From NCBI GenBank assembly GCA_018239895.1, contig JAFEGL010000045.1, positions 72,656 through 136,655 on the forward strand: DNA of 64,000 nt, read 5' to 3'. The notes under the pieces were generated by a model. It was given only the letters and a program-made list of their open reading frames with translations. It had not been told where the DNA came from and did not search any database. Source of the stretch: Verrucomicrobiota bacterium (GTDB taxonomy: Bacteria > Chlamydiota > Chlamydiia > Chlamydiales > SM23-39). How positions within the stretch are numbered: the stretch's first letter is position 1; every line of letters begins with the position of its first letter. Made by a program: the position numbers and the translations under genes. Shown one piece after another: positions 1 through 64,000 of the stretch.

Positions 1-147
1 ATTGATTCTTTAATGAATTTTTTAGATGTTGTCTTGACTAAAATGGCTGTTCGAGGAAGTTTTATTCCTTTGACGGTACCAACGACGTCTATTAGAAGCG
101 AAATAGAAGAAATATTTTCTTTTTTAGACAAAGAATCTAAGGTATAA
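1..147 (+). CDS. 3' end of an unidentified ORF running off the left edge (partial)
   Basis: Frame 1 is open from nt 1 to a TAA at 145-147 (...SIRSEIEEIFSFLDKESKV*). The stop lies 1 nt before the ATG of the next gene, which suggests an operon. No recognisable motif. Confidence 0.3.
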   Translation: MDSLMNFLDVVLTKMAVRGSFIPLTVPTTSIRSEIEEIFSFLDKESKV

Positions 148-148
148 C

Positions 149-856
149 ATGAGTCAAATCGCAATTCGAATCATCTACGACAACCGGAAAGACAATCCTG
201 CCATGCAAGAAGGGTGGGGGTTTTCTTGTTTAATAGAAATCGCCCAGCGGAAGATTCTGTTTGATACTGGGGCCGATGCAAAAGCCTTCTTCTCAAATCT
301 CAAGCAAGCGGGAATAGATCTCGCAGATGTCACAGATATTTGCTTTTCTCATAAGCATGCCGATCATGTGGCGGGCCTGGAAGAGGTTTTGAGCCGCATG
401 AACAAAGAGACCCGTTTATTTGTCCCCAAGGGGTTTCCTAAACGCAATTTCCCGGTTCAAGTAACCTATGTTTCAGATTTTGCCGAAATCGATAGCCAAG
501 TCTACTCCCTCGTTTTAAAAGGGGGGCTTTTCCTTTATGAACAAGCTTTGGTTCTCCGATCGAACAAAGGCCTTGTTGTCATTACAGGATGCGCTCACCC
601 TGGAATCGTCCATATTTTAGAAACAGTCAAAGCGCGGTTCGGGGAGGCCATTCATCTTGTCTTGGGGGGATTCCATCTTTTCAGGAAAGATCATAAGTCC
701 ATCAATAAAATAGTGGACCAATTCAAATCTTTGCAGGTTGAAAAAGCGGCCCCTTGCCATTGTTCTGGCGATCTTTGCATAGCCGAATTTCAAAATGCCT
801 ATCAAGATGGGTTTTATAAGATTGGAACTGGCACCGCCATCACGTTAGACTGCTGA
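149..856 (+). CDS. MBL-fold metallo-hydrolase
   Basis: 235-aa ORF with the HxHxDH metal-binding motif (SHKHADHVAG) and later conserved His residues (GCAHPG, GGFHLF). Confidence 0.85.
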   Translation: MSQIAIRIIYDNRKDNPAMQEGWGFSCLIEIAQRKILFDTGADAKAFFSNLKQAGIDLADVTDICFSHKHADHVAGLEEVLSRMNKETRLFVPKGFPKRNFPVQVTYVSDFAEIDSQVYSLVLKGGLFLYEQALVLRSNKGLVVITGCAHPGIVHILETVKARFGEAIHLVLGGFHLFRKDHKSINKIVDQFKSLQVEKAAPCHCSGDLCIAEFQNAYQDGFYKIGTGTAITLDC

Positions 857-867
857 GGGTTTTAGGA

Positions 868-886
868 CCGCTGCCTGCGGCAGCGG
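868..886. repeat. GC-rich REP-like palindrome (ccgctgcc-tgc-ggcagcgg), possible terminator hairpin of the MBL gene
   Basis: Perfect 8-bp stem with a 3-nt loop, 12 nt after the stop codon. The core CTGCC-N3-5-GGCAG recurs at 1450-1468, 31455-31472 and 59245-59259. Confidence 0.6.
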
Positions 887-928
887 GCGAGGTGGTAATC
901 GCTTATAAGTTTCTGTTCCGTTTTGAGT

Positions 929-1327
929 CTAAACTACTTTTGCTCTATTGAATATGGAGCTTATTTCTGAATCGGACAGAACGGTTATTTTGGGTCTCAC
1001 CGTCGCTTGGGCCCATCTAATCAAGTTCTGAACAGATGATGTGATTTCAGCGGGCTTGAAAATTGTTTCTATTGTAGAAATACGCCCAGATGGGTACCCA
1101 TCCTCGATTCGATACTCTTCATTGATCTTAATCCAATTAACTTGAACAGGATCTATCGAATAATCTACCCCTCCAGGAATATCAGTTCCTTGAAAGAGCA
1201 AAAAAGCGAGTTTGTATACTGTCGAAGCTAAATTCTCTGAAGAATAGAACCCTACTACTTGTCCTTTCTCAAATTCGAAGGGGTAAAAATTGACAGAGAC
1301 ACGATAGACAGTTGATGAGCCGCTCAT
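929..1327 (-). CDS. hypothetical protein (orphan, AT-rich islet)
   Basis: 132-aa ORF with no recognisable motif. It lies in a visibly AT-rich stretch. Confidence 0.5.
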   Translation of the reverse strand: MSGSSTVYRVSVNFYPFEFEKGQVVGFYSSENLASTVYKLAFLLFQGTDIPGGVDYSIDPVQVNWIKINEEYRIEDGYPSGRISTIETIFKPAEITSSVQNLIRWAQATVRPKITVLSDSEISSIFNRAKVV

Positions 1328-1401
1328 AGAGAACCTCGTTTTGGGTTTTAAATGGGCAGGGAGTCTACTGTACTAGTTGGTAAATAGCAATATCAGATTT
1401 T

Positions 1402-1444
1402 AGGTCGGGCCGAGCTATTGCATCGCGACAGCTCGGCCCGACCT
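1402..1444. repeat. perfect 15-bp-stem hairpin (aggtcgggccgagct / agctcggcccgacct), followed by a REP-like palindrome at 1450-1468
   Basis: Read directly from the sequence. The 13-nt loop and GC-rich stem contrast with the AT-rich surroundings. Confidence 0.8.
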
Positions 1445-1562
1445 CCGCTCCCCTGCCTGCGGTAGGGGGTGGCAAACAGGGTTTTCAAGATCTTTTTCTG
1501 ACTTACTATAAATCACTTTGCGTGAGAAAATCTTTCTCTTATTTTATTAATGAGTTTGAAAT

Positions 1563-2093
1563 ATGTATTTTTCCTGCGAATCCAATAACCAGAGACAAAA
1601 TGAGATTTACGGGAATTGGAGGAAACTCACTTATCTTGAGATGAATACGGTCAACTACATAGAAAATTTTCTCAAACCAAATTGGAATTGGACTAGAGAA
1701 ATTGCTGCAAAGCAGAGAATTGAATTACTGAGAAGTGCGAACGTGAATTGGGCTGCTATATCGGATCACATCAAAGGTATGGAATACCGGGATTTCTTAA
1801 CTACACCCTATTGGAAAGCTATAGCTGCTCATGTCAAGTATAGAGCTGGGTACCGATGCCAACTTTGTAACTGCCCGCACAATTTGACGACTCACCACAG
1901 GAATTACGCAATTCATGGTAGAGAACATGATCATATGAATGAACTAATTGCTCTTTGCACCAAGTGCCATCAAAAGTTTCATGGGAATGGGGAAACGAAA
2001 TCGGAAAACTTTGGCTTTATTTCGCGCGTTATTGTTTCAGGATTGGTTGTATTGATGGTTGTGTATCTTCTTGTATGTTTGACGACAAAATGA
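1563..2093 (+). CDS. HNH (His-Me finger) endonuclease-domain protein with a C-terminal hydrophobic anchor
   Basis: YRCQLC...LTTHHRNY...NELIALCTKCHQKFH gives the CxxC/HH/N/CxxCH pattern of HNH nucleases. The C-terminus ISRVIVSGLVVLMVVYLLVCLTT is a predicted TM helix. The start is uncertain (an alternative Met lies at aa 27). Confidence 0.65.
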   Translation: MYFSCESNNQRQNEIYGNWRKLTYLEMNTVNYIENFLKPNWNWTREIAAKQRIELLRSANVNWAAISDHIKGMEYRDFLTTPYWKAIAAHVKYRAGYRCQLCNCPHNLTTHHRNYAIHGREHDHMNELIALCTKCHQKFHGNGETKSENFGFISRVIVSGLVVLMVVYLLVCLTTK

Positions 2094-2167
2094 TTTTGAC
2101 AAGAATTTATCCAAATATATTTAGAAATTTGGTACACTGCCTGCCATTTTGAATTTGGGAGGATTAA

Positions 2168-2653
2168 ATGAATAGTTTTCCGATTACATCTGAAGATCAT
2201 TTTAGGGCAGTGAAGGCTTGGTTTAAAAACTCGGATGCAGCTCCGTTTTTTGAAAATATTGAGGAGATCAAGGTGGAAAATACATTCCCAAACGTGGTGA
2301 ATATTGTCTGCGGGGGAAGGTCCCGCTTCTTTACAGTTTCCACTGAGCTAGCTAATAAAGTTGCGAACTCCATTTTTGTGCAAATTCCCGTTACACCCGA
2401 TGAGGGAGCTTTTCTTGAAGAAGTTAGAACTCAGCTAGATGGCCGCATTCAGTACATATGTGATGTTCCAGGTATGGCTATAGACAAAACGAAGATGATA
2501 GCTGCAAGTCAACCCCGGTTTATCCGATCGTTTGAAGTCCCAAGTCGGATGATAGGTTATAAGAGATTGGCAATAGATGTAAGGGTAGATCCAGACTTAC
2601 GGAGGGCAGGGGGTTGGGTCGGAACAGGATTGAACGTTGCTAATTGTGCCTGA
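2168..2653 (+). CDS. hypothetical protein
   Basis: 161-aa ORF with no motif. Its 3' end overlaps the convergent autotransporter gene by 57 nt. Confidence 0.4.
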   Translation: MNSFPITSEDHFRAVKAWFKNSDAAPFFENIEEIKVENTFPNVVNIVCGGRSRFFTVSTELANKVANSIFVQIPVTPDEGAFLEEVRTQLDGRIQYICDVPGMAIDKTKMIAASQPRFIRSFEVPSRMIGYKRLAIDVRVDPDLRRAGGWVGTGLNVANCA

Positions 2654-5077
2654 GGGTGCAATCATCCCTGTGTTGATGCTGTCGACGTTGCAGGGGCTTA
2701 GGTTGAAGACCCCAGCTCCCGGATTAGTGAGTGAGTATACTGGGTCTAGATTGCCGCTGTTTCCAGATAGTCTCAAACAAACATTGGGGTTTCCGCCGGT
2801 AAAGAGGCCGATGGCAACGCCTGGAGTTGCATCATTTGAGAGATCGTTGTTTATCACTGAAGAGGTCAGGTTAACGTAGGTATCCAGACTGATCCCTGAT
2901 CCGGCATTGGCGTTCAAATTTTGGCAATTGGTAATTTCGTTGCCTGTAATATTAGCGGTCATATTTGTAAATTCCGAGGAAAAGAACAACATTCCTGTCC
3001 CTTCGCAATTGTCGATTGTGTTGTTTTTGGCTGTAAAATTGAGCGTTGAGCTTCCCTGAGCAATCGCTATTGCACTTTGGCTGTTTGTGATGTTTCTGAT
3101 AGTGTTGTTGCTGATCGTTATATTTGCTGTCTGAAAGGGTGTTCCGCCTGTCACAGAGATTCCGTTGTCATTCAATTGGTTGATTGTGTTGTTGGTTGCA
3201 GTTAGGGTAAAGGTGTCGACCTGGGTTCCGCTGGTTATGGCGGAGCCTCCATTGTTGGACATAGTGTTGCCGGAGGCTGAAATTTCAAAAGTTGAGATTT
3301 TTCCAGATGGATCTACGTAAAATGAATTCGATATGTTCCCTGAGATTGTATTGCTCTCCATGACCACCGCACAATGGTTGGTTGTACCGGTTTGAAGGAT
3401 GACTATACTCGATCCAAGATTGGCTCCTATTGCTCCTGCCCGGTTATTTGTAATGGTATTATTCAATAGGGTGAGGTCGGCATTGGCCAGGCTGGTGAAG
3501 TCGAACCGGATGCTGCCGGTGAAATTGTCGTCAAAGAGGTTGTTGTTGATTTGAGCCGTGAGCGTGTTGTTATTGGATACTAATCTGATTGGCATCTCGG
3601 ATGAGGAGGTTTGGCCTTGGAAGGTGTTGCTAGAACAGACTACGTTAGATGCCCCATTGAGATTCAAAACGATCCCGTTGACGTTGTTCAAGAACTGGTT
3701 GTTCGTAATGGATGCTGCAGCATCGCCAGAGAAAGTGGCTTGAATAGGGAAAGTGTTGATGTTTGTGAATGTGCATGATGAGACGTTTAAGCTTTGAGCA
3801 TCGGTCCCAATGATGCCGTCGTTGAGTGTGGAGGTGACGGTGAAGCCGCTGATGGCGTTGTTGGTCGCTAGCGTGATCGCATCGCCGTTCGTAGAGACGT
3901 CGGTGTTTGTAATGGTGGGGGAGGTACTGCTTTGCGCGGGGATGGAGATAGTGCCTGCCGTGGTTTGGATCAGGTGGGCGATTCCGGAGCCCCAGAGTTT
4001 TTGGTTGGCTTTAAGAACAATCCCCGAATCCATCCCTGCCGTTGTCCCATCGCCAGGGAATACATAGATGATATCGTTGGGCGAGGAGGTGGCTTCCACT
4101 TGCGCGAAGCTGTGGTAGGGGCTGGCGTAGGTGCCGTTTGAACTGCCCGTGTTGTTGACGAACACAAAGAGGTAGGGGAGTCCCGTTGCCGGATCGATGG
4201 CAACCGATTTTTTCTTCGTTTTGTCGATGACGATGATCTCTTGTCTACCTACAGGCTGAAGCATCCGGCTATTGAGCGTGTTGGCTAGCTTGCAAGTCCG
4301 ATTTTCTTTCTTAATTTTAGATTTGGGGCCGAAGGAGAAGGAGAGGCCGATCTGCCCTTGGAATTTGTTCTGAAAGGTTCTGTCGTACGAGTCGCTGATT
4401 TCTAGGGTCAAAATGTCCTTGAAGACGCCCAAAAGTCTCGCTTTGCCGCCCCAGGTAACTGGGTCGATTTCCCCGATGTAGTAGTAGGGGCCTGCGGCTG
4501 CGTAGAAATCGCAGAGCCCAGGTTTTCCAAAATGGAAACCGAATTCGGCATCGGCCCCTTTCATCGCCGATTTGCTCTTTTGCGAAATATACATGTAATT
4601 GCCCGAAAAGTAGGCGAAGGTGGGGTCGTAAGGGCCGCTGGTCTTTGCGCCGACGGGCAGATAGCCATTGATCCGGAAATCGAAGAGCTGGCCTAGTGTT
4701 TCAAGGCCCACTCCGATCTGATTCGATTGGAAATGGCCCGCATTCCTGTAGTCGTAGTAGGTGTTGATGCCGTAGGCTCGGTTTCCCCATAACGCTCTCA
4801 GGCCGAGGCCAGCGTTGGCGGCCCACTTTCCGTTGTCGAAAATGTGGCCTCTCGCATCGAAAAAGGGGGTGACTACCCATTGGCTGGGATCTGAAGCGAG
4901 AAAGACCTCGAGAGTGGAATAGCCCGTTTCGTAGCCGATACCGCCCCTCTCAATGTGGCGGATAGAGGTCCGGAAATGTTGCTGACCGTCTGGGCAGCTT
5001 TCTGCTTTTGCAGGATCGACGAGAAAATCGCTTACAGTAAGAGCTGTGGCTAAAATAACTGAAAGAAACATGTACAC
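2597..5077 (-). CDS. inverse autotransporter (type Ve, intimin/invasin-like N-terminal barrel) with a parallel beta-helix passenger
   Basis: 826 aa. Residues ~40-260 fit the inverse-autotransporter barrel pattern (FFDARGHIFDNGKWAANAGLGLR..YGINTYYDYR..IGVGLE..FRINGYLP). The C-terminal ~550 aa are Asn/Thr/Gly-rich repeats (ISNNTIRNITNS, AKNNTIDNCEGTG, ITGNEITNC) typical of right-handed beta-helix (PbH1) domains. Confidence 0.8.
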   Translation of the reverse strand: MYMFLSVILATALTVSDFLVDPAKAESCPDGQQHFRTSIRHIERGGIGYETGYSTLEVFLASDPSQWVVTPFFDARGHIFDNGKWAANAGLGLRALWGNRAYGINTYYDYRNAGHFQSNQIGVGLETLGQLFDFRINGYLPVGAKTSGPYDPTFAYFSGNYMYISQKSKSAMKGADAEFGFHFGKPGLCDFYAAAGPYYYIGEIDPVTWGGKARLLGVFKDILTLEISDSYDRTFQNKFQGQIGLSFSFGPKSKIKKENRTCKLANTLNSRMLQPVGRQEIIVIDKTKKKSVAIDPATGLPYLFVFVNNTGSSNGTYASPYHSFAQVEATSSPNDIIYVFPGDGTTAGMDSGIVLKANQKLWGSGIAHLIQTTAGTISIPAQSSTSPTITNTDVSTNGDAITLATNNAISGFTVTSTLNDGIIGTDAQSLNVSSCTFTNINTFPIQATFSGDAAASITNNQFLNNVNGIVLNLNGASNVVCSSNTFQGQTSSSEMPIRLVSNNNTLTAQINNNLFDDNFTGSIRFDFTSLANADLTLLNNTITNNRAGAIGANLGSSIVILQTGTTNHCAVVMESNTISGNISNSFYVDPSGKISTFEISASGNTMSNNGGSAITSGTQVDTFTLTATNNTINQLNDNGISVTGGTPFQTANITISNNTIRNITNSQSAIAIAQGSSTLNFTAKNNTIDNCEGTGMLFFSSEFTNMTANITGNEITNCQNLNANAGSGISLDTYVNLTSSVINNDLSNDATPGVAIGLFTGGNPNVCLRLSGNSGNLDPVYSLTNPGAGVFNLSPCNVDSINTGMIAPSGTISNVQSCSDPTPCPP

Positions 5078-5183
5078 CTGATCCAGTTTTAACGGGTAAG
5101 AGATTTTGAGGTCAAAAGATTAAAATTCTTATTTTTTAATCCGCAGATGTGTAGACTCTTCGGCCATATATTTGAGGGGGCCA

Positions 5184-5780
5184 GTGAATAGAGTCGATTT
5201 ATCAGTTGCTCAGCAGCATGTTGTGCGTGCCTATTTTAAGAAGACAGGTGAAGTTAAGTATCTCGAGGCGAAGGGAAATGTCCGCAACGGGACGATCAGT
5301 TTGGTTTTTAAAGCCGCGATTGAACCTAGCGAGTTAGTGCTGAAGTTGTTAAAGCCCATCGATGTTAAGGCAGATGCTCGATCGGATGAGCGGGTCTATT
5401 CCAGTTGCAGTGTCTTGCATGGAGCTGGAAACGAGGAATATCAGCTTTGCGGAACTTTGCTTTGTGGTCTTAGTGATATGCACTCTGTGAGGAGGGTTTT
5501 AATCAATGTAGAGCTGGGGACGCTTGAAGAGTATAACAGTCCGAATTCTTTGGATCCTGCGCTCATTAAGGGGATTGTCCACTTATGTAAGGCGGCGTTT
5601 CCTCATTTGAATGCGAAACAATCTTCATTCAATGTCAAAATGGGCGATTGCACTTATAGATTCGATCAATTGCTTCAGCCAGGGGTGGATTTGCCGTGGG
5701 TAGACGTTATTTCTAAGTTCCCTTCCGCCGATGGTCATGTAGAAATAGAAAAAGTTCCGGTTGTAGGAATTAACCAGTAG
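5184..5780 (+). CDS. orphan paralog family A, copy 1 (about 200 aa)
   Basis: Clear paralogy with the next two ORFs (ISLVFKA; VLINVELGTLEEYNSPNSLDPALIKG..C..FP.LNA..S.FNVKM...Y.FD.LLQPG). The GTG start at 5184 is chosen so that the N-terminus (MNRVD) matches the paralogs (MNRVY, MNAVD); the ORF itself opens at TTG 5172. Confidence 0.7.
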   Translation: MNRVDLSVAQQHVVRAYFKKTGEVKYLEAKGNVRNGTISLVFKAAIEPSELVLKLLKPIDVKADARSDERVYSSCSVLHGAGNEEYQLCGTLLCGLSDMHSVRRVLINVELGTLEEYNSPNSLDPALIKGIVHLCKAAFPHLNAKQSSFNVKMGDCTYRFDQLLQPGVDLPWVDVISKFPSADGHVEIEKVPVVGINQ

Positions 5781-5789
5781 GAAAATGAA

Positions 5790-6398
5790 ATGAATAGAGT
5801 TTATTCGTCGGCGGAGTTTGATGTTGCCTTAAGAGAAGCCACCCGTTCGTACGTTGTCCATTGGCCCGGTTATCAACCTGGAGGCCATCTGTATGCGAGG
5901 GCGATTGCGAGACCAGTAGATGAGGCAATCAGCCTCGTTTTTGAAACTTCTACGGAGCCGTTTGAAGAGTGGATAAGGCCTCAAGACCCGATTTTGCCCC
6001 GTCAGCAAGAGGTCATCGATGACAACACCCCTTCTTATAACAGAGGAACTAAAACAGCCAGAACTCCCTCAGCTGAAATGGGCCAAAAAATAGTGGACGC
6101 CCTCGATGAGGAAGACGCAAAAGTAAAAAGAGTTCTCGTCAACATGAAGTTTGGCCCATTTTCCGAGTTCTTTAAACCTAATTCTGGGGATCCCATGCTC
6201 GTCGCCATTGTTGCCGATCTATGCCAAAAATACTTCCCTTCAATGGACCCAGCTCAATCTGCTCTCATTGTGGAAATGGGGGATGAGGTCGTTCAACTGG
6301 ATGAATTGCTGCAGCCTGGCAAGGAGCTTACTGACGTAATGTTCATGGGTAAATTTCCTAAACCCGATGGTTCTTTCCGATGCTTTAAGATTAGGTGA
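5790..6398 (+). CDS. orphan paralog family A, copy 2
   Basis: 202 aa, 9-nt gap after copy 1. Shares the ISLVFE, VLVNMKFGPFSEFFKPNSGDP and ELLQPG blocks. Confidence 0.75.
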   Translation: MNRVYSSAEFDVALREATRSYVVHWPGYQPGGHLYARAIARPVDEAISLVFETSTEPFEEWIRPQDPILPRQQEVIDDNTPSYNRGTKTARTPSAEMGQKIVDALDEEDAKVKRVLVNMKFGPFSEFFKPNSGDPMLVAIVADLCQKYFPSMDPAQSALIVEMGDEVVQLDELLQPGKELTDVMFMGKFPKPDGSFRCFKIR

Positions 6399-6407
6399 GA
6401 AATCAGA

Positions 6408-7001
6408 ATGAATGCAGTTGACACATCGACATTGGCCAGCAAGGCGCAGCAACACTTTTTAGTTCGCAGTTACAGTTACAATACGGGTGAAACTAAGTAT
6501 GTTAAAGCTATCGGAAGAGCCCATGCTGGAACGATCAGTCTGGTTTTTAAAGCCACAACAAAACCGCTTGAAAATATGTTGAAAGGCTTAAATCCGGTGG
6601 TTGTCGATCTAGGAGCTTCTCCAACCAAGAAGAATTTTTCCGACTGCCGAGGCATTGCCCTCCCAGAGGATATCACGCCTGACATTGAAGTGAATGTAGG
6701 GGCCGCTATCGATCTGGAAAATGGGAGTGTGAATAGAGTTTTAATCAATATGGCTTTTGACTCATTTGAGGAGTTTTCCAATCCAAATTCGCTGGATCCG
6801 TGTCTGATTGCAGGGGTGGCTCAGGTATGTAGGAAGTATTTCCCTGCGCTCAATGCCGATGAATCGGCTTTCAATGTCAAAATCGAAAACCGATCTTATC
6901 GATTTGATGAAGTTTTGAAGAGGGATGATGCTCCACTCGACATCCGATTTACAACAAAATATGCAGGATCTGACAACACATTTAAAACTTTTAAGGTCTA
7001 A
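6408..7001 (+). CDS. orphan paralog family A, copy 3
   Basis: 197 aa, 9-nt gap after copy 2. Shares the ISLVFKA, VLINMAFDSFEEFSNPNSLDP and SAFNVKIENRSYRFDEVL blocks. Confidence 0.75.
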   Translation: MNAVDTSTLASKAQQHFLVRSYSYNTGETKYVKAIGRAHAGTISLVFKATTKPLENMLKGLNPVVVDLGASPTKKNFSDCRGIALPEDITPDIEVNVGAAIDLENGSVNRVLINMAFDSFEEFSNPNSLDPCLIAGVAQVCRKYFPALNADESAFNVKIENRSYRFDEVLKRDDAPLDIRFTTKYAGSDNTFKTFKV

Positions 7002-7360
7002 ATGAACGGCTTTGATTTTAGAGCTGCACAGGCCGCTCGGCGTCATTATCTAGGCCGCACTTCGCGGCTAATGATGTGCATGATGCAGGGTTCCGCCCCG
7101 CACCTCAAAAATAAGCTCTGCTAAGGGGCCGTGAGAAGGGGGCGCCCTGTTGACGGTTTTCTCGAAAAACTTATCCGAATAAAATTCATCGACGATTTCT
7201 GAGATTATTTTGGCCAAATTTCCATTCAATTTTGAGGGTCGTATGATTGAAGAGCTCCTTCATTTATGAAGGAGTTCTTGAAAAGTAGGACTTGGCGGCG
7301 GGGATGGCTTAAAAGGGCCATTTTCTCAAAGCTGGGAATTTTGAGAGCCGCCTCTATAGT

Positions 7361-7393
7361 GCCAGAATTCCCTGTTTTAGTGGGAATTCTGGC
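7361..7393 (-). terminator. 12-bp perfect hairpin just downstream of the OMP gene (no clear U-tract)
   Basis: gccagaattccc / gggaattctggc with a 9-nt loop, 4 nt after the stop codon on the minus strand. Confidence 0.4.
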
Positions 7394-7397
7394 AGAT

Positions 7398-8381
7398 TTA
7401 GTAGGTGTAGTCGAGGTTGATGACGCCGCTGCGGAACTGGGTGCTGTTGCGGCCCCAGGCGGTAAACCAGCAGCCGGCGATGATGCCTAAATTGCTGCTG
7501 AAGTTGTACTCGATGGCGGGGGCGAAGCTGACCTGCTCGGAAGAGGGGGCGCCAATGGTGGCGGGGAGGCCGGCGGCTGTGGTTCCGACAGTGCCGTAGA
7601 ATTGGGTGGCATCTGTGTGGGTGTAGACGTTGTCGATGGCGAGTACCCAGTTTTTGCTGAGGGTGAGCTCGAAACTGACAATCCCTTGAAAGGAGTTCCC
7701 AGGGAGAGCCCGGCCGTTCGTCCCGTATCCTCCGCCGTAGGTGTTGAACCCATGGACGTGGACGGGGCTGGTGATCGTGTAGCCTGCACTGTAGGTTGTG
7801 CTGAGGAAGTGGTGGCCTCCGAGGTGATAGACTTTGTAGAGGAGGAGGTTGAACGCCGAGGCAAAGGTCCCAGCGCCCGTCTGGTCGGTGAGGAGTTTGT
7901 GGGGGGTGAGGTTTTGGAAGCTTCCGGTGGGAAATGTCTCTCGCACGATCAATTTGATCCCGGGAAAGTAGGGAGTAGCGGCCGGATCTAGCAGCTGGAA
8001 ATCGAGTGCGATGGGGAGATCGCCGAACTGGGTAGAGTGTTGACCGTGGGATCTATTGTAGAAAAATTGCGGTGTGATGTTGATGTCCATCCATGAAGTC
8101 AGGCCGAAGAATAGGAGAAACTGGGGATTTAAACTGAAAAAATTATGAGGGGATGAGACGGTGCTCCAGTTTTTATTGTAAGCGCCGGTGTTGGTGGTGC
8201 AGTAGACGTAGGATTGTATTTCAAAGCTCCCGTAGGGGACGACAGCTCCGATCGGAGCGATCAGGGGGCCTGTCAGCCAGGGTTTCAGAGGGGGAGTTTG
8301 GGCTATAAATTCTTTCTTATCCACAGCAAAGAGTAGGGAGCTGCAGGTGAAAAGAGAGGATAAAAGCCATTTGACATTCAT
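7398..8381 (-). CDS. outer-membrane beta-barrel protein (possibly MetA-pathway/phenol-degradation-type channel family)
   Basis: 327 aa with signal peptide MNVKWLLSSLFTCSSLLFA, alternating beta-strand-like composition and an aromatic C-terminus (NLDYTY). The ETFPTGSF...TGAGTFA segment resembles that family, but this is from memory and unverified. Confidence 0.7.
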   Translation of the reverse strand: MNVKWLLSSLFTCSSLLFAVDKKEFIAQTPPLKPWLTGPLIAPIGAVVPYGSFEIQSYVYCTTNTGAYNKNWSTVSSPHNFFSLNPQFLLFFGLTSWMDINITPQFFYNRSHGQHSTQFGDLPIALDFQLLDPAATPYFPGIKLIVRETFPTGSFQNLTPHKLLTDQTGAGTFASAFNLLLYKVYHLGGHHFLSTTYSAGYTITSPVHVHGFNTYGGGYGTNGRALPGNSFQGIVSFELTLSKNWVLAIDNVYTHTDATQFYGTVGTTAAGLPATIGAPSSEQVSFAPAIEYNFSSNLGIIAGCWFTAWGRNSTQFRSGVINLDYTY

Positions 8382-8474
8382 GAGAACCCTTTCCTTGCTA
8401 TTATAAAGAGCCTTTCAAGTTGTCAAGAGAATCAGTTTTATCAATAAAGCTAAAGTAGATTACAGTGTTTCACT

Positions 8475-8855
8475 ATGACTGACTGTATTTTTTGCCAGAT
8501 GGCCAAAGAGAAGAACCTCTTATTGGCCGAGTTCAAGCATTGCTTTGTCATCAAGGACCAATACCCTGTCTCGCCGGGTCATTTGTTGATCATTCCCTAT
8601 CAACATACCGAGAACTGGTTTACCTCTTCTTCCGAAGTCAAGGCTGAAATCAATCTCATTCTTGAGAAGATGAAAAAGCTCTTGGATGATGGATACCATC
8701 CAGATGGATACAACATCGGGATGAACTGCGGACCCGCTGCGGGCCAAACAGTGATGCATCTCCATGTTCATCTCATTCCCCGTTATCGTGGAGATATGAG
8801 CGATCCGAGAGGCGGGATCAGAGGAGTCATTCCAACCAAACAAAAGTATGAGTAG
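8475..8855 (+). CDS. HIT-family nucleotide hydrolase/transferase
   Basis: 126 aa with N-terminal CIFC and the histidine triad HLHVHLIPR. Confidence 0.85.
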   Translation: MTDCIFCQMAKEKNLLLAEFKHCFVIKDQYPVSPGHLLIIPYQHTENWFTSSSEVKAEINLILEKMKKLLDDGYHPDGYNIGMNCGPAAGQTVMHLHVHLIPRYRGDMSDPRGGIRGVIPTKQKYE

Positions 8856-9033
8856 AGTGCTTCTTAAAATCTGTCGATCAGTAACAGTTTTGTCACTATT
8901 TAGGGATTATTTCGGCCAAACTCCGACTCTGAATTTGGCCGAGGCAAATTGAGAATCGACTGAAACTTTTTCATGAGATAAGGTCAATATTTGAAGCCGC
9001 ATTTTTAGAGTTTGATTTTTGTTCGGGAGGTTC

Positions 9034-10461
9034 ATGAGTAAGGTTTTCGTTACAGGTTCTACCGGGTTCATTGGGAAAAGGCTTATTGGCCAGTTGTTAG
9101 AACAGGGGCATACTGTTTATGCTCTTTGCAGGATCCATGGGACGAAAGTTGGATCTTTGTCGGACCCGAACCTGCACATAATCTACGGAGATTTGGAAGA
9201 ACCAGAAAAAATGGATCCTCTCCCTTTTGAAATAGACGCTGCCTACTATCTCGTCCATTCTATGGCAAAAAAAATCAAAGACCTAAAACAGAAAGAGAAG
9301 GAAGTGGCTCGCTCTTTTGTCGGTTTAATCGATCGGACTCAATGTCGGCAAATCATCTATTTGGGGGGGATCATCGAACCAAATGTGGAATTGTCTCCCC
9401 ACCTCCTTTCGAGGCAAGCGGTAGAGGAAATATTGAAGAGTGCAAAAGCTGCAACAACCGTCTTGCGTACGAGCATCATCATAGGCTCCGGCAGCGCTTC
9501 ATTTGAGATCATTCGAGATCTTGTAGAAAAATTGCCTGCAATGGTTGGTCCCAAATGGGTTAAAAGTCTTTGTCAGCCGATTGGCATTACAGATGTCCTC
9601 TACTACTTGAAAAGCGCCCTGTTGAATCCTTTGCTCTACAATCAAACTTTTGATATCGGCGGGCCTGAAGTAATGTCGTTTAAAGAAGCTCTTCTGAGAT
9701 ATGCAAAATTTCGAGGTTTAAAAAGGTTTATTTTGGAAGTCCCTTTTTTAACGCCGAAACTATCTAGCTACTGGCTTGTATTTGTAACATCTGTCCGGTT
9801 TTCGCTTTGCTCCTATCTTGTCGAAAGCATGAAATGCAATAGCGTTTGTATAAATAGAAAAATTCAGGAGCTATTACCTCATGAATGCTCTACCTACGAA
9901 CAGGCTCTAGAGCGGGCATTTCTTAAAATCTCCAGAGATGAGGTTGAATCTACTTGGATGGACGCTTGGCTGATCGATCAAAAAAGTCCAGATATTGCTA
10001 GATTCTCTCGAATCCCGTCAGAAGGTTGTTTTAGAGAGGTTAAAAAAGCTCCGATCATCGATTCGAAAAAGGAGGCTATTCAAAGAATTTGGTCTCTTGG
10101 AGGAGACCATGGTTGGTATGGTCTCGATTGGGCCTGGAAAATCCGGGGATTCATCGATAAGTTGTTTCACGGTCCTGGATTGAACCGAGGGAGAAGGCAT
10201 CCTTCTGAATTGGAAGTGGGAGATCCGGTCGATTTTTGGCGCGTTGTAAAAGCTGATAAAACACTTGGGCACCTGATTCTTTATGCTGAAATGAATTTAC
10301 CAGGTGAAGCTTGGTTAGAATTTCAAATTGACGATAAGACTCTTTTTCAGATTGTGGTTTTCCGTCCAAAAGGTCTTCTTGGAAGACTTTACTGGTATGC
10401 AATGCTCCCTTTCCATTTTTTTATTTTCCGTAAAATGATTCAAGGACTTGCGAGGGGATGA
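9034..10461 (+). CDS. NAD(P)-binding SDR/epimerase-family protein with a C-terminal DUF2867-like domain
   Basis: Rossmann motif VFVTGSTGFIGKRL. GGGAGG lies 4 nt upstream of the ATG at 9034. The long C-terminal extension is typical of the SDR+DUF2867 architecture (from memory). Confidence 0.75.
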   Translation: MSKVFVTGSTGFIGKRLIGQLLEQGHTVYALCRIHGTKVGSLSDPNLHIIYGDLEEPEKMDPLPFEIDAAYYLVHSMAKKIKDLKQKEKEVARSFVGLIDRTQCRQIIYLGGIIEPNVELSPHLLSRQAVEEILKSAKAATTVLRTSIIIGSGSASFEIIRDLVEKLPAMVGPKWVKSLCQPIGITDVLYYLKSALLNPLLYNQTFDIGGPEVMSFKEALLRYAKFRGLKRFILEVPFLTPKLSSYWLVFVTSVRFSLCSYLVESMKCNSVCINRKIQELLPHECSTYEQALERAFLKISRDEVESTWMDAWLIDQKSPDIARFSRIPSEGCFREVKKAPIIDSKKEAIQRIWSLGGDHGWYGLDWAWKIRGFIDKLFHGPGLNRGRRHPSELEVGDPVDFWRVVKADKTLGHLILYAEMNLPGEAWLEFQIDDKTLFQIVVFRPKGLLGRLYWYAMLPFHFFIFRKMIQGLARG

Positions 10462-10485
10462 TTTTCGAATGGTCCTGAGATAGGT

Positions 10486-11283
10486 TTAACTTCCCTTTTG
10501 TTTGAGGTAGGCCTCGGCTAGTCTATGGACTGTGATGTATTGGACGGGAGAGTAGACGGAGAAAATTCTCTGCAAAGAGAGCCGGTAGACGATCTCTTCA
10601 ATGCTGAAAGGCTGGCCCCGATCGATCGCATCGATCGCTGCCATGCTGGCGAGGAAAGTTCCGGTCCGGCCAACCCCTGCGCTGCAATGGACGAGCAGTA
10701 GTCCCGTTTGCAGATCTTCTTTGATCTGGAGTGCGACCTTGAGAAGTTCGGAGGGGTCGATTCCGTGGTGGTCTTTCCAGAAATCGAGATGGAATAGTCT
10801 TACGGAGTGGCCGGGAAGATCCAAGTACGTTTTGCCTTCAGATTCTTTTACGAGACCATCCCAGTATGGGGCGCATTTGGGGATCCACCCTTCGTAGGCT
10901 CCGGTTAGCCGGACAAGGTGGGTCACGTTTTGAGATGATAGGAGTTCAAAAAATTTAGGAATGTCCTTTGAACGGGGCCCTTCGGCCGCGATGTAGTATC
11001 TGTCCCCGATGTAGATCGTGCTGCAGTTGTAATAGGGGACCGTGTTGTTGTAATTAAACGCGATGGCATCGGCGGCCCGGATCAGATCGTTGTCGATTAA
11101 GTGTTGAGCAATTTCGTAGTCCGGTTTTTTCCACACGGCGTAGCGGATCTGGTCAATCTTTTCGTGCTCGGTTCTCAGTTCCTCATCGGATTTTCCGGGA
11201 CGGAACGGGGAGAAGCTTCTCTGGGTTTGGAATGTTTCCCACCTTTTCTCAATTTCGATTCTGACTACGGGTACGTCCTGCAT
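10486..11283 (-). CDS. classical (eukaryote-like) protein tyrosine phosphatase
   Basis: P-loop VHCSAGVGRTG, YIAAEGP, KCAPYW, a WPD-loop equivalent FWKDHHG and a Q-loop LQRIF..PVQY. No signal peptide. Confidence 0.85.
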   Translation of the reverse strand: MQDVPVVRIEIEKRWETFQTQRSFSPFRPGKSDEELRTEHEKIDQIRYAVWKKPDYEIAQHLIDNDLIRAADAIAFNYNNTVPYYNCSTIYIGDRYYIAAEGPRSKDIPKFFELLSSQNVTHLVRLTGAYEGWIPKCAPYWDGLVKESEGKTYLDLPGHSVRLFHLDFWKDHHGIDPSELLKVALQIKEDLQTGLLLVHCSAGVGRTGTFLASMAAIDAIDRGQPFSIEEIVYRLSLQRIFSVYSPVQYITVHRLAEAYLKQKGS

Positions 11284-11357
11284 AGGACGAGACTATAACA
11301 TTTCTAGAAAAAAATATGCAAGGGAGCTAAGATAAGTGGCTTAAAATTGGAGATCGG

Positions 11358-12566
11358 ATGAAACGGATCGGAATGTTTCTACTATGCTGCGCCACATGTT
11401 TGGAGGCCTCTTCTTGGACTTTGGATCGGGCTGTTTTGGAAGAGCGGCTCCCTCCAGGAGTTACAACAGAGGAGTTGCTCCGCGTATTGAAGTTAGAAGG
11501 GATCGATGTCTCTTTGAGAGATTCTCCCGACACTCTGCTTTGGAAAGGAGATCGGACTTCGATCTCGCTCGCTCGGACTCCATTTAGCCCTTATCATCTT
11601 TGGGTTGAAGTCGAGGGGAGAAAGACGTTAGACGAGTGCACGGCTGAAGAGTTAGGCGACCTTTACGAGGCGATTTGGAAGGGGCGCAAGGCTCTGGGCG
11701 AAGCGACTGGAGCGGATGGGTTCATGATCTTGGCCACCGAGCAGAAGCGGAATGGAAAAAACCGATCTGCGGCTGGATTCGAGATCATCCCGGCTGGTTT
11801 TGGCGGCACCGACGGGGTGATGGACGCTGTAGAGAAGAACGCTTTGAATGAGTATCTCTTGTACAACCGGTTTCCTAATCGAACCGTAGAACAATCTCCT
11901 GAGGTGATTGCCGCTTTGCGAGAGAGGCTGCGAACCCTGGAGTATGTGTTGGAGAGGGAAGATACTCAGCCTTGCTGGACCCAAAAGTTCACCCACCACG
12001 AAGAGGCGCTGCATCAAAGTCTAGAGGTTCTCTACGATTCCCTGGTTCAATTGGGAGCCCTTGTGGAAGGGGAGATGCCCTCCATGGTGACTCCTGCCGA
12101 AAGGATCCATGAGATTCAGATCAACCTCGACTGCTGCGCCCTTTGCAACCCCAAAGTCATTCAGAAGCAGCTGGTCTCCGATTGGAAAGGGGTCGAAATT
12201 CTCATGAACCATAAGCCTGTCAGCCCGTATCGGGACTTTTTGATTATCCCGAAAAGGCATCAGTGCGTTTGGGATTTATCGAGAGAAGAGGCGATTGCAA
12301 CCCTGGAGGCGATTGTCGCTTTTAAGAAAATGTACATCAAGACAGTCGGCTCGAACGAGTGGATTTGCTACATCCAAGATGGGAGATCGGTCGGTCAAAC
12401 GGTGCCCCATGCCAACGTCCACTTCTTCATCATTCCAGACCGTTTGGTGACGGCCATTTCCGGCCTTCAGCACATCCACAACCAGCGGCCAGTCCTCTCC
12501 TATGAGGAGATGAGAGCCGACTGCGATAGGCTCAAGCCGCTTCTCTTGGAGGAACTCGGCCGTTGA
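11358..12566 (+). CDS. signal-peptide-bearing tandem HIT-domain protein (N-terminal half degenerate, C-terminal half with an intact His triad)
   Basis: N-terminus MKRIGMFLLCCATCLEASSW. The C-terminal half has CALC...PYRDFLIIPKRH...HANVHFFIIP. The N-terminal half has PYHLWVEV...AAGFEIIPAG at the equivalent positions, so the triad is lost there. Confidence 0.75.
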   Translation: MKRIGMFLLCCATCLEASSWTLDRAVLEERLPPGVTTEELLRVLKLEGIDVSLRDSPDTLLWKGDRTSISLARTPFSPYHLWVEVEGRKTLDECTAEELGDLYEAIWKGRKALGEATGADGFMILATEQKRNGKNRSAAGFEIIPAGFGGTDGVMDAVEKNALNEYLLYNRFPNRTVEQSPEVIAALRERLRTLEYVLEREDTQPCWTQKFTHHEEALHQSLEVLYDSLVQLGALVEGEMPSMVTPAERIHEIQINLDCCALCNPKVIQKQLVSDWKGVEILMNHKPVSPYRDFLIIPKRHQCVWDLSREEAIATLEAIVAFKKMYIKTVGSNEWICYIQDGRSVGQTVPHANVHFFIIPDRLVTAISGLQHIHNQRPVLSYEEMRADCDRLKPLLLEELGR

Positions 12567-12612
12567 TTTAATTTCTCATCCCCGATATTTCGGGGGGGAC
12601 GGGAGATTTTAT

Positions 12613-13671
12613 ATGAAGACACATGGATATGGAGCTTTAAACGCCGATTCCCCTTTAAAACCGTTTTCGTTCGAGCGCCGATCGGTGGGCCCCCATGATG
12701 TTCATATCGAGATCCTCTACTGCGGGATTTGCCACTCGGACATCCACACAGCCCGCAATGAATGGCACGACACCATTTATCCGGCCGTTCTCGGTCACGA
12801 AATTCTCGGTGTGGTGAAACAGGTCGGCCGCGAAGTAAAGCGATTCCACCCGGGCGATCATGTCATGGTCGGCTGCCTGGTCGACTCGTGCAGAACCTGT
12901 CCAAGCTGCAAACAGGGCTTGGAACAATACTGCGAGGGTGGTTTTACCCTGACTTACAATAGCCCCGATCCGCATATGAAAGGGAAACCGACGTACGGGG
13001 GATATTCGAAGCAGATCGTCGTCGATGAAAAGTTCACGTTCCAAGTGCCGAAAAAATTTAAGAAGGAGCAGTTTGCTTCTTTAGCTCCCCTCGTTTGTGC
13101 GGGGATCACCACCTACTCTCCGTTGCGCCACTGGAAGGTGGGCAAGGGGAGCCGAGTGGGGATTGTCGGTCTCGGCGGGCTAGGCCATATGGCGATCAAG
13201 TTGGCCCATGCGATGGGAGCCGAAGTCACCCTTCTCACCACTTCGCCTGGGAAAATGAAAGATGGGAAAAAACTCGGCGCCGACCATGCTGTCTTATCGA
13301 CAGAGCAGGGGGCGATGGAAAAGCTGGGCGGCACATTTGATTTTATCCTCAACACGGTAGCCGCATCCCACAACCTCGAACCTTTTTTTCAATTACTCAA
13401 ACGGGATGGGACGATGTGCCTTGTGGGTCTCCCCGATGTTCCCCACCCTCCGTTGCCCGTATGGGAGTTGACTCTCAAGCGGAGACAGCTATCTGGCTCC
13501 TTCATTGGCGGGATTGCGGAGACTCAAGAGATGCTCAATTTCTGCGCTGAGCACAATGTCACCTCCGACATCGAACTGGTCTCGATCGATCAGATCAATG
13601 AGGCCTATGAGCGGATGTTGAAAAATGACGTTAAATACCGCTTCGTGATCGATATGTCATCTCTCAATTAG
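12613..13671 (+). CDS. zinc-dependent NAD(P) alcohol dehydrogenase (cinnamyl-alcohol dehydrogenase/YahK-like)
   Basis: GICHSDIH, GHEILGVV, the structural-zinc Cys cluster CRTCPSCKQGLEQYC, and GLGGLGHMAIK. Confidence 0.85.
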   Translation: MKTHGYGALNADSPLKPFSFERRSVGPHDVHIEILYCGICHSDIHTARNEWHDTIYPAVLGHEILGVVKQVGREVKRFHPGDHVMVGCLVDSCRTCPSCKQGLEQYCEGGFTLTYNSPDPHMKGKPTYGGYSKQIVVDEKFTFQVPKKFKKEQFASLAPLVCAGITTYSPLRHWKVGKGSRVGIVGLGGLGHMAIKLAHAMGAEVTLLTTSPGKMKDGKKLGADHAVLSTEQGAMEKLGGTFDFILNTVAASHNLEPFFQLLKRDGTMCLVGLPDVPHPPLPVWELTLKRRQLSGSFIGGIAETQEMLNFCAEHNVTSDIELVSIDQINEAYERMLKNDVKYRFVIDMSSLN

Positions 13672-14797
13672 GGCGCCAAGCTTTTTGGAGCGCCTCTAAA
13701 CCTTTGACGATGTCCTCTTCGCTTTCGGTGAAGGCGAAGCGGGCGTAGCCCTCGGTCCCAAATCCGATGCCGGGGACGGCGGCCACGCGGGCCTCGTCGA
13801 GGAGCTTTTCGCAGGTTTTGATCGAATCGGCGCCGATCTTGGAGAAGAAATAGAGAGCGGCGGGAGCCGGCTTGATGTGGGTCGAAAAGAGCCGGTTGAA
13901 GGTCGAGTAGAAAAGGGTGCGGCGGTGGCCCATCGCTTTTCTGACATAACCTGAAACTTCATCGGCGTGGAGGAGCGCCCCGACGGCCGCTTTTTGGCTT
14001 GTAAAAGAAGTTCCTGTGGTGCTCTGGCTTTGGAGCGCGCTGATGTTGGAGATCACGGGCGCAGGGGCAAAGGCGAAACCGACGCGCCAGCCAGCCATGG
14101 CGAAATTTTTAGAGCAGCTCTCGATGACGACAACTCGGGAGCGGTGTTCGGGAAACGAGGCGCACGAGACGAATTCGCCCCCATCGAAAGTCAGTTCGCT
14201 GTAGACTTCGTCGGAGATGATGGTCAAGTTGGCCTCAGCAGCGACGTCGAGGATGGCGCCGAGCTCTTCGCGAGTGTACAAGATGCCGGTCGGGTTGCCT
14301 GCGTTGTTGAGCAGGAGGACTCGGGTCTTTGGAGTGATGTGAGCTTTGAGGAGGCTCGGAGTTAATTTCCATCCCCCTTCGAAAGTCGTCGGGACGATCA
14401 CGGGGATGCCCGAGGCGATCCGGACCATTTCAGGATAGGAGACCCAGTAGGGAGCGGGAACGAGGGCCTCTTCGCCCTGTTCGATGAAGAGCTGAAGCGC
14501 TGCGTAGATTCCGAATTTCCCCCCGCAGGTCACGATCGTCTGCTCGACGGTGTACTGCGATTGGTAGCGGCGGTTCATCCACTCGGCAGCTAACTTTCTC
14601 AAGTCCATGATCCCTGAAATCGGCGCGTAGGGGCACATCTTCTCTTTGAGCACCTGGGCCGCCGCATCGAGGATAGCCGGGTGATTTGGGAGGATCGGGT
14701 CTCCGACTCCAAAATTGTAAACTTTAATCCCTTCTTTCGAAAGGAGATGGGCTTTTGCGCTGATCGCGACGGTGGGAGAGGGCTTTAATTGCTTCAT
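13664..14797 (-). CDS. class I/II PLP aminotransferase (aspartate/prephenate/aromatic type), last gene of the aromatic operon
   Basis: SCSKNFAMAGWRVG (PLP-lysine motif) and NNAGNPTG. A 4-nt overlap with the tyrA stop implies translational coupling. Confidence 0.8.
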   Translation of the reverse strand: MKQLKPSPTVAISAKAHLLSKEGIKVYNFGVGDPILPNHPAILDAAAQVLKEKMCPYAPISGIMDLRKLAAEWMNRRYQSQYTVEQTIVTCGGKFGIYAALQLFIEQGEEALVPAPYWVSYPEMVRIASGIPVIVPTTFEGGWKLTPSLLKAHITPKTRVLLLNNAGNPTGILYTREELGAILDVAAEANLTIISDEVYSELTFDGGEFVSCASFPEHRSRVVVIESCSKNFAMAGWRVGFAFAPAPVISNISALQSQSTTGTSFTSQKAAVGALLHADEVSGYVRKAMGHRRTLFYSTFNRLFSTHIKPAPAALYFFSKIGADSIKTCEKLLDEARVAAVPGIGFGTEGYARFAFTESEEDIVKGLEALQKAWRPN

Positions 14798-15486
14798 ATT
14801 TGGTTCAAAAACTCGATGAATTTCTTCAAGGATACCTCGATGTTGTCTCCATTGTAAACTTTTATTTCTGCATGGAGGGCGGGATTATCCTTGGCGAGGC
14901 GGGTCATCGATTTGAATCCGGGGCCGGCAATCTCGAGACTTTTAGGATCTTCGTGGGTGACGAACTCAAGAAGAGCTTTTGAGAGGAGATAGGGCATGTG
15001 GGAGATCAGAGCCACTTGCTGGTCATGTGTCTTTGCATCGAGCCGTTTCGGATGAGCGCCCAGTAGAGTGGCGATCTCTTCGACCGCTTTTAAAGCTTTT
15101 TCGGTGTTTTTTTTGTGAGGAGTCACAACCCAAGTTGCCCCCTGAAAAAGGGAGGCTTCGCTGTTAGCGAAGCCGCTCATCTCCTTGCCAGCCATCGGAT
15201 GGGTGGCGACAAACTCTAAGTTGCCTTGGGTCCACTCTTCAAACCGTTCGGCAATTACCTCTTTTACGCTCCCGACATCGAAAACGACCAGAGGGTGCTT
15301 TGTTTTGATTTTCGCGCCAATTTCTAAAATTGCCGAAATGGGGACTGCGAGGATGAGGGCATCGATCTCGTCGAGTCTGTCAAGAATGTCATCGCCGTCG
15401 ATGACCTCTTTTTTCCCTTCCAGCCCTTTCAGGATCGATCCTCCGATAAGGCCCAGGCCGAGAATGCCGATTTTACGAAAGGACAT
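14794..15486 (-). CDS. tyrA: prephenate/arogenate dehydrogenase
   Basis: The start is chosen at MSFRKIGILGLGLIGGS (Rossmann motif at the N-terminus). The HPMAG motif is present. Sits within the pheA-tyrA-aminotransferase operon. Confidence 0.8.
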   Translation of the reverse strand: MSFRKIGILGLGLIGGSILKGLEGKKEVIDGDDILDRLDEIDALILAVPISAILEIGAKIKTKHPLVVFDVGSVKEVIAERFEEWTQGNLEFVATHPMAGKEMSGFANSEASLFQGATWVVTPHKKNTEKALKAVEEIATLLGAHPKRLDAKTHDQQVALISHMPYLLSKALLEFVTHEDPKSLEIAGPGFKSMTRLAKDNPALHAEIKVYNGDNIEVSLKKFIEFLNQI

Positions 15487-16234
15487 CGTACTTTCCAAAA
15501 ACTTTAAGCGAGTTTGTCTTCTTCTGCAGCTCTTCGAGAGCCGCGCCATCGATCGATTCAAGATCGACGTAAAACATATATTCAAACGGTTTCCCGATGA
15601 TAGGCCTCGATACGATATAGGTCAAATTGGCTCCAGCAAGGTGGGTCAATACATCGGCCAAACTTCCGGGGCGGTGGTCCAGTGTAAAGCAGAGAGAGGC
15701 TTTTTTCCCCTCGACAGCTCTTTTGCCGATGAGAAAAAAACGGGTATAATTCTCCTCATGGTCTTGGATGTTTTGGGCGAGAATTTCCAACCCGTAGATT
15801 TTTGCCGCAGAGCTGTGGGCAATCGCCGCTGTGGAAAGATCTTTCAAATTGGCTGCAGCTCCCGCCGTGTCGAAGTAGGAAATCGCCTCAAGATGGGGAT
15901 TTTCCGCCAAAAAGCGGGTGCATTGCATCAGCGCTTTCGGATGGGACTTTACTCTCTGCGGCTCTGCGCCAGGCAGGGCCATGAGGCTATGTTCGATCTT
16001 TGTCTGGGTCATGCCGACAATTTTCAAATCTCCCTGGTTCAAAAGATCGATCGTCTCGTAAATTGTCCCTGCGAGGGTATTTTCAATTGGCATCAGAGCG
16101 AAGTCGGCCTCTCCCTTCTCTACCGCTTCATAGACGGCCTGGAAGGTGGGAAGTCCCAGCAATTGAGAGGAGAACCGTTTCGCTGTGAGGTGGCTGAAAG
16201 ACCCTTCGATCCCTTGGTAGGCGATCCGGTTCAT
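15473..16234 (-). CDS. pheA: prephenate dehydratase with a C-terminal ACT domain
   Basis: MNRIAYQGIEGSFSH N-terminus, TRFFLIG, and the ACT region SLCFTLDHRPGSLADVL...TYIVSRP. Confidence 0.85.
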   Translation of the reverse strand: MNRIAYQGIEGSFSHLTAKRFSSQLLGLPTFQAVYEAVEKGEADFALMPIENTLAGTIYETIDLLNQGDLKIVGMTQTKIEHSLMALPGAEPQRVKSHPKALMQCTRFLAENPHLEAISYFDTAGAAANLKDLSTAAIAHSSAAKIYGLEILAQNIQDHEENYTRFFLIGKRAVEGKKASLCFTLDHRPGSLADVLTHLAGANLTYIVSRPIIGKPFEYMFYVDLESIDGAALEELQKKTNSLKVFGKYDVLS

Positions 16235-16497
16235 TCGACCGCCTCCATCTCGATGCGGGTATATTCGAGCAAGAGCTGGAAGATCTCTTCGACGATCGGC
16301 GCGCTGAGGTTCTGCTCTTTTGCTAACCGCCGGATCTCTTCATGGATCAACGCCTCCCGCTCAGCATCCAAAATCGGCAATTTCCGATCTTTCTTGATTC
16401 GGGCGATCTCTCGAGCTACTTTGAGCCGCTCTCCCAAAAGATGGACAATCTCCCGGTTGATTTTGTCGATCTTGGTTCGCAAAACTTCTAAAGTCAT
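16231..16497 (-). CDS. chorismate mutase (AroQ class, monofunctional)
   Basis: 88 aa with LRTKIDKINREIVHLLGERLKVAREIARIKK. 4-nt overlaps with both neighbours. Confidence 0.8.
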   Translation of the reverse strand: MTLEVLRTKIDKINREIVHLLGERLKVAREIARIKKDRKLPILDAEREALIHEEIRRLAKEQNLSAPIVEEIFQLLLEYTRIEMEAVE

Positions 16498-17507
16498 AAA
16501 GATCTCCCAATGGCTTCTGCGACTTTTCTCAAGTCGGGAACAAAATTTGTGAAATCTTGGGGCAGCAACGACTGCTTTCCGTCCGATTTCGCATTTTTCG
16601 GATCGTTGTGCACTTCAATCAAGAGTCCGTCGGCTCCCGCAGCGATCGCAGCTTTTGAAAGGGCGGGGATGAGATCCGTTCTTCCGGCGGCGTGGCTCGG
16701 GTCGACGATGACCGGCAAGTGGGTGAGCTGCTTGACGACCGGGATGCTGCTCAAATCGAGCGTATTCCGGGTCGATGTCTCGTAGGTCCGGATGCCCCGT
16801 TCGCACAAGATCACGTCGGGATTTCCGTGAGCCATGATGTATTCGGCGCTTAAAAGCCACTCTTCGATCGTGGCCGATAGGCCTCTTTTCAAAATAACCG
16901 GCTTGCCCGATTTGCCGACAGCTTTCAATAGATCGAAGTTCTGCATGTTGCGGGCTCCGATCTGGAGGATGTCGACGTGCTGGGCGATCATCTCCACATC
17001 TTGGATGTTCATTACCTCAGTGACAGTGGCCATCTGGTGTTTTTTCTGAGCGCCCGAGTGAAGTTTCAACCCCTCTTCTCCCATCCCTTGGAAGCTGTAA
17101 GGGGAGCTTCGGGGTTTGAAGGCAGAGCCGCGCATGACCGCGACGCCCGCCTTTTTCAATTCGACGGCGATCAAATCGAGCTGTTCTTGGCTTTCGATCG
17201 AGCAGGGGCCCGCCATAAGGACGACCTTGTCGCCTCCGATCTCGACGCCGTTGGCGTGGATCACAGTTTTTTCCGGCTTGGCCGCTAAGCTTGCCAATTT
17301 GAATGGGGTTGAAATGCGGGTCGCTTTCTCTACAGCAGGGAGTTTCCTGAGTTCGAGAGCGATCTCTTCCGAGGGGTTCCCCTCTAAGCCGATGACGGTC
17401 TGCGTCCTATTTTCGCAGATCCTATGACCTAGACGGTGGTGATCCAGCAATTGTTGGACCGAATGAATTTCTGCGGCCGAAGCCGATTTCTTAATTGTAA
17501 TTAACAT
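16494..17507 (-). CDS. aroF: 3-deoxy-7-phosphoheptulonate (DAHP) synthase, type I-beta, with an N-terminal regulatory domain
   Basis: MAGPCSIES, ILKRG, VDPSHA and LLIEVH motifs. An N-terminal extension of about 70 aa resembles the ferredoxin-like regulatory domain of Thermotoga-type enzymes. Confidence 0.85.
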   Translation of the reverse strand: MLITIKKSASAAEIHSVQQLLDHHRLGHRICENRTQTVIGLEGNPSEEIALELRKLPAVEKATRISTPFKLASLAAKPEKTVIHANGVEIGGDKVVLMAGPCSIESQEQLDLIAVELKKAGVAVMRGSAFKPRSSPYSFQGMGEEGLKLHSGAQKKHQMATVTEVMNIQDVEMIAQHVDILQIGARNMQNFDLLKAVGKSGKPVILKRGLSATIEEWLLSAEYIMAHGNPDVILCERGIRTYETSTRNTLDLSSIPVVKQLTHLPVIVDPSHAAGRTDLIPALSKAAIAAGADGLLIEVHNDPKNAKSDGKQSLLPQDFTNFVPDLRKVAEAIGRSL

Positions 17508-17559
17508 ATACCTATTCCTTTTTGGTATTTTGGGGGGAAATTAAAATCTAGTAGGGAAA

Positions 17560-17667
17560 TTAATTGTTTATGGCTGGGGAGCCATAAAAGGAATAGCTAT
17601 AAGAATAGAAACAGCCGGGAGCGACTTGGGAAAAAGAGGAAGATCTGGTCGTTCTTTCGTGTTTCAT
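17560..17667 (-). CDS. candidate leader peptide (35 aa) rich in Phe/Tyr: MKHERTTRSSSFSQVAPGCFYSYSYSFYGSPAINN
   Basis: Read by hand from the minus strand. It is not in the ORF track because it is shorter than 60 aa. It sits between a near-consensus promoter and aroF. 6 of the 9 codons FYSYSYSFY are Phe/Tyr. There is no SD, and the ATG lies only about 10 nt after the -10 box. Confidence 0.35.
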   Translation of the reverse strand: MKHERTTRSSSFSQVAPGCFYSYSYSFYGSPAINN

Positions 17668-17676
17668 ACAGGATAG

Positions 17677-17705
17677 ATTATACCAGATCGGGGATTGTTT
17701 GTCAG
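17677..17705 (-). promoter_or_regulatory. sigma-70/66-type promoter CTGACA-17 nt-TATAAT upstream of the aromatic operon
   Basis: On the minus strand the -35 CTGACA is at 17705-17700 and the -10 TATAAT at 17682-17677, with a 17-nt spacer. The nearest downstream gene is aroF. Confidence 0.5.
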
Positions 17706-17742
17706 GGATTATTTGAATTGGAAAAGCATAACATATTGACTA

Positions 17743-18030
17743 TCAGTCTGATATGTAATAATTGTCGTTTACCTGGGCAAGGCGGAGGACGGGCCCCTTC
17801 GCACAATACACATTTAGGTAGGATCCATCGAACTCCAGGCGGAGAGTTTCGCCGCTCTGGTACCGTCCGAAGCCCCATTTCACCTCGAGGGTCATCCCAT
17901 TGCTCAGTTCCACGAGGTCCTCGTGTTCCAGCCTATTTGGGTATGACTCAGACCGGACCACCTGAACGTAGAGTTCGTTGGATGGCCGGGCTGCTTGCTG
18001 AGGGAAGTTGGTCTGAATGACAATCGTCAT
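17743..18030 (-). CDS. hypothetical protein (95 aa)
   Basis: ORF overlaps the upstream 126-aa ORF by 4 nt (ATGA). No motif recognised. Confidence 0.55.
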   Translation of the reverse strand: MTIVIQTNFPQQAARPSNELYVQVVRSESYPNRLEHEDLVELSNGMTLEVKWGFGRYQSGETLRLEFDGSYLNVYCAKGPVLRLAQVNDNYYISD

Positions 18031-18407
18031 GCTTGCATCTTATTGAAGGCGTCTTGGTAAGTTCCCAAATCAACCACGATTTTGATGATCCGTTTGGCTT
18101 GGTCCAAACCTTGTTTGGGAGTGCCAAGCATAACGCACTGTTCAAAAAGAATCTGTTTTTGAAGATCCAAGAGGGCGGAATTCATATTGTTTAATTTTGT
18201 GATTTGAGTCATTTTCTGACTCAAATTGCTACGGACGGTCTCTATTTCTACGTTGGGAGAAGATCGGATTTGATCCGATGCCGCGAGCAGCTTTGTTGCC
18301 GTTTCGAGAAGGGCTGTTGTTTTTTCGGTTACCTTGGCTGTGAAGGCTTCAACAGTTCTGTAGAGTTTTGATAAATCTATACTATCCGTAATAAGTCTTC
18401 CTGACAT
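18027..18407 (-). CDS. hypothetical alpha-helical protein (126 aa)
   Basis: Helix-favouring composition. Divergent from the LuxR-type regulator gene across a 60-nt AT-rich spacer. Confidence 0.55.
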   Translation of the reverse strand: MSGRLITDSIDLSKLYRTVEAFTAKVTEKTTALLETATKLLAASDQIRSSPNVEIETVRSNLSQKMTQITKLNNMNSALLDLQKQILFEQCVMLGTPKQGLDQAKRIIKIVVDLGTYQDAFNKMQA

Positions 18408-18467
18408 ATTTATTTCCTTTTTTTTGCATCTATTATAGGATTTCTTCCAGATTTTTTACAGGCTTTT

Positions 18468-19286
18468 ATGTTGAACTGGAAAGAGATCGTTCAAAATTAT
18501 ATTAGCAAGTATTCCAACCTGATTCGGGCGGCGACCAAGCCCCTAAGAGACCGTCTTGGGCTTAAGTATTTTACGTATCACAAGATTGATAAGCAGGGGA
18601 AATACACCGTCTTAGTCGATCGCCCCGATTGGGCCGAGCACTATGTCGGGGAAAAATATTACTTGGTAGACCCCTACTTGAGACACCCCGATGTCTACCG
18701 ATCGGGTGTTTGCATGATCGGCTGCCATGGCTCGGAAGAATTTAAAGAGAAGCTGCATGGGGCAGCCAAAAAGTTCGATCTCGAGCAAAACGTTTTATTC
18801 ATCGATCGGTCGGAAGATTGCGTGGAATTCTACGGCTATTCGGGGAGCAAACGGGAATCGACATTAGATCGGGCCTATCTCAACCATCCGTGGATCTTCA
18901 AAGCTTTTGCGGGCTTTTTCAAGCGGGAGCTGGGGGCGATCTTGAGGCAGATGGAGGGAGAGGCAGGCTCTCTCATCGAATTGAAGGGGGGCGATTTTTT
19001 CTGTCCCGAGCCGATCAACCCCTCGTTGGACGACGAATTCGAAGCCTACTTAAAAGAGATCGGACAGGGAGAAGATCTTGAAAAGATCAAGCTTTTATCT
19101 CCAAGAGAGAAGCAGTGCATCCGGCTTTTTGCCGATGGGAAATCGGCCAAAAAGACGGGCGTGGACTTGGGGCTTTCTCCGAGGACAGTCGAGTCCTATT
19201 TTGAAAATATGAAAAACAAGCTCTCCTGCCACTCGAAGCAAGAGATCCTCGCTAGGGTAAAGCCCTTTTTGGACTTGTGGCCCTGA
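18468..19286 (+). CDS. LuxR-family transcription regulator (autoinducer-binding-like N-terminal domain plus C-terminal HTH); a LuxR solo
   Basis: C-terminus LSPREKQCIRLFADGKSAKKTGVDLGLSPRTVESYFENMKNKL (GerE/LuxR HTH). N-terminus FTYHKID...PDWAEHYVGEKYYLVDPY has the W-x3-Y-x8-DP spacing of AHL-receptor pockets. Confidence 0.8.
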   Translation: MLNWKEIVQNYISKYSNLIRAATKPLRDRLGLKYFTYHKIDKQGKYTVLVDRPDWAEHYVGEKYYLVDPYLRHPDVYRSGVCMIGCHGSEEFKEKLHGAAKKFDLEQNVLFIDRSEDCVEFYGYSGSKRESTLDRAYLNHPWIFKAFAGFFKRELGAILRQMEGEAGSLIELKGGDFFCPEPINPSLDDEFEAYLKEIGQGEDLEKIKLLSPREKQCIRLFADGKSAKKTGVDLGLSPRTVESYFENMKNKLSCHSKQEILARVKPFLDLWP

Positions 19287-19460
19287 GGCTCATTATTTAA
19301 AACGGCATGAAAGATGATCAGCGCAGAGGTAGAAGGAGTGTAGAAAGACGCAGAGAAAAAATATCCGGCAGGGATCCCAGAATTTTTTTCTCTGCGTCTC
19401 TCTCTACTCCTTCTATCTCTGCGCTGATCATCTTTCGTGTCGTCTTAGAGAATAAGCCTC
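19285..19460. repeat. ~176-bp imperfect palindromic element (arms of ~75 bp); a solo related arm occurs at 52366-52415
   Basis: The left arm gaggctcattat...gaaagatgatcagcgcagaggtagaaggagtgtagaaagacgcagagaaaaaa mirrors tttttttctctgcgtctctctctactccttctatctctgcgctgatcatctttc...agaataagcctc. It begins at the LuxR stop codon. Confidence 0.8.
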
Positions 19461-19539
19461 AGGCGCTACCGTAATTCTTACGGTGATTTGAAATTACGGC
19501 TCTTTTGGATAATCGCCCTCTCTAACAAGGAGAGAGGCG

Positions 19540-20298
19540 ATGAAATTCATCCCCATTTTATTAGCGAGCATGTGTGCAGGAGAGTCTATGAAGGGTTTTG
19601 AAGCTTTAAAACAGCTGGAAATTTGTTACGATACCATGAGCCCGGCCTATGAGAAGAGCGACCGGTCGTTCACTTGGTTTTCGGAGATCCCCCACTTCCT
19701 ATTCAACGCGATCGTTCATCTGAACGCCGATCGGACAGGAGAGGCGGTGGACGATTTGATTCGGCAGGTGCCGGCAGGGAACGGGGTCTCGTTTTGGGTC
19801 CACCCGATGAACCGGGCCGAGGGGTTGGTCGAGAAGTTGAAGGAGGAGGGATTTGTCCTCGCGATCACCTGCCCGCTCATGAGTTGGAAAACGGCGCCCG
19901 TCGCTGTCGGCGATGTCGATATCCGGCCGGTTGTAAATTGGGGCCCTTTCGTGCAGATCACAGAGGTCGGCTTTGGGTTCGATTCAGTGGTGGGGAAAAA
20001 ATATATGGACCTTTTGCAGCGGCTCGATGCAGAGGCCTATGTGATCTATTGCGAAGGAAAACCGGCGGGAACAGGTTTGCTGCTCCCTACCGGCGAATGG
20101 GGTGGGATTTTCAATATCGCTGTCCACCCCGATTTCAGAAACAGGGGACTCGCTCACGACATGATGAGGTTCCTCATGAACCGCTCCCACGAACTTGGAA
20201 TGAGGGAGCTGGTCCTCTTCAGCTCCCCTGAAGCTGCAAAAATCTACCGAGACCTCGGATTCGAAAAACACTTCGATATCGAGATCTACGGTCGCTGA
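19540..20298 (+). CDS. GNAT-family N-acetyltransferase
   Basis: Acetyl-CoA binding motif IAVHPDFRNRGLAHDMM. AAGGAG lies upstream of the ATG. Confidence 0.8.
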   Translation: MKFIPILLASMCAGESMKGFEALKQLEICYDTMSPAYEKSDRSFTWFSEIPHFLFNAIVHLNADRTGEAVDDLIRQVPAGNGVSFWVHPMNRAEGLVEKLKEEGFVLAITCPLMSWKTAPVAVGDVDIRPVVNWGPFVQITEVGFGFDSVVGKKYMDLLQRLDAEAYVIYCEGKPAGTGLLLPTGEWGGIFNIAVHPDFRNRGLAHDMMRFLMNRSHELGMRELVLFSSPEAAKIYRDLGFEKHFDIEIYGR

Positions 20299-20927
20299 AG
20301 AGGGAGGACTCGGGCCTCGGCTGTTTCGAGTTTGGGGCTCGAGCCATCTCCATGGAGTTGGAGCAGAACCATGCTTGGGAATCCATGCATCACGAGGAGA
20401 ACGTGGCCATTTGCTGGATCCCAGGCAGAGAGCTCAGCAAGAACAGCTCCGATCCTATCTTCGACCGATGAGGGGGGTTCGCCTCCATGATCGGCAGAAG
20501 CTTGTACTTCGGCCAGCCAGTTTTTAAAATCAGGGAGAGCTGCGTGGATTTTTCCGACATGTTTCCCTTCCCATTCTTGAGCGACAGCCTCGCGGATTCT
20601 CTCTTCGATGTAGATCCGGCTCTCATCGCAAACACCCCAGTCGGCGAGGATTTGGGCCGTTTGGCGCGTTCGGCGCATCGGAGAAACCAAGACGAGTCCC
20701 ACGTTCTCTTTGTTGATCCCTTGCTCGAGCAGTTTTTGGGCCGTCTCGGCCACTTGCCGCCTGCCTTTTTCGGTGAGAGCGTGATCGACGCCCCCCTCTT
20801 CCTGAGTCCAGGAGCTGATCACAAATTGGAGATTGTGATCTCCCTCGCCGTGCCGGATTACGACGAGCTTTGCGTCGGCAAAGAGAGAGCTGCAGAGAGT
20901 AAGAAAGAGCGGAATGATTTTTTTCAT
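20286..20927 (-). CDS. histidine phosphatase (phosphoglycerate-mutase-like) family protein with a signal peptide
   Basis: MKKIIPLFLTLCSSLFADA is followed by VVIRHGEGDHN (RHG motif), RRTRQTA and LLVMHGF. Confidence 0.8.
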   Translation of the reverse strand: MKKIIPLFLTLCSSLFADAKLVVIRHGEGDHNLQFVISSWTQEEGGVDHALTEKGRRQVAETAQKLLEQGINKENVGLVLVSPMRRTRQTAQILADWGVCDESRIYIEERIREAVAQEWEGKHVGKIHAALPDFKNWLAEVQASADHGGEPPSSVEDRIGAVLAELSAWDPANGHVLLVMHGFPSMVLLQLHGDGSSPKLETAEARVLPLQRP

Positions 20928-20994
20928 AAAGCCTCCTCAAAAAATTCTTAAGGGGATATACTAGCAGGACTTTAAAAAATAAGAGGAGAAATTT

Positions 20995-21828
20995 ATGTTC
21001 CGGCGCAGTTTGTTTTTGGCCCTCTCTCTCGTAGGCTCTGTCGTTGCAAGTCCCGAAGCGATCCAAAAGTACCTCGAATATTGCCGGAACTATCCTCTCT
21101 CTTTTGGAGAGAAGGGGGATTGGCAGCAAGGGGAGATCGAGACGGTCGCCGACTACGAGCAGATGTGCGAGATCGAGTCCCAATTTGCCATGCGCTATTT
21201 CAATAAGGGAATTCCGCTGAAAGAGGCTCTTGAGAGGAGCCGGCTCGGCGTCGTCTCTGAAGATGGATTCTGGGTTTGGGTTCGCGAGCCGCTTTTGTTT
21301 CCTGACGGCTCCTGCGACATCTACAACCGATTTGTCCATAAAAACTCGCTCAAGACGCCTCCAGGAGTGGAGGGGACTGTAGCAGCCGTCTTGGCCCTAA
21401 CGTACGGGGAGAAGATCGTTCTGAATGTGATCTTCCGCAACGCGACCCGTTCGTGGGAGATCGAGCTGCCGCGTGGAGGGCGGGAGCCTCTGGAATCGGC
21501 CGAAGATGCGGCTCGAAGAGAGGCAAAAGAGGAGACCGGCTGTGAGATAGAAGAGATCGTTCACTTGGGGACCTTCCCGATCGACAGCGCTGTGATTCGC
21601 GATTTCTACCACGTCTTTTTCGCCAAAGTAGCGGCCCTGGGAGATACCGACCGGGAAAACTCCGAGGTGATCGGCTCGATTCTAACCTTGACGAAAGAGG
21701 AGGCCAAAGACGCCCTTTGCGAAGGGAAGTTGGAAGTCGAGGTGCAGGGGAGAAAGGTCATGGCCCACTGCCGCGACCATTCTTTAGCTTACGCTATCCT
21801 TCTTGCTGAGTCGAAGGGACTTTTGTAG
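20995..21828 (+). CDS. NUDIX hydrolase with a signal peptide
   Basis: MFRRSLFLALSLVGSVVASP is followed by the Nudix box GGREPLESAEDAARREAKEETG. Confidence 0.8.
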   Translation: MFRRSLFLALSLVGSVVASPEAIQKYLEYCRNYPLSFGEKGDWQQGEIETVADYEQMCEIESQFAMRYFNKGIPLKEALERSRLGVVSEDGFWVWVREPLLFPDGSCDIYNRFVHKNSLKTPPGVEGTVAAVLALTYGEKIVLNVIFRNATRSWEIELPRGGREPLESAEDAARREAKEETGCEIEEIVHLGTFPIDSAVIRDFYHVFFAKVAALGDTDRENSEVIGSILTLTKEEAKDALCEGKLEVEVQGRKVMAHCRDHSLAYAILLAESKGLL

Positions 21829-23542
21829 GATCATAATCTTCCACAACGGCGAAAGGTGTTTGCATCGATGATGCTTGAGCCGATTGTTCCATCTCATGAT
21901 CATCATCGAAGGCTTCGACGTCATCGGCTGTGTGCTTGGTTGGCTTTTGAAAGTGGTCGCTCAGATTGGGTTGGACTTGCAGCGTCGCTACTTGCTCCAA
22001 TGGTTGCATATCTTGGTTCGTATCGAAGGCTTCGATGTCGTCCGGTGTGTGTTTGGGGGGCTTTACGACGTGACTTTCAGCCAGTGCGATTGGAGCAGTG
22101 AGGGTCGCCCTTTGTTCTGATTTGTGGGAGAAGACCGCCAGTTTTTTCTGCATCGTGAAAGTAGCCCCTTCCAGTTTATGAACCCCTTTCCGAATCCAGC
22201 GGCTGGCCCAGGATGGGAGAACGTGATCCAAATAGGAAGATAAGATCGCATGGTTGAGATCCCAGACAACTCCTATTTCCTCGCAAGGATCTAATTCCTC
22301 TTTGGTGAATTTCTGCAGATGGAGGAGGCCGCAATGGACAAAGTGTTTTAAATGGATCGGGATGATTGTCCGGAGAAACAACTCGTCGTCTTCATTGAGG
22401 AGACGCCCCCCAAAAAAACCAATTTCCATTTCAATGATCGCGTCGACGATCGCGCTGCCTGGCTTTGTCCAAAGATCTACCCGATTGTACAAAAAGCTTC
22501 GGATCGATTGTGAAATCGTTTGATCTTTCTGAATCTCTTTTCTGATCTCCTCATCCAGTCTTGCTGCCTTCAGTTTGTTTCCCGGCTCCTTTTGAAACTC
22601 CGTTTGGGCGTTTTGGATTTCGGGGGTATGTTTTAAGATCGATCCATAGGCTTTTAGTGTGTGTCCAGCCAGACGCACAATGAGGTCCTCATATTCCAAC
22701 TCGTTCCATTGGCTAAATGGAGTCGCAGCGAGCGCGGCTTTTAGCGAGCTTTTCCAAACTTCTAGGAAAATCGAGTAGATTTTGCTCTGATGGACTGGCG
22801 CTGCTTTTGAATCGAGGAAGCGCCTTGCTAAGAGTTGACTTAAAAGGGGTTGAATAACGGTTCCCGAAAGCTGGTTTTTCTTAAAGCAAGCAAGAACTTT
22901 CTCTACATAAGGGAACAGGATATTCCAGTTGAAGGCGGCCGTTTTTACTACCATGCCGACCAATGCACAGGGAATGTTTAAGATAGCGATGGTTGGGTTG
23001 ACGACCGCGTTGTAAAAGAGGGAGGCAAATTGATACCTAGCCATACCGATCCCGTAGCCTGCAGAGGGGTCTTCGCCCAAATAGACGATGTCCCTTCTTT
23101 TGAAGAGCCGTCCAGCGAGATCCAATCCGATGAATCCGCATATATTTTCTCCTACCATAGCGATTGCCGTAGAGAGAGTTTCGTTCGCAGTATCTCGTGT
23201 TAGATCCAAAGAAAAGGCAGACCAAACGATGGCAGCTCCAGCAGCTGTCGCCCCGAGGATAAGAAGTCTCGCTTTTGCTGTTTTTCCTGCTGTCAGAACG
23301 AAGGCTATGGGTAAGGCGAGAAGGCACCCGGCTCGGGTGAAGGGCATAATTAGCCTTTGCCCCAAACGGGGAACTAGGCTATCTGCCACATTGCGACTAT
23401 ACGATTTTCCATAAGAACCGAAAATCATTTCTGCAAGCCCTGAAATAGTGATTCGACTCAACGTGCAGCTCGCGATGTTCTTGAGGTTTTGAAATGAGAA
23501 GAATGTCGCGCATCGGCTTACACGTCCTACTGGTTCTGTCAT
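21794..23542 (-). CDS. Inc-like/effector-like membrane protein with a C-terminal acidic 39-aa tandem repeat
   Basis: 582 aa with paired hydrophobic segments near the N-terminus (LLALPIAFVLTAG...LLILGATAAGAAIVWSAF). The C-terminus repeats KPPKHTPDDIEAFDTNQDMQ / KPTKHTADDVEAFDDDHEME (DNA repeat ~21893-22075). Confidence 0.65.
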   Translation of the reverse strand: MTEPVGRVSRCATFFSFQNLKNIASCTLSRITISGLAEMIFGSYGKSYSRNVADSLVPRLGQRLIMPFTRAGCLLALPIAFVLTAGKTAKARLLILGATAAGAAIVWSAFSLDLTRDTANETLSTAIAMVGENICGFIGLDLAGRLFKRRDIVYLGEDPSAGYGIGMARYQFASLFYNAVVNPTIAILNIPCALVGMVVKTAAFNWNILFPYVEKVLACFKKNQLSGTVIQPLLSQLLARRFLDSKAAPVHQSKIYSIFLEVWKSSLKAALAATPFSQWNELEYEDLIVRLAGHTLKAYGSILKHTPEIQNAQTEFQKEPGNKLKAARLDEEIRKEIQKDQTISQSIRSFLYNRVDLWTKPGSAIVDAIIEMEIGFFGGRLLNEDDELFLRTIIPIHLKHFVHCGLLHLQKFTKEELDPCEEIGVVWDLNHAILSSYLDHVLPSWASRWIRKGVHKLEGATFTMQKKLAVFSHKSEQRATLTAPIALAESHVVKPPKHTPDDIEAFDTNQDMQPLEQVATLQVQPNLSDHFQKPTKHTADDVEAFDDDHEMEQSAQASSMQTPFAVVEDYDPTKVPSTQQEG

Positions 23543-23602
23543 ATCTCCCTCTTTTTCAAGAGGAAAGATTTTTACAGGAAGGGGGAAATTATTTAAAGAA
23601 AT

Positions 23603-25219
23603 TTATACGAGGACGTCGACGAGCTGGTGATTTGGGTTTTGTTTGATGCTGTATTGCTTGTCCCACTGGGTGTTGAAAAGGGCCATCGGGCGGTCGAGCC
23701 GATCGCGGACGATAACCGAGCTGCTCGATTTAGCATACGTGTCGATATTGCCCAAGATCCAGGCGCTGCACTGGTAGGGGAGGGGAGTCAAAATGGTCTC
23801 AACTCCATATTCGTCTTTGAGCCGGTATTGCATCACTTCGAACTGGAGCTGGCCGACTGCTGCGAAAATCGGATCGCTCTCGGTTTTCAGAAGTTGGATT
23901 GCCCCCTCCTGCGTTAGTTGGAGAATCCCTTTGTCGAACGATTTTCTCTTGCCCACATCTTTCGGATAGAGGCGAGCGAAGATCTCGGGTTGGAATTGAG
24001 GGAGCGGCTTGAAGTTGAAGCCTCCTGTGATCGAGAGGGTGTCGCCGATGGCAAATAGACCCGGATTGATGACGCCGATGATGTCGCCTGGATAGGCGGC
24101 GTCGAGAGTTGTCCGTTCGCCTGCGAACATCCCATGGGGGCGGGAGAGGCGGATTTCTCGGCCGAGCCGGTGGTGTTTGACGACGAGGTCCCGCTCGAAC
24201 CTTCCCGAACAGATCCGGATGAAGGCCATGCTGTCCCGATGTCTTCTGTCCATGTTGGCCTGGAGTTTGAAGACGTAGCCGCTGAAAGGAGTTTTGATCG
24301 GATCGATTTCGATTTCTGTTCCGTCGGCCTTGTCGGCCATCCGGCCATGAGGGCAGGGAGCTAAATGGATGAAGGCGTCGAAGAAAGGCTCCACGCCGAA
24401 ATTGGTGAGGGCCGAAGCAAAGAAGACGGGTGTAACCCGGCCTGCTAAAAAGTCCTCTTGCCTAAAGGGATTTCCCGCCATCTCAAGCAGATCGAGTTCC
24501 TCTTGGAGCTTAGCGTAGTTTTCAGCGCCGATTTTCTCTCGGGAAAAATCGCTTGTAAGGGGCGATCGGACGATCTCGGCCCTTTGAGCGCCCCCAATCG
24601 AGGTTTTGGAGAAAAACACACACTCGCACGCCTCTCGGTCGACGACGCCGTGGAATTCTTTGCCGGTCCCGATTGGCCAATTCATTGCGAAGGAGTGGAT
24701 TTGGAGGACGTTTTCCACTTCGTTCATTAGCTCGAGGGGCTCTCTTCCCGGCATATCCATCTTGTTGATGAAGGTTAAAACAGGAATCTGACGGAGGCGG
24801 CAGACTTCAAAGAGCTTTCGGGTCTGTTTCTCGACCCCTTTTGAGGCGTCGATCACCATGATGGCGCAGTCGGCCGCCGTCAGGGTTCTATAAGTATCTT
24901 CAGAAAAGTCTTCGTGGCCCGGAGTGTCGAGGACGTTGATGATTGTGTCTTTGTAGGTAAACTGCATGGCCGACGAGGTGATCGAGATCCCCCTTTCCTG
25001 CTCCATGGCCATCCAATCGGAGGCTGCAGCTTTTCGCCCTTTCCGCCCCTTGACCATGCCGGCTGTCTGGATCGCCCCTGAGTACAAAAGAAGTTTTTCA
25101 GTAAGTGTTGTTTTTCCGGCGTCCGGGTGGCTGATGATAGCAAATGTGCGCCTCTTTGAGACGGCTTCGAATAGATCGTCCATAACGGCATCTAGAATAG
25201 CTGGGAACTGACTTTTCAA
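23603..25219 (-). CDS. prfC: peptide chain release factor 3
   Basis: AIISHPDAGKTTLTEKLL, DTPGHEDF and NKMD GTPase motifs. Length 538 aa. Confidence 0.9.
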   Translation of the reverse strand: MKSQFPAILDAVMDDLFEAVSKRRTFAIISHPDAGKTTLTEKLLLYSGAIQTAGMVKGRKGRKAAASDWMAMEQERGISITSSAMQFTYKDTIINVLDTPGHEDFSEDTYRTLTAADCAIMVIDASKGVEKQTRKLFEVCRLRQIPVLTFINKMDMPGREPLELMNEVENVLQIHSFAMNWPIGTGKEFHGVVDREACECVFFSKTSIGGAQRAEIVRSPLTSDFSREKIGAENYAKLQEELDLLEMAGNPFRQEDFLAGRVTPVFFASALTNFGVEPFFDAFIHLAPCPHGRMADKADGTEIEIDPIKTPFSGYVFKLQANMDRRHRDSMAFIRICSGRFERDLVVKHHRLGREIRLSRPHGMFAGERTTLDAAYPGDIIGVINPGLFAIGDTLSITGGFNFKPLPQFQPEIFARLYPKDVGKRKSFDKGILQLTQEGAIQLLKTESDPIFAAVGQLQFEVMQYRLKDEYGVETILTPLPYQCSAWILGNIDTYAKSSSSVIVRDRLDRPMALFNTQWDKQYSIKQNPNHQLVDVLV

Positions 25220-25287
25220 CCACCCTATTTGCGTTTTTTGGAGAAATTTACTATCCTTTTCGACTCAATTTTTTAATGAGGTGTTCA

Positions 25288-25755
25288 ATGAATCAAACGG
25301 GTGGGATTTCTGCTAGGGGGGAGAGTCTTTTTATCGGGGCATCGGAGCTCCCAATTTTAAGCTATGCCCGATTTTACGATGTTTCGGAAGAAACGGAAAA
25401 GACAGACGCTGTAGTGACCCTGGTTTGCTTAACCTACGACCAGAAAATGGTTGCCATCGATATTGTTTTTAAAACGGATTCTCTGTTTCGAAAATTGATC
25501 CAAGAGCTTCAGCTAGCGAGAATTCCTTCAGGAAGATGCGAGCTCCAATTTGTCAGCAAGGCACACCGATGGATTATGATCCATCCCCACTGCCTAACAG
25601 TACTAGAAAAGCGTGATTATACTGGAACGTATACCCTTACCGAAACGAGTCAGATTACCAAGTACATTTGCGGAGACGTTCGGAAACAATATGGAGAATA
25701 TGGCAATTATGTCGGTCTGGGGCATGACGATTTTGAAAGGATACGGAGGATCTAG
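25288..25755 (+). CDS. orphan paralog family B, copy 1
   Basis: The N-terminal ~75 aa are paralogous to the next two ORFs (MNQTGGISARGESLFIGASELPILSYARFYDV...VAIDIVFKTDSL). The start is taken at the second ATG, which has GAGGTG upstream. Confidence 0.65.
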   Translation: MNQTGGISARGESLFIGASELPILSYARFYDVSEETEKTDAVVTLVCLTYDQKMVAIDIVFKTDSLFRKLIQELQLARIPSGRCELQFVSKAHRWIMIHPHCLTVLEKRDYTGTYTLTETSQITKYICGDVRKQYGEYGNYVGLGHDDFERIRRI

Positions 25756-25757
25756 AG

Positions 25758-26129
25758 ATGAATCCAGTATCGGGAGTAAATGTTCGAGGAGACCTTTTCT
25801 TTGTTGGGAAAGTGCAACTGCCCATCATGAAAAGGGCGAGGATATATGAAATTCATGAGAACAAAAGACTGTCCATCTATTTCGAGGATTTAGACGGAAA
25901 AGGGGTTCTCATTGATTTAATTCGAAAAACTGAAGCTCTGACTCAGACAATGGCCAATAAACTCCACACAGTTGGTTTATCTGAAGTGAAATTCTTTGTC
26001 CCTATGGCTGTCAGAAGGCACTTTGTGATTTTCGAAGAGTGTTTCCATTTTTACGAGCAAAAAGGCGCTGAAAGATCTCTTGTAAATTTACAGGAAATCT
26101 CCAATTCAATTTTAGGAAAAAAATCATGA
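25758..26129 (+). CDS. orphan paralog family B, copy 2
   Basis: MNPVSGVNVRGDLFFVGKVQLPIMKRARIYEI...VLIDLIRKTEAL. Starts 2 nt after the stop of copy 1. Confidence 0.65.
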   Translation: MNPVSGVNVRGDLFFVGKVQLPIMKRARIYEIHENKRLSIYFEDLDGKGVLIDLIRKTEALTQTMANKLHTVGLSEVKFFVPMAVRRHFVIFEECFHFYEQKGAERSLVNLQEISNSILGKKS

Positions 26130-26737
26130 ATCAATTACAACCGTCAAACGATTTCAGTTTTGGAAAGTGGAAACTTCCTATCAGGGATCATATCCGTTCC
26201 TATTCGATCATCGATTCTAAGAAAATGTCCCTTTCTCTTTACTCCAATTTGGGGACTCAATCCAAAGTTCGGATTGATTTGATTGCTAAAACAGAGCAAG
26301 CGATCCAAGATGCAATCAAGCAGCTAAATGGAGTACCTAATGAACAGATACCTGCGCCAGCAGGGGCTTTTCCTTGGTGTCAGCTGGAAGAAGAATCAGT
26401 AGGTATGGTCGTCGCGAACTACGTGGCCATCGTGAAAGATGAATCTCCGCTCATCGATGCAGTGCTAGGTCCTGAAAAAAAGTCGACAGCTCAAAAGTTT
26501 CATCCTGTTTACGTTAATTTGACCAAAGCTTTTGACGATCCTCAGTGGGTCTCGGTCGTAGGAAAAATTGCGATGCTCTTTGAAAGTGCTTTGGGAGTTG
26601 AAAATGGATTGTATTTCACTCCGGAGGAAGGAGATCAGATTATAGCTGCACAAGAGTATATCCGTCTGTATGTGAACGGAAAAGGACATGCCGACAAAAT
26701 AAGAGTGAGCCAGCTCCTACAAGATCTGAAAGCTTGA
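26126..26737 (+). CDS. orphan paralog family B, copy 3 (with an extra C-terminal ~120 aa)
   Basis: MNQLQPSNDFSFGKWKLPIRDHIRSYSII...VRIDLIAKTEQA. 4-nt ATGA overlap with copy 2. Confidence 0.65.
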   Translation: MNQLQPSNDFSFGKWKLPIRDHIRSYSIIDSKKMSLSLYSNLGTQSKVRIDLIAKTEQAIQDAIKQLNGVPNEQIPAPAGAFPWCQLEEESVGMVVANYVAIVKDESPLIDAVLGPEKKSTAQKFHPVYVNLTKAFDDPQWVSVVGKIAMLFESALGVENGLYFTPEEGDQIIAAQEYIRLYVNGKGHADKIRVSQLLQDLKA

Positions 26738-26801
26738 GTCTTTAACATAAAATTTATAAAAGATTAGAAAATAATTTACGAAATGGGTATTCTCGCGATC
26801 A

Positions 26802-27224
26802 GTGAGGATACCCATGAACCGATTGATTTTAGCTTTGCTGTTGCTCTTCCCTTTCTCTTCTTTGAAGAGCGAAATCGCCAAATTCGACGAAGAAGATATG
26901 AGGCTGCTTCTCGCTTCAGATCCAATCGCTTTATTTACTTTTCCGCCGATCTATGCATTCAGCCAAGGAGTTCAATTGGCGAAAGAAAATGGGTACCGCT
27001 ACTTCTCCTTCATCTATTACGAGGGGAATTTCAATCAGTTCAAGACAGTTACCCACTTCAAACCAAAGATTGGGACAGGGAAGGTATTGAAGTACGAAGA
27101 CAGATGGATGTATTTGGAAATAGTTGGCTATACAGAACCTCCCAAAGAGAGGGAAGTGTTCGATGTAAACCACTATCGTGTCTTATTTTACGACGATGAC
27201 ATCGACGACCTAAAATCAGAGTAG
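26802..27224 (+). CDS. hypothetical secreted protein
   Basis: Signal-peptide-like MNRLILALLLLFPFSSLKS (an alternative start is at 26814). Preferred over the overlapping frame 26783-27199, which lacks such features. Confidence 0.55.
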   Translation: MRIPMNRLILALLLLFPFSSLKSEIAKFDEEDMRLLLASDPIALFTFPPIYAFSQGVQLAKENGYRYFSFIYYEGNFNQFKTVTHFKPKIGTGKVLKYEDRWMYLEIVGYTEPPKEREVFDVNHYRVLFYDDDIDDLKSE

Positions 27225-27274
27225 AAGAATAAAAAGGTCTCCTTTAAAATGGATCTCCATTTAAAAGGTCGCGT

Positions 27275-27676
27275 ATGAATCAGTTGAACGTTTATCTTTA
27301 CCGCAAAGAATTAAGTCCCGATTCGATTGTAGGAGGGTGTTTAGACATCTGGAGTAAGGTGACTCCAGAAAACTTTGCTTCTGTTGTTAATTTAACGCCA
27401 GGATCCCCCAAATCCCAGAGTAAAAATTGGGCTCCGGTCCCTTTTGAAAAAGAGAATGTCTGTGTAGGCGATATGTTGGTCGTCAAAGCGGCAAGCGATA
27501 TGCTCAGCCGAGCGATTGTCTTTAGAAAAAATCTCGTTATGTATGTCGATGGGAAGAGGGCTATATTCGAGGAGATGGAGAGGTATTTGTCGAGATTTCA
27601 ACCATTGCCTCGAGCCCCAAGTCCTCTGCCATCTATTTCAGAAATGATCTCGAAGGCTTACCCCCTCCTTAAATAG
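27275..27676 (+). CDS. hypothetical protein
   Basis: 133-aa ORF with no motif recognised. Confidence 0.5.
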   Translation: MNQLNVYLYRKELSPDSIVGGCLDIWSKVTPENFASVVNLTPGSPKSQSKNWAPVPFEKENVCVGDMLVVKAASDMLSRAIVFRKNLVMYVDGKRAIFEEMERYLSRFQPLPRAPSPLPSISEMISKAYPLLK

Positions 27677-27680
27677 GAAA

Positions 27681-28271
27681 TTATTTGGCAAGGACCCAGA
27701 AAAAGAGAAATGTGGCGGCGATTTTTGCGCCGATGACGAGCATGACTCGATGAAAGTGGCGGTCGAGAAAGGTTTTCACAGATTCTCCCCACAGCACCAT
27801 AGCCCCTCCCACCAAAGAGAAGCGCAAGAAACGAGCTGCAGCTAAGCAGCAGAGGAAGGGGAAGAGACCTAGATGGAAAACCCCCGCCGAGAGGCTGAGC
27901 GCCTTCAATGGGAAGGGGAGAAGGGAGCCTAAAAACACGGCCCAATTCTCATATTCTTGGAAGTGGCCCGAAATCCTCTCAAAAAGGCTCGACGAGATAA
28001 AGTGAGGGACGACGTAGGGGCCGATCAGATCCCAGAGGAAGTGACCCAGAAGATAGCCGACCAATCCGCTGAAAATCGACGCGGCACCTGCGATCAGTAC
28101 ATAGTAAAAAGTTCTTTGCCTATTTTGAAGGCAGAAAAACATTAAAACGGCGTCCAACGGAATAAAGAGAAAAAGCTCGAGGGAAAAGAGGACTGCGATC
28201 CAAAGGGGGGCAAGCCTCGAATTGGCCTTCTGGATGGCCCAATGATAGAGCTTGGCAGTTCCTGCTTTCAT
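27681..28271 (-). CDS. YqaA/DedA-family integral membrane protein
   Basis: 196 aa with several TM helices. The N-terminus (LYHWAIQKANSRLAPLWIAVLFSLELFLFIPLDAVL) resembles YqaA-type proteins. Confidence 0.65.
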   Translation of the reverse strand: MKAGTAKLYHWAIQKANSRLAPLWIAVLFSLELFLFIPLDAVLMFFCLQNRQRTFYYVLIAGAASIFSGLVGYLLGHFLWDLIGPYVVPHFISSSLFERISGHFQEYENWAVFLGSLLPFPLKALSLSAGVFHLGLFPFLCCLAAARFLRFSLVGGAMVLWGESVKTFLDRHFHRVMLVIGAKIAATFLFFWVLAK

Positions 28272-28314
28272 GCGCTATACTATACCAGATTATTACTCTC
28301 TCTTACAGCCCAAA

Positions 28315-29379
28315 ATGAATCTTCCTGAGAAGTTAAGTAAAAATTTTATTCGCAAGGATGCCCACGGTTGTCCTACGCTTCTCCTCGCCCCCATGGAAGG
28401 GGTTGGAGATCGGGCCTTTCGGCGCGCTATGGCCTCGATTGGCGGCTTCGATCAGGCCTGCACCGAATTCATCCGGGTTCCCACCAATGCCCATATCCCA
28501 AGTCTTTGCAAAGAATACGTAGCCAATGAGACGCACCCGATCCCTCAGGCGGCTCAGATCATGGGATCGGACCCCCATCTGATGGGAGAGATGGCCCGAG
28601 CGATTGCTGCGCGGGGAGCGCCTCGGATCGATCTAAATTGCGGGTGCCCCTCCAACACGGTCACGGGGCGCGGCGCCGGATCGAGCCTTCTAAAAACACC
28701 CGAACTCTTGAACGAGATCGCAAGCTCCATGGTGAAGGCAGTCTCAATTCCTGTGACGGCCAAGCTCCGATCGGGCTACACCGACATTTCCCTTTTCCGA
28801 GAAAATCTCCTCGCTGCGCAAGAGAGCGGCATCGCCTTCCTCACTCTCCATCCCCGGACCAAAGTGGATGGATACGGTCCGCCAGCCCGGTGGGACCTGA
28901 TCGCCGAGGCGAAGTCGATCCTCACCATTCCGCTCGTTGGCAATGGAGATATCTTAACGGTAGCTGATGCCCACCGGATGCTTGAGCAGACAAAATGCGA
29001 CGCCCTCATGATCGGAAGGGGAGCTGTGATCAATCCCTGGATTTTCCAAGAGATCAAGGCCTCTTTTGCCGGTACAGTCTACGAAAAAACAGAAAAGTCG
29101 CTCGATCTTTTTTACCAAACATTCATCGCCGACATCCCTGAAGAGATCCCCGTCCGAACACGGATCAACAAATTGAAGCAGATCGCGAGTTTTCAATTCC
29201 GGGCGAATGAGGAATTGCTCGCACTCCGTTCAACTGTGTTAACTGGCGCATACCAAAACGAACACGAATTTCTGGAAAGGACTCTCCCTCTCCTAAAAAA
29301 GGTTTTATTTACCGATTCGAATCGCCGTAGAGAAGTTTTTGGGGAAGATTCTGAAACGAGACAGCTCCTGAATCGCTAA
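28315..29379 (+). CDS. dus: tRNA-dihydrouridine synthase
   Basis: LLLAPMEGVGDRAFR, DLNCGCP and HPRT motifs. The start is uncertain (28252, 28270 or 28315). Confidence 0.85.
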   Translation: MNLPEKLSKNFIRKDAHGCPTLLLAPMEGVGDRAFRRAMASIGGFDQACTEFIRVPTNAHIPSLCKEYVANETHPIPQAAQIMGSDPHLMGEMARAIAARGAPRIDLNCGCPSNTVTGRGAGSSLLKTPELLNEIASSMVKAVSIPVTAKLRSGYTDISLFRENLLAAQESGIAFLTLHPRTKVDGYGPPARWDLIAEAKSILTIPLVGNGDILTVADAHRMLEQTKCDALMIGRGAVINPWIFQEIKASFAGTVYEKTEKSLDLFYQTFIADIPEEIPVRTRINKLKQIASFQFRANEELLALRSTVLTGAYQNEHEFLERTLPLLKKVLFTDSNRRREVFGEDSETRQLLNR

Positions 29380-29857
29380 AAGAGAGGACCCAAAAACGGT
29401 CGTAGGTATCTTCAGACCATCTTTTGGGGATCTCTTTTGCGCCGAACAAGCTCGCAATCTGCGGAAGTTCTGTGTGGGGCCAGCAAATGAGAACAGTCTT
29501 TCCTTCGTAGTCTTCCGAACTCATGATTTCTTGAACGAGCGGCTCTATTTGACCGAGCGCAAATTGATTGTGCAGGGGCAAATCGAGCTCTTCTGCCAAC
29601 ACGAGGACGGTCTGTACCGAGCGGACCGAAGGGTCTGTTGCCGTCGGCTTCATCGCGTAGATCGCAGCGGGCTGTCCATTTTGGAGCAAAAGGGGAGAGC
29701 CTAAAAAGCTCGGCACAAGTGCCGCAGCTCGTTGGCGCCCTTTCAGCGACAGATAATTTCCCTGCGCAGGTTTTTCGGCGTGTCGGATTAAAATTACCTG
29801 AGATGGTTGAGACCAAATTGATGTTGCAGCGAGGCAAATAGCAAACAAGTATTTCAT
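29309..29857 (-). CDS. histidine phosphatase family protein with a signal peptide
   Basis: MKYLFAICLAATSIWSQP is followed by VILIRHAEKP. Convergent overlap of 71 nt with dus. Confidence 0.7.
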   Translation of the reverse strand: MKYLFAICLAATSIWSQPSQVILIRHAEKPAQGNYLSLKGRQRAAALVPSFLGSPLLLQNGQPAAIYAMKPTATDPSVRSVQTVLVLAEELDLPLHNQFALGQIEPLVQEIMSSEDYEGKTVLICWPHTELPQIASLFGAKEIPKRWSEDTYDRFWVLSFSDSGAVSFQNLPQKLLYGDSNR

Positions 29858-29940
29858 ATTTTGTGAATTTATCAGATTGACGATTCTTTGCAAATCTTGT
29901 ATTCAGTGATGAAGGTGATTTTTCAATTCTTAGGAGGATT

Positions 29941-31404
29941 ATGCAAAGAAACATCGAGGCTCAACCGAGGGGGTTGTTCCTTCTCTTTTTCACAGAGTTG
30001 TGGGAACGCTTCGGTTTTTACACTTTGCAGACGATCATCGTCCTCTACTTAAGCAAAGCGCTCCTCTTCACAGACGAAAAAGCCTATCTTCTCTACGGAA
30101 CGTTTAGCTCCCTTCTCTACATGACGCCAGTTTTTGGTGGGTATCTCGCCGACCGGTTCATCGGATTTCGGCAGTCGATCAATTTGGGAGGCATCCTCTT
30201 ATTCCTCGGCTACCTATTCCTGGCCGTCTCCGGAACAGAGTGGCTCTTCACGGGCCTTAGCCTCGTGATTGTTGGAAACGGCCTCTTCAAACCCAACGTC
30301 TCGAGCATAGTCGGGGAACTATACGGTCCAGAAGATCCTCGAAGAGATGGAGGATTCACCCTTTTCTACATGGGGATCAACATCGGAGCTCTCGTTCCTC
30401 CGCTCATCGCTGGAGCGATCATCTCCGCCTACAGCTGGAGCGCCGGGTTTTTCCTCGCCGCCATCGGCATGGGCATCGGCATGGTCACTTTCTGGTTGGG
30501 CCGGCACAGATTGGGCCATGCGGGGGGTATTCCAAGCATCAGCCCGCTCCACAAAGGCCACCACAAAAAGTGGGTTTTCTACATGGCCCTCCTCATTGGC
30601 ATCGTCCTTGCGACTGTGGTATTCCACCTTCTTCTCAAACATCCGAGAGAAGCCGATTGGATCTTGGCGATTGGCGCCCTCGCGATCATCGGGATGGTCC
30701 TCTATTACTTAATCAAAGAGCGGCCGGAGCAAAGACGCAAACTATGGGCTTGCTTGATCCTGATCTTGATCTCCGTCGGTTTTTGGTCTCTTTACAACCA
30801 GACTTTTACCTCGATGATGCTCTTCGCCGACCGGAACATGTCGAAAGAGTTTCTCGGCTTTACCATCGACGCCGAGTTCACCCAGTTTTTCAACCCGTTC
30901 TTCATCATCCTTCTCAGCCCGTTCCTCAGCTGGCTTTGGGTCCGGCTAGACCGAGATAAACTCAACCCGACGACGCCAAGCAAATTCTCTTTAGGTATTC
31001 TCTTCATGGCGGTCGGCTACCTCGTCCTCGGCGGAGCGACCTATCTCTTCCCAGAACAGGGGATGTCCTCGCCCTGGTGGCTCGTCCTCAGCTATTTCTT
31101 CCAAACGGTCGGCGAGCTGCTCCTCTCTCCAATCGGTCTGGCGATGATCACCCGCCTTTCGCCGCGCCACCTTGTCGGTATGATGATGGGCGTCTGGTTC
31201 TTAGTCCAGTCGGCCTCGTTTGCCATCGGCGGCGGCCTCGCCACCATCGCAGATGTCCCAACTACAGACACGGTCGTCCAATCGCTGTCGATTTACTCGG
31301 GAGCTTTCCTAATTTTCGGCGTGGTCTCCGTCATCCTCGCCATCATCAGCTTCTGCCTCGTCCCCTATCTCAAGAAGCTGATGGAATCCCCCCACCATCA
31401 TTAA
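29941..31404 (+). CDS. POT/PTR2-family proton-dependent oligopeptide transporter
   Basis: ELWERFGFY, GGYLADRFIGFRQSI and FYMGINIGA motifs, with about 14 TM segments. Confidence 0.9.
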   Translation: MQRNIEAQPRGLFLLFFTELWERFGFYTLQTIIVLYLSKALLFTDEKAYLLYGTFSSLLYMTPVFGGYLADRFIGFRQSINLGGILLFLGYLFLAVSGTEWLFTGLSLVIVGNGLFKPNVSSIVGELYGPEDPRRDGGFTLFYMGINIGALVPPLIAGAIISAYSWSAGFFLAAIGMGIGMVTFWLGRHRLGHAGGIPSISPLHKGHHKKWVFYMALLIGIVLATVVFHLLLKHPREADWILAIGALAIIGMVLYYLIKERPEQRRKLWACLILILISVGFWSLYNQTFTSMMLFADRNMSKEFLGFTIDAEFTQFFNPFFIILLSPFLSWLWVRLDRDKLNPTTPSKFSLGILFMAVGYLVLGGATYLFPEQGMSSPWWLVLSYFFQTVGELLLSPIGLAMITRLSPRHLVGMMMGVWFLVQSASFAIGGGLATIADVPTTDTVVQSLSIYSGAFLIFGVVSVILAIISFCLVPYLKKLMESPHHH

Positions 31405-31408
31405 AAAT

Positions 31409-31503
31409 CAGTCGGGGCTTTGCCCCGACTACGCTCCCCTGCCCCTGCCCTTGCCCCTGCCTATGGGGCAGCGGGGGGCTTCGCCCCGACTGCGCTCCCC
31501 TGC
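31409..31503. repeat. left GC-rich repeat of the four-helix-bundle cassette (hairpin agtcggggc-ttt-gccccgact plus one unit in inverse orientation to the right repeat)
   Basis: The sequence gcgctcccctgcccctgcccttgcccctgcctatggggcagcggggggcttcgccccgactgc is the reverse complement of the units at 31941-32095. C-tracts at 31436-31457 form a G4 motif on the minus strand. Confidence 0.85.
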
Positions 31504-31857
31504 ACCAGACTTCTTAGCCAACTTTATCAACATGGCTACGATTGTTAATACAAACTCACGTCCTCGCAAGTAATTTGATTCATCGATTATTCCTAGTTGT
31601 CTACACACATCAAGTATCGCAGCACATTCAGTCGCTGATCTTTTTGCCATTCGGTAAAATCGACACTTCTCCTGAACTGCGAATTCTCCAGCACCTTCTG
31701 CAATATTTAACGACACTGATAAACCTGCTCGCTGAAATTGATCAACTAAATAAGCTCTTCCTCGAGGCAACTCCTTCACAATCTCATCAATCAATCCAAC
31801 GAATTTGATGGATGTTTGATAAACCTCCATTTTTTCATGATCAAAATATCGCATCAT
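31429..31857 (-). CDS. four-helix-bundle protein (23S rRNA intervening-sequence protein / Avd family)
   Basis: QFQRAGLSVSLNIAEGAGEF...AKRSATECAAILDV matches the family signature (QlrRAa.Si.lNIAEG ... A.gS..E). The last ~22 aa (GERSRGEAPRCPIGRGKGRGRGA) are encoded by the flanking repeat. Confidence 0.8.
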   Translation of the reverse strand: MMRYFDHEKMEVYQTSIKFVGLIDEIVKELPRGRAYLVDQFQRAGLSVSLNIAEGAGEFAVQEKCRFYRMAKRSATECAAILDVCRQLGIIDESNYLRGREFVLTIVAMLIKLAKKSGAGERSRGEAPRCPIGRGKGRGRGA

Positions 31858-31940
31858 CCTTGTCTCTCCTTGTCCGTGTGTATGAAGACAAAATATGATC
31901 TGTTGTTAGCGAGTTCTTTTCATTGATTTATTTTTTAAGG

Positions 31941-32095
31941 CAGTCGGGGCGAAGCCCCCGCTGCCCCATAGGCAGGGGCACGGGCACGGGCACGGGCAGG
32001 GGAGCGCAGTCGGGGCGAAGCCCCCGCTGCCCCATAGGCAGGGGCAAGGGCACGGGCAGGGGCACGGGCAGGGGAGCGCAGTCGGGGCGAAGCCT
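31941..32095. repeat. right GC-rich tandem repeat (2.2 units of ~66-72 bp) with (GGGCAN)n microrepeats and G-quadruplex motifs
   Basis: Units start at 31941, 32007 and 32079 (cagtcggggcgaagcccccgctgccccataggcagggg...). G4 motifs are GGGGCACGGGCACGGGCACGGGCAGGGG at 31975-32002 and a second at 32041-32074. Confidence 0.9.
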
Positions 32096-32100
32096 GCTTT

Positions 32101-32781
32101 TTAGAAGAAGCCGGGGAAGAAGGGGAGAGGGACGCCGCCGGGGACGTACTCGAAGGGGCTGATTGTCTGGAGAAGCTGGTTGAGATTAACCCGCTTGAAC
32201 ACGTCTTGCATCATGAGACGGAAAAGGAGCTTTTCGATATCGGAGAGGGGTAACCCCTCTTGGTTGGAGATATTCGCGAATTCGATCCGCTCAATCGGTT
32301 CGAACCGTTTGACTGAGCCGTCAGCTTGGGTGATCTGGACGGTGATGTTTTTCAAGACTAGGCTTTTGATCAGAAAGTTTCTCGCTTTTTGAGACTGCTT
32401 CTTTTTACTTTTGGTCAAAATGTGGGACCAGTTGTTGTTCGAGCCATCTAGATTATAAAATTCGATGCCGACAACGATGTTGTCCATCTCGATCAAGTCG
32501 ATGATGAGCGGATCGGTTAGGATCTTTTTGAGAGATAAATCGATCTCAACTTGATCGGCTGAAAAGGAGGTTTGAGTTTTAGATTGGGTTGGGTTGCCCG
32601 CCCAGAGGCGGATGAATTGCGATTGGTCCATCCCCAGTTTAAGAGAGCGGATTTTCACCGGGATATGGAGCTGCTTGGCGAGGAAGTTGGAGACGATGTG
32701 GGTCCTATTTCCCCAGGCGACTAAAGCGGAGAGGAGAAGGCCGAGGACGATGACGCCAAGAAAGGTGAACGTATTTTTCAT
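32101..32781 (-). CDS. membrane-anchored hypothetical protein (paralog of 32851-33534)
   Basis: N-terminal TM helix, and shared blocks with its divergent neighbour (DLIEMDNIVVGIEFYNLDGSNNNW vs DLIDLENIFLSVEFKDSMGTSNNW; LVLKNITVQI vs LVVRNLTIEI). Confidence 0.65.
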   Translation of the reverse strand: MKNTFTFLGVIVLGLLLSALVAWGNRTHIVSNFLAKQLHIPVKIRSLKLGMDQSQFIRLWAGNPTQSKTQTSFSADQVEIDLSLKKILTDPLIIDLIEMDNIVVGIEFYNLDGSNNNWSHILTKSKKKQSQKARNFLIKSLVLKNITVQITQADGSVKRFEPIERIEFANISNQEGLPLSDIEKLLFRLMMQDVFKRVNLNQLLQTISPFEYVPGGVPLPFFPGFF

Positions 32782-32850
32782 GCAAGTCTAGTAATAAAGG
32801 ATTCAAAAAAAATCCACAATGGTTCATCTAGAGGAAAAGGAGAAAAGCTC

Positions 32851-35159
<2,309 letters not shown>

Positions 35160-35181
35160 TCAAATTTCTCCTTAATAAATT

Positions 35182-35496
35182 TTATTCTTCAATGATTGCA
35201 ATGATGTCGTCGCCTTTGAGGATCATGTACTCTTCATCATCGAGAGTGATCTCCTGGCCAGAGTATTTGTCCATTAAGACGATATCGCCAACTTTGACAG
35301 GCGCTGGGATGACTTTGCCGTCATCGGTTTTTGTGCCTGGACCGACTGCAACAACTTTCGCAGTCTCTTGTTTTTTCTTTGCGGAATCGGGAAGGATGAT
35401 GCCGCCTTTTAGAGTTTCTTGGGGTTCCAACCGCTGGACTAGGACGCGGTTGCCGAGTGGTTTCAGCGTGATTTTCTTTTCAGCTTGCTGGGCCAT
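35182..35496 (-). CDS. groES: co-chaperonin GroES (10 kDa)
   Basis: 104 aa with LKPLGNRVLVQRLE...GGIILPDSAKKK, located immediately upstream of groEL. Confidence 0.95.
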   Translation of the reverse strand: MAQQAEKKITLKPLGNRVLVQRLEPQETLKGGIILPDSAKKKQETAKVVAVGPGTKTDDGKVIPAPVKVGDIVLMDKYSGQEITLDDEEYMILKGDDIIAIIEE

Positions 35497-35605
35497 GTTG
35501 TTCTCCTTGTGTTTTTCGCTTTTAAACTTAATAGTTTATAGGCGGTTTCGATCATTTAAATCTACAAAGGAATATACTGAAGTATGCGTTTTTTTGCAAC
35601 AGAAT

Positions 35606-35632
35606 TTAGCAGAATCTGCGCTCAATTGCTAA
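35606..35632. promoter_or_regulatory. CIRCE-like inverted repeat TTAGCA-N15-TGCTAA upstream of groES (outer half-sites only)
   Basis: The outer hexamers and the 15-nt spacing match the HrcA operator consensus TTAGCACTC-N9-GAGTGCTAA. The inner triplets (GAA/AAT) do not match. It lies ~110 nt upstream of the groES ATG. Confidence 0.4.
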
Positions 35633-35703
35633 CCGCATCAGTTATTTTTGGGGCGAGTAATTTAGAGTGCTTGAGCGTGAACCACTTAAGTAAGGAGAAA
35701 CCG

Positions 35704-37500
35704 ATGCCCAAGTCCCGAAGCGAAATCCCTATCCAAGACCGATGGAATGTGGAGGCGCTCTACCCTTCGCCAGACCTTTGGAAGGTAGATTTTCAAAAAG
35801 CCAGAGGACAGCAAGAGGGACCCAGATGGCCTGATCTAGTCTCTTACAAGGGCAAACTCTCCGATCCCAAAGTTCTTTCGAGTTTTTTTGAGCACTATTT
35901 CAGTCTCGACCGGCATCTTTCAAAACTTTATACCTACGCTCATCTAAAGATGGACGAAGATTTGGGCAACGACGCTGCGAAGCACGATTATGGCTTGATC
36001 ACAACGCTTTTGCACGAATTTGAGTTGGAAAGCTCTTGGATAGAACCTGAACTTCTCTCCCTATCTGAAGATGAGTTTAAACGGCTTACGGCCCACCCCT
36101 CTTTAAAACCGTTTGCTTTCTATCTAGAAAAAATTGGTCGCCGAAAAGCCCATACTCTAAGCCCGGAGCAAGAGGAACTTTTGGCTTTGAGCGGCAAATC
36201 TCTCGACACAACCTACAAAACGTTCGCCGCCTTAACCAACGCCGACATGACCTTCAAACCCGCCCACGATTCCAAAGGGGTTGAACAGCCCCTCTCGAAT
36301 GGGACTTTCACTCTTTACATGAACTCCCCCGATCGTGAGCTAAGAAAAAATGCATTCCTCAATCTCCACAAAGGCTACGAGGGGCTCTCCAATACGCTCT
36401 GCGAATTGTTGCAAGGGCAAGCCGAGGGGCATAGGTACATCGCGAAGGCGAGAAAGTTTTCAAGCTGCGTGGAGGCGGCCCTCTTCGCTCATCGGATCGA
36501 TAAGGAAGTCTACATAAAGTTGATCGAGACGGTCCGCAAACATCTCCCGGCCATGCATCAGTACCTCAAACTTCGAAAAGATGCGATGGGTCTTTCGGAA
36601 ATCCATGCCTATGACCTTTATGTCTCTCTAGTTCCCGAATCGCAGATTGCCATGCCCTATGCCGATGCATGCAAAGCCGTCATCGAGTCGGTCGCTCCTC
36701 TTGGAGCTCAATACCAGGAGGTGTTAAAAGAGGGGTTAGACAAAAACCGCTGGGTTGACGTCTATGAAAATCCTCGAAAGCGTTCGGGAGCCTATTCGAG
36801 CGGATGCTATGATAGCATGCCCTATATCCTCATGAATTATCACGGCACTCTCAAAGATGTCTTCACACTCGCTCACGAAGCGGGTCATAGCATGCACAGC
36901 TTTTTGAGCCGGAAGAACCAACCCTACGTCTATTCCCACTATCCGATATTTGTCGCTGAAGTCGCCTCGACATTCAACGAGCAGCTTCTCCTCAATCATC
37001 TTCTGCAAAAGGCAAAGACGAAGCAGGAGAAAGCGATCCTCATCAATCACCAGCTCGAAGGGATTCGCGGGACAATTTTTCGCCAGACGCTCTTCGCTGA
37101 ATTCGAGCTGCAAATCCACCAGTGGGTCGAAGAGGGGACTCCGCTCACTCCAACTCTTCTTAAAGAGGCCTATCTTAAGCTCGTCAAAGACTACTACGGA
37201 CCCGACTTTACCATCGATCCGGAACTCGGATATGAGTGGGCCCGCATCCCTCACTTCTACTACAACTTCTATGTGTACCAGTACGCGACTGGACTCAGTG
37301 CAGCGATGGCCCTTTTCCAGGGTGCAACCCGATCGCATGAAGCTCGAGACAAATATCTCCAATTCCTCAGCTCAGGCGGAACTCGATTCCCTCTTGATCT
37401 TCTCGAGATCGCAGGGGTTGACATGAAGAGTCCAAAACCAGTTGAAGCGGCAATGGCCCGTTTTCAAGAACTTGTCGCTGAAATGCAAAAACTCCTCTAA
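35704..37500 (+). CDS. pepF: oligoendopeptidase F (M3B metallopeptidase)
   Basis: HEAGHSMH zinc motif. Length ~598 aa from the ATG at 35704; the ORF opens at 35584, but that extension would cover the groES promoter region. Confidence 0.9.
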   Translation: MPKSRSEIPIQDRWNVEALYPSPDLWKVDFQKARGQQEGPRWPDLVSYKGKLSDPKVLSSFFEHYFSLDRHLSKLYTYAHLKMDEDLGNDAAKHDYGLITTLLHEFELESSWIEPELLSLSEDEFKRLTAHPSLKPFAFYLEKIGRRKAHTLSPEQEELLALSGKSLDTTYKTFAALTNADMTFKPAHDSKGVEQPLSNGTFTLYMNSPDRELRKNAFLNLHKGYEGLSNTLCELLQGQAEGHRYIAKARKFSSCVEAALFAHRIDKEVYIKLIETVRKHLPAMHQYLKLRKDAMGLSEIHAYDLYVSLVPESQIAMPYADACKAVIESVAPLGAQYQEVLKEGLDKNRWVDVYENPRKRSGAYSSGCYDSMPYILMNYHGTLKDVFTLAHEAGHSMHSFLSRKNQPYVYSHYPIFVAEVASTFNEQLLLNHLLQKAKTKQEKAILINHQLEGIRGTIFRQTLFAEFELQIHQWVEEGTPLTPTLLKEAYLKLVKDYYGPDFTIDPELGYEWARIPHFYYNFYVYQYATGLSAAMALFQGATRSHEARDKYLQFLSSGGTRFPLDLLEIAGVDMKSPKPVEAAMARFQELVAEMQKLL

Positions 37501-37505
37501 ATTAT

Positions 37506-37531
37506 TCACCCCCTCTTTCCGGAGGGGGTGA
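37506..37531 (+). terminator. GC-rich hairpin after pepF (tcaccccctc / gagggggtga), no downstream T-tract
   Basis: 10-bp perfect stem, 5 nt after the pepF stop. Confidence 0.4.
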
Positions 37532-37582
37532 AAAAATGTTTGCAAATAAAGTCTATTCGCAGTATTCATGCCCTGTTGTCTT

Positions 37583-37861
37583 ATGCACAAACAAGTCAAA
37601 ACTACTTTTGTGATTTTAAACGATAAGGGGCTCCACACACGCCCCTCGACCGAGCTCGTTAAGTGCGCGGCCCGGTTCCATGCGAAAATTTCTCTCTCCT
37701 ACCGCAATCTGACGGTGAATGCGAAGTCGCTTCTCGGGATTTTGATGTTGGCAGCCGAAAGGGGAGCGAAGATCTCGATTTCAGCTGAAGGCTCCGATGC
37801 AGAAGCGGCCGTCGCGACGATCGTGAAATTGTCGCAGAATCGTTTCAATATCAAGTTTTAG
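37583..37861 (+). CDS. ptsH: phosphocarrier protein HPr
   Basis: NDKGLHTRPSTELV (active-site His) and the regulatory Ser context NAKSLLGIL. About 92 aa from the ATG at 37583. Confidence 0.9.
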   Translation: MHKQVKTTFVILNDKGLHTRPSTELVKCAARFHAKISLSYRNLTVNAKSLLGILMLAAERGAKISISAEGSDAEAAVATIVKLSQNRFNIKF

Positions 37862-37900
37862 AAAAGATCAGGCTCAACTCAAAGAGCTTCTTTGGCAGTA

Positions 37901-38590
37901 TTACTTTCCCTTCGATAGCTCTACGCGGCCGTCGGCGTAGCCTGTAAAGACCCGGCCAGCGAGGTTGAAGAAAAAACCCGTCTCGAGGACGCCCGGGATG
38001 TGGATCAGATCTTCGTTGACCTGCTCGGGTAGGTGGGGCGGCGCGTCGAATTCGACGTCGAAAATCAGGTTTCCGTTGTCAGTGATGAAGATGGAGCCGT
38101 CAGAGGTGAGGCGCCAATGACCTTTGTAGCCGAGCTGTTCGATTTTCATCCGAGTCGCTGGGGAACCGTAGAAGAGAACTTCGACGGGGAGCTTGCCGCG
38201 GCCGACGGAGGGGACCCACTTGCTCTCGTCGACGATGATAACGAGTTCGGTGCTTGCGGAGGCGAGAATTTTTTCTCGGAGATGGGCCCCGCCGCCCCCT
38301 TTGATCATCCGCTTCAGCGGGTCGATCTCATCGGCGCCATCGACTGTAAGGTCGATTCTTGGAATGTCGTTGATGTCGGCGACAGTGAGGCCCCCTTTCT
38401 CGGCCAGTTCAGCCGAGCGGCGCGAACTGGAGACAGTTTGGATGGAGAGCCCTTCATTTTGGACTCGATCGATCAAACTCGCGATGAAACATTCGGCGGT
38501 GGAGCCCGATCCGAGACCCACGATCATCCCATTACCAACCAATGAGGCGGCTTTCTTTCCTAAAGCCTTTTTTGCTTCTAAAAGAGACAT
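37901..38590 (-). CDS. rpiA: ribose-5-phosphate isomerase A
   Basis: GLGSGST, DGADEID and KGGGGAHLREK motifs. Confidence 0.92.
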   Translation of the reverse strand: MSLLEAKKALGKKAASLVGNGMIVGLGSGSTAECFIASLIDRVQNEGLSIQTVSSSRRSAELAEKGGLTVADINDIPRIDLTVDGADEIDPLKRMIKGGGGAHLREKILASASTELVIIVDESKWVPSVGRGKLPVEVLFYGSPATRMKIEQLGYKGHWRLTSDGSIFITDNGNLIFDVEFDAPPHLPEQVNEDLIHIPGVLETGFFFNLAGRVFTGYADGRVELSKGK

Positions 38591-38769
38591 GTTATTTAGC
38601 CTTTTTATTTTTTAATATAATCTAGAGATCAAAAAAATTACAGAGTTTTAAGAAGAGCTGTTTTCTGTGGAAACAGGGGATCTCCACATTTTTCCAAGAT
38701 TTCTCTAGTCATTTAAATGAAATTCTTTTAGAGTTCAGAGCTTGAGGTGGAGTAGTCCACGGAGGAATC

Positions 38770-39138
38770 ATGACAGATACAGCTACAAAAAAGAAGCACG
38801 CACCCGAGAGCCATAAGACACGCAAAGCTAGAGAAAAATTATTGGAGACGTTCAAAAAGCAGGACGCTCAGATCACTCATGAAGCCCTCCAGGCAACCTT
38901 AGAGAAAATCCATCAGTGGATCTCCGATCACAACGACAGCCGCGTCACCATCAAGGGGAAACCAATCCGTCTTTTCGCCCAAAACCAAAACGCAGCCGAG
39001 ACCAGCAAAAAGGTGAAGGAATTCGCCCAGATGCTCCAACAGTCCCACGCGATTTCAAATAATCCTTTCGCGGCCGAAAAAAAGCCAGAAAAACTCCTCG
39101 ATCCGAGCAAACTTTTGGGAGCTGCGGCCCATTCTTAG
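38770..39138 (+). CDS. hypothetical basic/helical protein
   Basis: 122-aa ORF with a Lys-rich N-terminus. GGAGG lies upstream of the ATG. Confidence 0.55.
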   Translation: MTDTATKKKHAPESHKTRKAREKLLETFKKQDAQITHEALQATLEKIHQWISDHNDSRVTIKGKPIRLFAQNQNAAETSKKVKEFAQMLQQSHAISNNPFAAEKKPEKLLDPSKLLGAAAHS

Positions 39139-39177
39139 AGATTGTTCTAAAAAAGAGAATGGTCTATCCTTTCTCTT

Positions 39178-40440
39178 ATGAAAAAGAATCTCATCGATTG
39201 CTTAGTAGAGCGCGGTTTTGTCGACCAAATAACGTCGGAAGATCTCAAGACTCACCTCGATACCCCCCGCAAAGTCTACGCTGGCTTCGATCCGACGGCC
39301 GATAGCCTCCACTTAGGCAATCTCATCCCTGTGATGGGGCTTGCCTGGTTCCAAAAGTTCGGCCACACTCCCGTCGCCATCGTGGGCGGAGGGACTGGCC
39401 GCATCGGCGACCCTTCCGGGAAAAGCAACGAAAGACCTCTTTTGAGCGATGAGATTCTCGACCACAACGTTCGCTGTTTGGAGCAGTTCTTCCATAAAAT
39501 CTTACCGGCAAAAAATCCGAAGCCGATGGTGATCAACAACAACGATTGGCTTGGCAAGTTTTCTTTGATCGGTTTCTTGCGCGATGTAGCAAAATTGTTC
39601 CGCGTAGGTCCCATGTTGGCCAAAGAGAGCGTCCGCGCCCGAATCCAATCGGAAGAGGGGATGAGCTTCACCGAGTTCAGCTACCAGATCATGCAAGCCT
39701 ACGACTTTGCCCACTTGAACCAGAAATATGGCGTCACGATCCAGTTGGGAGCGAGCGATCAGTGGGGGAACATCACCGCAGGCACCGAATATAATCGGAA
39801 GATCGGCGGCGAAACGATTTATGGACTTACTTTCCCACTCCTCACCCGTTCCGACGGGAAAAAATTCGGCAAATCGGAAGAGGGGGCCATTTGGCTTTCG
39901 GCCAATAAATTGTCTCCCTACCAATTTTACCAGCACTTGGTCAGATTCCCTGACGCAGATGTGATCAAGATGTTGAAGATGCTGACCTTTTTGGATATGG
40001 AAGAGATCCGGGAGATCGAGCGGCAGATGCCGACCGCGGAGCCGAACTTCGCCCAAAAGCGGCTCGCTAAAGAGGTGACTCTTTTCGTCCACGGCGAAGA
40101 GGGGCTAGAGGCGGCTCTTCGAGTCACGGAGGGGATCGCGCCAGGCTCGGAAGCTAAGCTCACCGGCTCTGTCTTGCGCGAACTTGCGTCCGATATGCCC
40201 CACGCTAAATTTCTCTCCGACGATGCAGTCGGTCAAAAGTATGTCGATCTCGTTGTCAAAGCGGGGCTCCTTCCGAGTAAATCAGAAGCAGTCCGCCTCA
40301 TCAAAAATGGGGGCGCTTATCTCAACAACGAAAAAATCACAGATCCAGCCTACATGATCTCAACGGCAGATCTCATCGATGGATCCTTCCTTTTGCTCAG
40401 CGCGGGCAAGAAGAAACGGATGCTAATTTCTGTAGTCTGA
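39178..40440 (+). CDS. tyrS: tyrosine--tRNA ligase
   Basis: HIGH-type motif DSLHLGNL, KMSKS-type motif KFGKS, and a C-terminal S4 domain. Confidence 0.95.
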   Translation: MKKNLIDCLVERGFVDQITSEDLKTHLDTPRKVYAGFDPTADSLHLGNLIPVMGLAWFQKFGHTPVAIVGGGTGRIGDPSGKSNERPLLSDEILDHNVRCLEQFFHKILPAKNPKPMVINNNDWLGKFSLIGFLRDVAKLFRVGPMLAKESVRARIQSEEGMSFTEFSYQIMQAYDFAHLNQKYGVTIQLGASDQWGNITAGTEYNRKIGGETIYGLTFPLLTRSDGKKFGKSEEGAIWLSANKLSPYQFYQHLVRFPDADVIKMLKMLTFLDMEEIREIERQMPTAEPNFAQKRLAKEVTLFVHGEEGLEAALRVTEGIAPGSEAKLTGSVLRELASDMPHAKFLSDDAVGQKYVDLVVKAGLLPSKSEAVRLIKNGGAYLNNEKITDPAYMISTADLIDGSFLLLSAGKKKRMLISVV

Positions 40441-40682
40441 GATCACTCTTCGCAAAAAACAAATGTTGAATCTTTCAATTTTATTTTGAAAAATATTCTC
40501 GAATCGCTATTTTGAACTCGTGAACCCCTTTACTTGGAATTTGATAGGAAAGGGATAAATTTAAACCTGTTCATCGCCTAAATCTGGCTTTTAGGTGAGG
40601 TTTAAAGAAGGAGACAAACAACTTGTCTGAAAATGCTACAGATAAGAAAATCATCAATCCAAGCCAAATAAGGAGCCCTGAC

Positions 40683-40967
40683 ATGGCTACGATCACTAAG
40701 AAGAAGCTAATCCACAATATATCTCAAACAAAGGGATTGCATCCGAATGACGTCCGCAATGTCATCCAGGCTTTTTTAGATGCTATGACTGATACTTTGT
40801 CGCATGGGGATCGTTTAGAGTTCCGCGATTTCGGGGTATTTGAAGTTGTTGAGCGGAAGCAAAAAATCGGACGCAATCCGAAAAATGCCCATGTACCGAT
40901 CGTGATTCCAGCGCGTAAAGCGGTGAAATTCACGCCTGGCAAAAAAATGAAAAAATTGATCGAGTAA
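40683..40967 (+). CDS. himA: HU/IHF-family DNA-binding protein
   Basis: FGVFEVVERKQKIGRNPKNAHVPIVIPARKAVKFTPGK (the arm signature of the HU/IHF family). The ATG at 40683 gives the usual ~94 aa. Confidence 0.88.
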   Translation: MATITKKKLIHNISQTKGLHPNDVRNVIQAFLDAMTDTLSHGDRLEFRDFGVFEVVERKQKIGRNPKNAHVPIVIPARKAVKFTPGKKMKKLIE

Positions 40968-40976
40968 ACTGCAGAC

Positions 40977-42218
40977 ATGGATTCTTCGCTTGCTTCCAGT
41001 CCTCCATTAGATGGGGAAATAAAAGAGAATCCCTGGAGCAGTATTGTGCAAGCATCAGCTCCGGGGGCTGAAGAATTTCAGCTCCCTGACGTTGATTTAA
41101 GAAATCCGCTCGATCATTACCGGCAGCTCCGAACTTTGTGGGCCCTTTCAACAAAGGGAGATGTTCGGGACGAGGCTGTCCAAAAACTTCTAAGACACCC
41201 CATCGGCGCCACATTTCAGCCATCTGAAGCGATCGCTGAGCTTTTAAAACCCACTTCCACTTTAGCCCCGACTCAATCCGATTCGGGCGCAGCTCTCTGT
41301 GAAAAGGGGCTCTCTTGGCCTGAGGGGAAACTTCCGCTTCTCCCTGAGCTTTGCCAATTGTCTCTGCTCTGGGCTTTGAACGGGAAAATGGAAGCGTCGA
41401 AAAAATTAGCCCAGTGGCTCCTCCCACTTCTAGAGTTCAAAACCCTTTGGACGTCGGAAAGGTCCTACGATGAGAGAGAGTTTTATCTATCGGCCTATTT
41501 GCTCTATTCTTATGCCGGTGTGAAAGAAAAAGCCTCCCATTGTTTATCTGAGGCAAAAATTTCCTCTCAACCTGTCGATCCTTTCTTCCTTGTGCTGGAA
41601 GAAAAACTCGCCGAACTAAAACCGTTTGAAGAGCGGATGGATCAAAACCTGGACCCCGAATTGGGACTTTGGACCTATTCGCAAGGGGGCCTCAAAGGGT
41701 CTATTGCCCTTTCTGGCTGGAATACGCCCCTTGGATCGTTCAAAAAGGGGGCTGTTGAAATCCCAGCCTTGGGACCTCAGGGGTATCCATTGACCGATTC
41801 AAAAAGCTTTGGCCTCTCCGGTTTTCACGCCGCCCAGAAACTCGATTGGGCCGGAATCCGCGGGTGGACTCAGTGTCTAGCTCAAAAAGATCTCTGGCTG
41901 GAAGCGGCTGTGGAAGGGGGGCGGATCGACGTCCGCTTCATGGGGCTCTCTACAGAGAAAAAGATCGCATTTGTTTTCTATCTCAAAGCAGAAGAGGCGC
42001 AAATTCAAGAGACGATTTTCAAGCCGAGGAGTTTGGAGCGTTTCAACGGACTTGCGAAGGCGATCCGCTTCAACAAGGCCTTTTCGATCGAATGCCCCTC
42101 CCCCCGAAAGATGGAGCTGATTCCTCTAGCGGGTGAAGGGTGTTTTTGGGGCGCCAATTTCCTGTTGGCCTTCGAGATGAACCCCTTCGAGCCTACAGTT
42201 TCGTTCCGCCTAATTTAA
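40977..42218 (+). CDS. hypothetical protein (413 aa)
   Basis: Long ORF with coding-like composition. No motif recognised. Confidence 0.6.
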   Translation: MDSSLASSPPLDGEIKENPWSSIVQASAPGAEEFQLPDVDLRNPLDHYRQLRTLWALSTKGDVRDEAVQKLLRHPIGATFQPSEAIAELLKPTSTLAPTQSDSGAALCEKGLSWPEGKLPLLPELCQLSLLWALNGKMEASKKLAQWLLPLLEFKTLWTSERSYDEREFYLSAYLLYSYAGVKEKASHCLSEAKISSQPVDPFFLVLEEKLAELKPFEERMDQNLDPELGLWTYSQGGLKGSIALSGWNTPLGSFKKGAVEIPALGPQGYPLTDSKSFGLSGFHAAQKLDWAGIRGWTQCLAQKDLWLEAAVEGGRIDVRFMGLSTEKKIAFVFYLKAEEAQIQETIFKPRSLERFNGLAKAIRFNKAFSIECPSPRKMELIPLAGEGCFWGANFLLAFEMNPFEPTVSFRLI

Positions 42219-43001
42219 AAGGGCTGGAGCGTTCTGTTTATACCGTTTTTCAATCGTTTGAACTTCTAGTTCGTGTCTCGTTTTTTCTACAGCTAATTCC
42301 TGATCGTAAGAAGCCTGCTGAGCCTGTTGTCTTTCCCGGGTGGTCGCCCTCATCTCTCTCATGAATTGAGCGATATTGAGGCAATCGAAGCAGGAAGGGC
42401 CCTTTTGAATCATCTCTGTACGTCCCAGGTATTTGCGATGGATTTGGCTCTCATTATCTCGGTTCAACTCCATTTCAGAGTTCAAAGCGGCTTTTTCTTG
42501 AAGAGCGTAATCGACCCAAGCTTGAGGTGCGATGTTATATTTGCCAAAATTTTTGATCTGAGAGCCGATAAACCAGCATAAATCCGCTTTGCGGTAGTGG
42601 GCCTTGCATTTTTCCTGGAGAGCTTCTAGGGATAAATCGGTTCCCGGTTCGTTGAAAATATACTCTGTGACAGTCTGAGCTGAATGAGACGTCATAATAG
42701 AGAGGAAGTCGTTGTTTCGGGCTTTATCTTTCATCTCGGCGAGCTTTTTCGGGTCATCGTAGTGTTTTTGTGCCGCAAGGAAGATGATAATAGCTCCAAA
42801 TGAGATCATGAAGGGTGTGGCCCATACCGCTGCCGTTGCTATGATCTTTGCGGAAATAAGGCCTATCAGCAGAGCTGCTGTCCCAAGGATGAGAATCCCG
42901 ATCGCAAGGTTGGTGATTCTGGCAATTTTTTCAGAGCCCCAATAGGCTTTTTCGAAAATATGGGGTTGAACTCTCTCTGGATTTGCGCTAGCAACGTGCA
43001 T
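42210..43001 (-). CDS. Inc-like membrane protein, paralog 2
   Basis: Bilobed hydrophobic domain (ILILGTAALLIGLISAKIIATAAVWATPFMISFGAIIIFLAA). Shares YIFNEPGTDLSLEALQEKCKA and the C-terminal TRHELEVQTIEKRYKQN with the upstream gene. Confidence 0.7.
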   Translation of the reverse strand: MHVASANPERVQPHIFEKAYWGSEKIARITNLAIGILILGTAALLIGLISAKIIATAAVWATPFMISFGAIIIFLAAQKHYDDPKKLAEMKDKARNNDFLSIMTSHSAQTVTEYIFNEPGTDLSLEALQEKCKAHYRKADLCWFIGSQIKNFGKYNIAPQAWVDYALQEKAALNSEMELNRDNESQIHRKYLGRTEMIQKGPSCFDCLNIAQFMREMRATTRERQQAQQASYDQELAVEKTRHELEVQTIEKRYKQNAPALLN

Positions 43002-43010
43002 ATTAATTCC

Positions 43011-43913
43011 TTAATTTAAATATTGAACTGAATTTTGGTTATAGCGGTCATAGATCCCGCGAATCTCTTGGCCGTGTCTGGTGTTTTCAGCCGCCATCTC
43101 GCCGTTATAGCGCCGTTGTTGGTCTCTTGCGCTCTCAGTGTTCCCCGCGAAATAACCGATCGCAGAGGCGCCAGCGTCGATTGCTGCGTGGGTGAAAAAG
43201 TTGTTTCTGGCTCTATTTCTGTCAGTATTTCCAAGTTGGCTGAGAGAATAGGCAAAGTGGACTTGGCCAGCGAGTCTTCGGGTCTGTCTTTCGATTCTAT
43301 CTGTTCGGCCAGGATATTCTCTATCGATCCGATCGGAAGCTTGGCTGTGAGCGGCCCTTTCTTGGTTCAGAAGTTGAGTCTCTTGCGTTGTATATTCGAC
43401 CCAAGCGTGAGGGGCGATTCCCAACGCATCGAGTTCGCCGATGTTGTACCGGTAGGTGGCGCTCTCCAAAGTGAGGCGGCGCGCTTCAGCTTTAAATTTA
43501 TTTTGAAGAGATTCGTGAGAGAGGTCTGTTCCTGGTTCATTAAAAATATGATTGATGAGGTTCCGAGGGCCGTGGGCTTTGTATAATTGATGAAAATTTT
43601 GATTGAGGGCTTTTTCTTTCATTTGGGCCACCTCTTTCGGATCTTCATAATCTTTTCTTGTAGCTGCGTACCAGATGGCTCCGCCGCCGATGAGGGCTAA
43701 GGCGATGATGGGGACAGCGACCCAGCCTACCGGAGAGGCGATGAATCCTGCGGCGGCGACGCCGATGAGAACTGCGGCTCCGATGAGAGCTATCGCGGCT
43801 AGAGCGCCTGCGACGGCTCTTTGGATCCTCACTTTAGTCAGGCAAGTTGCTGCAGAGAGATTTGCCCCTTCAACAGGTTGATACAAATTTGAATTTGGTT
43901 CGGCTCTCTGCAT
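43011..43913 (-). CDS. Inc-like membrane protein, paralog 1
   Basis: Bilobed hydrophobic domain (ALAAIALIGAAVLIGVAAAGFIASPVGWVAVPIIALALIGGGAIWY). Contains HIFNEPGTDLSHESLQNKFKA and TRHGQEIRGIYDRYNQN. Confidence 0.7.
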   Translation of the reverse strand: MQRAEPNSNLYQPVEGANLSAATCLTKVRIQRAVAGALAAIALIGAAVLIGVAAAGFIASPVGWVAVPIIALALIGGGAIWYAATRKDYEDPKEVAQMKEKALNQNFHQLYKAHGPRNLINHIFNEPGTDLSHESLQNKFKAEARRLTLESATYRYNIGELDALGIAPHAWVEYTTQETQLLNQERAAHSQASDRIDREYPGRTDRIERQTRRLAGQVHFAYSLSQLGNTDRNRARNNFFTHAAIDAGASAIGYFAGNTESARDQQRRYNGEMAAENTRHGQEIRGIYDRYNQNSVQYLN

Positions 43914-44073
43914 AATAATATCCTGTTTAAAAACTGCGCCTATATTTTAATCAGAAATTATCATTTTTTTAAATGATATTAATTCATATTTTTTTCTTAC
44001 CTGTTTTCCAATTCTTGCCAAATAGTCACATTTGGGGGATAATACAAGTCTTTAGAGAATTGAGGATTTCTTC

Positions 44074-45060
44074 GTGTCTGCAGCAAGAAATTTTTTATTA
44101 GGTACAGTCGTGTTATTCTCCGTGATCGGGGGAATTTCCTACATTAAGAAAAAAAAGATCCGAGTCGAGCCGCCGATGATTGCCCAAAATCCAATCGTCG
44201 AGATCGCTTTAACTCCGCCGCCAGCTCCCGTCAAACCGCCGGAAGCGAAGCCGAAAGCGGCGCCATTGCCGCAGCCTGTCGCTGTGACTGAAGACATTCC
44301 CGAAGTAAACCGGATCTCTCAACTCTTTACACTCGACTCTTCTAAACTTCCGATTGTCGAAACCGTCTCCTACACGAGCCGAGTACCTTGGCTCAAAGAT
44401 CGTCCAGCCTGGATTGCCGACTATGCGAGCCACTATGAGACCTCGCGCCATTTCATCGCCCGGAGCCTGAACAAGAAAGCTGACTACCTCACTCAGAAAA
44501 TTTCTCCAGGCGACCGATTCAACGTGTTCAAACGGGATAAAAATATCAGCTTTCATCTCTTAATCGACCTGACCCGGTGTTGTCTTTGGCTCTACGCCAT
44601 CGACTCAGATGCCAATGAGCGGTATCTCCTTAAAACCTACCATGTGGGTGTAGGCAGATCCGATCCGACGAAAACCTCTGGATTCCTCACTCCGACCGGT
44701 AAGTACCAGCTCGGGGAGAAAGTCGCAATCTACAAACCCGGTACGCAAGGTTACTTCCAAGATCAAAAAACAGAGATGATCCGCGTTTTCGGTACCCGCT
44801 GGATCCCATTCGATAAAGAAGTCGAAGGGTGTACCGAACCATCGAAGGGCTTTGGACTTCACGGCGCTCCTTGGGTTCAAGACAACTCGGGGCAGCTCGT
44901 CGAAGATAAATCGAAGATTGGAAAGTACGACAGCGACGGATGCATCCGCCTCGCTTCAGAAGATATCGAAGAGATTTTTGCGATTGTGATCACGAAGCCC
45001 ACCATCGTGGAACTGGTCAAAGACTTCCGCCAGGCAAAACTTCCAGGAGTTGAACGATGA
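44074..45060 (+). CDS. L,D-transpeptidase (YkuD domain) with an N-terminal TM anchor and a Pro-rich linker
   Basis: GLHGAPW...SDGCIRL catalytic His/Cys motif. GTG start. The linker is [21 protein letters not shown]. Confidence 0.8.
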
Positions 45061-46022
45061 CCGTCCTGGCCCACGAAAAGCAGATTGTAGAGTATGAGCA
45101 GACCCTCCAGCAGCTGAAGGAGCAGAACAAGAACCATCCTCTCTTGACGCCCGATGAGCTGAACAAGATGGAGAAGAACCTCGAGCTGATGAAGAAGACC
45201 GTCTATTCTCAGCTAAAACCGTGGGACCGGGTCTCGATCTGCCGCCATCCGCAAAGACCCCACGCTATCGATTACATCCAGAACCTCGCTGAAGAATTCG
45301 TCGAGCTTTTTGGAGACCGATCGTTCCAAGACGACCATGCGATCATCGCAGGTCTGGCCAAGATCGGCGGCCAGAAGTTCGTCGTCATCGGCCAAGAGAA
45401 GGGGAACGACACCGAAAGCCGGATCTACCGAAATTTCGGGATGCCCCATCCGGAAGGTTACAGAAAAGCGATGCGCTGCATGCGACTCGCGGCAAAATTC
45501 CAACTTCCCGTCATCACACTGCTCGATACGCCGGGCGCCTACCCTGGACTTACGGCAGAAGAGCGGGGGCAAGGCTGGGCGATTGCCAACAATCTTTGGG
45601 AAATGGCTCGTTTGCCTACACCGATTCTCGTCATCCTCATCGGCGAAGGCTGCTCGGGCGGAGCCCTCGGCATCGGCGTCGGCGACGTGATTGCGATGCT
45701 CCAGCACTCCTACTACTCGGTGATCTCTCCCGAAGGATGCTCTTCGATCCTTTGGAAAGACGCCTCTAAAAATGCCACGGCTGCAGCAGCTCTCAAGATG
45801 CACGCCGAAGACCTCCTCGAACTCGGGATTGTCGACCAAGTCATCCCCGAACCACTTGGCGGCGCCCACCATGACCCGAAAGAGACCTACGAGAACGTCC
45901 GTTCTTTCATCCTAGAACAGTGGGAAGCTCTCAAAACAATTCCTACCGAACTTCTCTTAGAAAATCGGTATCAAAAGTTCCGCAAAATGGGCAAATTCGA
46001 AACCCAAACCTCTCCCACCTAA
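45057..46022 (+). CDS. accA: acetyl-CoA carboxylase carboxyltransferase subunit alpha
   Basis: [20 protein letters not shown] and VISPEGC motifs. 4-nt overlap with the upstream gene. Confidence 0.93.
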
Positions 46023-46185
46023 AAAAGCTTCTTTCCTCTGCAATACCTAACGCATCCCAAGATGTGGTGGCGTTGCAGGGGAAACCCACGTTGCCTCTTT
46101 CGGGGAGATAGAAATTGCATTTATGTTTCTCTTGTGGAAAGAAATCCGCTATGCTGTGAAAATAGTATGGAAATACAAGTGATTC

Positions 46186-54436: not shown

Positions 54437-55135
54437 TCACACATTCAAAAGTCCCAGTTTAAGGAAGTTGTCTTTCAACGCTGCGTTCTCTTTTTTGTCC
54501 AAAGCGCCGTTTTTGGAGAGCCAGTCGACATAGTCTTTGGGGACATCGGAGAGGGGTTTGCCCGCATACTTTCCGAATGGCATCCGGGAGATCTGAGAGG
54601 ATTGGCTGATGAGCCGGAGGACATCTTCCCAAGTGAGATCGTCGATGAGTCGGCTAAATACTTGGTGGAGCACCATCACGTCGTCGAGGGCCCGGTGGGC
54701 CTGGTTGGCCTCGATTCCAAAAGCCTCTCGGAGGAATTGGAGGGAGTGGCGGGGGAGGTCGGGCCGGTATTTGCGGGACCACTTGAGGGTGTCGAGGTAG
54801 AGCCAATTCGGCATGGCGAAGCCCGCCTTGCCATACTCATATTCTAAAAATAGCTTGTCAAAGCTGTCGTTGTTGTGGGCGATGAGGACCACCTCGCCCG
54901 AGCAAAACTCAGTGAAGAGGGGAGCCACTTTCGAGAAGAGGGGGGCGTCCTTTACCATGTCGTCTGTGATGCCGCAGATGGCGGACGATTCTGGGGGGAT
55001 GGGTCCTTCCGGGTAGACAAAACTGCAAAAAGTCTTATCTCTTTCGGGATCGTAGGCGGCAATTTCGATGATCCTGTCCTTGCCTGCCTTAACGCCGGTA
55101 GTTTCTGTGTCGTAGTAAATGGGTCTCGGTGCCAT
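54437..55135 (-). CDS. DEDDh 3'-5' exonuclease (DnaQ/epsilon-like) with a C-terminal DUF3820-like tail
   Basis: YYDTETTGV...IIEIAA (ExoI), AHNNDSFD (ExoII) and HRALDD (ExoIII). The C-terminus is MPFGKYAGKPLSDVPKDYVDWL. The start is taken at MAPRPIYYD. Confidence 0.85.
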   Translation of the reverse strand: MAPRPIYYDTETTGVKAGKDRIIEIAAYDPERDKTFCSFVYPEGPIPPESSAICGITDDMVKDAPLFSKVAPLFTEFCSGEVVLIAHNNDSFDKLFLEYEYGKAGFAMPNWLYLDTLKWSRKYRPDLPRHSLQFLREAFGIEANQAHRALDDVMVLHQVFSRLIDDLTWEDVLRLISQSSQISRMPFGKYAGKPLSDVPKDYVDWLSKNGALDKKENAALKDNFLKLGLLNV

Positions 55136-55436
55136 AAAAATCTTCCGTAAAGCCCCCAATGAAACCGAATTTATTGATTTAATGCAATGGGGTGGATACC
55201 AAGAGTGATTGAAAAATTGGTAAATAGCAAGAAGGCGCCCGATATTTGAGCCAAGCGGCAGCCGGTGCCGAAGCAGCCCAACTAGTAAGTTGGGCGATGC
55301 AGGCAGGTTCAAATGTCGTGGCTGCCCGACGCAGATAAAACCAATTTTTAAATAGCGAGCGGTATTAATGTTTCCCTTCTCATTTTCTCAGGTTTTGGGT
55401 ATTCTCGAGGGCAGCTAATTTGAAAAAAGAGTGTTT

Positions 55437-55604
55437 ATGAAGCGCTACCTTTTCTTCATCCTACCTTTGCTGGCCCTGACTAGCTGCTTTCAAATCTACG
55501 ACGATGAAAATGACTTCAGGACGGTCCCTGTCACCAATAATCCCCATGTAGTCCCCAGCCATGGTTCCGGAATGCCCGGCGGCGCGGCGGCAGGACCTTC
55601 ATAG
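55437..55604 (+). CDS. small putative lipoprotein (55 aa)
   Basis: Hand-translated: MKRYLFFILPLLALTSCFQIYDDEN..., with a lipobox L-T-S-C. It is below the 60-aa cutoff of the ORF track. Confidence 0.4.
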   Translation: MKRYLFFILPLLALTSCFQIYDDENDFRTVPVTNNPHVVPSHGSGMPGGAAAGPS

Positions 55605-55645
55605 CTTTCCACTAATGTGAGCGTCTGGTATACGCCGGAAATAGG

Positions 55646-56686
55646 ATGAATATGAAGAGAAGCAAGAGCGCAGAGTACCATTACTTTCCCTTCGACCGGG
55701 AGAAGATCATTCAGGAGTTGGGGCGCGATAAACTGATCGAGCAGCTCACCAAGATGCTCCTGATCCGGAATTTCGAAATCCGGGGCGAGTCTGCCTATCA
55801 GCAAGGAAAGGTGGGGGGATTCTACCACTCCTACATGGGACAAGAGGCGATCCAGGTCGGCTGCGTTGCGGCCGCTGGGGTCGACAACTGGTATACGACG
55901 ACGTATAGGTGCCACGCCTTGGCCCTCCTTCTGAACGCCACCCCAAACGAAATCATGGCTGAGCTCTACGGCCGATCTACTGGCAATGCCGGCGGCAAAG
56001 GGGGCTCGATGCACATCTACGCCGAGCATCTCCTCGGCGGCCTCGCAATTGTCGGGGGCCACGTGCCAATCGCAACGGGAGCTGCCTTCAGCATCAAATA
56101 CCAAAAGAAAAAGAATTGGGCCTCGTTTTGCTTCATGGGCGATGGAGCTGTCGTTCAAGGCGCCGTCCACGAATCGCTCAATTTAGCTGCACTCTGGAAC
56201 CTTCCCTGCCTCTACGTAGTCGAAAATAACCAGTGGGGCATGGGGACCGCCGTCCAACGGGCTGTCGCTGTCGAGCCGATCGCCGAAAATTTTGCCAAGA
56301 GCTACGGAATTAAATCCTACACATTCGACGGGATGGATTTTTTCAGCTGCTACGCCGGATTTAAAGAGGCCTATCACGAAGTTCTCAAAACATCTCGCCC
56401 AGTTCTCATCGAAGCTGTCGCCGAGAGATTTAGAGGCCACTCGATCTCCGATCCAGCTCTCTACCGATCGAAAGACGATTTGCAAAAGACGATGGAGCGC
56501 GATCCGATCCTCCTCTTAAGAAACGTCCTCATCGAAAAGGGGATGCTCGATGAGGAGACATTTAAAGAAATCGACAAAGTGCAAAAGGATATTGTTGTAG
56601 CCGCTATGAAATTTGCCGACGAGAGCCCATGGCCCGATCCGATGACGTTAGAAGAGGGCGTTTTTGCTCCTGAAGAGGGGAGCTGA
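55646..56686 (+). CDS. pdhA: pyruvate (2-oxoacid) dehydrogenase E1 component, alpha subunit
   Basis: YRCHA, the GDGA TPP-binding region, and RFRGHSISDP. Confidence 0.9.
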   Translation: MNMKRSKSAEYHYFPFDREKIIQELGRDKLIEQLTKMLLIRNFEIRGESAYQQGKVGGFYHSYMGQEAIQVGCVAAAGVDNWYTTTYRCHALALLLNATPNEIMAELYGRSTGNAGGKGGSMHIYAEHLLGGLAIVGGHVPIATGAAFSIKYQKKKNWASFCFMGDGAVVQGAVHESLNLAALWNLPCLYVVENNQWGMGTAVQRAVAVEPIAENFAKSYGIKSYTFDGMDFFSCYAGFKEAYHEVLKTSRPVLIEAVAERFRGHSISDPALYRSKDDLQKTMERDPILLLRNVLIEKGMLDEETFKEIDKVQKDIVVAAMKFADESPWPDPMTLEEGVFAPEEGS

Positions 56687-56687
56687 T

Positions 56688-57668
56688 ATGGGAACTCAAG
56701 TCGTTGAAATCCGAGAAGCTTTGAGACAAGCGATCGATGAAGAGATGACTCGCGATGACCGGGTCTTCATCCTCGGCGAAGAGGTTGCAGAATATAACGG
56801 CGCTTACAAAGTCACAAAAGGGATGCTGGCCAAATGGGGACCTGAGCGGGTGATCGATACACCGATCGCCGAAACGGGATTTGCAGGACTTGCCATCGGC
56901 GCCGCCCAAACGGGGCTTCGGCCGATCGTCGAGTTCATGAGCTGGAACTTTTCTTTCGTCGCCGCCGACCAATTGATCTCGAATGCCTGCAAAGCCTACT
57001 ACATGTCGAACGGCCGTTTTAAAGTTCCAATCGTCTTCCGCGGCCCGAACGGCGCCGCAGCCCAAGTATCCTGCCAACACTCCCACTGCGTCGAGGCGAT
57101 CTACGGCCACCTCCCTGGCTTCATCGTCATCGCTCCAGGCAACGCCTACGATGCCAAGGGGCTCCTCAAGTCGGCCATCCGCTCCAACAATCCTGTTATT
57201 TTCCTAGAAAATGAGCTCGACTACGGCGAAAAGATGGAGATCCCGACCGAGGAATACCTTGTCCCGATTGGAAAAGCCAAGGTCGTCAAAGAGGGGAAAC
57301 ATGTGACCCTCATCTCCTACTCTCGGATGCTCAAGTTCTGCCGCCAAGCGGCTGAAGAACTGGCGAAAAAGGGGATCCAGGTCGAGATCATCGACTTAAG
57401 AACCATCAAGCCTCTCGATATAGCGACCGTGGCGGCCTCCGTCCGGAAGACCCACCGGTGCGTCCTCGTCGAAGAGGGGCATATCTTCGCCGGCATCTCG
57501 GCCGAGCTCGGCTTTCAAATCATGGAGCATTGCTTCGATGATCTCGATGCGCCCCTCATCCGGGTGTGCCAGCGGGAGACCCCGATGCCTTACGCCAAAG
57601 TCCTTGAACGGGAGACCCTCCCCAATAAGGACCGAATCCTCGCCGCCCTCGAAGAAGTACTGAGATAG
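56688..57668 (+). CDS. pdhB: pyruvate (2-oxoacid) dehydrogenase E1 component, beta subunit
   Basis: VIDTPIAETGFAG and NPVIFLENE. The ATG lies 1 nt after the pdhA stop. Confidence 0.9.
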   Translation: MGTQVVEIREALRQAIDEEMTRDDRVFILGEEVAEYNGAYKVTKGMLAKWGPERVIDTPIAETGFAGLAIGAAQTGLRPIVEFMSWNFSFVAADQLISNACKAYYMSNGRFKVPIVFRGPNGAAAQVSCQHSHCVEAIYGHLPGFIVIAPGNAYDAKGLLKSAIRSNNPVIFLENELDYGEKMEIPTEEYLVPIGKAKVVKEGKHVTLISYSRMLKFCRQAAEELAKKGIQVEIIDLRTIKPLDIATVAASVRKTHRCVLVEEGHIFAGISAELGFQIMEHCFDDLDAPLIRVCQRETPMPYAKVLERETLPNKDRILAALEEVLR

Positions 57669-57696
57669 CTCTTAGATAAGTCGGAAGCCCTAAACA

Positions 57697-57846
57697 TGTA
57701 ATGCAGAAACCTAACCCGTGGAAGGGGGCAATCTGCTGCGTCGCCCTGCATCGACAACCCCATAAAGGGGTTGCCTGCTTCGGGAACCCCCTGCGGGGCT
57801 CCTTGCATATTACCCTCTTGCACGGGTTAGGTTTCTGCATTACATA
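57697..57846. mobile_element. MITE-like element: perfect 25-bp terminal inverted repeats around 100 bp of internally palindromic sequence
   Basis: atgtaatgcagaaacctaacccgtg (57697-57721) is the exact reverse complement of cacgggttaggtttctgcattacat (57822-57846). The interior contains aaccccataaaggggtt and ccccctgcgggg hairpins. It has no coding capacity. Confidence 0.6.
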
Positions 57847-57925
57847 TTAAGGACTACCGATAATTCTTGAACAATAATTACTCATGTTGCATGTGTGACT
57901 TAGAGATCTAAGGAGACATGCAACC

Positions 57926-59143
57926 ATGAAGAAGCTACTCGCAACATTGCAGGTGCTGGCGCTATGCAGTTTAGCTGCGCAAGATGAACAAGCCGCCCAA
58001 TCGCAAGATTTAATGAAAAAATCAGACCCTTGTAAGACAGAGTGCAAAGACCCTTGCGCCTGTTTTGAAAAAGGGGACGACCCTCTCGAAAAAACCCCCA
58101 TGAGTTGCAAGGGGTACGCCGCCTATAACTATCCTGCCAACATCAAAGTAGATAAATGCTGGGATTTCTTCATCGACGGCTCCTACCTTTATTGGTACTC
58201 AAATGAAGATGGACTCAATATCGGCTCTTACCAAGCTATGAATCCGACTACATTGCTTGTCAGTCTGCCAGTTGTAAATGGTTTTGAAGCGACTCACCAT
58301 CCCACCTACAAGAACGGGTTTAAAGTGAATGTCGGCTGTAACTTGAACAATGACGATTGGGTCATGGATTTAGGCTACACCTGGTATCGGAGCACGACAA
58401 CGACCCTCCATGCGGCTCCAACTCCCTCAACGACGCAAGGCGGCGCTACAACTGGAGTGTTCGCTCTTTCGAATTGGTACTTTCAAACCAATACAAACAA
58501 CCAGTTCCCAGCAGCGACTGTCGTCAATTCCGAGTGGAAATTGGGGCTTGATTGGCTCGACTGGATGTTTAGCCGTCCATTCTATCAAGGGCGCAAGCTC
58601 ACTGTAATCCCCTCAGGCGGTCTCCGCGGTTCTTGGATTCGGCAGAGTTTCTTGCTTACCTCGAACATTGCGAACTTTGATACGAGCACACTCTCTCCGC
58701 AGATTGGAGCCCATTCGCATAACCACTACAATTCTTGGGCTGTCGGTCCTCGCGGTTTAGTTGAAACGCACTGGATTTTAGGTGCAGGGTTTAGAGGGCA
58801 AGGGAGTTTTGGTGGAAGCCTTCTCTATACTCGATATACAAAGATTTATCACCAAGAAGACCAATTGCCCACATCTGGAACAGCTCTTGGTCATCCTGTA
58901 ACGTACAAATACAGCAATCTGAGCACGCTTCGCCCGATGATTGAGGCAAATTTAGGTATTGGCTTCGGCAGCTATTTTATGAAGAAAAGATATCACTTCG
59001 ATTTGAGCGCGACCTACGACTTTAACTATTTGTTCTTCCAGAACATGCTTCAATACGTCGCCGATCTAAACGTTTTGGGCAACGGAACACCAGGCAATCT
59101 TTATCTCCATGGCCTGACAGTTAAAACCCGCTTCGACTTCTAA
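57926..59143 (+). CDS. MOMP-like outer-membrane porin with a Cys-rich N-terminal segment
   Basis: Signal peptide MKKLLATLQVLALCSLAAQ, CKTECKDPCACF, a beta-strand-rich body and a terminal Phe (TRFDF). Confidence 0.8.
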   Translation: MKKLLATLQVLALCSLAAQDEQAAQSQDLMKKSDPCKTECKDPCACFEKGDDPLEKTPMSCKGYAAYNYPANIKVDKCWDFFIDGSYLYWYSNEDGLNIGSYQAMNPTTLLVSLPVVNGFEATHHPTYKNGFKVNVGCNLNNDDWVMDLGYTWYRSTTTTLHAAPTPSTTQGGATTGVFALSNWYFQTNTNNQFPAATVVNSEWKLGLDWLDWMFSRPFYQGRKLTVIPSGGLRGSWIRQSFLLTSNIANFDTSTLSPQIGAHSHNHYNSWAVGPRGLVETHWILGAGFRGQGSFGGSLLYTRYTKIYHQEDQLPTSGTALGHPVTYKYSNLSTLRPMIEANLGIGFGSYFMKKRYHFDLSATYDFNYLFFQNMLQYVADLNVLGNGTPGNLYLHGLTVKTRFDF

Positions 59144-59148
59144 AATAC

Positions 59149-59181
59149 GATCCTGCGCCGTTTCGGCGCAGGATCTCTTTT
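59149..59181 (+). terminator. rho-independent terminator of the porin gene
   Basis: gatcctgcgccg-tttc-ggcgcaggatc followed by tctttt, 5 nt after the stop. Confidence 0.8.
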
Positions 59182-59244
59182 GAAATTATTTAGTTAAATC
59201 AGACGAGGGATTCCTCACGATTTACGTCGACAAAGCTCCTTCCC

Positions 59245-59259
59245 GCTGCCATAGGCAGC
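59245..59259. repeat. REP-like palindrome gctgcc-ata-ggcagc
   Basis: It has the same core as the palindromes at 868, 1450 and 31455. It lies between convergent genes. Confidence 0.5.
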
Positions 59260-59290
59260 AGGAAAAGAGAGAGTGCCTAGGCTAGTCCGA

Positions 59291-61174
59291 CTACGATTTC
59301 TTCTTAGTGGGAGTGATCTTTTTCACTTTTTGGTTCGAGACGCGGGTGCCGCGGGTTTGGGCCCCTTTTACGATGTAGTCTTTGAGAGAGAAAGTCTCCT
59401 TTTTCGAGCCGGTGAACTGGAGCTCGAGCTGAGTCTCAGGGTTCGTTGAGATGTGTTCGAGTTGGCTCCCTTCATCGAGGTAGCGGTACGGCTTGTCGAG
59501 GATGTACTTGTCGACGATGAACCGCTTGGCCCAAACTTGTCCCGTTTGGGTATTTTTGTAGACAACGTTGAGGACCGTCTTCTTGTCGGCGATTCCGACC
59601 CAGACGAGGTTTTCGAAGTAGAGCTTCTCAGGGATATTGATCACTTTGTAGGAGCCGTCTTTCGAGATGAGAAGGAGCTTGTCGAAATTGGTCGCCTCGA
59701 TTTGGTTCGGGCCTGATACTTTCGTTCCGACAAACCCTTTTTCAACGTCGTAGCCGATCTTGATCTCTTTCGTCTCAATGGCGCGCCGGTCGACCTCTTC
59801 GATCGAGCGGATCCGGGTTTTTCGAGGGAATTCGGGGCCGTATTTGGCCAGGAGCTTTTTGAGATAGCCGATGGCGTATTTCCGGACGTTTTTCAGGTTC
59901 TTTTCGACTTCGGCGAGGTTTTCTTCGAGAAGGGCGATCTCCTCTTTGTTCCGGTCGATGTCGAATTGGGAGATGCGCCGGATCGGGATCTGAAGGAGCC
60001 TATCTCGGTCATCCTGGTTTGGTTCGCGGATGAGCTTTTTTCGGAACGGCTTGAACGACTCTTCGAGGGTTTCGTGGATCCCTTCGAGGGTTTTTACGTT
60101 CTCGATCTTTTTGTAGATCCGATTCTCGATGAAGATCCGCTCGAGGGTCTTGTAGAAGATCTTTTCAAGGAGTCTTTGCTGCTCGATCTCGAGTTCTTTG
60201 CGGAGGAACTCGACGAGCTTTTCGGCATTGTAGGCCAAGATCTCATGGACGTCGGTCTCCCAGGGAAAGCCGTCTTTGATCACCGTGACTTGAGAGCTGA
60301 TGGTGACTTCGCATTCGGTAAATCCGTAGAGGGCCTCGAGGATCTCCTCGGCGTATTGGCCGCGGGGAAGTTTGATTTCGATCTCGACGTTCTTAGAGGT
60401 GTAGTCGTTGATCTCTTCGATCTTGATTTTACCCCGCTTGGCCGCCTCGTCGATGGACCGGATGAGGCTCTCAGAGGTGGTGCCGTAGCAAATCTCTCGG
60501 ATCACGAGGGTTTTGGGGTCTTTGATGTCGATCTTGGCGCGGACTTTGACTTTGCCTCGACCTTTGTCGTATTGGCTCTTATCGAGGATGCCGCCGGTCG
60601 GGAAATCGGGGAAGATTTTGAAGATTCTCCCTTCGAGGTGGGCGATTTCGGCTTCGAGCAGCTCGGAGAAATTGTGGGGGAGGATGTGGGTCGCCATGCC
60701 GACCGCGATCCCGTCGACCCCTTGCATCAGAAGGAGGGGGATTTTGGCGGGGAGGACAACCGGTTCCATGTTGCGCCCATCGTAGGAGGGGACTTTCTCG
60801 GTGATGTCGGGGTTGAAAAGGGTCTCTCGAGCAAGCGGCGAGAGGCGGGTCTCGATGTAGCGGGCTGCAGCCGATGGGTCGCCGGTGAAGATGTTTCCAA
60901 AGTTCCCTTGCCGGTCGAGGATGTAGCCTTTATTGGCGAGGGTGACGAGGGCTTCGTAGATCGGGGCGTCGCCGTGGGGATGGAGCTGCATCGCCTGGCC
61001 GACGATGTTGGCGACTTTGTGGAGCTTGTCGTCGTTTTGTTTGAAGAGGGTTTCGAGGATCCGCCGCTGAACGGGCTTGAGGCCGTCGACGACGTTGGGG
61101 ATGGCGCGGTCGAGGATGACGTAGGAGGCGTACTTGATGAAGTGATCCTTCATCTGGTTTTTCAGATCATCCAT
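59291..61174 (-). CDS. parC: type IIA topoisomerase subunit A, short form (ParC / chlamydial GyrA_2-like)
   Basis: DGLKPVQRRIL and the active-site region AAARYIETRL. At 627 aa it is much shorter than canonical GyrA. Confidence 0.85.
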   Translation of the reverse strand: MDDLKNQMKDHFIKYASYVILDRAIPNVVDGLKPVQRRILETLFKQNDDKLHKVANIVGQAMQLHPHGDAPIYEALVTLANKGYILDRQGNFGNIFTGDPSAAARYIETRLSPLARETLFNPDITEKVPSYDGRNMEPVVLPAKIPLLLMQGVDGIAVGMATHILPHNFSELLEAEIAHLEGRIFKIFPDFPTGGILDKSQYDKGRGKVKVRAKIDIKDPKTLVIREICYGTTSESLIRSIDEAAKRGKIKIEEINDYTSKNVEIEIKLPRGQYAEEILEALYGFTECEVTISSQVTVIKDGFPWETDVHEILAYNAEKLVEFLRKELEIEQQRLLEKIFYKTLERIFIENRIYKKIENVKTLEGIHETLEESFKPFRKKLIREPNQDDRDRLLQIPIRRISQFDIDRNKEEIALLEENLAEVEKNLKNVRKYAIGYLKKLLAKYGPEFPRKTRIRSIEEVDRRAIETKEIKIGYDVEKGFVGTKVSGPNQIEATNFDKLLLISKDGSYKVINIPEKLYFENLVWVGIADKKTVLNVVYKNTQTGQVWAKRFIVDKYILDKPYRYLDEGSQLEHISTNPETQLELQFTGSKKETFSLKDYIVKGAQTRGTRVSNQKVKKITPTKKKS

Positions 61175-62987
61175 TGTCTATCTCTAGATTTTGCATGATG
61201 AAGTTTTTCCGGGCCGGAGTATTTTTCCCCATGTAGAATTCAAGGGTCGGCTTGACGTCGGAGAGGTTTTGGACAATGACGGGGATCAGTCTAATGTCTT
61301 TGCTGATGAACTGTTTGAATTCGTCGGGGGAGATCTCGCCGAGTCCTTTGAACCGGGTGATCTCGATCCCTTTTTTGAGCTCTTGGGCCGCTTTTTCTTT
61401 TTCCTCTTCGGAGTAGCAGTAGATCGTCTTCTCTTTGTTTCTCACTTTGAAGAGGGGAGTTTCTAAGATGTAGAGGTGGCCGTTCATCACGAGCCCTTCG
61501 AAGTAGGTGAGAAAGAAGGTGGTCAAAAGGTTTCTGATGTGCATCCCGTCGACGTCGGCATCGGTGGCCAAGATGACCTTTTTGTAGCGGAGGTTCGCCA
61601 CATCTTCCTCAATGTTGAGGGCCGACATGAGGTTGTACATCTCTTCGTTTTTATAGAGGAGCTCGATCTTCATCCCATGGACGTTGAGCGGTTTTCCTCG
61701 CAGGGAGAAGACAGCTTGGGTTAGAGGGTCTCTCGTCATGACGATCGATGCGGAGGCCGAGTCCCCCTCGGTGAGGAAGATCATCGAATTTTCCCCCTCT
61801 TTCGATCCGTCGCCGAAGTGGTACTTTGAGTCGCGGAGCTTCGGGATTTTGAAGGAGATCTTCTTTTGCTTCTCTTTCGCCTCTTTTTTGACGGCGGCGA
61901 GCTCTTTTCTCAGCTTCTCGTTGAACTGGATCTTTTCGAGGATCTTTTTCGCTACGTCTTCGTGTTTGTAGAGGAGAGTTTGGACGGCGTCTTTCACTTC
62001 TTGGATGATGGGGCCGCGGATTTCGTTGTTGCCGAGCTTATTCTTGGTTTGGGATTCGAAGACCGGATCTTTCACTTTGACGAGGATCGTCCCGACGATC
62101 CCTTCGCGGACGTCGAGCCCTTGGAAGTTTTTTTTCGAAAAGTCGTTGATCCCTTTCAAGATCCCTTCCCGGAAAGCCGAGAGGTGGGTCCCTCCGTCGT
62201 GGGTATACTGCCCGTTGACGAAGGAGAAGTAGGTTTCGCCGTAGCTCGAGGAGTGGAGGAAGGCGAATTCGATGTGTTTGCCCCGGTAGTGGAGCGGTTC
62301 GTAGAGCCGATCTTCTTTTACCTCTTCGTTCAGAAGATCGAGAAGGCCGTTTTTGGAGGCGATCCCTTGCCCGTTGAACGTCAGAGTGAGCCCCACATTC
62401 AAGTAGGCGTAATGCCAGAGCCGCTTGAGAATAAGCTCTTTTTGGAAGGAGTACTTTTTGAAGATGGCGGCGTCGGGAGTGAACTCGATGAATGTGCCGG
62501 TCTCCTCTTTCGTTTTCCCTTTTTTCTTGTTCTTGAGTTTCCCTTGGGCAAACTCGACCTCGATGAACTCGCCGTCTCGGACGCTTTTAACGGTGAAGCT
62601 GGAGGAGAGGGCGTTGACCGCTTTGAGGCCGACCCCGTTTAGGCCGACAGAGAACTGGAAGACGTCGTCGTTGTATTTGGCCCCGGTGTTGATCTGGCTG
62701 ACGCACTCGATCACTTTGCCGAGAGGGATGCCCCGGCCCCAGTCTCTTACAGAGACGGTCGAGGTTTTTTCGTTGAGATCGATCTCGATCTTTTTCCCGT
62801 TGCCCATGATGAACTCGTCGACCGAGTTGTCGATCGCCTCTTTGAGCATCACGTAGATCCCGTCGTCGGGGTGGGTCCCGTCGCCGAGGCGTCCGATGTA
62901 CATCCCCGAGCGGAGTCGGATGTGGGCGAGCGGATCAAGGGAGAGTACGGCGCTTTCGTCGTATTTCTTAGCCATATCCAAGCTCAT
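61167..62987 (-). CDS. parE: type IIA topoisomerase subunit B (ParE / chlamydial GyrB_2-like)
   Basis: GHKL ATPase motifs (EAIDNSVDE, GLNGVG) and the TOPRIM motifs EGDSA and DADVDG. 8-nt overlap with parC. An alternative start is at 62975. Confidence 0.88.
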   Translation of the reverse strand: MSLDMAKKYDESAVLSLDPLAHIRLRSGMYIGRLGDGTHPDDGIYVMLKEAIDNSVDEFIMGNGKKIEIDLNEKTSTVSVRDWGRGIPLGKVIECVSQINTGAKYNDDVFQFSVGLNGVGLKAVNALSSSFTVKSVRDGEFIEVEFAQGKLKNKKKGKTKEETGTFIEFTPDAAIFKKYSFQKELILKRLWHYAYLNVGLTLTFNGQGIASKNGLLDLLNEEVKEDRLYEPLHYRGKHIEFAFLHSSSYGETYFSFVNGQYTHDGGTHLSAFREGILKGINDFSKKNFQGLDVREGIVGTILVKVKDPVFESQTKNKLGNNEIRGPIIQEVKDAVQTLLYKHEDVAKKILEKIQFNEKLRKELAAVKKEAKEKQKKISFKIPKLRDSKYHFGDGSKEGENSMIFLTEGDSASASIVMTRDPLTQAVFSLRGKPLNVHGMKIELLYKNEEMYNLMSALNIEEDVANLRYKKVILATDADVDGMHIRNLLTTFFLTYFEGLVMNGHLYILETPLFKVRNKEKTIYCYSEEEKEKAAQELKKGIEITRFKGLGEISPDEFKQFISKDIRLIPVIVQNLSDVKPTLEFYMGKNTPARKNFIMQNLEIDNG

Positions 62988-62988
62988 A

Positions 62989-63858
62989 TCACGTTCCGCC
63001 TACCCAGGTCAATTCATGCTTATTGTGGAAAAGATGAAAAATCTTGCTCCCCTCGATTTTTTCGAATTCTCGAATTGTTGCATAGTCCTCATTTCCTTGG
63101 AATTTGATCGTGCAGACCATTTTTGTCCGGCCCCAGCGGGGAATCCACTCGAGAAGTTTTTGAGGATAGCAAATCGCGTCTGAAAATACCCAGTCGAGGG
63201 GCGGAAGATCTTCGGGACCCAATGAAAAAGCGTCCCTTTTCAAAAAGGCGACGTTGGGAAGCGCGGCAATTTTAGGATCGAGATCGGCCCGATCGACGGC
63301 GATCACCTCGGCTCCCAAGCGATTCAGCGCCCAGGTCCAGCTTCCGGGGCTCGCTCCGATCTCGAGACATCTCTCGCCCGGCTGCGGCCTCACCCCGATC
63401 AGAGTCAAGATCTCCCAGAGTTTGAGATACGCCCGGCTCGGCGGCTCTTTCGTCTCTTGGAAGTGGACCTCGCCGTGCGCGAATGGACTCGAGCAATGGG
63501 CCGAAGCTAAAATGGTGTTTTCATCGATGAGCGTCCAAGAACCGAGCGGCGCCGTTGGCAAAGGGGTTGGAAACAGGATCGGTTTGGGGGCGAAGTAGGG
63601 GAGTTGCTCCGCAATCAGCTGCCCTCTCCGGATATGCGAATAGGGATAGTAGGCCCACAGTTTTTGGAGCGCCTTGAGTTTTTTCGCCCCGTCAGAAATC
63701 GATGTGAACGGGATGATTTGGGCATCGTGCCAGATATTTTGGGCGAAGTGGGACTCTCCTTCTCCGAGAAAAAGCCTCCCGTAGCGTCTCTTGATATTTT
63801 TCAATTCCCGTTCGAGCGTCTCTTCCAATCCTGGCGGCGCGAGATAACCGTTCAACAT
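62989..63858 (-). CDS. RlmM-like SAM-dependent rRNA 2'-O-methyltransferase
   Basis: CLEIGASPGSWTWAL (SAM motif I), VIAVDRADL and DWVFSDAICYP resemble RlmM/FtsJ-type methyltransferases. Confidence 0.7.
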   Translation of the reverse strand: MLNGYLAPPGLEETLERELKNIKRRYGRLFLGEGESHFAQNIWHDAQIIPFTSISDGAKKLKALQKLWAYYPYSHIRRGQLIAEQLPYFAPKPILFPTPLPTAPLGSWTLIDENTILASAHCSSPFAHGEVHFQETKEPPSRAYLKLWEILTLIGVRPQPGERCLEIGASPGSWTWALNRLGAEVIAVDRADLDPKIAALPNVAFLKRDAFSLGPEDLPPLDWVFSDAICYPQKLLEWIPRWGRTKMVCTIKFQGNEDYATIREFEKIEGSKIFHLFHNKHELTWVGGT

Positions 63859-63859
63859 T

Positions 63860-64000: not shown

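Follow-up and report, generated by a model that had tools for sequence, protein, structure and literature searches.

The region directly upstream of the DAHP synthase gene aroF raises the question whether a short open reading frame rich in Phe and Tyr codons controls the synthesis of these two amino acids and, if so, at which level of gene expression. An earlier note on this locus had read it as a translational attenuator with a leader peptide. The locus was followed up by comparative analysis and RNA folding, both within the window, i.e. the entire stretch of 64,000 nucleotides that was analysed, and in related loci.

Promoter, leader ORF and downstream operon

The promoter described in the earlier note (CTGACA-17 nt-TATAAT) is present on the minus strand upstream of aroF. 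It agrees with the consensus at 11 of 12 positions, carries an extended -10 element and was the top promoter-like site in a 6.5-kb scan (13000-19500). Among the related loci, a promoter with at least 10 of 12 matches was found at the equivalent position in 24 out of 26, and 15 of those 24 have the TG extension as well. The 35-codon ORF was likewise found between the promoter and aroF (17507) on the same strand, and its product is MKHERTTRSSSFSQVAPGCFYSYSYSFYGSPAINN. The coordinates of all features are given in Table 1.

Table 1. Features of the aroF leader region and of the operon downstream of it
Feature	Coordinates	Strand	Details
Sigma-70/66-type promoter	17677..17705	minus	CTGACA 17705-17700, 17-nt spacer, TG 17685-17684, TATAAT 17682-17677
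Leader ORF, 35 codons plus TAA	17560..17667	minus	ATG 9 nt after the -10 box
Match of covariance model R1	17499..17616	minus	74 bits, E 1.8e-10, full length, model positions 1-125
Putative regulatory codons F20 Y21 S22 Y23 S24 Y25 S26 F27 Y28	17584..17610	minus	6/9 Phe/Tyr
Anti-SD, 5' strand of P1	17586..17601	minus	within codons Y23-Y28; MFE pairs, RNAalifold, covariation
P2 hairpin UAUGGCU-CCCC-AGCCAUA	17569..17586	minus	directly 3' of the putative regulatory codons; RNAfold
P3 hairpin AAUUAA:UUAAUU	17539..17565	minus	5' arm holds the leader stop 17562-17560; loop holds the motif
P3 loop motif CUACUAGAU	17546..17554	minus	family consensus CUAUCAGAU; near-invariant in alignments A3 and A5
G-depleted spacer	17523..17568	minus	C 27%, G 2% vs 26% G for the whole window; may serve as a loading region for Rho
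3' strand of P1, AAAAGGAAUAG-G-UAUA	17507..17522	minus	holds aroF SD AAGGAA 17520-17515 and the A of AUG
DAHP synthase aroF (DAHP_synth_1, N-terminal FXD domain)	17507-16494	minus	Pfam
Chorismate mutase (CM_2)	16497-16231	minus	Pfam
Prephenate dehydratase (PDT)	16234-15473	minus	Pfam
Prephenate dehydrogenase (PDH)	ends 14794	minus	Pfam; listed TTG start 15585 probably too far upstream
Aminotransferase, class I/II	14797-13664	minus	Pfam
Whole operon	13664..17507	minus	five genes, DAHPS-CM-PDT-PDH-aminotransferase

The leader ORF has no Shine-Dalgarno (SD) sequence of its own and, as predicted from the sequence, its mRNA would either be leaderless or begin approx. 2 nt before the ATG. This near-leaderless start had been regarded as a caveat. 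It is a trait kept across the family, with a gap of 6-10 nt between the -10 box and the ATG in 10 related loci. An in-frame ATG lies 26-35 codons upstream of hairpin P2 in 23 of the 24 complete loci, and L170 has a GTG. Leader codons 2-18 show no third-position bias (105/130/134); this is the pattern expected of a regulatory leader and not of a functional peptide, and the reading of the ORF as a functional small protein was ruled out on the same ground. The peptide upstream of the Phe/Tyr run is not conserved among the relatives, and an inducer-dependent arrest encoded by the nascent peptide is not to be expected here.

The run itself comprises six Phe or Tyr codons out of nine, exactly as had been noted before (codons 20-28, 17610-17584: TTC TAT TCT TAT AGC TAT TCC TTT TAT). 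Within the window, 3 of 414 small ORFs reach six such codons in nine. In the relatives, 6-8 out of 10 codons at the equivalent run encode Phe or Tyr. Their leaders end in YSFSYSFYFGA, YSFYFFYFGA or SFYYFYFGA before the stop codon, and the runs vary synonymously (TTT/TTC, TAT/TAC, TCC/TCT). A TnaC-like arrest by free Phe or Tyr was dismissed on two grounds: the operon would then be switched on while these amino acids are abundant, and beyond Gly the residues track the hairpin sequence and not a peptide motif.

Pfam searches bore out the gene list that had been given for the operon. The same gene order occurs in L081-L083, L166 and L167-L170. The leader logic fits this operon, whose end products are Phe and Tyr.

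Conservation of the element in Chlamydiota

Relatives were gathered on metagenome contigs with a clade-specific DAHPS sub-alignment. Besides the window, 27 Chlamydiota loci, including that of Simkania negevensis, carry this element ahead of the DAHP-synthase operon. Their DAHPS identities are 47-80%, and their upstream neighbours differ and are unrelated. The common architecture consists of a near-consensus promoter, an often leaderless ORF of 28-47 codons ending in YSFYFGA and the stop codon, and the GC hairpin P2. The earlier note had suggested relatives with the same operon as the place to look for conservation; there, the Phe/Tyr-rich ORF, the promoter and the helix between SD and anti-SD recur at 60-80% DAHPS identity. 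The locus L137 has two DAHPS paralogues, and the leader is found only before the one that is not linked to trp genes.

A covariance model (R1) was built from 11 relatives with the window left out. Its match at 17616-17499 was the sole one in 64 kb on both strands. R1 also matched 9 other loci outside the training set at E<1e-4, and it gave no match in 80 outgroup DAHPS loci of other phyla (0.5 Mb), which had been taken from a contig search with the full DAHPS alignment. Rfam yielded no relevant match at E<=10 between 17000 and 18500, Phe_leader included, and no gathering-level match on 20 related loci. Public runs holding the window sequence contained low-depth, DNA-like contigs that span the promoter, and a soil metatranscriptome contig matched the relative L085 over aroF -7 to +244 only. 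Judged by these sequence comparisons, the window element is a member of a conserved Chlamydiota family of Phe/Tyr leaders of aroF.

Predicted pairing between the Phe/Tyr codons and the aroF ribosome-binding site

The complementarity claimed for the anti-SD was confirmed, since CTATTCCTTTT (17596-17586) matches AAAAGGAATAG (17522-17512) perfectly over 11 nt. The SD had been placed 6-11 nt before the ATG, which is an error of 2 nt, as AAGGAA lies at -13 to -8. RNAfold of 17672-17490 on the minus strand resulted in -33.2 kcal/mol with z = -3.5, and none of 200 shuffles was as good. The helix P1 in this fold has 14 bp around one G.G mismatch (17601-17598:17510-17507 and 17596-17587:17521-17512) and covers the aroF SD together with the A of the aroF AUG.

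In the window's subclade, P1 joins the Phe/Tyr codons to the SD and start codon of aroF. P1 and P2 were predicted independently by RNAalifold on 10 sequences, and P1 was present in the individual MFE fold of 17 out of 19 sequences, including those in which the spacer is 181-217 nt long. Covariation in this helix had been named as a check on the idea, and the helix is indeed maintained in the relatives through compensatory changes. On the MAFFT alignment A3, 89% of the cells of P1 and P2 pair compared to 38-53% for slid partners, with a covariation score of 0.193 vs 0.115 (0/500 shuffles). For 21 model-aligned sequences, the corresponding values were 92% and 40-60%, and both sides had changed in 9 of 17 pairs (0/500). 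The MAFFT alignment A4 was not used, as the window was out of register by 3 nt.

An alignment-free comparison gave a mean of -15.0 kcal/mol for cognate anti-SD/SD duplexes and -11.6 kcal/mol for non-cognate ones (0/20000 permutations). The duplex of L170 reached -16.2 kcal/mol; its value in the test against the locus background was disregarded because P2 had been mislocated there. In that test, the pairing ranked among the top 0.2-5% of its own locus background for most members of the window's subclade, with weaker ranks of up to 8-15% for L083, L111, L101 and L168 and of 35% for L169. SD pairing was unremarkable against the background in the deep-branching L092, L097, L123, L131 and Simkania L165, and control of the SD seems to run through other intermediate hairpins in these members. 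When the 74 gene starts of the 64-kb window were ranked by their pairing with the anti-SD segment, that of aroF came 2nd, and about 2% of random 31-nt windows paired as well as it did.

A point against a regulatory role of this pairing is that Phe/Tyr codons are rich in U and hence complementary by composition to A/G-rich SD regions.

The geometry proposed for the stalled ribosome was reproduced by constraint folding. The probability that the SD is unpaired was 0.03 in the free leader, rose to 0.83-0.86 with a ribosome on Y23-Y28 and was 0.001 when the ribosome was placed at the stop codon of the leader.

Hairpins P2 and P3

The local hairpin P2 had been described as a competitor of the anti-SD. 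This does not apply, as P2 and the anti-SD helix form together in both the MFE and the centroid structure and share at most U17586. P2 in the relatives reads UUUGGCGC-nnn-GCGCCAAA, from which the window departs by two compensatory pairs, and 97.6% of its cells are paired in the 21 sequences. The leader stop codon sits in the P2 loop in 17 of 25 loci, while the ORF of the window reads through P2 instead. The sequence of P2 is conserved far beyond what a hairpin needs.

P3 with its near-invariant loop was seen in many related loci. The stems there are different U-rich:A-rich ones around the same loop, namely UUUGUUUUU:AAAAACAAA, UUUAUUUUU:AAAAAUAAA and UAACUU:AAGUUA; for lack of consistent alignment columns, P3 was excluded from the covariance model and from the covariation counts. 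Among 171 loci, the loop motif CUAUCAGAU is nearly confined to these leaders. When the leader, the SD region and the beginning of aroF were searched for RNA that could pair with this loop, only weak and inconsistent duplexes were obtained. An 8-bp match of the loop to the promoter spacer of the window (17689-17678) was discarded, as it lies upstream of the expected transcription start and is missing in the relatives. Neither the strict conservation of P2 nor the near-invariant P3 loop is needed for a simple attenuator model. In the free RNA, P1 would close a three-way junction with P2 and P3.

Proposed mechanism and alternative explanations

Conservation, compensatory changes and constraint folding favour the reading of the earlier note. 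The element is probably a ribosome-mediated translational attenuator of the DAHPS-CM-PDT-PDH-aminotransferase operon that would sense Phe/Tyr-tRNA. The strong promoter would give rise to a transcript starting at, or a few nt from, the AUG of the 35-codon leader ORF, the last third of which is the Phe/Tyr run, and the pyrimidine-rich codons of this run would themselves serve as anti-SD. In the free RNA, these codons would pair with the SD and start codon of aroF in P1 and block its initiation. Under a shortage of charged tRNA-Phe or tRNA-Tyr, the leader ribosome is expected to dwell on codons 23-28, where it would cover the anti-SD and melt P2, and the aroF SD would remain unpaired and accessible to a second ribosome. 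With a good supply of Phe and Tyr, it would reach the stop codon and depart, and P1 would re-form. Judging from its composition only, the untranslated G-poor spacer may additionally allow Rho termination in the OFF state. As in systems of the ermC type, the aroF SD is thus predicted to pair with a segment of the leader ORF (codons 23-28) that a stalled ribosome could mask. The position of the ORF, its end-product codons and a blocking structure that is opened by a stall in the thermodynamic modelling are also those of leader attenuation in general. The model is based on sequence features, conservation, P1/P2 covariation and thermodynamic consistency, from which we infer where transcription starts, that the leader is translated and ribosomes stall at its Phe/Tyr codons, and in which direction and how strongly the operon responds.

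It is rather unlikely that Rho provides the main output, loading on the G-poor spacer after the leader ribosome has terminated and ending transcription before or within aroF. P1 would then merely help to keep aroF untranslated, and this explanation is compatible with the translational model. The spacer is strongly depleted of G (1 G in the 49 nt between P2 and the SD in the window; 22.6% C and 5.9% G in the first 45 nt after P2 over 26 loci). Control of Rho access by leader ORFs is an established mechanism (tnaC, mgtL), which counts in its favour. So does Rho-dependent termination in Chlamydia, which is mentioned as reported in PMC7755916. On the other hand, the spacer consists mostly of A/U and is partly folded into P3, and the lack of G is explained equally well if purine-rich decoys that could capture the anti-SD are avoided. 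Nor would such a site be covered by a ribosome stalled upstream of it, so that relief would still need the opening of P1. Classical transcription attenuation, in which P2 and downstream U's would form an intrinsic terminator prevented by a stall just 5' of it, is very unlikely. A lenient scan lists 17588-17567 as terminator-like, L098, L111, L083 and L169 have 6-7 U in 9 within 0-3 nt of P2, and Phe/Tyr/Trp leaders before DAHPS in Acholeplasma, Acidobacteria and Syntrophaceae possess clear terminators. However, the P2 of the window, its sole terminator-like call, contains just 3 GC pairs, and the sequence after it is AACAAUUAAUUU (tail also given as CAAUUAAUUU), in keeping with the earlier statement that a classical terminator with a U-tract is absent. 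The U-tract is also missing in about half of the family (L082, L085, L094, L166, L168, Simkania), and where a U-rich stretch is present, it makes up the 5' arm of P3, in covariation with the A-rich 3' arm. Moreover, P2 would also be blocked by a ribosome that has reached a stop codon in its loop, which defeats the terminator logic, and no antiterminator alternative to P2 was found in the window. Unlike the window, about half of the relatives carry a U-rich tract shortly downstream of P2, and some transcriptional component is possible in these.

The structure may also be viewed as a binding site. That the three-way junction chiefly binds a trans-acting factor (protein, tRNA or small ligand), with the uORF being secondary or only unfolding it, is very unlikely, even though the near-invariant P3 loop has no RNA partner and the sequence of P2 is kept more strictly than its stem demands. 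The open frame, the positions of start and stop, and the Phe/Tyr content are retained in a peptide that otherwise drifts, the codons are those of the pathway's end products, and no Rfam family matched. We know of no candidate factor for the junction. Unlikely, too, is a hybrid switch of uORF and structured RNA, in which the three-way junction could sense a protein, uncharged tRNA or a metabolite, or could control termination and recycling of the leader ribosome; DAHPS leaders of other uncultured phyla share the core design, in which aromatic codons precede a hairpin whose loop contains the stop codon. That a small ORF, a promoter-like site and a complementarity coincide by chance in an AT-rich intergenic region has next to no probability: the statistics from the window alone are modest, with tails of 1-2% per feature, but chance is refuted by 27 independent loci with covariation and by the R1 match at E 1.8e-10.

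Comparison with known systems

The aroR leader of C. glutamicum, with Phe-Tyr-Phe codons before the aroF operon (Neshat et al. 2014, summarised in PMC11802643), resembles the window element in being a short Phe/Tyr-codon leader ORF directly upstream of a DAHP-synthase operon. According to this summary, the ribosome stalls under Phe limitation and expression goes up, which is reported as transcription attenuation. The actinobacterial leader is unrelated in sequence and structure, whereas the window element has no terminator and its regulatory codons themselves would hide the SD. The uORFC-13-1 motif of Acholeplasma, from a survey of 26 genomes by Breaker and co-workers (PMC8632094), comprises a uORF, promoter elements and Phe codons and is found exclusively before aroF (3-deoxy-7-phosphoheptulonate synthase). 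It is alike in its comparative discovery and in the combination of uORF and promoter before this gene. It differs in the phylum and in lying directly upstream of an intrinsic terminator stem, which was confirmed here in Acholeplasma oculi (L022); the Acholeplasma leaders end in YYYFYHM or YYYYYQM and the stop codon, followed by the terminator. R1 did not match the Acholeplasma loci L022 and L038, and neither did Rfam 15, from which a uORFC-13-1 model is absent. The Acholeplasma aroF leaders are regarded here as analogous to the Chlamydiota family.

The pheL-pheA and pheM-pheST attenuators of E. coli are terminator/antiterminator switches of γ-proteobacteria that respond to Phe only. They share with the window element a leader rich in codons for the end product and, in the model proposed here, a ribosome that senses charged tRNA; still, Phe_leader of Rfam did not match the window even at E<=10. 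In the translational attenuation of ermC and cat, a drug and a specific nascent peptide cause the stall. Here, too, a stalled leader ribosome would open a helix that hides the SD, and a terminator would not be involved. In contrast, the presumed signal in the window is the supply of charged tRNA-Phe and tRNA-Tyr, and the anti-SD lies inside the hungry codons.

Within the same phylum, TrpL leader peptides of C. trachomatis and C. felis were reportedly described by Merino and Yanofsky in 2005. A putative TrpL is annotated in both species according to PMC3937554 and PMC7755916, and the latter describes that of C. trachomatis as long, without consecutive Trp codons, unvalidated and a poor attenuator. 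TrpL resembles the window element as a predicted leader attenuator of an aromatic amino-acid pathway, while the window element is conserved over at least 28 loci with covariation. The statement of the earlier note that control by leader peptides is undescribed in Chlamydiota is thus to be qualified: a putative, atypical trpL had been annotated, but it is unvalidated and doubtful.

Gene regulation in Chlamydiota is poorly understood, and the doubtful trpL of C. trachomatis was the sole leader peptide proposed earlier. The present finding is a well-conserved family of putative cis-regulatory RNA and uORF, supported by covariation, which extends over environmental chlamydiae and includes Simkania negevensis, a cultivable species. 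From it one would predict that these intracellular bacteria sense the charging of their own Phe/Tyr-tRNA and so decide between making aromatic amino acids and taking them from the host. The design is compact, with regulatory codons that would double as anti-SD, a leader mRNA that is often leaderless and no terminator, and R1 can be used for annotating such leaders in MAGs. Leaders related in kind are known elsewhere, and both the Chlamydiota family and the direct translational design appear to be undescribed. Altogether, aromatic leader peptides occur widely in front of DAHP synthases of type I-beta, and their versions, transcriptional or translational, differ between phyla.

The aroF leader of the window

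The earlier note had proposed a promoter, a Phe/Tyr-rich mini-ORF and complementarity to the Shine-Dalgarno (SD) sequence of aroF, the DAHP synthase (DAHPS) gene. All of these features are present on the minus strand. The promoter matches the consensus at 11 of 12 positions and outscored every other promoter-like site in the 6.5 kb scanned. Codons 20-28 of the leader encode F Y S Y S Y S F Y. The AAGGAA of aroF is located at -13 to -8 relative to the ATG and not 6-11 nt before it as had been stated.

Features of the aroF leader region in the window
Feature	Position	Strand	Description
LuxR-type regulator gene	18468-19286	plus	GerE HTH and partial autoinducer-binding domain
Small ORFs	18407-18027; 18030-17743	minus	no Pfam match
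Promoter, -35 box	17705-17700	minus	CTGACA, then 17-nt spacer with TG
Promoter, -10 box	17682-17677	minus	TATAAT
Leader ORF	17667-17560	minus	35 codons; ATG nine nt after -10 box
Match of model R1	17616-17499	minus	full length
Anti-SD	17596-17586	minus	CTATTCCTTTT, exact complement of AAAAGGAATAG
Hairpin P2	17586-17569	minus	
Spacer after P2	17523-17568	minus	1 G in 49 nt
P3 loop	17554-17546	minus	CUACUAGAU
SD-containing segment	17522-17512	minus	AAAAGGAATAG, includes aroF SD
Prephenate dehydratase	15473-16234	minus	
Prephenate dehydrogenase, longest ORF	14794-15585	minus	TTG start at 15585

The operon 3' of the leader encodes a type I-beta DAHPS that carries a ferredoxin-like domain at its N-terminus, together with chorismate mutase, prephenate dehydratase and prephenate dehydrogenase as well as an aminotransferase. 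The longest dehydrogenase ORF overlaps the dehydratase gene by 113 nt. As the enzyme has 231-236 aa and overlaps of about 14 nt in relatives, its true start is probably situated some 80-100 nt downstream of 15585. A LuxR-type regulator such as the one encoded by the divergent neighbour is unusual in Chlamydiota. Between this gene and the leader promoter lie two small ORFs.

RNAfold predicted a structure of -33.2 kcal/mol for 17672-17490 (z = -3.5), which none of 200 shuffles equalled. It contains the anti-SD:SD helix (P1), in which 17601-17598 pair with 17510-17507 and 17596-17587 with 17521-17512. The hairpin P2, previously regarded as a competitor of this helix, co-forms with it and stacks on it. 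The minimum free energy (MFE) structure also joins the leader start region (UGUA..AACA, 17660-17670) to the first aroF codons (UGUU..UACA, 17496-17506) on the minus strand, a pairing which may be incidental. Statistics from the window by itself are modest: aroF ranks second of 74 gene starts in pairing to the anti-SD segment, pairing as good occurs in about 2% of random windows, and 3 of 414 small ORFs are equally rich in Phe and Tyr. A near-identical strain (public run X2) carries a G>A change at 17623 (plus strand) that is synonymous in the leader ORF (GTC>GTT), and two further changes, at 17536 and 17528, in the spacer and outside all helices.

Conservation of the leader in relatives

Relative loci were obtained by exact-protein look-up and by a metagenome scan with the clade-specific peptide signature R[GA]SA[YF]KPR, which was absent from the 80 outgroup loci checked. 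DAHPS homologues with 60-80% identity are labelled Chlamydiae, Chlamydiia or Simkania wherever the source gives a name. The same element, with promoter, F/Y mini-ORF and hairpin P2, was found before the DAHPS operon in 27 further loci beside unrelated neighbour genes. The conservation test set by the earlier note came out in its favour: the mini-ORF, the promoter and the SD/anti-SD helix, with compensatory changes, recur in relatives. The related promoters have at least 10 of 12 matches in 24 of 26 loci, with the TG extension in 15. The leader ORFs comprise 28-47 codons with the Phe/Tyr run at the end, for instance MRKKATTTSSVRQPLARCYFYSFSYSFYFGA and MSNNARTTSILSAQVAPAYSFYFFYFGA, each up to its stop codon. 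Directly 3' of this run, P2 forms a GC hairpin (UUUGGCGC-nnn-GCGCCAAA), whose loop contains the leader stop codon in 17 of 25 loci. Of the 24 complete loci, 23 have an ATG in the F/Y frame 26-35 codons upstream of P2 and one has a GTG. The near-leaderless start, mentioned as a caveat before, is a trait of the family, since no more than 6-10 nt separate the -10 box from the ATG in ten loci. Leader codons 2-18 diverge equally at the three codon positions (105/130/134); selection therefore acts on the regulatory codons and on keeping the frame open, and not on the peptide.

A 43-aa gene call in Simkania negevensis FR872582 (L165:1335-1466; record about 1,238,900-1,239,130) is the leader peptide of this family, ending in SGSFYYFYFGA and a stop codon. 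It is preceded by a perfect TTGACA-17-TATAAT promoter and followed by an aminotransferase(class IV)-DAHPS-CM-PDT-DHQS-EPSPS operon. S. negevensis is cultivable and thus offers a ready experimental system for the leader.

The contig L137 carries two DAHPS paralogues (2186-3226 and 4955-end), one of them with an R1 match. No leader precedes the first, which lies immediately behind a tryptophan-synthase-alpha-like ORF; the second is preceded by the leader MKTKAEDQKPILAKGTASAAASAFVYSYSFYFGA, up to its stop codon, with TATAAT-6 nt-ATG. This suggests that one isoenzyme is Trp-linked and the other Phe/Tyr-linked, with a division of work between them. Some DAHPS genes of Chlamydiota type (67-71% identical) without a leader were observed directly behind another gene in L090/L171, where this is a tRNA U5-methyltransferase gene, and in L095, L117 and L091. 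In some lineages the leader has therefore been lost or the DAHPS gene moved. The N-terminal regulatory domain of DAHPS failed to align in L095 and L117.

The covariance model R1 of the leader family was trained on 11 relatives, with the window purposely excluded. In the 64-kb window it gave a single match (74 bits, E 1.8e-10). Nine more loci outside the training set were matched at E<1e-4, and others, Simkania among them, more weakly; the outgroup DAHPS loci (0.5 Mb) gave no match. Neither the window nor 20 related loci matched a family of Rfam 15; by these comparisons the element is placed outside every curated family.

Covariation and predicted fold

RNAalifold predicted P1 and P2 unprompted from ten MAFFT-aligned leaders. 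In the MAFFT alignment A3, 89% of cells pair vs 38-53% with slid partners; five pairs have double-sided changes, and the covariation score was 0.193 compared with 0.115 for shuffles (0/500). Compensation in P1 is seen between the window (CUAUUCC:GGAAUAG) and L083 (UUAUUUC:GGAAUAA) and in L094 (UCUUAUCC:GGUUAAGA). Further examples are L166, with an 18-bp helix to AAAAUAAAGAGAGUAGAA, L088, with a perfect 12-bp helix over a 181-nt spacer, and L168, where the helix spans 217 nt. P1 was found in the individual MFE of 17 out of 19 sequences. Independently of any alignment, cognate anti-SD/SD duplexes had a mean of -15.0 kcal/mol compared with -11.6 kcal/mol for non-cognate ones (0/20000 permutations equal). 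In 21 R1-aligned sequences, an alignment biased towards the structure, 92% of cells pair vs 40-60% when slid, with double changes in 9 of 17 pairs (0/500).

In a third hairpin, P3, the 5' arm is rich in U and the 3' arm rich in A; both vary in sequence between loci with complementarity kept, and the loop they enclose is near-invariant (CUAUCAGAU). As P3 adds to P1 and P2, the leader is predicted to fold into a three-way junction; some loci contain an extra inserted hairpin. P2 and the P3 loop are conserved beyond the need of the simple model. No pairing partner of the P3 loop was found in the leader, the SD region or early aroF.

Proposed mechanism

A ribosome was modelled by keeping some 30 nt around the A site single-stranded, and the mean probability of an unpaired SD (AAGGAAUAG) was read out. 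It was 0.03 for the free leader, 0.25 with the ribosome at F20, 0.83-0.86 at Y23, Y25, F27 or Y28 and 0.001 at the leader stop codon. Because this constraint folding agrees with the stalling geometry of the earlier note, the element was interpreted as a translational attenuator. A ribosome lingering on the Phe/Tyr codons, and only such a ribosome, would expose the aroF ribosome-binding site, with charged tRNA-Phe and tRNA-Tyr as the sensed signal. What is shown comprises sequence, conservation, covariation and thermodynamics, whereas the transcription start site, translation of the leader, stalling of the ribosome and the response of the operon are inferred. The feature is almost certainly a genuine conserved cis-regulatory leader, and the specific translational Phe/Tyr-sensing mechanism is likely; the overall interpretation of the earlier note is supported.

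No convincing intrinsic terminator was found in the window. Roughly half of the relatives have a U-rich stretch after P2, but there it forms the 5' arm of P3. Rho-dependent polarity is possible as a second layer compatible with the translational attenuator. The spacer after P2 is depleted in G compared with 26% G window-wide, as are the equivalent spacers of 26 loci (5.9% G vs 22.6% C), and could serve Rho loading on untranslated OFF-state RNA, but the depletion could equally just keep purine decoys away from the anti-SD.

That the regulatory codons themselves pair with the SD is a property of the window's subclade, in most members of which this pairing ranks within the top 0.2-5% when compared with the sequence of the respective locus. 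In the deep members L092, L097, L123, L131 and Simkania it does not stand out from that background. The anti-SD is 3' of P2 in L097, and the SD is within a local hairpin in L123. In Simkania, a CCUC-GAAAA-GAGG hairpin offers its 3' arm for pairing to the early F/Y codons, while its 5' arm could otherwise take the SD; this hairpin might act as a relay.

Comparison with known systems

Only putative TrpL peptides have been proposed in Chlamydiota, and that of C. trachomatis is unvalidated and was judged atypical (PMC3937554, PMC7755916). No account of a Phe/Tyr leader in this phylum turned up in full-text literature searches, and the leader is probably undescribed so far. In C. glutamicum, the aroR leader peptide with Phe-Tyr-Phe codons precedes aroF and is reported to act by transcription attenuation (PMC11802643). 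In Acholeplasma, the uORF motif uORFC-13-1 upstream of aroF is followed by a terminator (PMC8632094).

Short F/Y/W-rich ORFs (e.g. MFQTFAYYYYYQM and MFQTHASSFTYFSYRYWSFSPIR, each up to its stop codon) also precede type I-beta DAHPS genes, at a distance of 90-150 nt, in Acholeplasma (L022, L038), Acidobacteria (L042, L054, L024, L052) and Deltaproteobacteria/Syntrophaceae (L063, L072). Clear hairpin-plus-U-run terminators follow them in L022, L042 and L063, one from each group. Because of these ORFs and terminators, aromatic leader control of DAHPS seems to be widespread and, outside Chlamydiota, mostly transcriptional.

In a group of uncultured-phylum loci (L130, L150, L102, L147 and similar), with a DAHPS about 50% identical and an N-terminus MIIVLKP, a hairpin comes after the aromatic codons and holds the leader stop codon in its loop. 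One such leader is MQNISSSSRSNSFSFSYFYFWQ, up to its stop codon, with the terminal hairpin UUUCUGGC-AGUAA-GCCAGA. Chlamydiota P2 has the same design as the hairpin of these metagenomic contigs, to which R1 gave no match. The window element would work like ermC-type systems, by translational attenuation, and would share with pheL the amino-acid supply as its driver.

Follow-up and report, generated by a model that had tools for sequence, protein, structure and literature searches.

The question raised by this locus is what a small gene for a four-helix-bundle protein, enclosed on both sides by GC-rich repeat arms in inverted orientation, represents in the genome of a chlamydia-like bacterium, and how the protein and the repeats are related to each other. 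Positions 31431-32094 of the stretch of DNA analysed here (64 kb, hereafter the window) are probably a non-autonomous, that is, transposase-less, mobile cassette with the anatomy of an rRNA intervening sequence (IVS), for which we infer both the movement and the role of the protein. Moreover, the layout in which a PF05635 gene lies between inverted tandem arrays of about 32 nt is family-wide.

The arms are composed of GGGCAN arrays, 26-38 nt each, which lie within tandemly amplified units of 66-72 nt (Table 1). Arm pairs, 27-53 nt in length, are 87-100% complementary, in agreement with the bracketing by inverted GC-rich units that had been reported in a preliminary description of this DNA. In the 64-kb window, the unit motifs are confined to the cassette, with 6 and 3 matches versus 0.18 and 0.00 expected, and the GC content is 77-78% in the arms, 39% in the gene core and 49.7% in the window as a whole. 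The same description had placed the gene in a gap between two convergent genes, which is true of the POT transporter gene, whereas the DUF748 gene is co-directional with the four-helix-bundle gene and lies directly upstream, its stop codon being 6 nt off the 5' arm. Likewise, all of 31409-31503 had been assigned to the left side of the cassette. This assignment stands for 31431-31503, but 31409-31430 is a terminator-like resident hairpin that resembles the inner module of the cassette, lies outside the variable part and is kept in relatives without the cassette (run X6). No Rfam family reached the gathering score anywhere in the 64-kb window, which hence holds no rRNA, and an Rfam search of the arms also returned no family. 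Neither a transposase nor a second full copy of the cassette was found in the window.

Table 1. Features of the locus, in window coordinates
Feature	Position	Strand	Remark
Variable cassette, 664 nt	31431..32094	-	5' arm, spacer, four-helix-bundle ORF, 3' arm
PF05635/TIGR02436 four-helix-bundle ORF, 142 aa	31429..31857	-	Pfam and NCBIfam profiles
Folded core, residues 7-123	about 31489-31839	-	within the 142-aa ORF
TAG stop of the ORF	31429-31431	-	straddles the cassette boundary
3' arm, about 1.1 unit	31431..31503	-	
Hexamer array of 3' arm	31436-31461		4.3 copies; sense RNA G-rich
Inner module of 3' arm, CAGTCGGGGCGAAGCCCCCCGCTGCCCC	about 31465-31492	reverse	
AT-rich spacer / 5' leader	31858..31939	-	34% GC
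Shine-Dalgarno-like AAGGAGAG	in spacer 31858..31939	-	about 8 nt before the ATG
5' arm, 2.2 tandem units (66/72 nt)	31940..32094	-	sense RNA C-rich
Units of 5' arm	31940-32005, 32006-32077, 32078-32094		
Hexamer array 1 of 5' arm	31971-32002		5.3 copies, 32 nt
Hexamer array 2 of 5' arm	32037-32074		6.3 copies, 38 nt
Resident hairpin CAGTCGGGGCTTTGCCCCGACT, then ATTTTT on the - strand	31409..31430	-	terminator scan
DUF748/AsmA-like membrane protein gene	32101..32781	-	upstream, co-directional
POT/PTR2 family transporter gene	29941..31404	+	convergent

The 142-aa protein was recognized by Pfam PF05635 at 77.3 bits (cut-off 33.8, residues 8-111) and by NCBIfam TIGR02436 at 73.2 bits (cut-off 24). 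Its AlphaFold model, of a monomer and with a pLDDT of 84.5, contains helices at residues 7-29, 35-55, 61-88 and 93-123, and in Foldseek comparisons the model matched 2GSC (Xcc0516) with a TM score of 0.90 and an rmsd of 1.7 Å, 2RLD with 0.86, and Avd (4DWL/8UB7) with 0.82-0.86. The gene is a member of the PF05635/Avd-fold family, as had been supposed from the letters alone. Members of PF05635 share the conserved motif GxxRxxxSxxxNxxE (PMC3936711). In the clade of the window protein, the first G of this motif is Q40, and R43, S47, N51, E54 and G55, which are invariant in alignment A1, are all present in the window protein. By analogy with 2GSC, 2RLD and 4DWL, in each of which five chains are found, the protein would be a homopentamer. 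The C-terminal tail, residues 123-142, is disordered in the model (pLDDT <50), and residues 124-142 are the translation of the 3' arm, the last ~24 codons and the stop of the ORF lying inside this arm. The preliminary description suggested an invasion or capture of the gene end by the repeat. The overlap itself is confirmed, but among relatives the reading into the 3' arm is variable, with tails such as GHGHG, GTGTG and GRGRG, in different frames, or with a stop codon that precedes the arm, and the extension, judged from these sequences, appears incidental.

Comparison of strains shows that the cassette is a variable unit. It is present in the strains of runs X1-X5, but a relative of ~96% identity, found in runs X6 and X12, has both flanking genes without 31431-32094. 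The breakpoints lie at 31430/31431 and 32094/32095, and the relative has nothing aligning to 31449-31936, even at 80% likeness. In this comparison arms and gene are gained or lost together, and the POT/membrane-protein junction, for which a comparison among relatives had been proposed, differs between close relatives, lending support to the earlier view of a discrete and possibly mobile unit. The identical foreign junction sequence was recovered from two independent samples (X6 and X12). Because the cassette-less relatives have at this place not a clean empty site but 279 nt or more of other sequence, replacement or independent events are possible. The X4 strain has one arm unit fewer, its contig joining 32022 straight to TGCTTTTTAG.

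Traces of the arms extend beyond the locus. In the source sample, arm words are ~9-fold over-represented and contigs of similar depth lead from arm sequence into unrelated sequence; other members of the community are likewise rich in such arrays. The X6 relative has a solo arm copy, on a contig of 6.3 kb. At the outermost TAAAAA/TTTTTA ends of the cassette, the TA..TA is indistinguishable from the inverted repeat itself, and no target-site duplication is readable. The 21-nt unit core had no exact match in contigs representing each species by one genome, a look-up of the exact POT and DUF748 proteins gave no record, and distant DUF748 relatives (39-54% identity) provided no clean empty site. 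At locus L103, which has a distant DUF748 relative, the neighbour differs, and at L104 the order GroEL-DUF748-DUF748 is kept, the 115 nt downstream of the gene being free of arm sequence.

A census of metagenomic relatives, selected solely by protein similarity, comprised 79 loci, 66 of them evaluable and 13 truncated. Terminal inverted arms of period-6 arrays were found in at least 53 of the 66 evaluable loci. By distance, the arms lie within 300 nt of the ORF in 30 of the 79 loci (L042 included) and enclose 790-1800 nt upstream of the gene in 22, and 16 of the 79 have no ungapped inverted repeat. The length of the arrays peaks at 32-33 nt (46 of 148 arrays; 29-35 nt in 85 of 148), and the modal array holds 5.3 hexamers. 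The repeat, which was to be sought elsewhere according to the preliminary description, does recur: the 3' arm shares a homologous stretch of about 60 nt with those of L001, L006 and L014, all from other organisms. Relatives of the cassette occupy other contexts, such as smpB-IVP-dnaN in L001, and no rRNA was found in the 20 related loci tested. A co-directional upstream gene is in weak excess in this set, 35 versus 27 by a crude ORF-based test. Two candidates were discarded. L042, considered as a solo cassette produced by transposase loss, is a gene-less miniature element (MITE) beside a truncated element. The looser hairpin pattern CAGTCGGGG..CCCCCGCTGCCC, considered as a marker of the cassette, occurs at 16 loci in MAGs of the PVC group and others, with as many as five loci in a single MAG; none of the 16 has a PF05635 gene in the stored stretch, and the motif is a separate dispersed module.

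A search of plasmids by tblastn with the window protein gave no match. The distant canonical branch of the family was represented by 14 annotated plasmid loci from cyanobacteria and Gemmatirosa, chosen by protein alone. Inverted arrays of period 7 or 8, about 24-37 nt in length, flank the gene in 13 of these 14 loci; 12 cyanobacterial loci have such arrays around the PF05635 gene, of period 7 except for one of period 8. The arrays keep a length of about 30-35 nt, corresponding to 4-5 copies. In cyanobacteria, AGGAG-like units form the upstream array, next to the start codon, and CTCCT-like units the downstream one. Nostoc PCC 7120 and Anabaena sp. 90 (cas6-IVP-cas4) are examples of hosts of such cassettes. 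A same-strand upstream gene is present in 12 of the 14 loci, with gaps read as about 25-200 nt. The classical STRR1 unit CCCCAGT was absent from every fetched locus.

Where the arms enclose additional sequence, this sequence points to insertion sequences. The enclosed ORF encodes a transposase in seven of seven loci tested, from six Pfam families: DDE_3/IS630, IS66 (two loci), DDE_Tnp_4, DDE_Tnp_1_5, DDE_Tnp_1_3 and DDE_Tnp_1_2. In the DDE_Tnp_4 element family, the sole one with mapped ends, the terminal inverted repeats have the arrays immediately on their inner side, in the arrangement TAGACTTCTTTCGAAAC + array ... array + GTTTCGAAAGAAGTCTA, which is common to independent insertions with unrelated outside flanks; gene-less hairpin forms also exist. 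Altogether, arrays and PF05635 gene occur jointly in elements of at least six transposase families, which have different outer terminal repeats. The cassette of the window had been called autonomous, a term that does not suit it, as it has no transposase and its relatives either sit in insertion sequences or look like transposase-less derivatives. The window copy would then be a derivative of the latter kind, moved by an enzyme supplied in trans. No element combining the window's own arm sequence with a transposase was found.

At the RNA level, the transcript folds at -338.5 kcal/mol, compared with -230 ± 10 in shuffles (z = -10.8), and a near-continuous closing stem of ~95 bp is predicted, with the ORF in the loop. 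No sigma-70-like promoter was seen on the gene's strand in the spacer. The cassette, presumably without a promoter of its own, might be transcribed by extension of the DUF748 transcript at its 3' end, the DUF748 gene being a likely source of read-through because its stop codon is so close to the 5' arm. The terminator-like hairpin and T-run come directly after the cassette, and the transcript would end at this resident hairpin and its U-run. Pairing of the arms within the transcript would give a ~95-bp duplex that loops out the ORF. In Coxiella, it has been shown experimentally that RNase III excises a PF05635-bearing IVS with a 28-bp terminal stem (PMC4990558), and by analogy the arm duplex could be an RNase III substrate. 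The protein, pentameric by homology, would act on the arrays or on the array duplex. Mismatches in the arms have no strand bias (G.U-type 10 versus A.C-type 12) and 12 of the 28 arms have no mismatch at all, and for this reason selection on RNA pairing is not demonstrated over a DNA-level cause.

How the protein might act on the arrays can be put more precisely. It is conceivable, although we consider it doubtful, that a protein oligomer binds the arrays at both ends, as DNA or RNA, and serves mobile elements as an accessory factor, a pentamer reading about five hexamers; its role would be in end synapsis, in the control of transposition or in shielding from RNase III. Such binding adds to the explanation as a non-autonomous cassette and does not exclude it. 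It is suggested by the joint occurrence of arrays and gene in transposase families whose ends are otherwise different, by the modal 5.3 hexamers set beside the five chains in each of the three structures, and by Avd being part of an RNA-protein complex in 8UB7. In addition, the inner arm module is conserved in sequence, and not in pairing alone, between organisms with proteins 58-66% identical. However, the period-7 and period-8 arrays hold length and not copy number, reaching an equal total length with 4-5 copies. This weakens the idea that one pentamer reads five hexamers, and the arrays of about 30-35 nt would better fit a length ruler of about three helical turns.

Alternatively, the gene may have been domesticated and become immobile, the arms acting solely at the mRNA level, in stability, autoregulation or RNase III processing, and the strains differing through a deletion or replacement in the relatives. 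The very stable stem is in line with this proposal, as is the lack of a clean empty site among relatives, and the strong conservation of the protein (60-75% identity, 41 invariant columns) suggests purifying selection. Moreover, the AGGAG-like and CTCCT-like arrays of cyanobacteria would mask the ribosome-binding site when paired. Nevertheless, the same arms are found in unrelated genomic contexts, genuine insertion sequences with unrelated outer flanks contain the arrays within their ends, and the core is compositionally foreign (39% versus 50% GC). Domestication is considered unlikely.

The preliminary description had emphasized G-quadruplexes, and a recombinogenic cassette whose function rests on those of the (GGGCAN)n tracts is a further alternative. 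The scan did place three of the whole window's four G3+N1-7 motifs in the arms (31975-32002 and 32041-32074 on the + strand, 31436-31457 on the - strand), and many related cassettes also use GGGCAN units. As an organizing principle, however, the quadruplex is not supported, since homologous cassettes keep the array length and the inversion, but often with units that lack G-runs and are unable to form quadruplexes, such as the hexamers GCAAAC, TCGCAA, CGGACT and CAGGCA or the heptamers AGTCAGG, CTGACTC, CTGTTCC and AAAAGCT. In addition, every G-rich array opposes a fully complementary C-rich array, so that the duplex competes with any quadruplex. A function of this kind is very unlikely. Even less credit can be given to a remnant of a diversity-generating retroelement (DGR) with an orphan Avd gene, for although the fold resembles Avd, identity to Avd is only 8-13% and the protein is in sequence and structure much nearer to the non-DGR members 2GSC and 2RLD; viral contigs yielded no relatives, and, as the preliminary description had it, there is no reverse-transcriptase domain in ORFs of at least 220 aa within about 10 kb of the cassette and no TR/VR-like repeat. 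An ordinary small gene caught by chance between two clusters of a genome-wide REP-like repeat is just as improbable, for the gene-less hairpin at 16 loci, one copy of which (31409-31430) is resident beside the cassette, fits such an accident, but inverted arrays accompany the gene in two protein-selected sets, at no fewer than 53 of 66 evaluable loci and at 13 of 14 loci of the distant branch, and arms and gene are gained or lost jointly.

Beyond the non-autonomous cassette of this locus, a wider reading may be offered tentatively. The PF05635 gene with its inverted ~32-nt arrays might be a portable module, carried or recruited by transposable elements of many unrelated families, whose landings in rRNA would be the IVSs and whose heptamer versions would be the STRR of cyanobacteria, with a ring protein that recognizes the arrays or their duplex and thereby controls processing or mobility. 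Under this reading, the module occurs also as gene-only cassettes and gene-less hairpins. STRR are tandem 7-nt units in few copies, often in inverted, hairpin-capable pairs, and are present also inside the RNase P RNA gene. As short tandemly repeated repetitive heptanucleotides of cyanobacteria, they are said to go back to Mazel et al. in 1990, and a 1997 work by Vioque reportedly deals with them, to judge by its title. The PF05635 arrays may thus be linked to STRR. In the literature searched, there was nothing on arrays flanking PF05635, on an association with insertion sequences, or on a link between STRR and PF05635.

If the portable-module reading is true, a previously unrecognised kind of mobile-element accessory system would be at hand, and two features without known function since the early 1990s would be explained. 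To our knowledge, no function has been known for PF05635 outside DGRs since the rRNA IVSs were described, and the STRR arrays are equally unexplained. The family is very large, with 3654 homologues (E <= 0.001) in the clade of the window protein alone. The locus yields a checkable rule, namely that a pair of tandem-repeat arrays, each about 30-35 nt long and inverted relative to one another, surrounds a PF05635 gene. This rule spans chlamydia-like bacteria, cyanobacteria and Gemmatimonadota, insertion sequences of six transposase Pfam families, and cas and other operons, and makes the function of PF05635 experimentally approachable. For annotation, it matters that such cassettes split operons, lengthen ORFs into repeats and break metagenome assemblies, and that they could pass for CRISPR-like or G4 features.

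Several known systems share parts of this anatomy. Avd (4DWL, 8UB7), a pentamer working with nucleic acid, has the same four-helix-bundle fold and belongs to the same superfamily as the window protein, whereas the window has neither a reverse transcriptase nor template/variable repeats. REP/BIME palindromes are, like the arms, GC-rich tandem hairpin units at gene ends and, as the arms may do, occur in many copies per genome; the cassette units, in contrast, enclose a gene, come and go with it and hold a length-constrained tandem array, and no RAYT-type transposase was seen. The tandem 7-nt units of cyanobacterial STRR, in few copies and inverted pairs, resemble the arrays that flank PF05635 genes, whereas the window has hexamers and a chlamydia-like host. 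With insertion sequences carrying passenger genes and with MITEs (IS630, IS66 and IS5/IS4-type DDE), the cassette shares terminal inverted repeats, presence or absence among strains, what may be dispersed copies of the arms, and derivatives that have lost the transposase or the gene. It differs from them in that the window copy is without transposase and readable target duplication, and in that the trait common across transposase families is the subterminal ~32-nt array with the PF05635 gene, not the terminal repeat.

The last system is the 23S rRNA IVS. PF05635-bearing IVSs have been described in Leptospira, Coxiella, Brucella and Haemophilus (Ralph & McClelland 1993 and Afseth 1995, as cited in PMC4990558), and a mobile origin of rRNA IVSs has long been suspected (PMC4990558). 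The cassette lies outside rRNA, flanked by protein-coding genes, and its stem of ~95 bp is composed of amplified units, with arms that are fixed-length period-6 arrays. Like the cassette, these IVSs are about 0.4-0.75 kb in length, their complementary ends form a long stem with the PF05635 ORF in the loop, and short tandem repeats lie by the ORF, such as the variable-number heptamers GACAGAT that adjoin it in the Coxiella IVS (PMC4990558).

Rather than the locus itself, the general rule that it reveals, namely that inverted arrays of short tandem repeats accompany PF05635 genes, is of main interest. The open reading frame (ORF) between the POT transporter and DUF748 genes scores 77.3 bits against PF05635 (cut-off 33.8) and 73.2 bits against TIGR02436 (cut-off 24); profile scores, sequence and arm complementarity thus bear out the preliminary description of a four-helix-bundle gene between inverted GC-rich repeats. 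An AlphaFold model of the protein, with 24 relatives as input, has a pLDDT of 84.5, with helices at residues 7-29, 35-55, 61-88 and 93-123 and a disordered tail (123-142). Its closest structures, Xcc0516 (2GSC, TM 0.90) and BT_0352 (2RLD, 0.86), are both family members that do not belong to diversity-generating retroelements (DGRs), and Avd (4DWL, 8UB7) comes next at TM 0.82-0.86 with an identity of only 8-13%. A DGR remnant was rejected, and the cassette is not part of a DGR: no reverse-transcriptase domain occurs in ORFs of at least 220 aa within about 10 kb, which are housekeeping genes or lack a Pfam match, and no TR/VR-like repeat was found.

GC content is 77-78% in the arms and 39% in the gene core, against 49.7% for the window. 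Paired arm segments of 27-53 nt show 87-100% complementarity, and in a scan of the 64-kb window the unit motifs are confined to the cassette locus. Three of the four G3+N1-7 motifs of the window fall in the arms; the quadruplex pattern is real, but the potential is not conserved across homologous cassettes. The gene had been placed between two convergent neighbours; it proves to be codirectional with the DUF748 gene and immediately 3' of it. An Rfam scan of the whole window gave no family at or above its gathering score, hence no rRNA, and no meaningful match to the arms. The palindromic copies listed last in the table are another dispersed hairpin repeat family of the genome.

Features of the cassette locus and other repeats of the window
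Feature	Position	Strand	Remark
POT transporter gene	29941-31404	+	left neighbour
Four-helix-bundle ORF	31429-31857	-	142 aa; single ORF in POT/DUF748 gap
DUF748/AsmA-like gene	32101-32781	-	right neighbour
Left repeat unit	31409-31503		inverted relative to right units
Right repeat	31940-32094		2.2 tandem units of 66/72 nt; inverted relative to left unit
Direct repeats	21860-22064		two of 88 nt, 73% identical, 117 nt apart; within next ORF
582-aa ORF	21794-23542	-	no Pfam match
Inverted repeat	57681-57860		56 nt, 86% complementary, arms separated by 68 nt
Palindrome	19282-19463		near-perfect, 87-nt arms, 8 nt apart
Related copy of palindrome	52358-52416		59 nt, 33 kb off

In public sequencing runs X1 (the source sample) to X5 the locus is present with its cassette, 99-100% identical to the window, the arm being shorter by one unit in the X4 strain. 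A relative in X6 (biofilm) and X12 (soil), with flanking genes ~96% identical, diverges from the window precisely at 31430|31431 and 32094|32095, and the variable unit is therefore 31431-32094 (664 nt). No alignment of X6 or X12 to 31449-31936 was obtained, even at 80% likeness; the foreign sequence left of 32095 is identical between the two, and because the relative has 279 nt or more of unrelated DNA there, the site cannot count as cleanly empty. The hairpin at the far left (31409-31430), formerly counted as cassette, is resident sequence kept in this cassette-less relative. Of the three bases of the TAG stop (31429-31431), one belongs to the cassette and two to the resident hairpin; since the stop straddles the left breakpoint, the C-terminal tail represents read-through into the arm. 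A 6-kb contig of X1 tracks the POT gene to 31407, where CCATCGCGGGCAGTCGGGCGAAGCCCCGCT replaces the window sequence, the cause being a different junction or a route taken by the assembly through the repeat.

The summed contig depth of the arm region in the source sample is ~9x that of its flanks, contigs of like depth run from the arm into unrelated sequence, and the X6 relative has a solo arm copy on a contig of 6.3 kb. Other members of the community are very rich in such arrays too, so that the excess depth may not reflect copy number in this one genome. Hexamer arrays are very abundant across the wastewater community of X11, in which a contig of 31 nt that matches the hexamer array 31972-32002 exactly has a word depth of 950 and the organism itself is present at ~2x. 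The inner arm module with its hexamer array shares ~60 nt of homology with cassette arms of other organisms and contexts, as in the fetched loci L001 (in the smpB-dnaN interval, with a protein of 58% identity), L006 and L014 (a Verrucomicrobiae MAG). Loci L007-L022 carry the hairpin motif CAGTCGGGG(N3-6)CCCCCGCTGCCC in the absence of a PF05635 gene, in up to five copies per MAG and combined with other repeat modules, the MAGs being labelled Chlamydiota, Verrucomicrobiota or, in several cases, only 'uncultured bacterium'; the match in L010 (Gemmatimonadaceae MAG) has no repeat module and may be due to chance.

A search with the window protein gave 3654 matches, the named ones being Parachlamydiaceae and Rhabdochlamydiaceae MAGs, and the tails like QSGEAPAAPSGHGHG or GTGTG in many homologues are the same repeats in other reading frames. 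Eighty metagenomic loci were fetched on the sole criterion of protein similarity. Among the 79 non-redundant loci, 30 have significant arms no more than 300 nt from the ORF (including L042, later reinterpreted), 22 have arms that enclose a stretch of 790-1800 nt upstream, 16 are without an ungapped inverted repeat, several of these still with arrays, and 13 are truncated. Polarity is strict, with (NTGCCC)n 5' and (GGGCAN)n 3' of the gene. Units vary by locus (GGGCAC, GGGCAA/G, GCAAAC, TCGCAA, GGGGAC, CGGACT, CAGGCA), and despite these differences both arms of one locus match, with a score per length of 0.90 for own vs 0.29 for cross-locus arms. Array length is under a sharp constraint: period-6 arrays, typically of the form CG(N4CG)5, are 32-33 nt long in 46/148 cases and 29-35 nt in 85/148. 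A location in rRNA was found in none of 20 loci tested. One element was recovered from two samples, as L030 and L032; in L030 its 5' unit is duplicated, and a further partial copy of the gene 3' end with arm lies ~110 nt downstream.

The architecture recurs in the distant canonical branch of PF05635, for which annotated plasmids were searched with the Xcc0516 sequence and 14 loci were fetched. Inverted period-7 or period-8 arrays surround the gene in 13 of them, in Anabaena, Nostoc, Calothrix, Stanieria, Pseudanabaena, Picosynechococcus, Aulosira, Geminocystis and Gemmatirosa; arrays on the upstream side are rich in purines and in many cases AGGAG-like, those on the downstream side are CTCCT-like, and the typical length is 24-37 nt. 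As total length is maintained whether the period is 6, 7 or 8, the constraint looks like one on length (about three helical turns), not on a count of five units. A same-strand upstream gene is present in 12/14 plasmid loci, the gaps that were read being about 25-200 nt, and the operon settings are cas6-IVP-cas4, cas10-IVP-cmr3, integrase-IVP and ISL3 transposase-IVP, where IVP denotes the PF05635 gene. The cyanobacterial plasmid loci L106, L111 and L112 carry it in the two cas settings, within inverted heptamer/octamer arrays of Shine-Dalgarno-like AGGAG units upstream and CTCCT units downstream. Heptamer arrays of the plasmid loci resemble cyanobacterial STRR sequences and may belong to them; the classical STRR unit CCCCAGT is absent from the fetched loci.

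Where the arms lie far apart, the enclosed ORF was a transposase in all seven loci tested, from DDE_3/IS630, IS66 (two of the seven, in either orientation), DDE_Tnp_4 with HTH_Tnp_4, DDE_Tnp_1_5, DDE_Tnp_1_3 and DDE_Tnp_1_2. Insertion sequences with a PF05635 gene at one end are IS630-like in L027, L028 and L081, IS66-like in L026 and L023, and of DDE_Tnp_4 type in L005, L029, L038, L066 and L080; L036, L051 and L091 are further cases among these six families. Element ends were mapped in the DDE_Tnp_4 family only; its independent insertions share a left end of TAGACTTCTTTCGAAAC plus array and a right end of array plus GTTTCGAAAGAAGTCTA and have unrelated outer flanks, which places the inverted ~32-nt arrays within the mobile unit, just inside the terminal repeats. 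The IS630-like and IS66-like ends read likewise. Because the outer terminal repeats are family-specific and the arrays and PF05635 gene are common to all, the arrays go with the gene, not with the transposase. In L029, the PF05635 gene is flanked on either side by the final ~120 nt of the transposase gene (about 1090-1210 and 1820-1939).

Array hairpins without the gene are found in several loci. L042 contains at 635-882 a gene-less ~250-nt MITE (terminal repeat and C-array, then G-array and terminal repeat) directly before a PF05635 gene that retains its own right end. Gene-less inverted array pairs (C-array, short loop, G-array) were also seen near PF05635 genes of high-GC organisms in L089, L093, L035, L062, L078, L068, L088, L094 and L096.

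As RNA, the arms form a ~95-bp stem that closes off the ORF (-338.5 kcal/mol vs -230 for shuffles, z = -10.8). In a test for strand-specific selection on RNA, arm mismatches were of G.U type in 10 cases and of A.C type in 12, and the arms may act as RNA or as DNA. A ribosome-binding site is present in the spacer and a promoter-like site on the strand of the gene is absent, the DUF748 stop is 6 nt away from the 5' arm, and the resident hairpin 3' of the cassette, with a T-run on the minus strand, is terminator-like. Read-through from the DUF748 gene would transcribe the cassette, and RNase III may cut its stem by analogy with the Coxiella IVS (rRNA intervening sequence), in which a 28-bp stem surrounds the same kind of ORF and RNase III cleavage was shown (PMC4990558). 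A transposase in trans, acting on the cassette ends, could have brought the cassette to its site, and the four-helix-bundle protein may act on the arrays.

Earlier papers noted only PF05635 genes within cas loci and rRNA insertions, and no description of flanking arrays, insertion-sequence association or an STRR link was found for PF05635 in the literature searched. The cassette resembles a MITE with a passenger gene, but no target duplication could be read at its ends and no transposase-bearing element with its arm sequence turned up. The cassette would work like an rRNA IVS, but unlike an IVS, whose location in rRNA is its defining feature, it stands between protein-coding genes.
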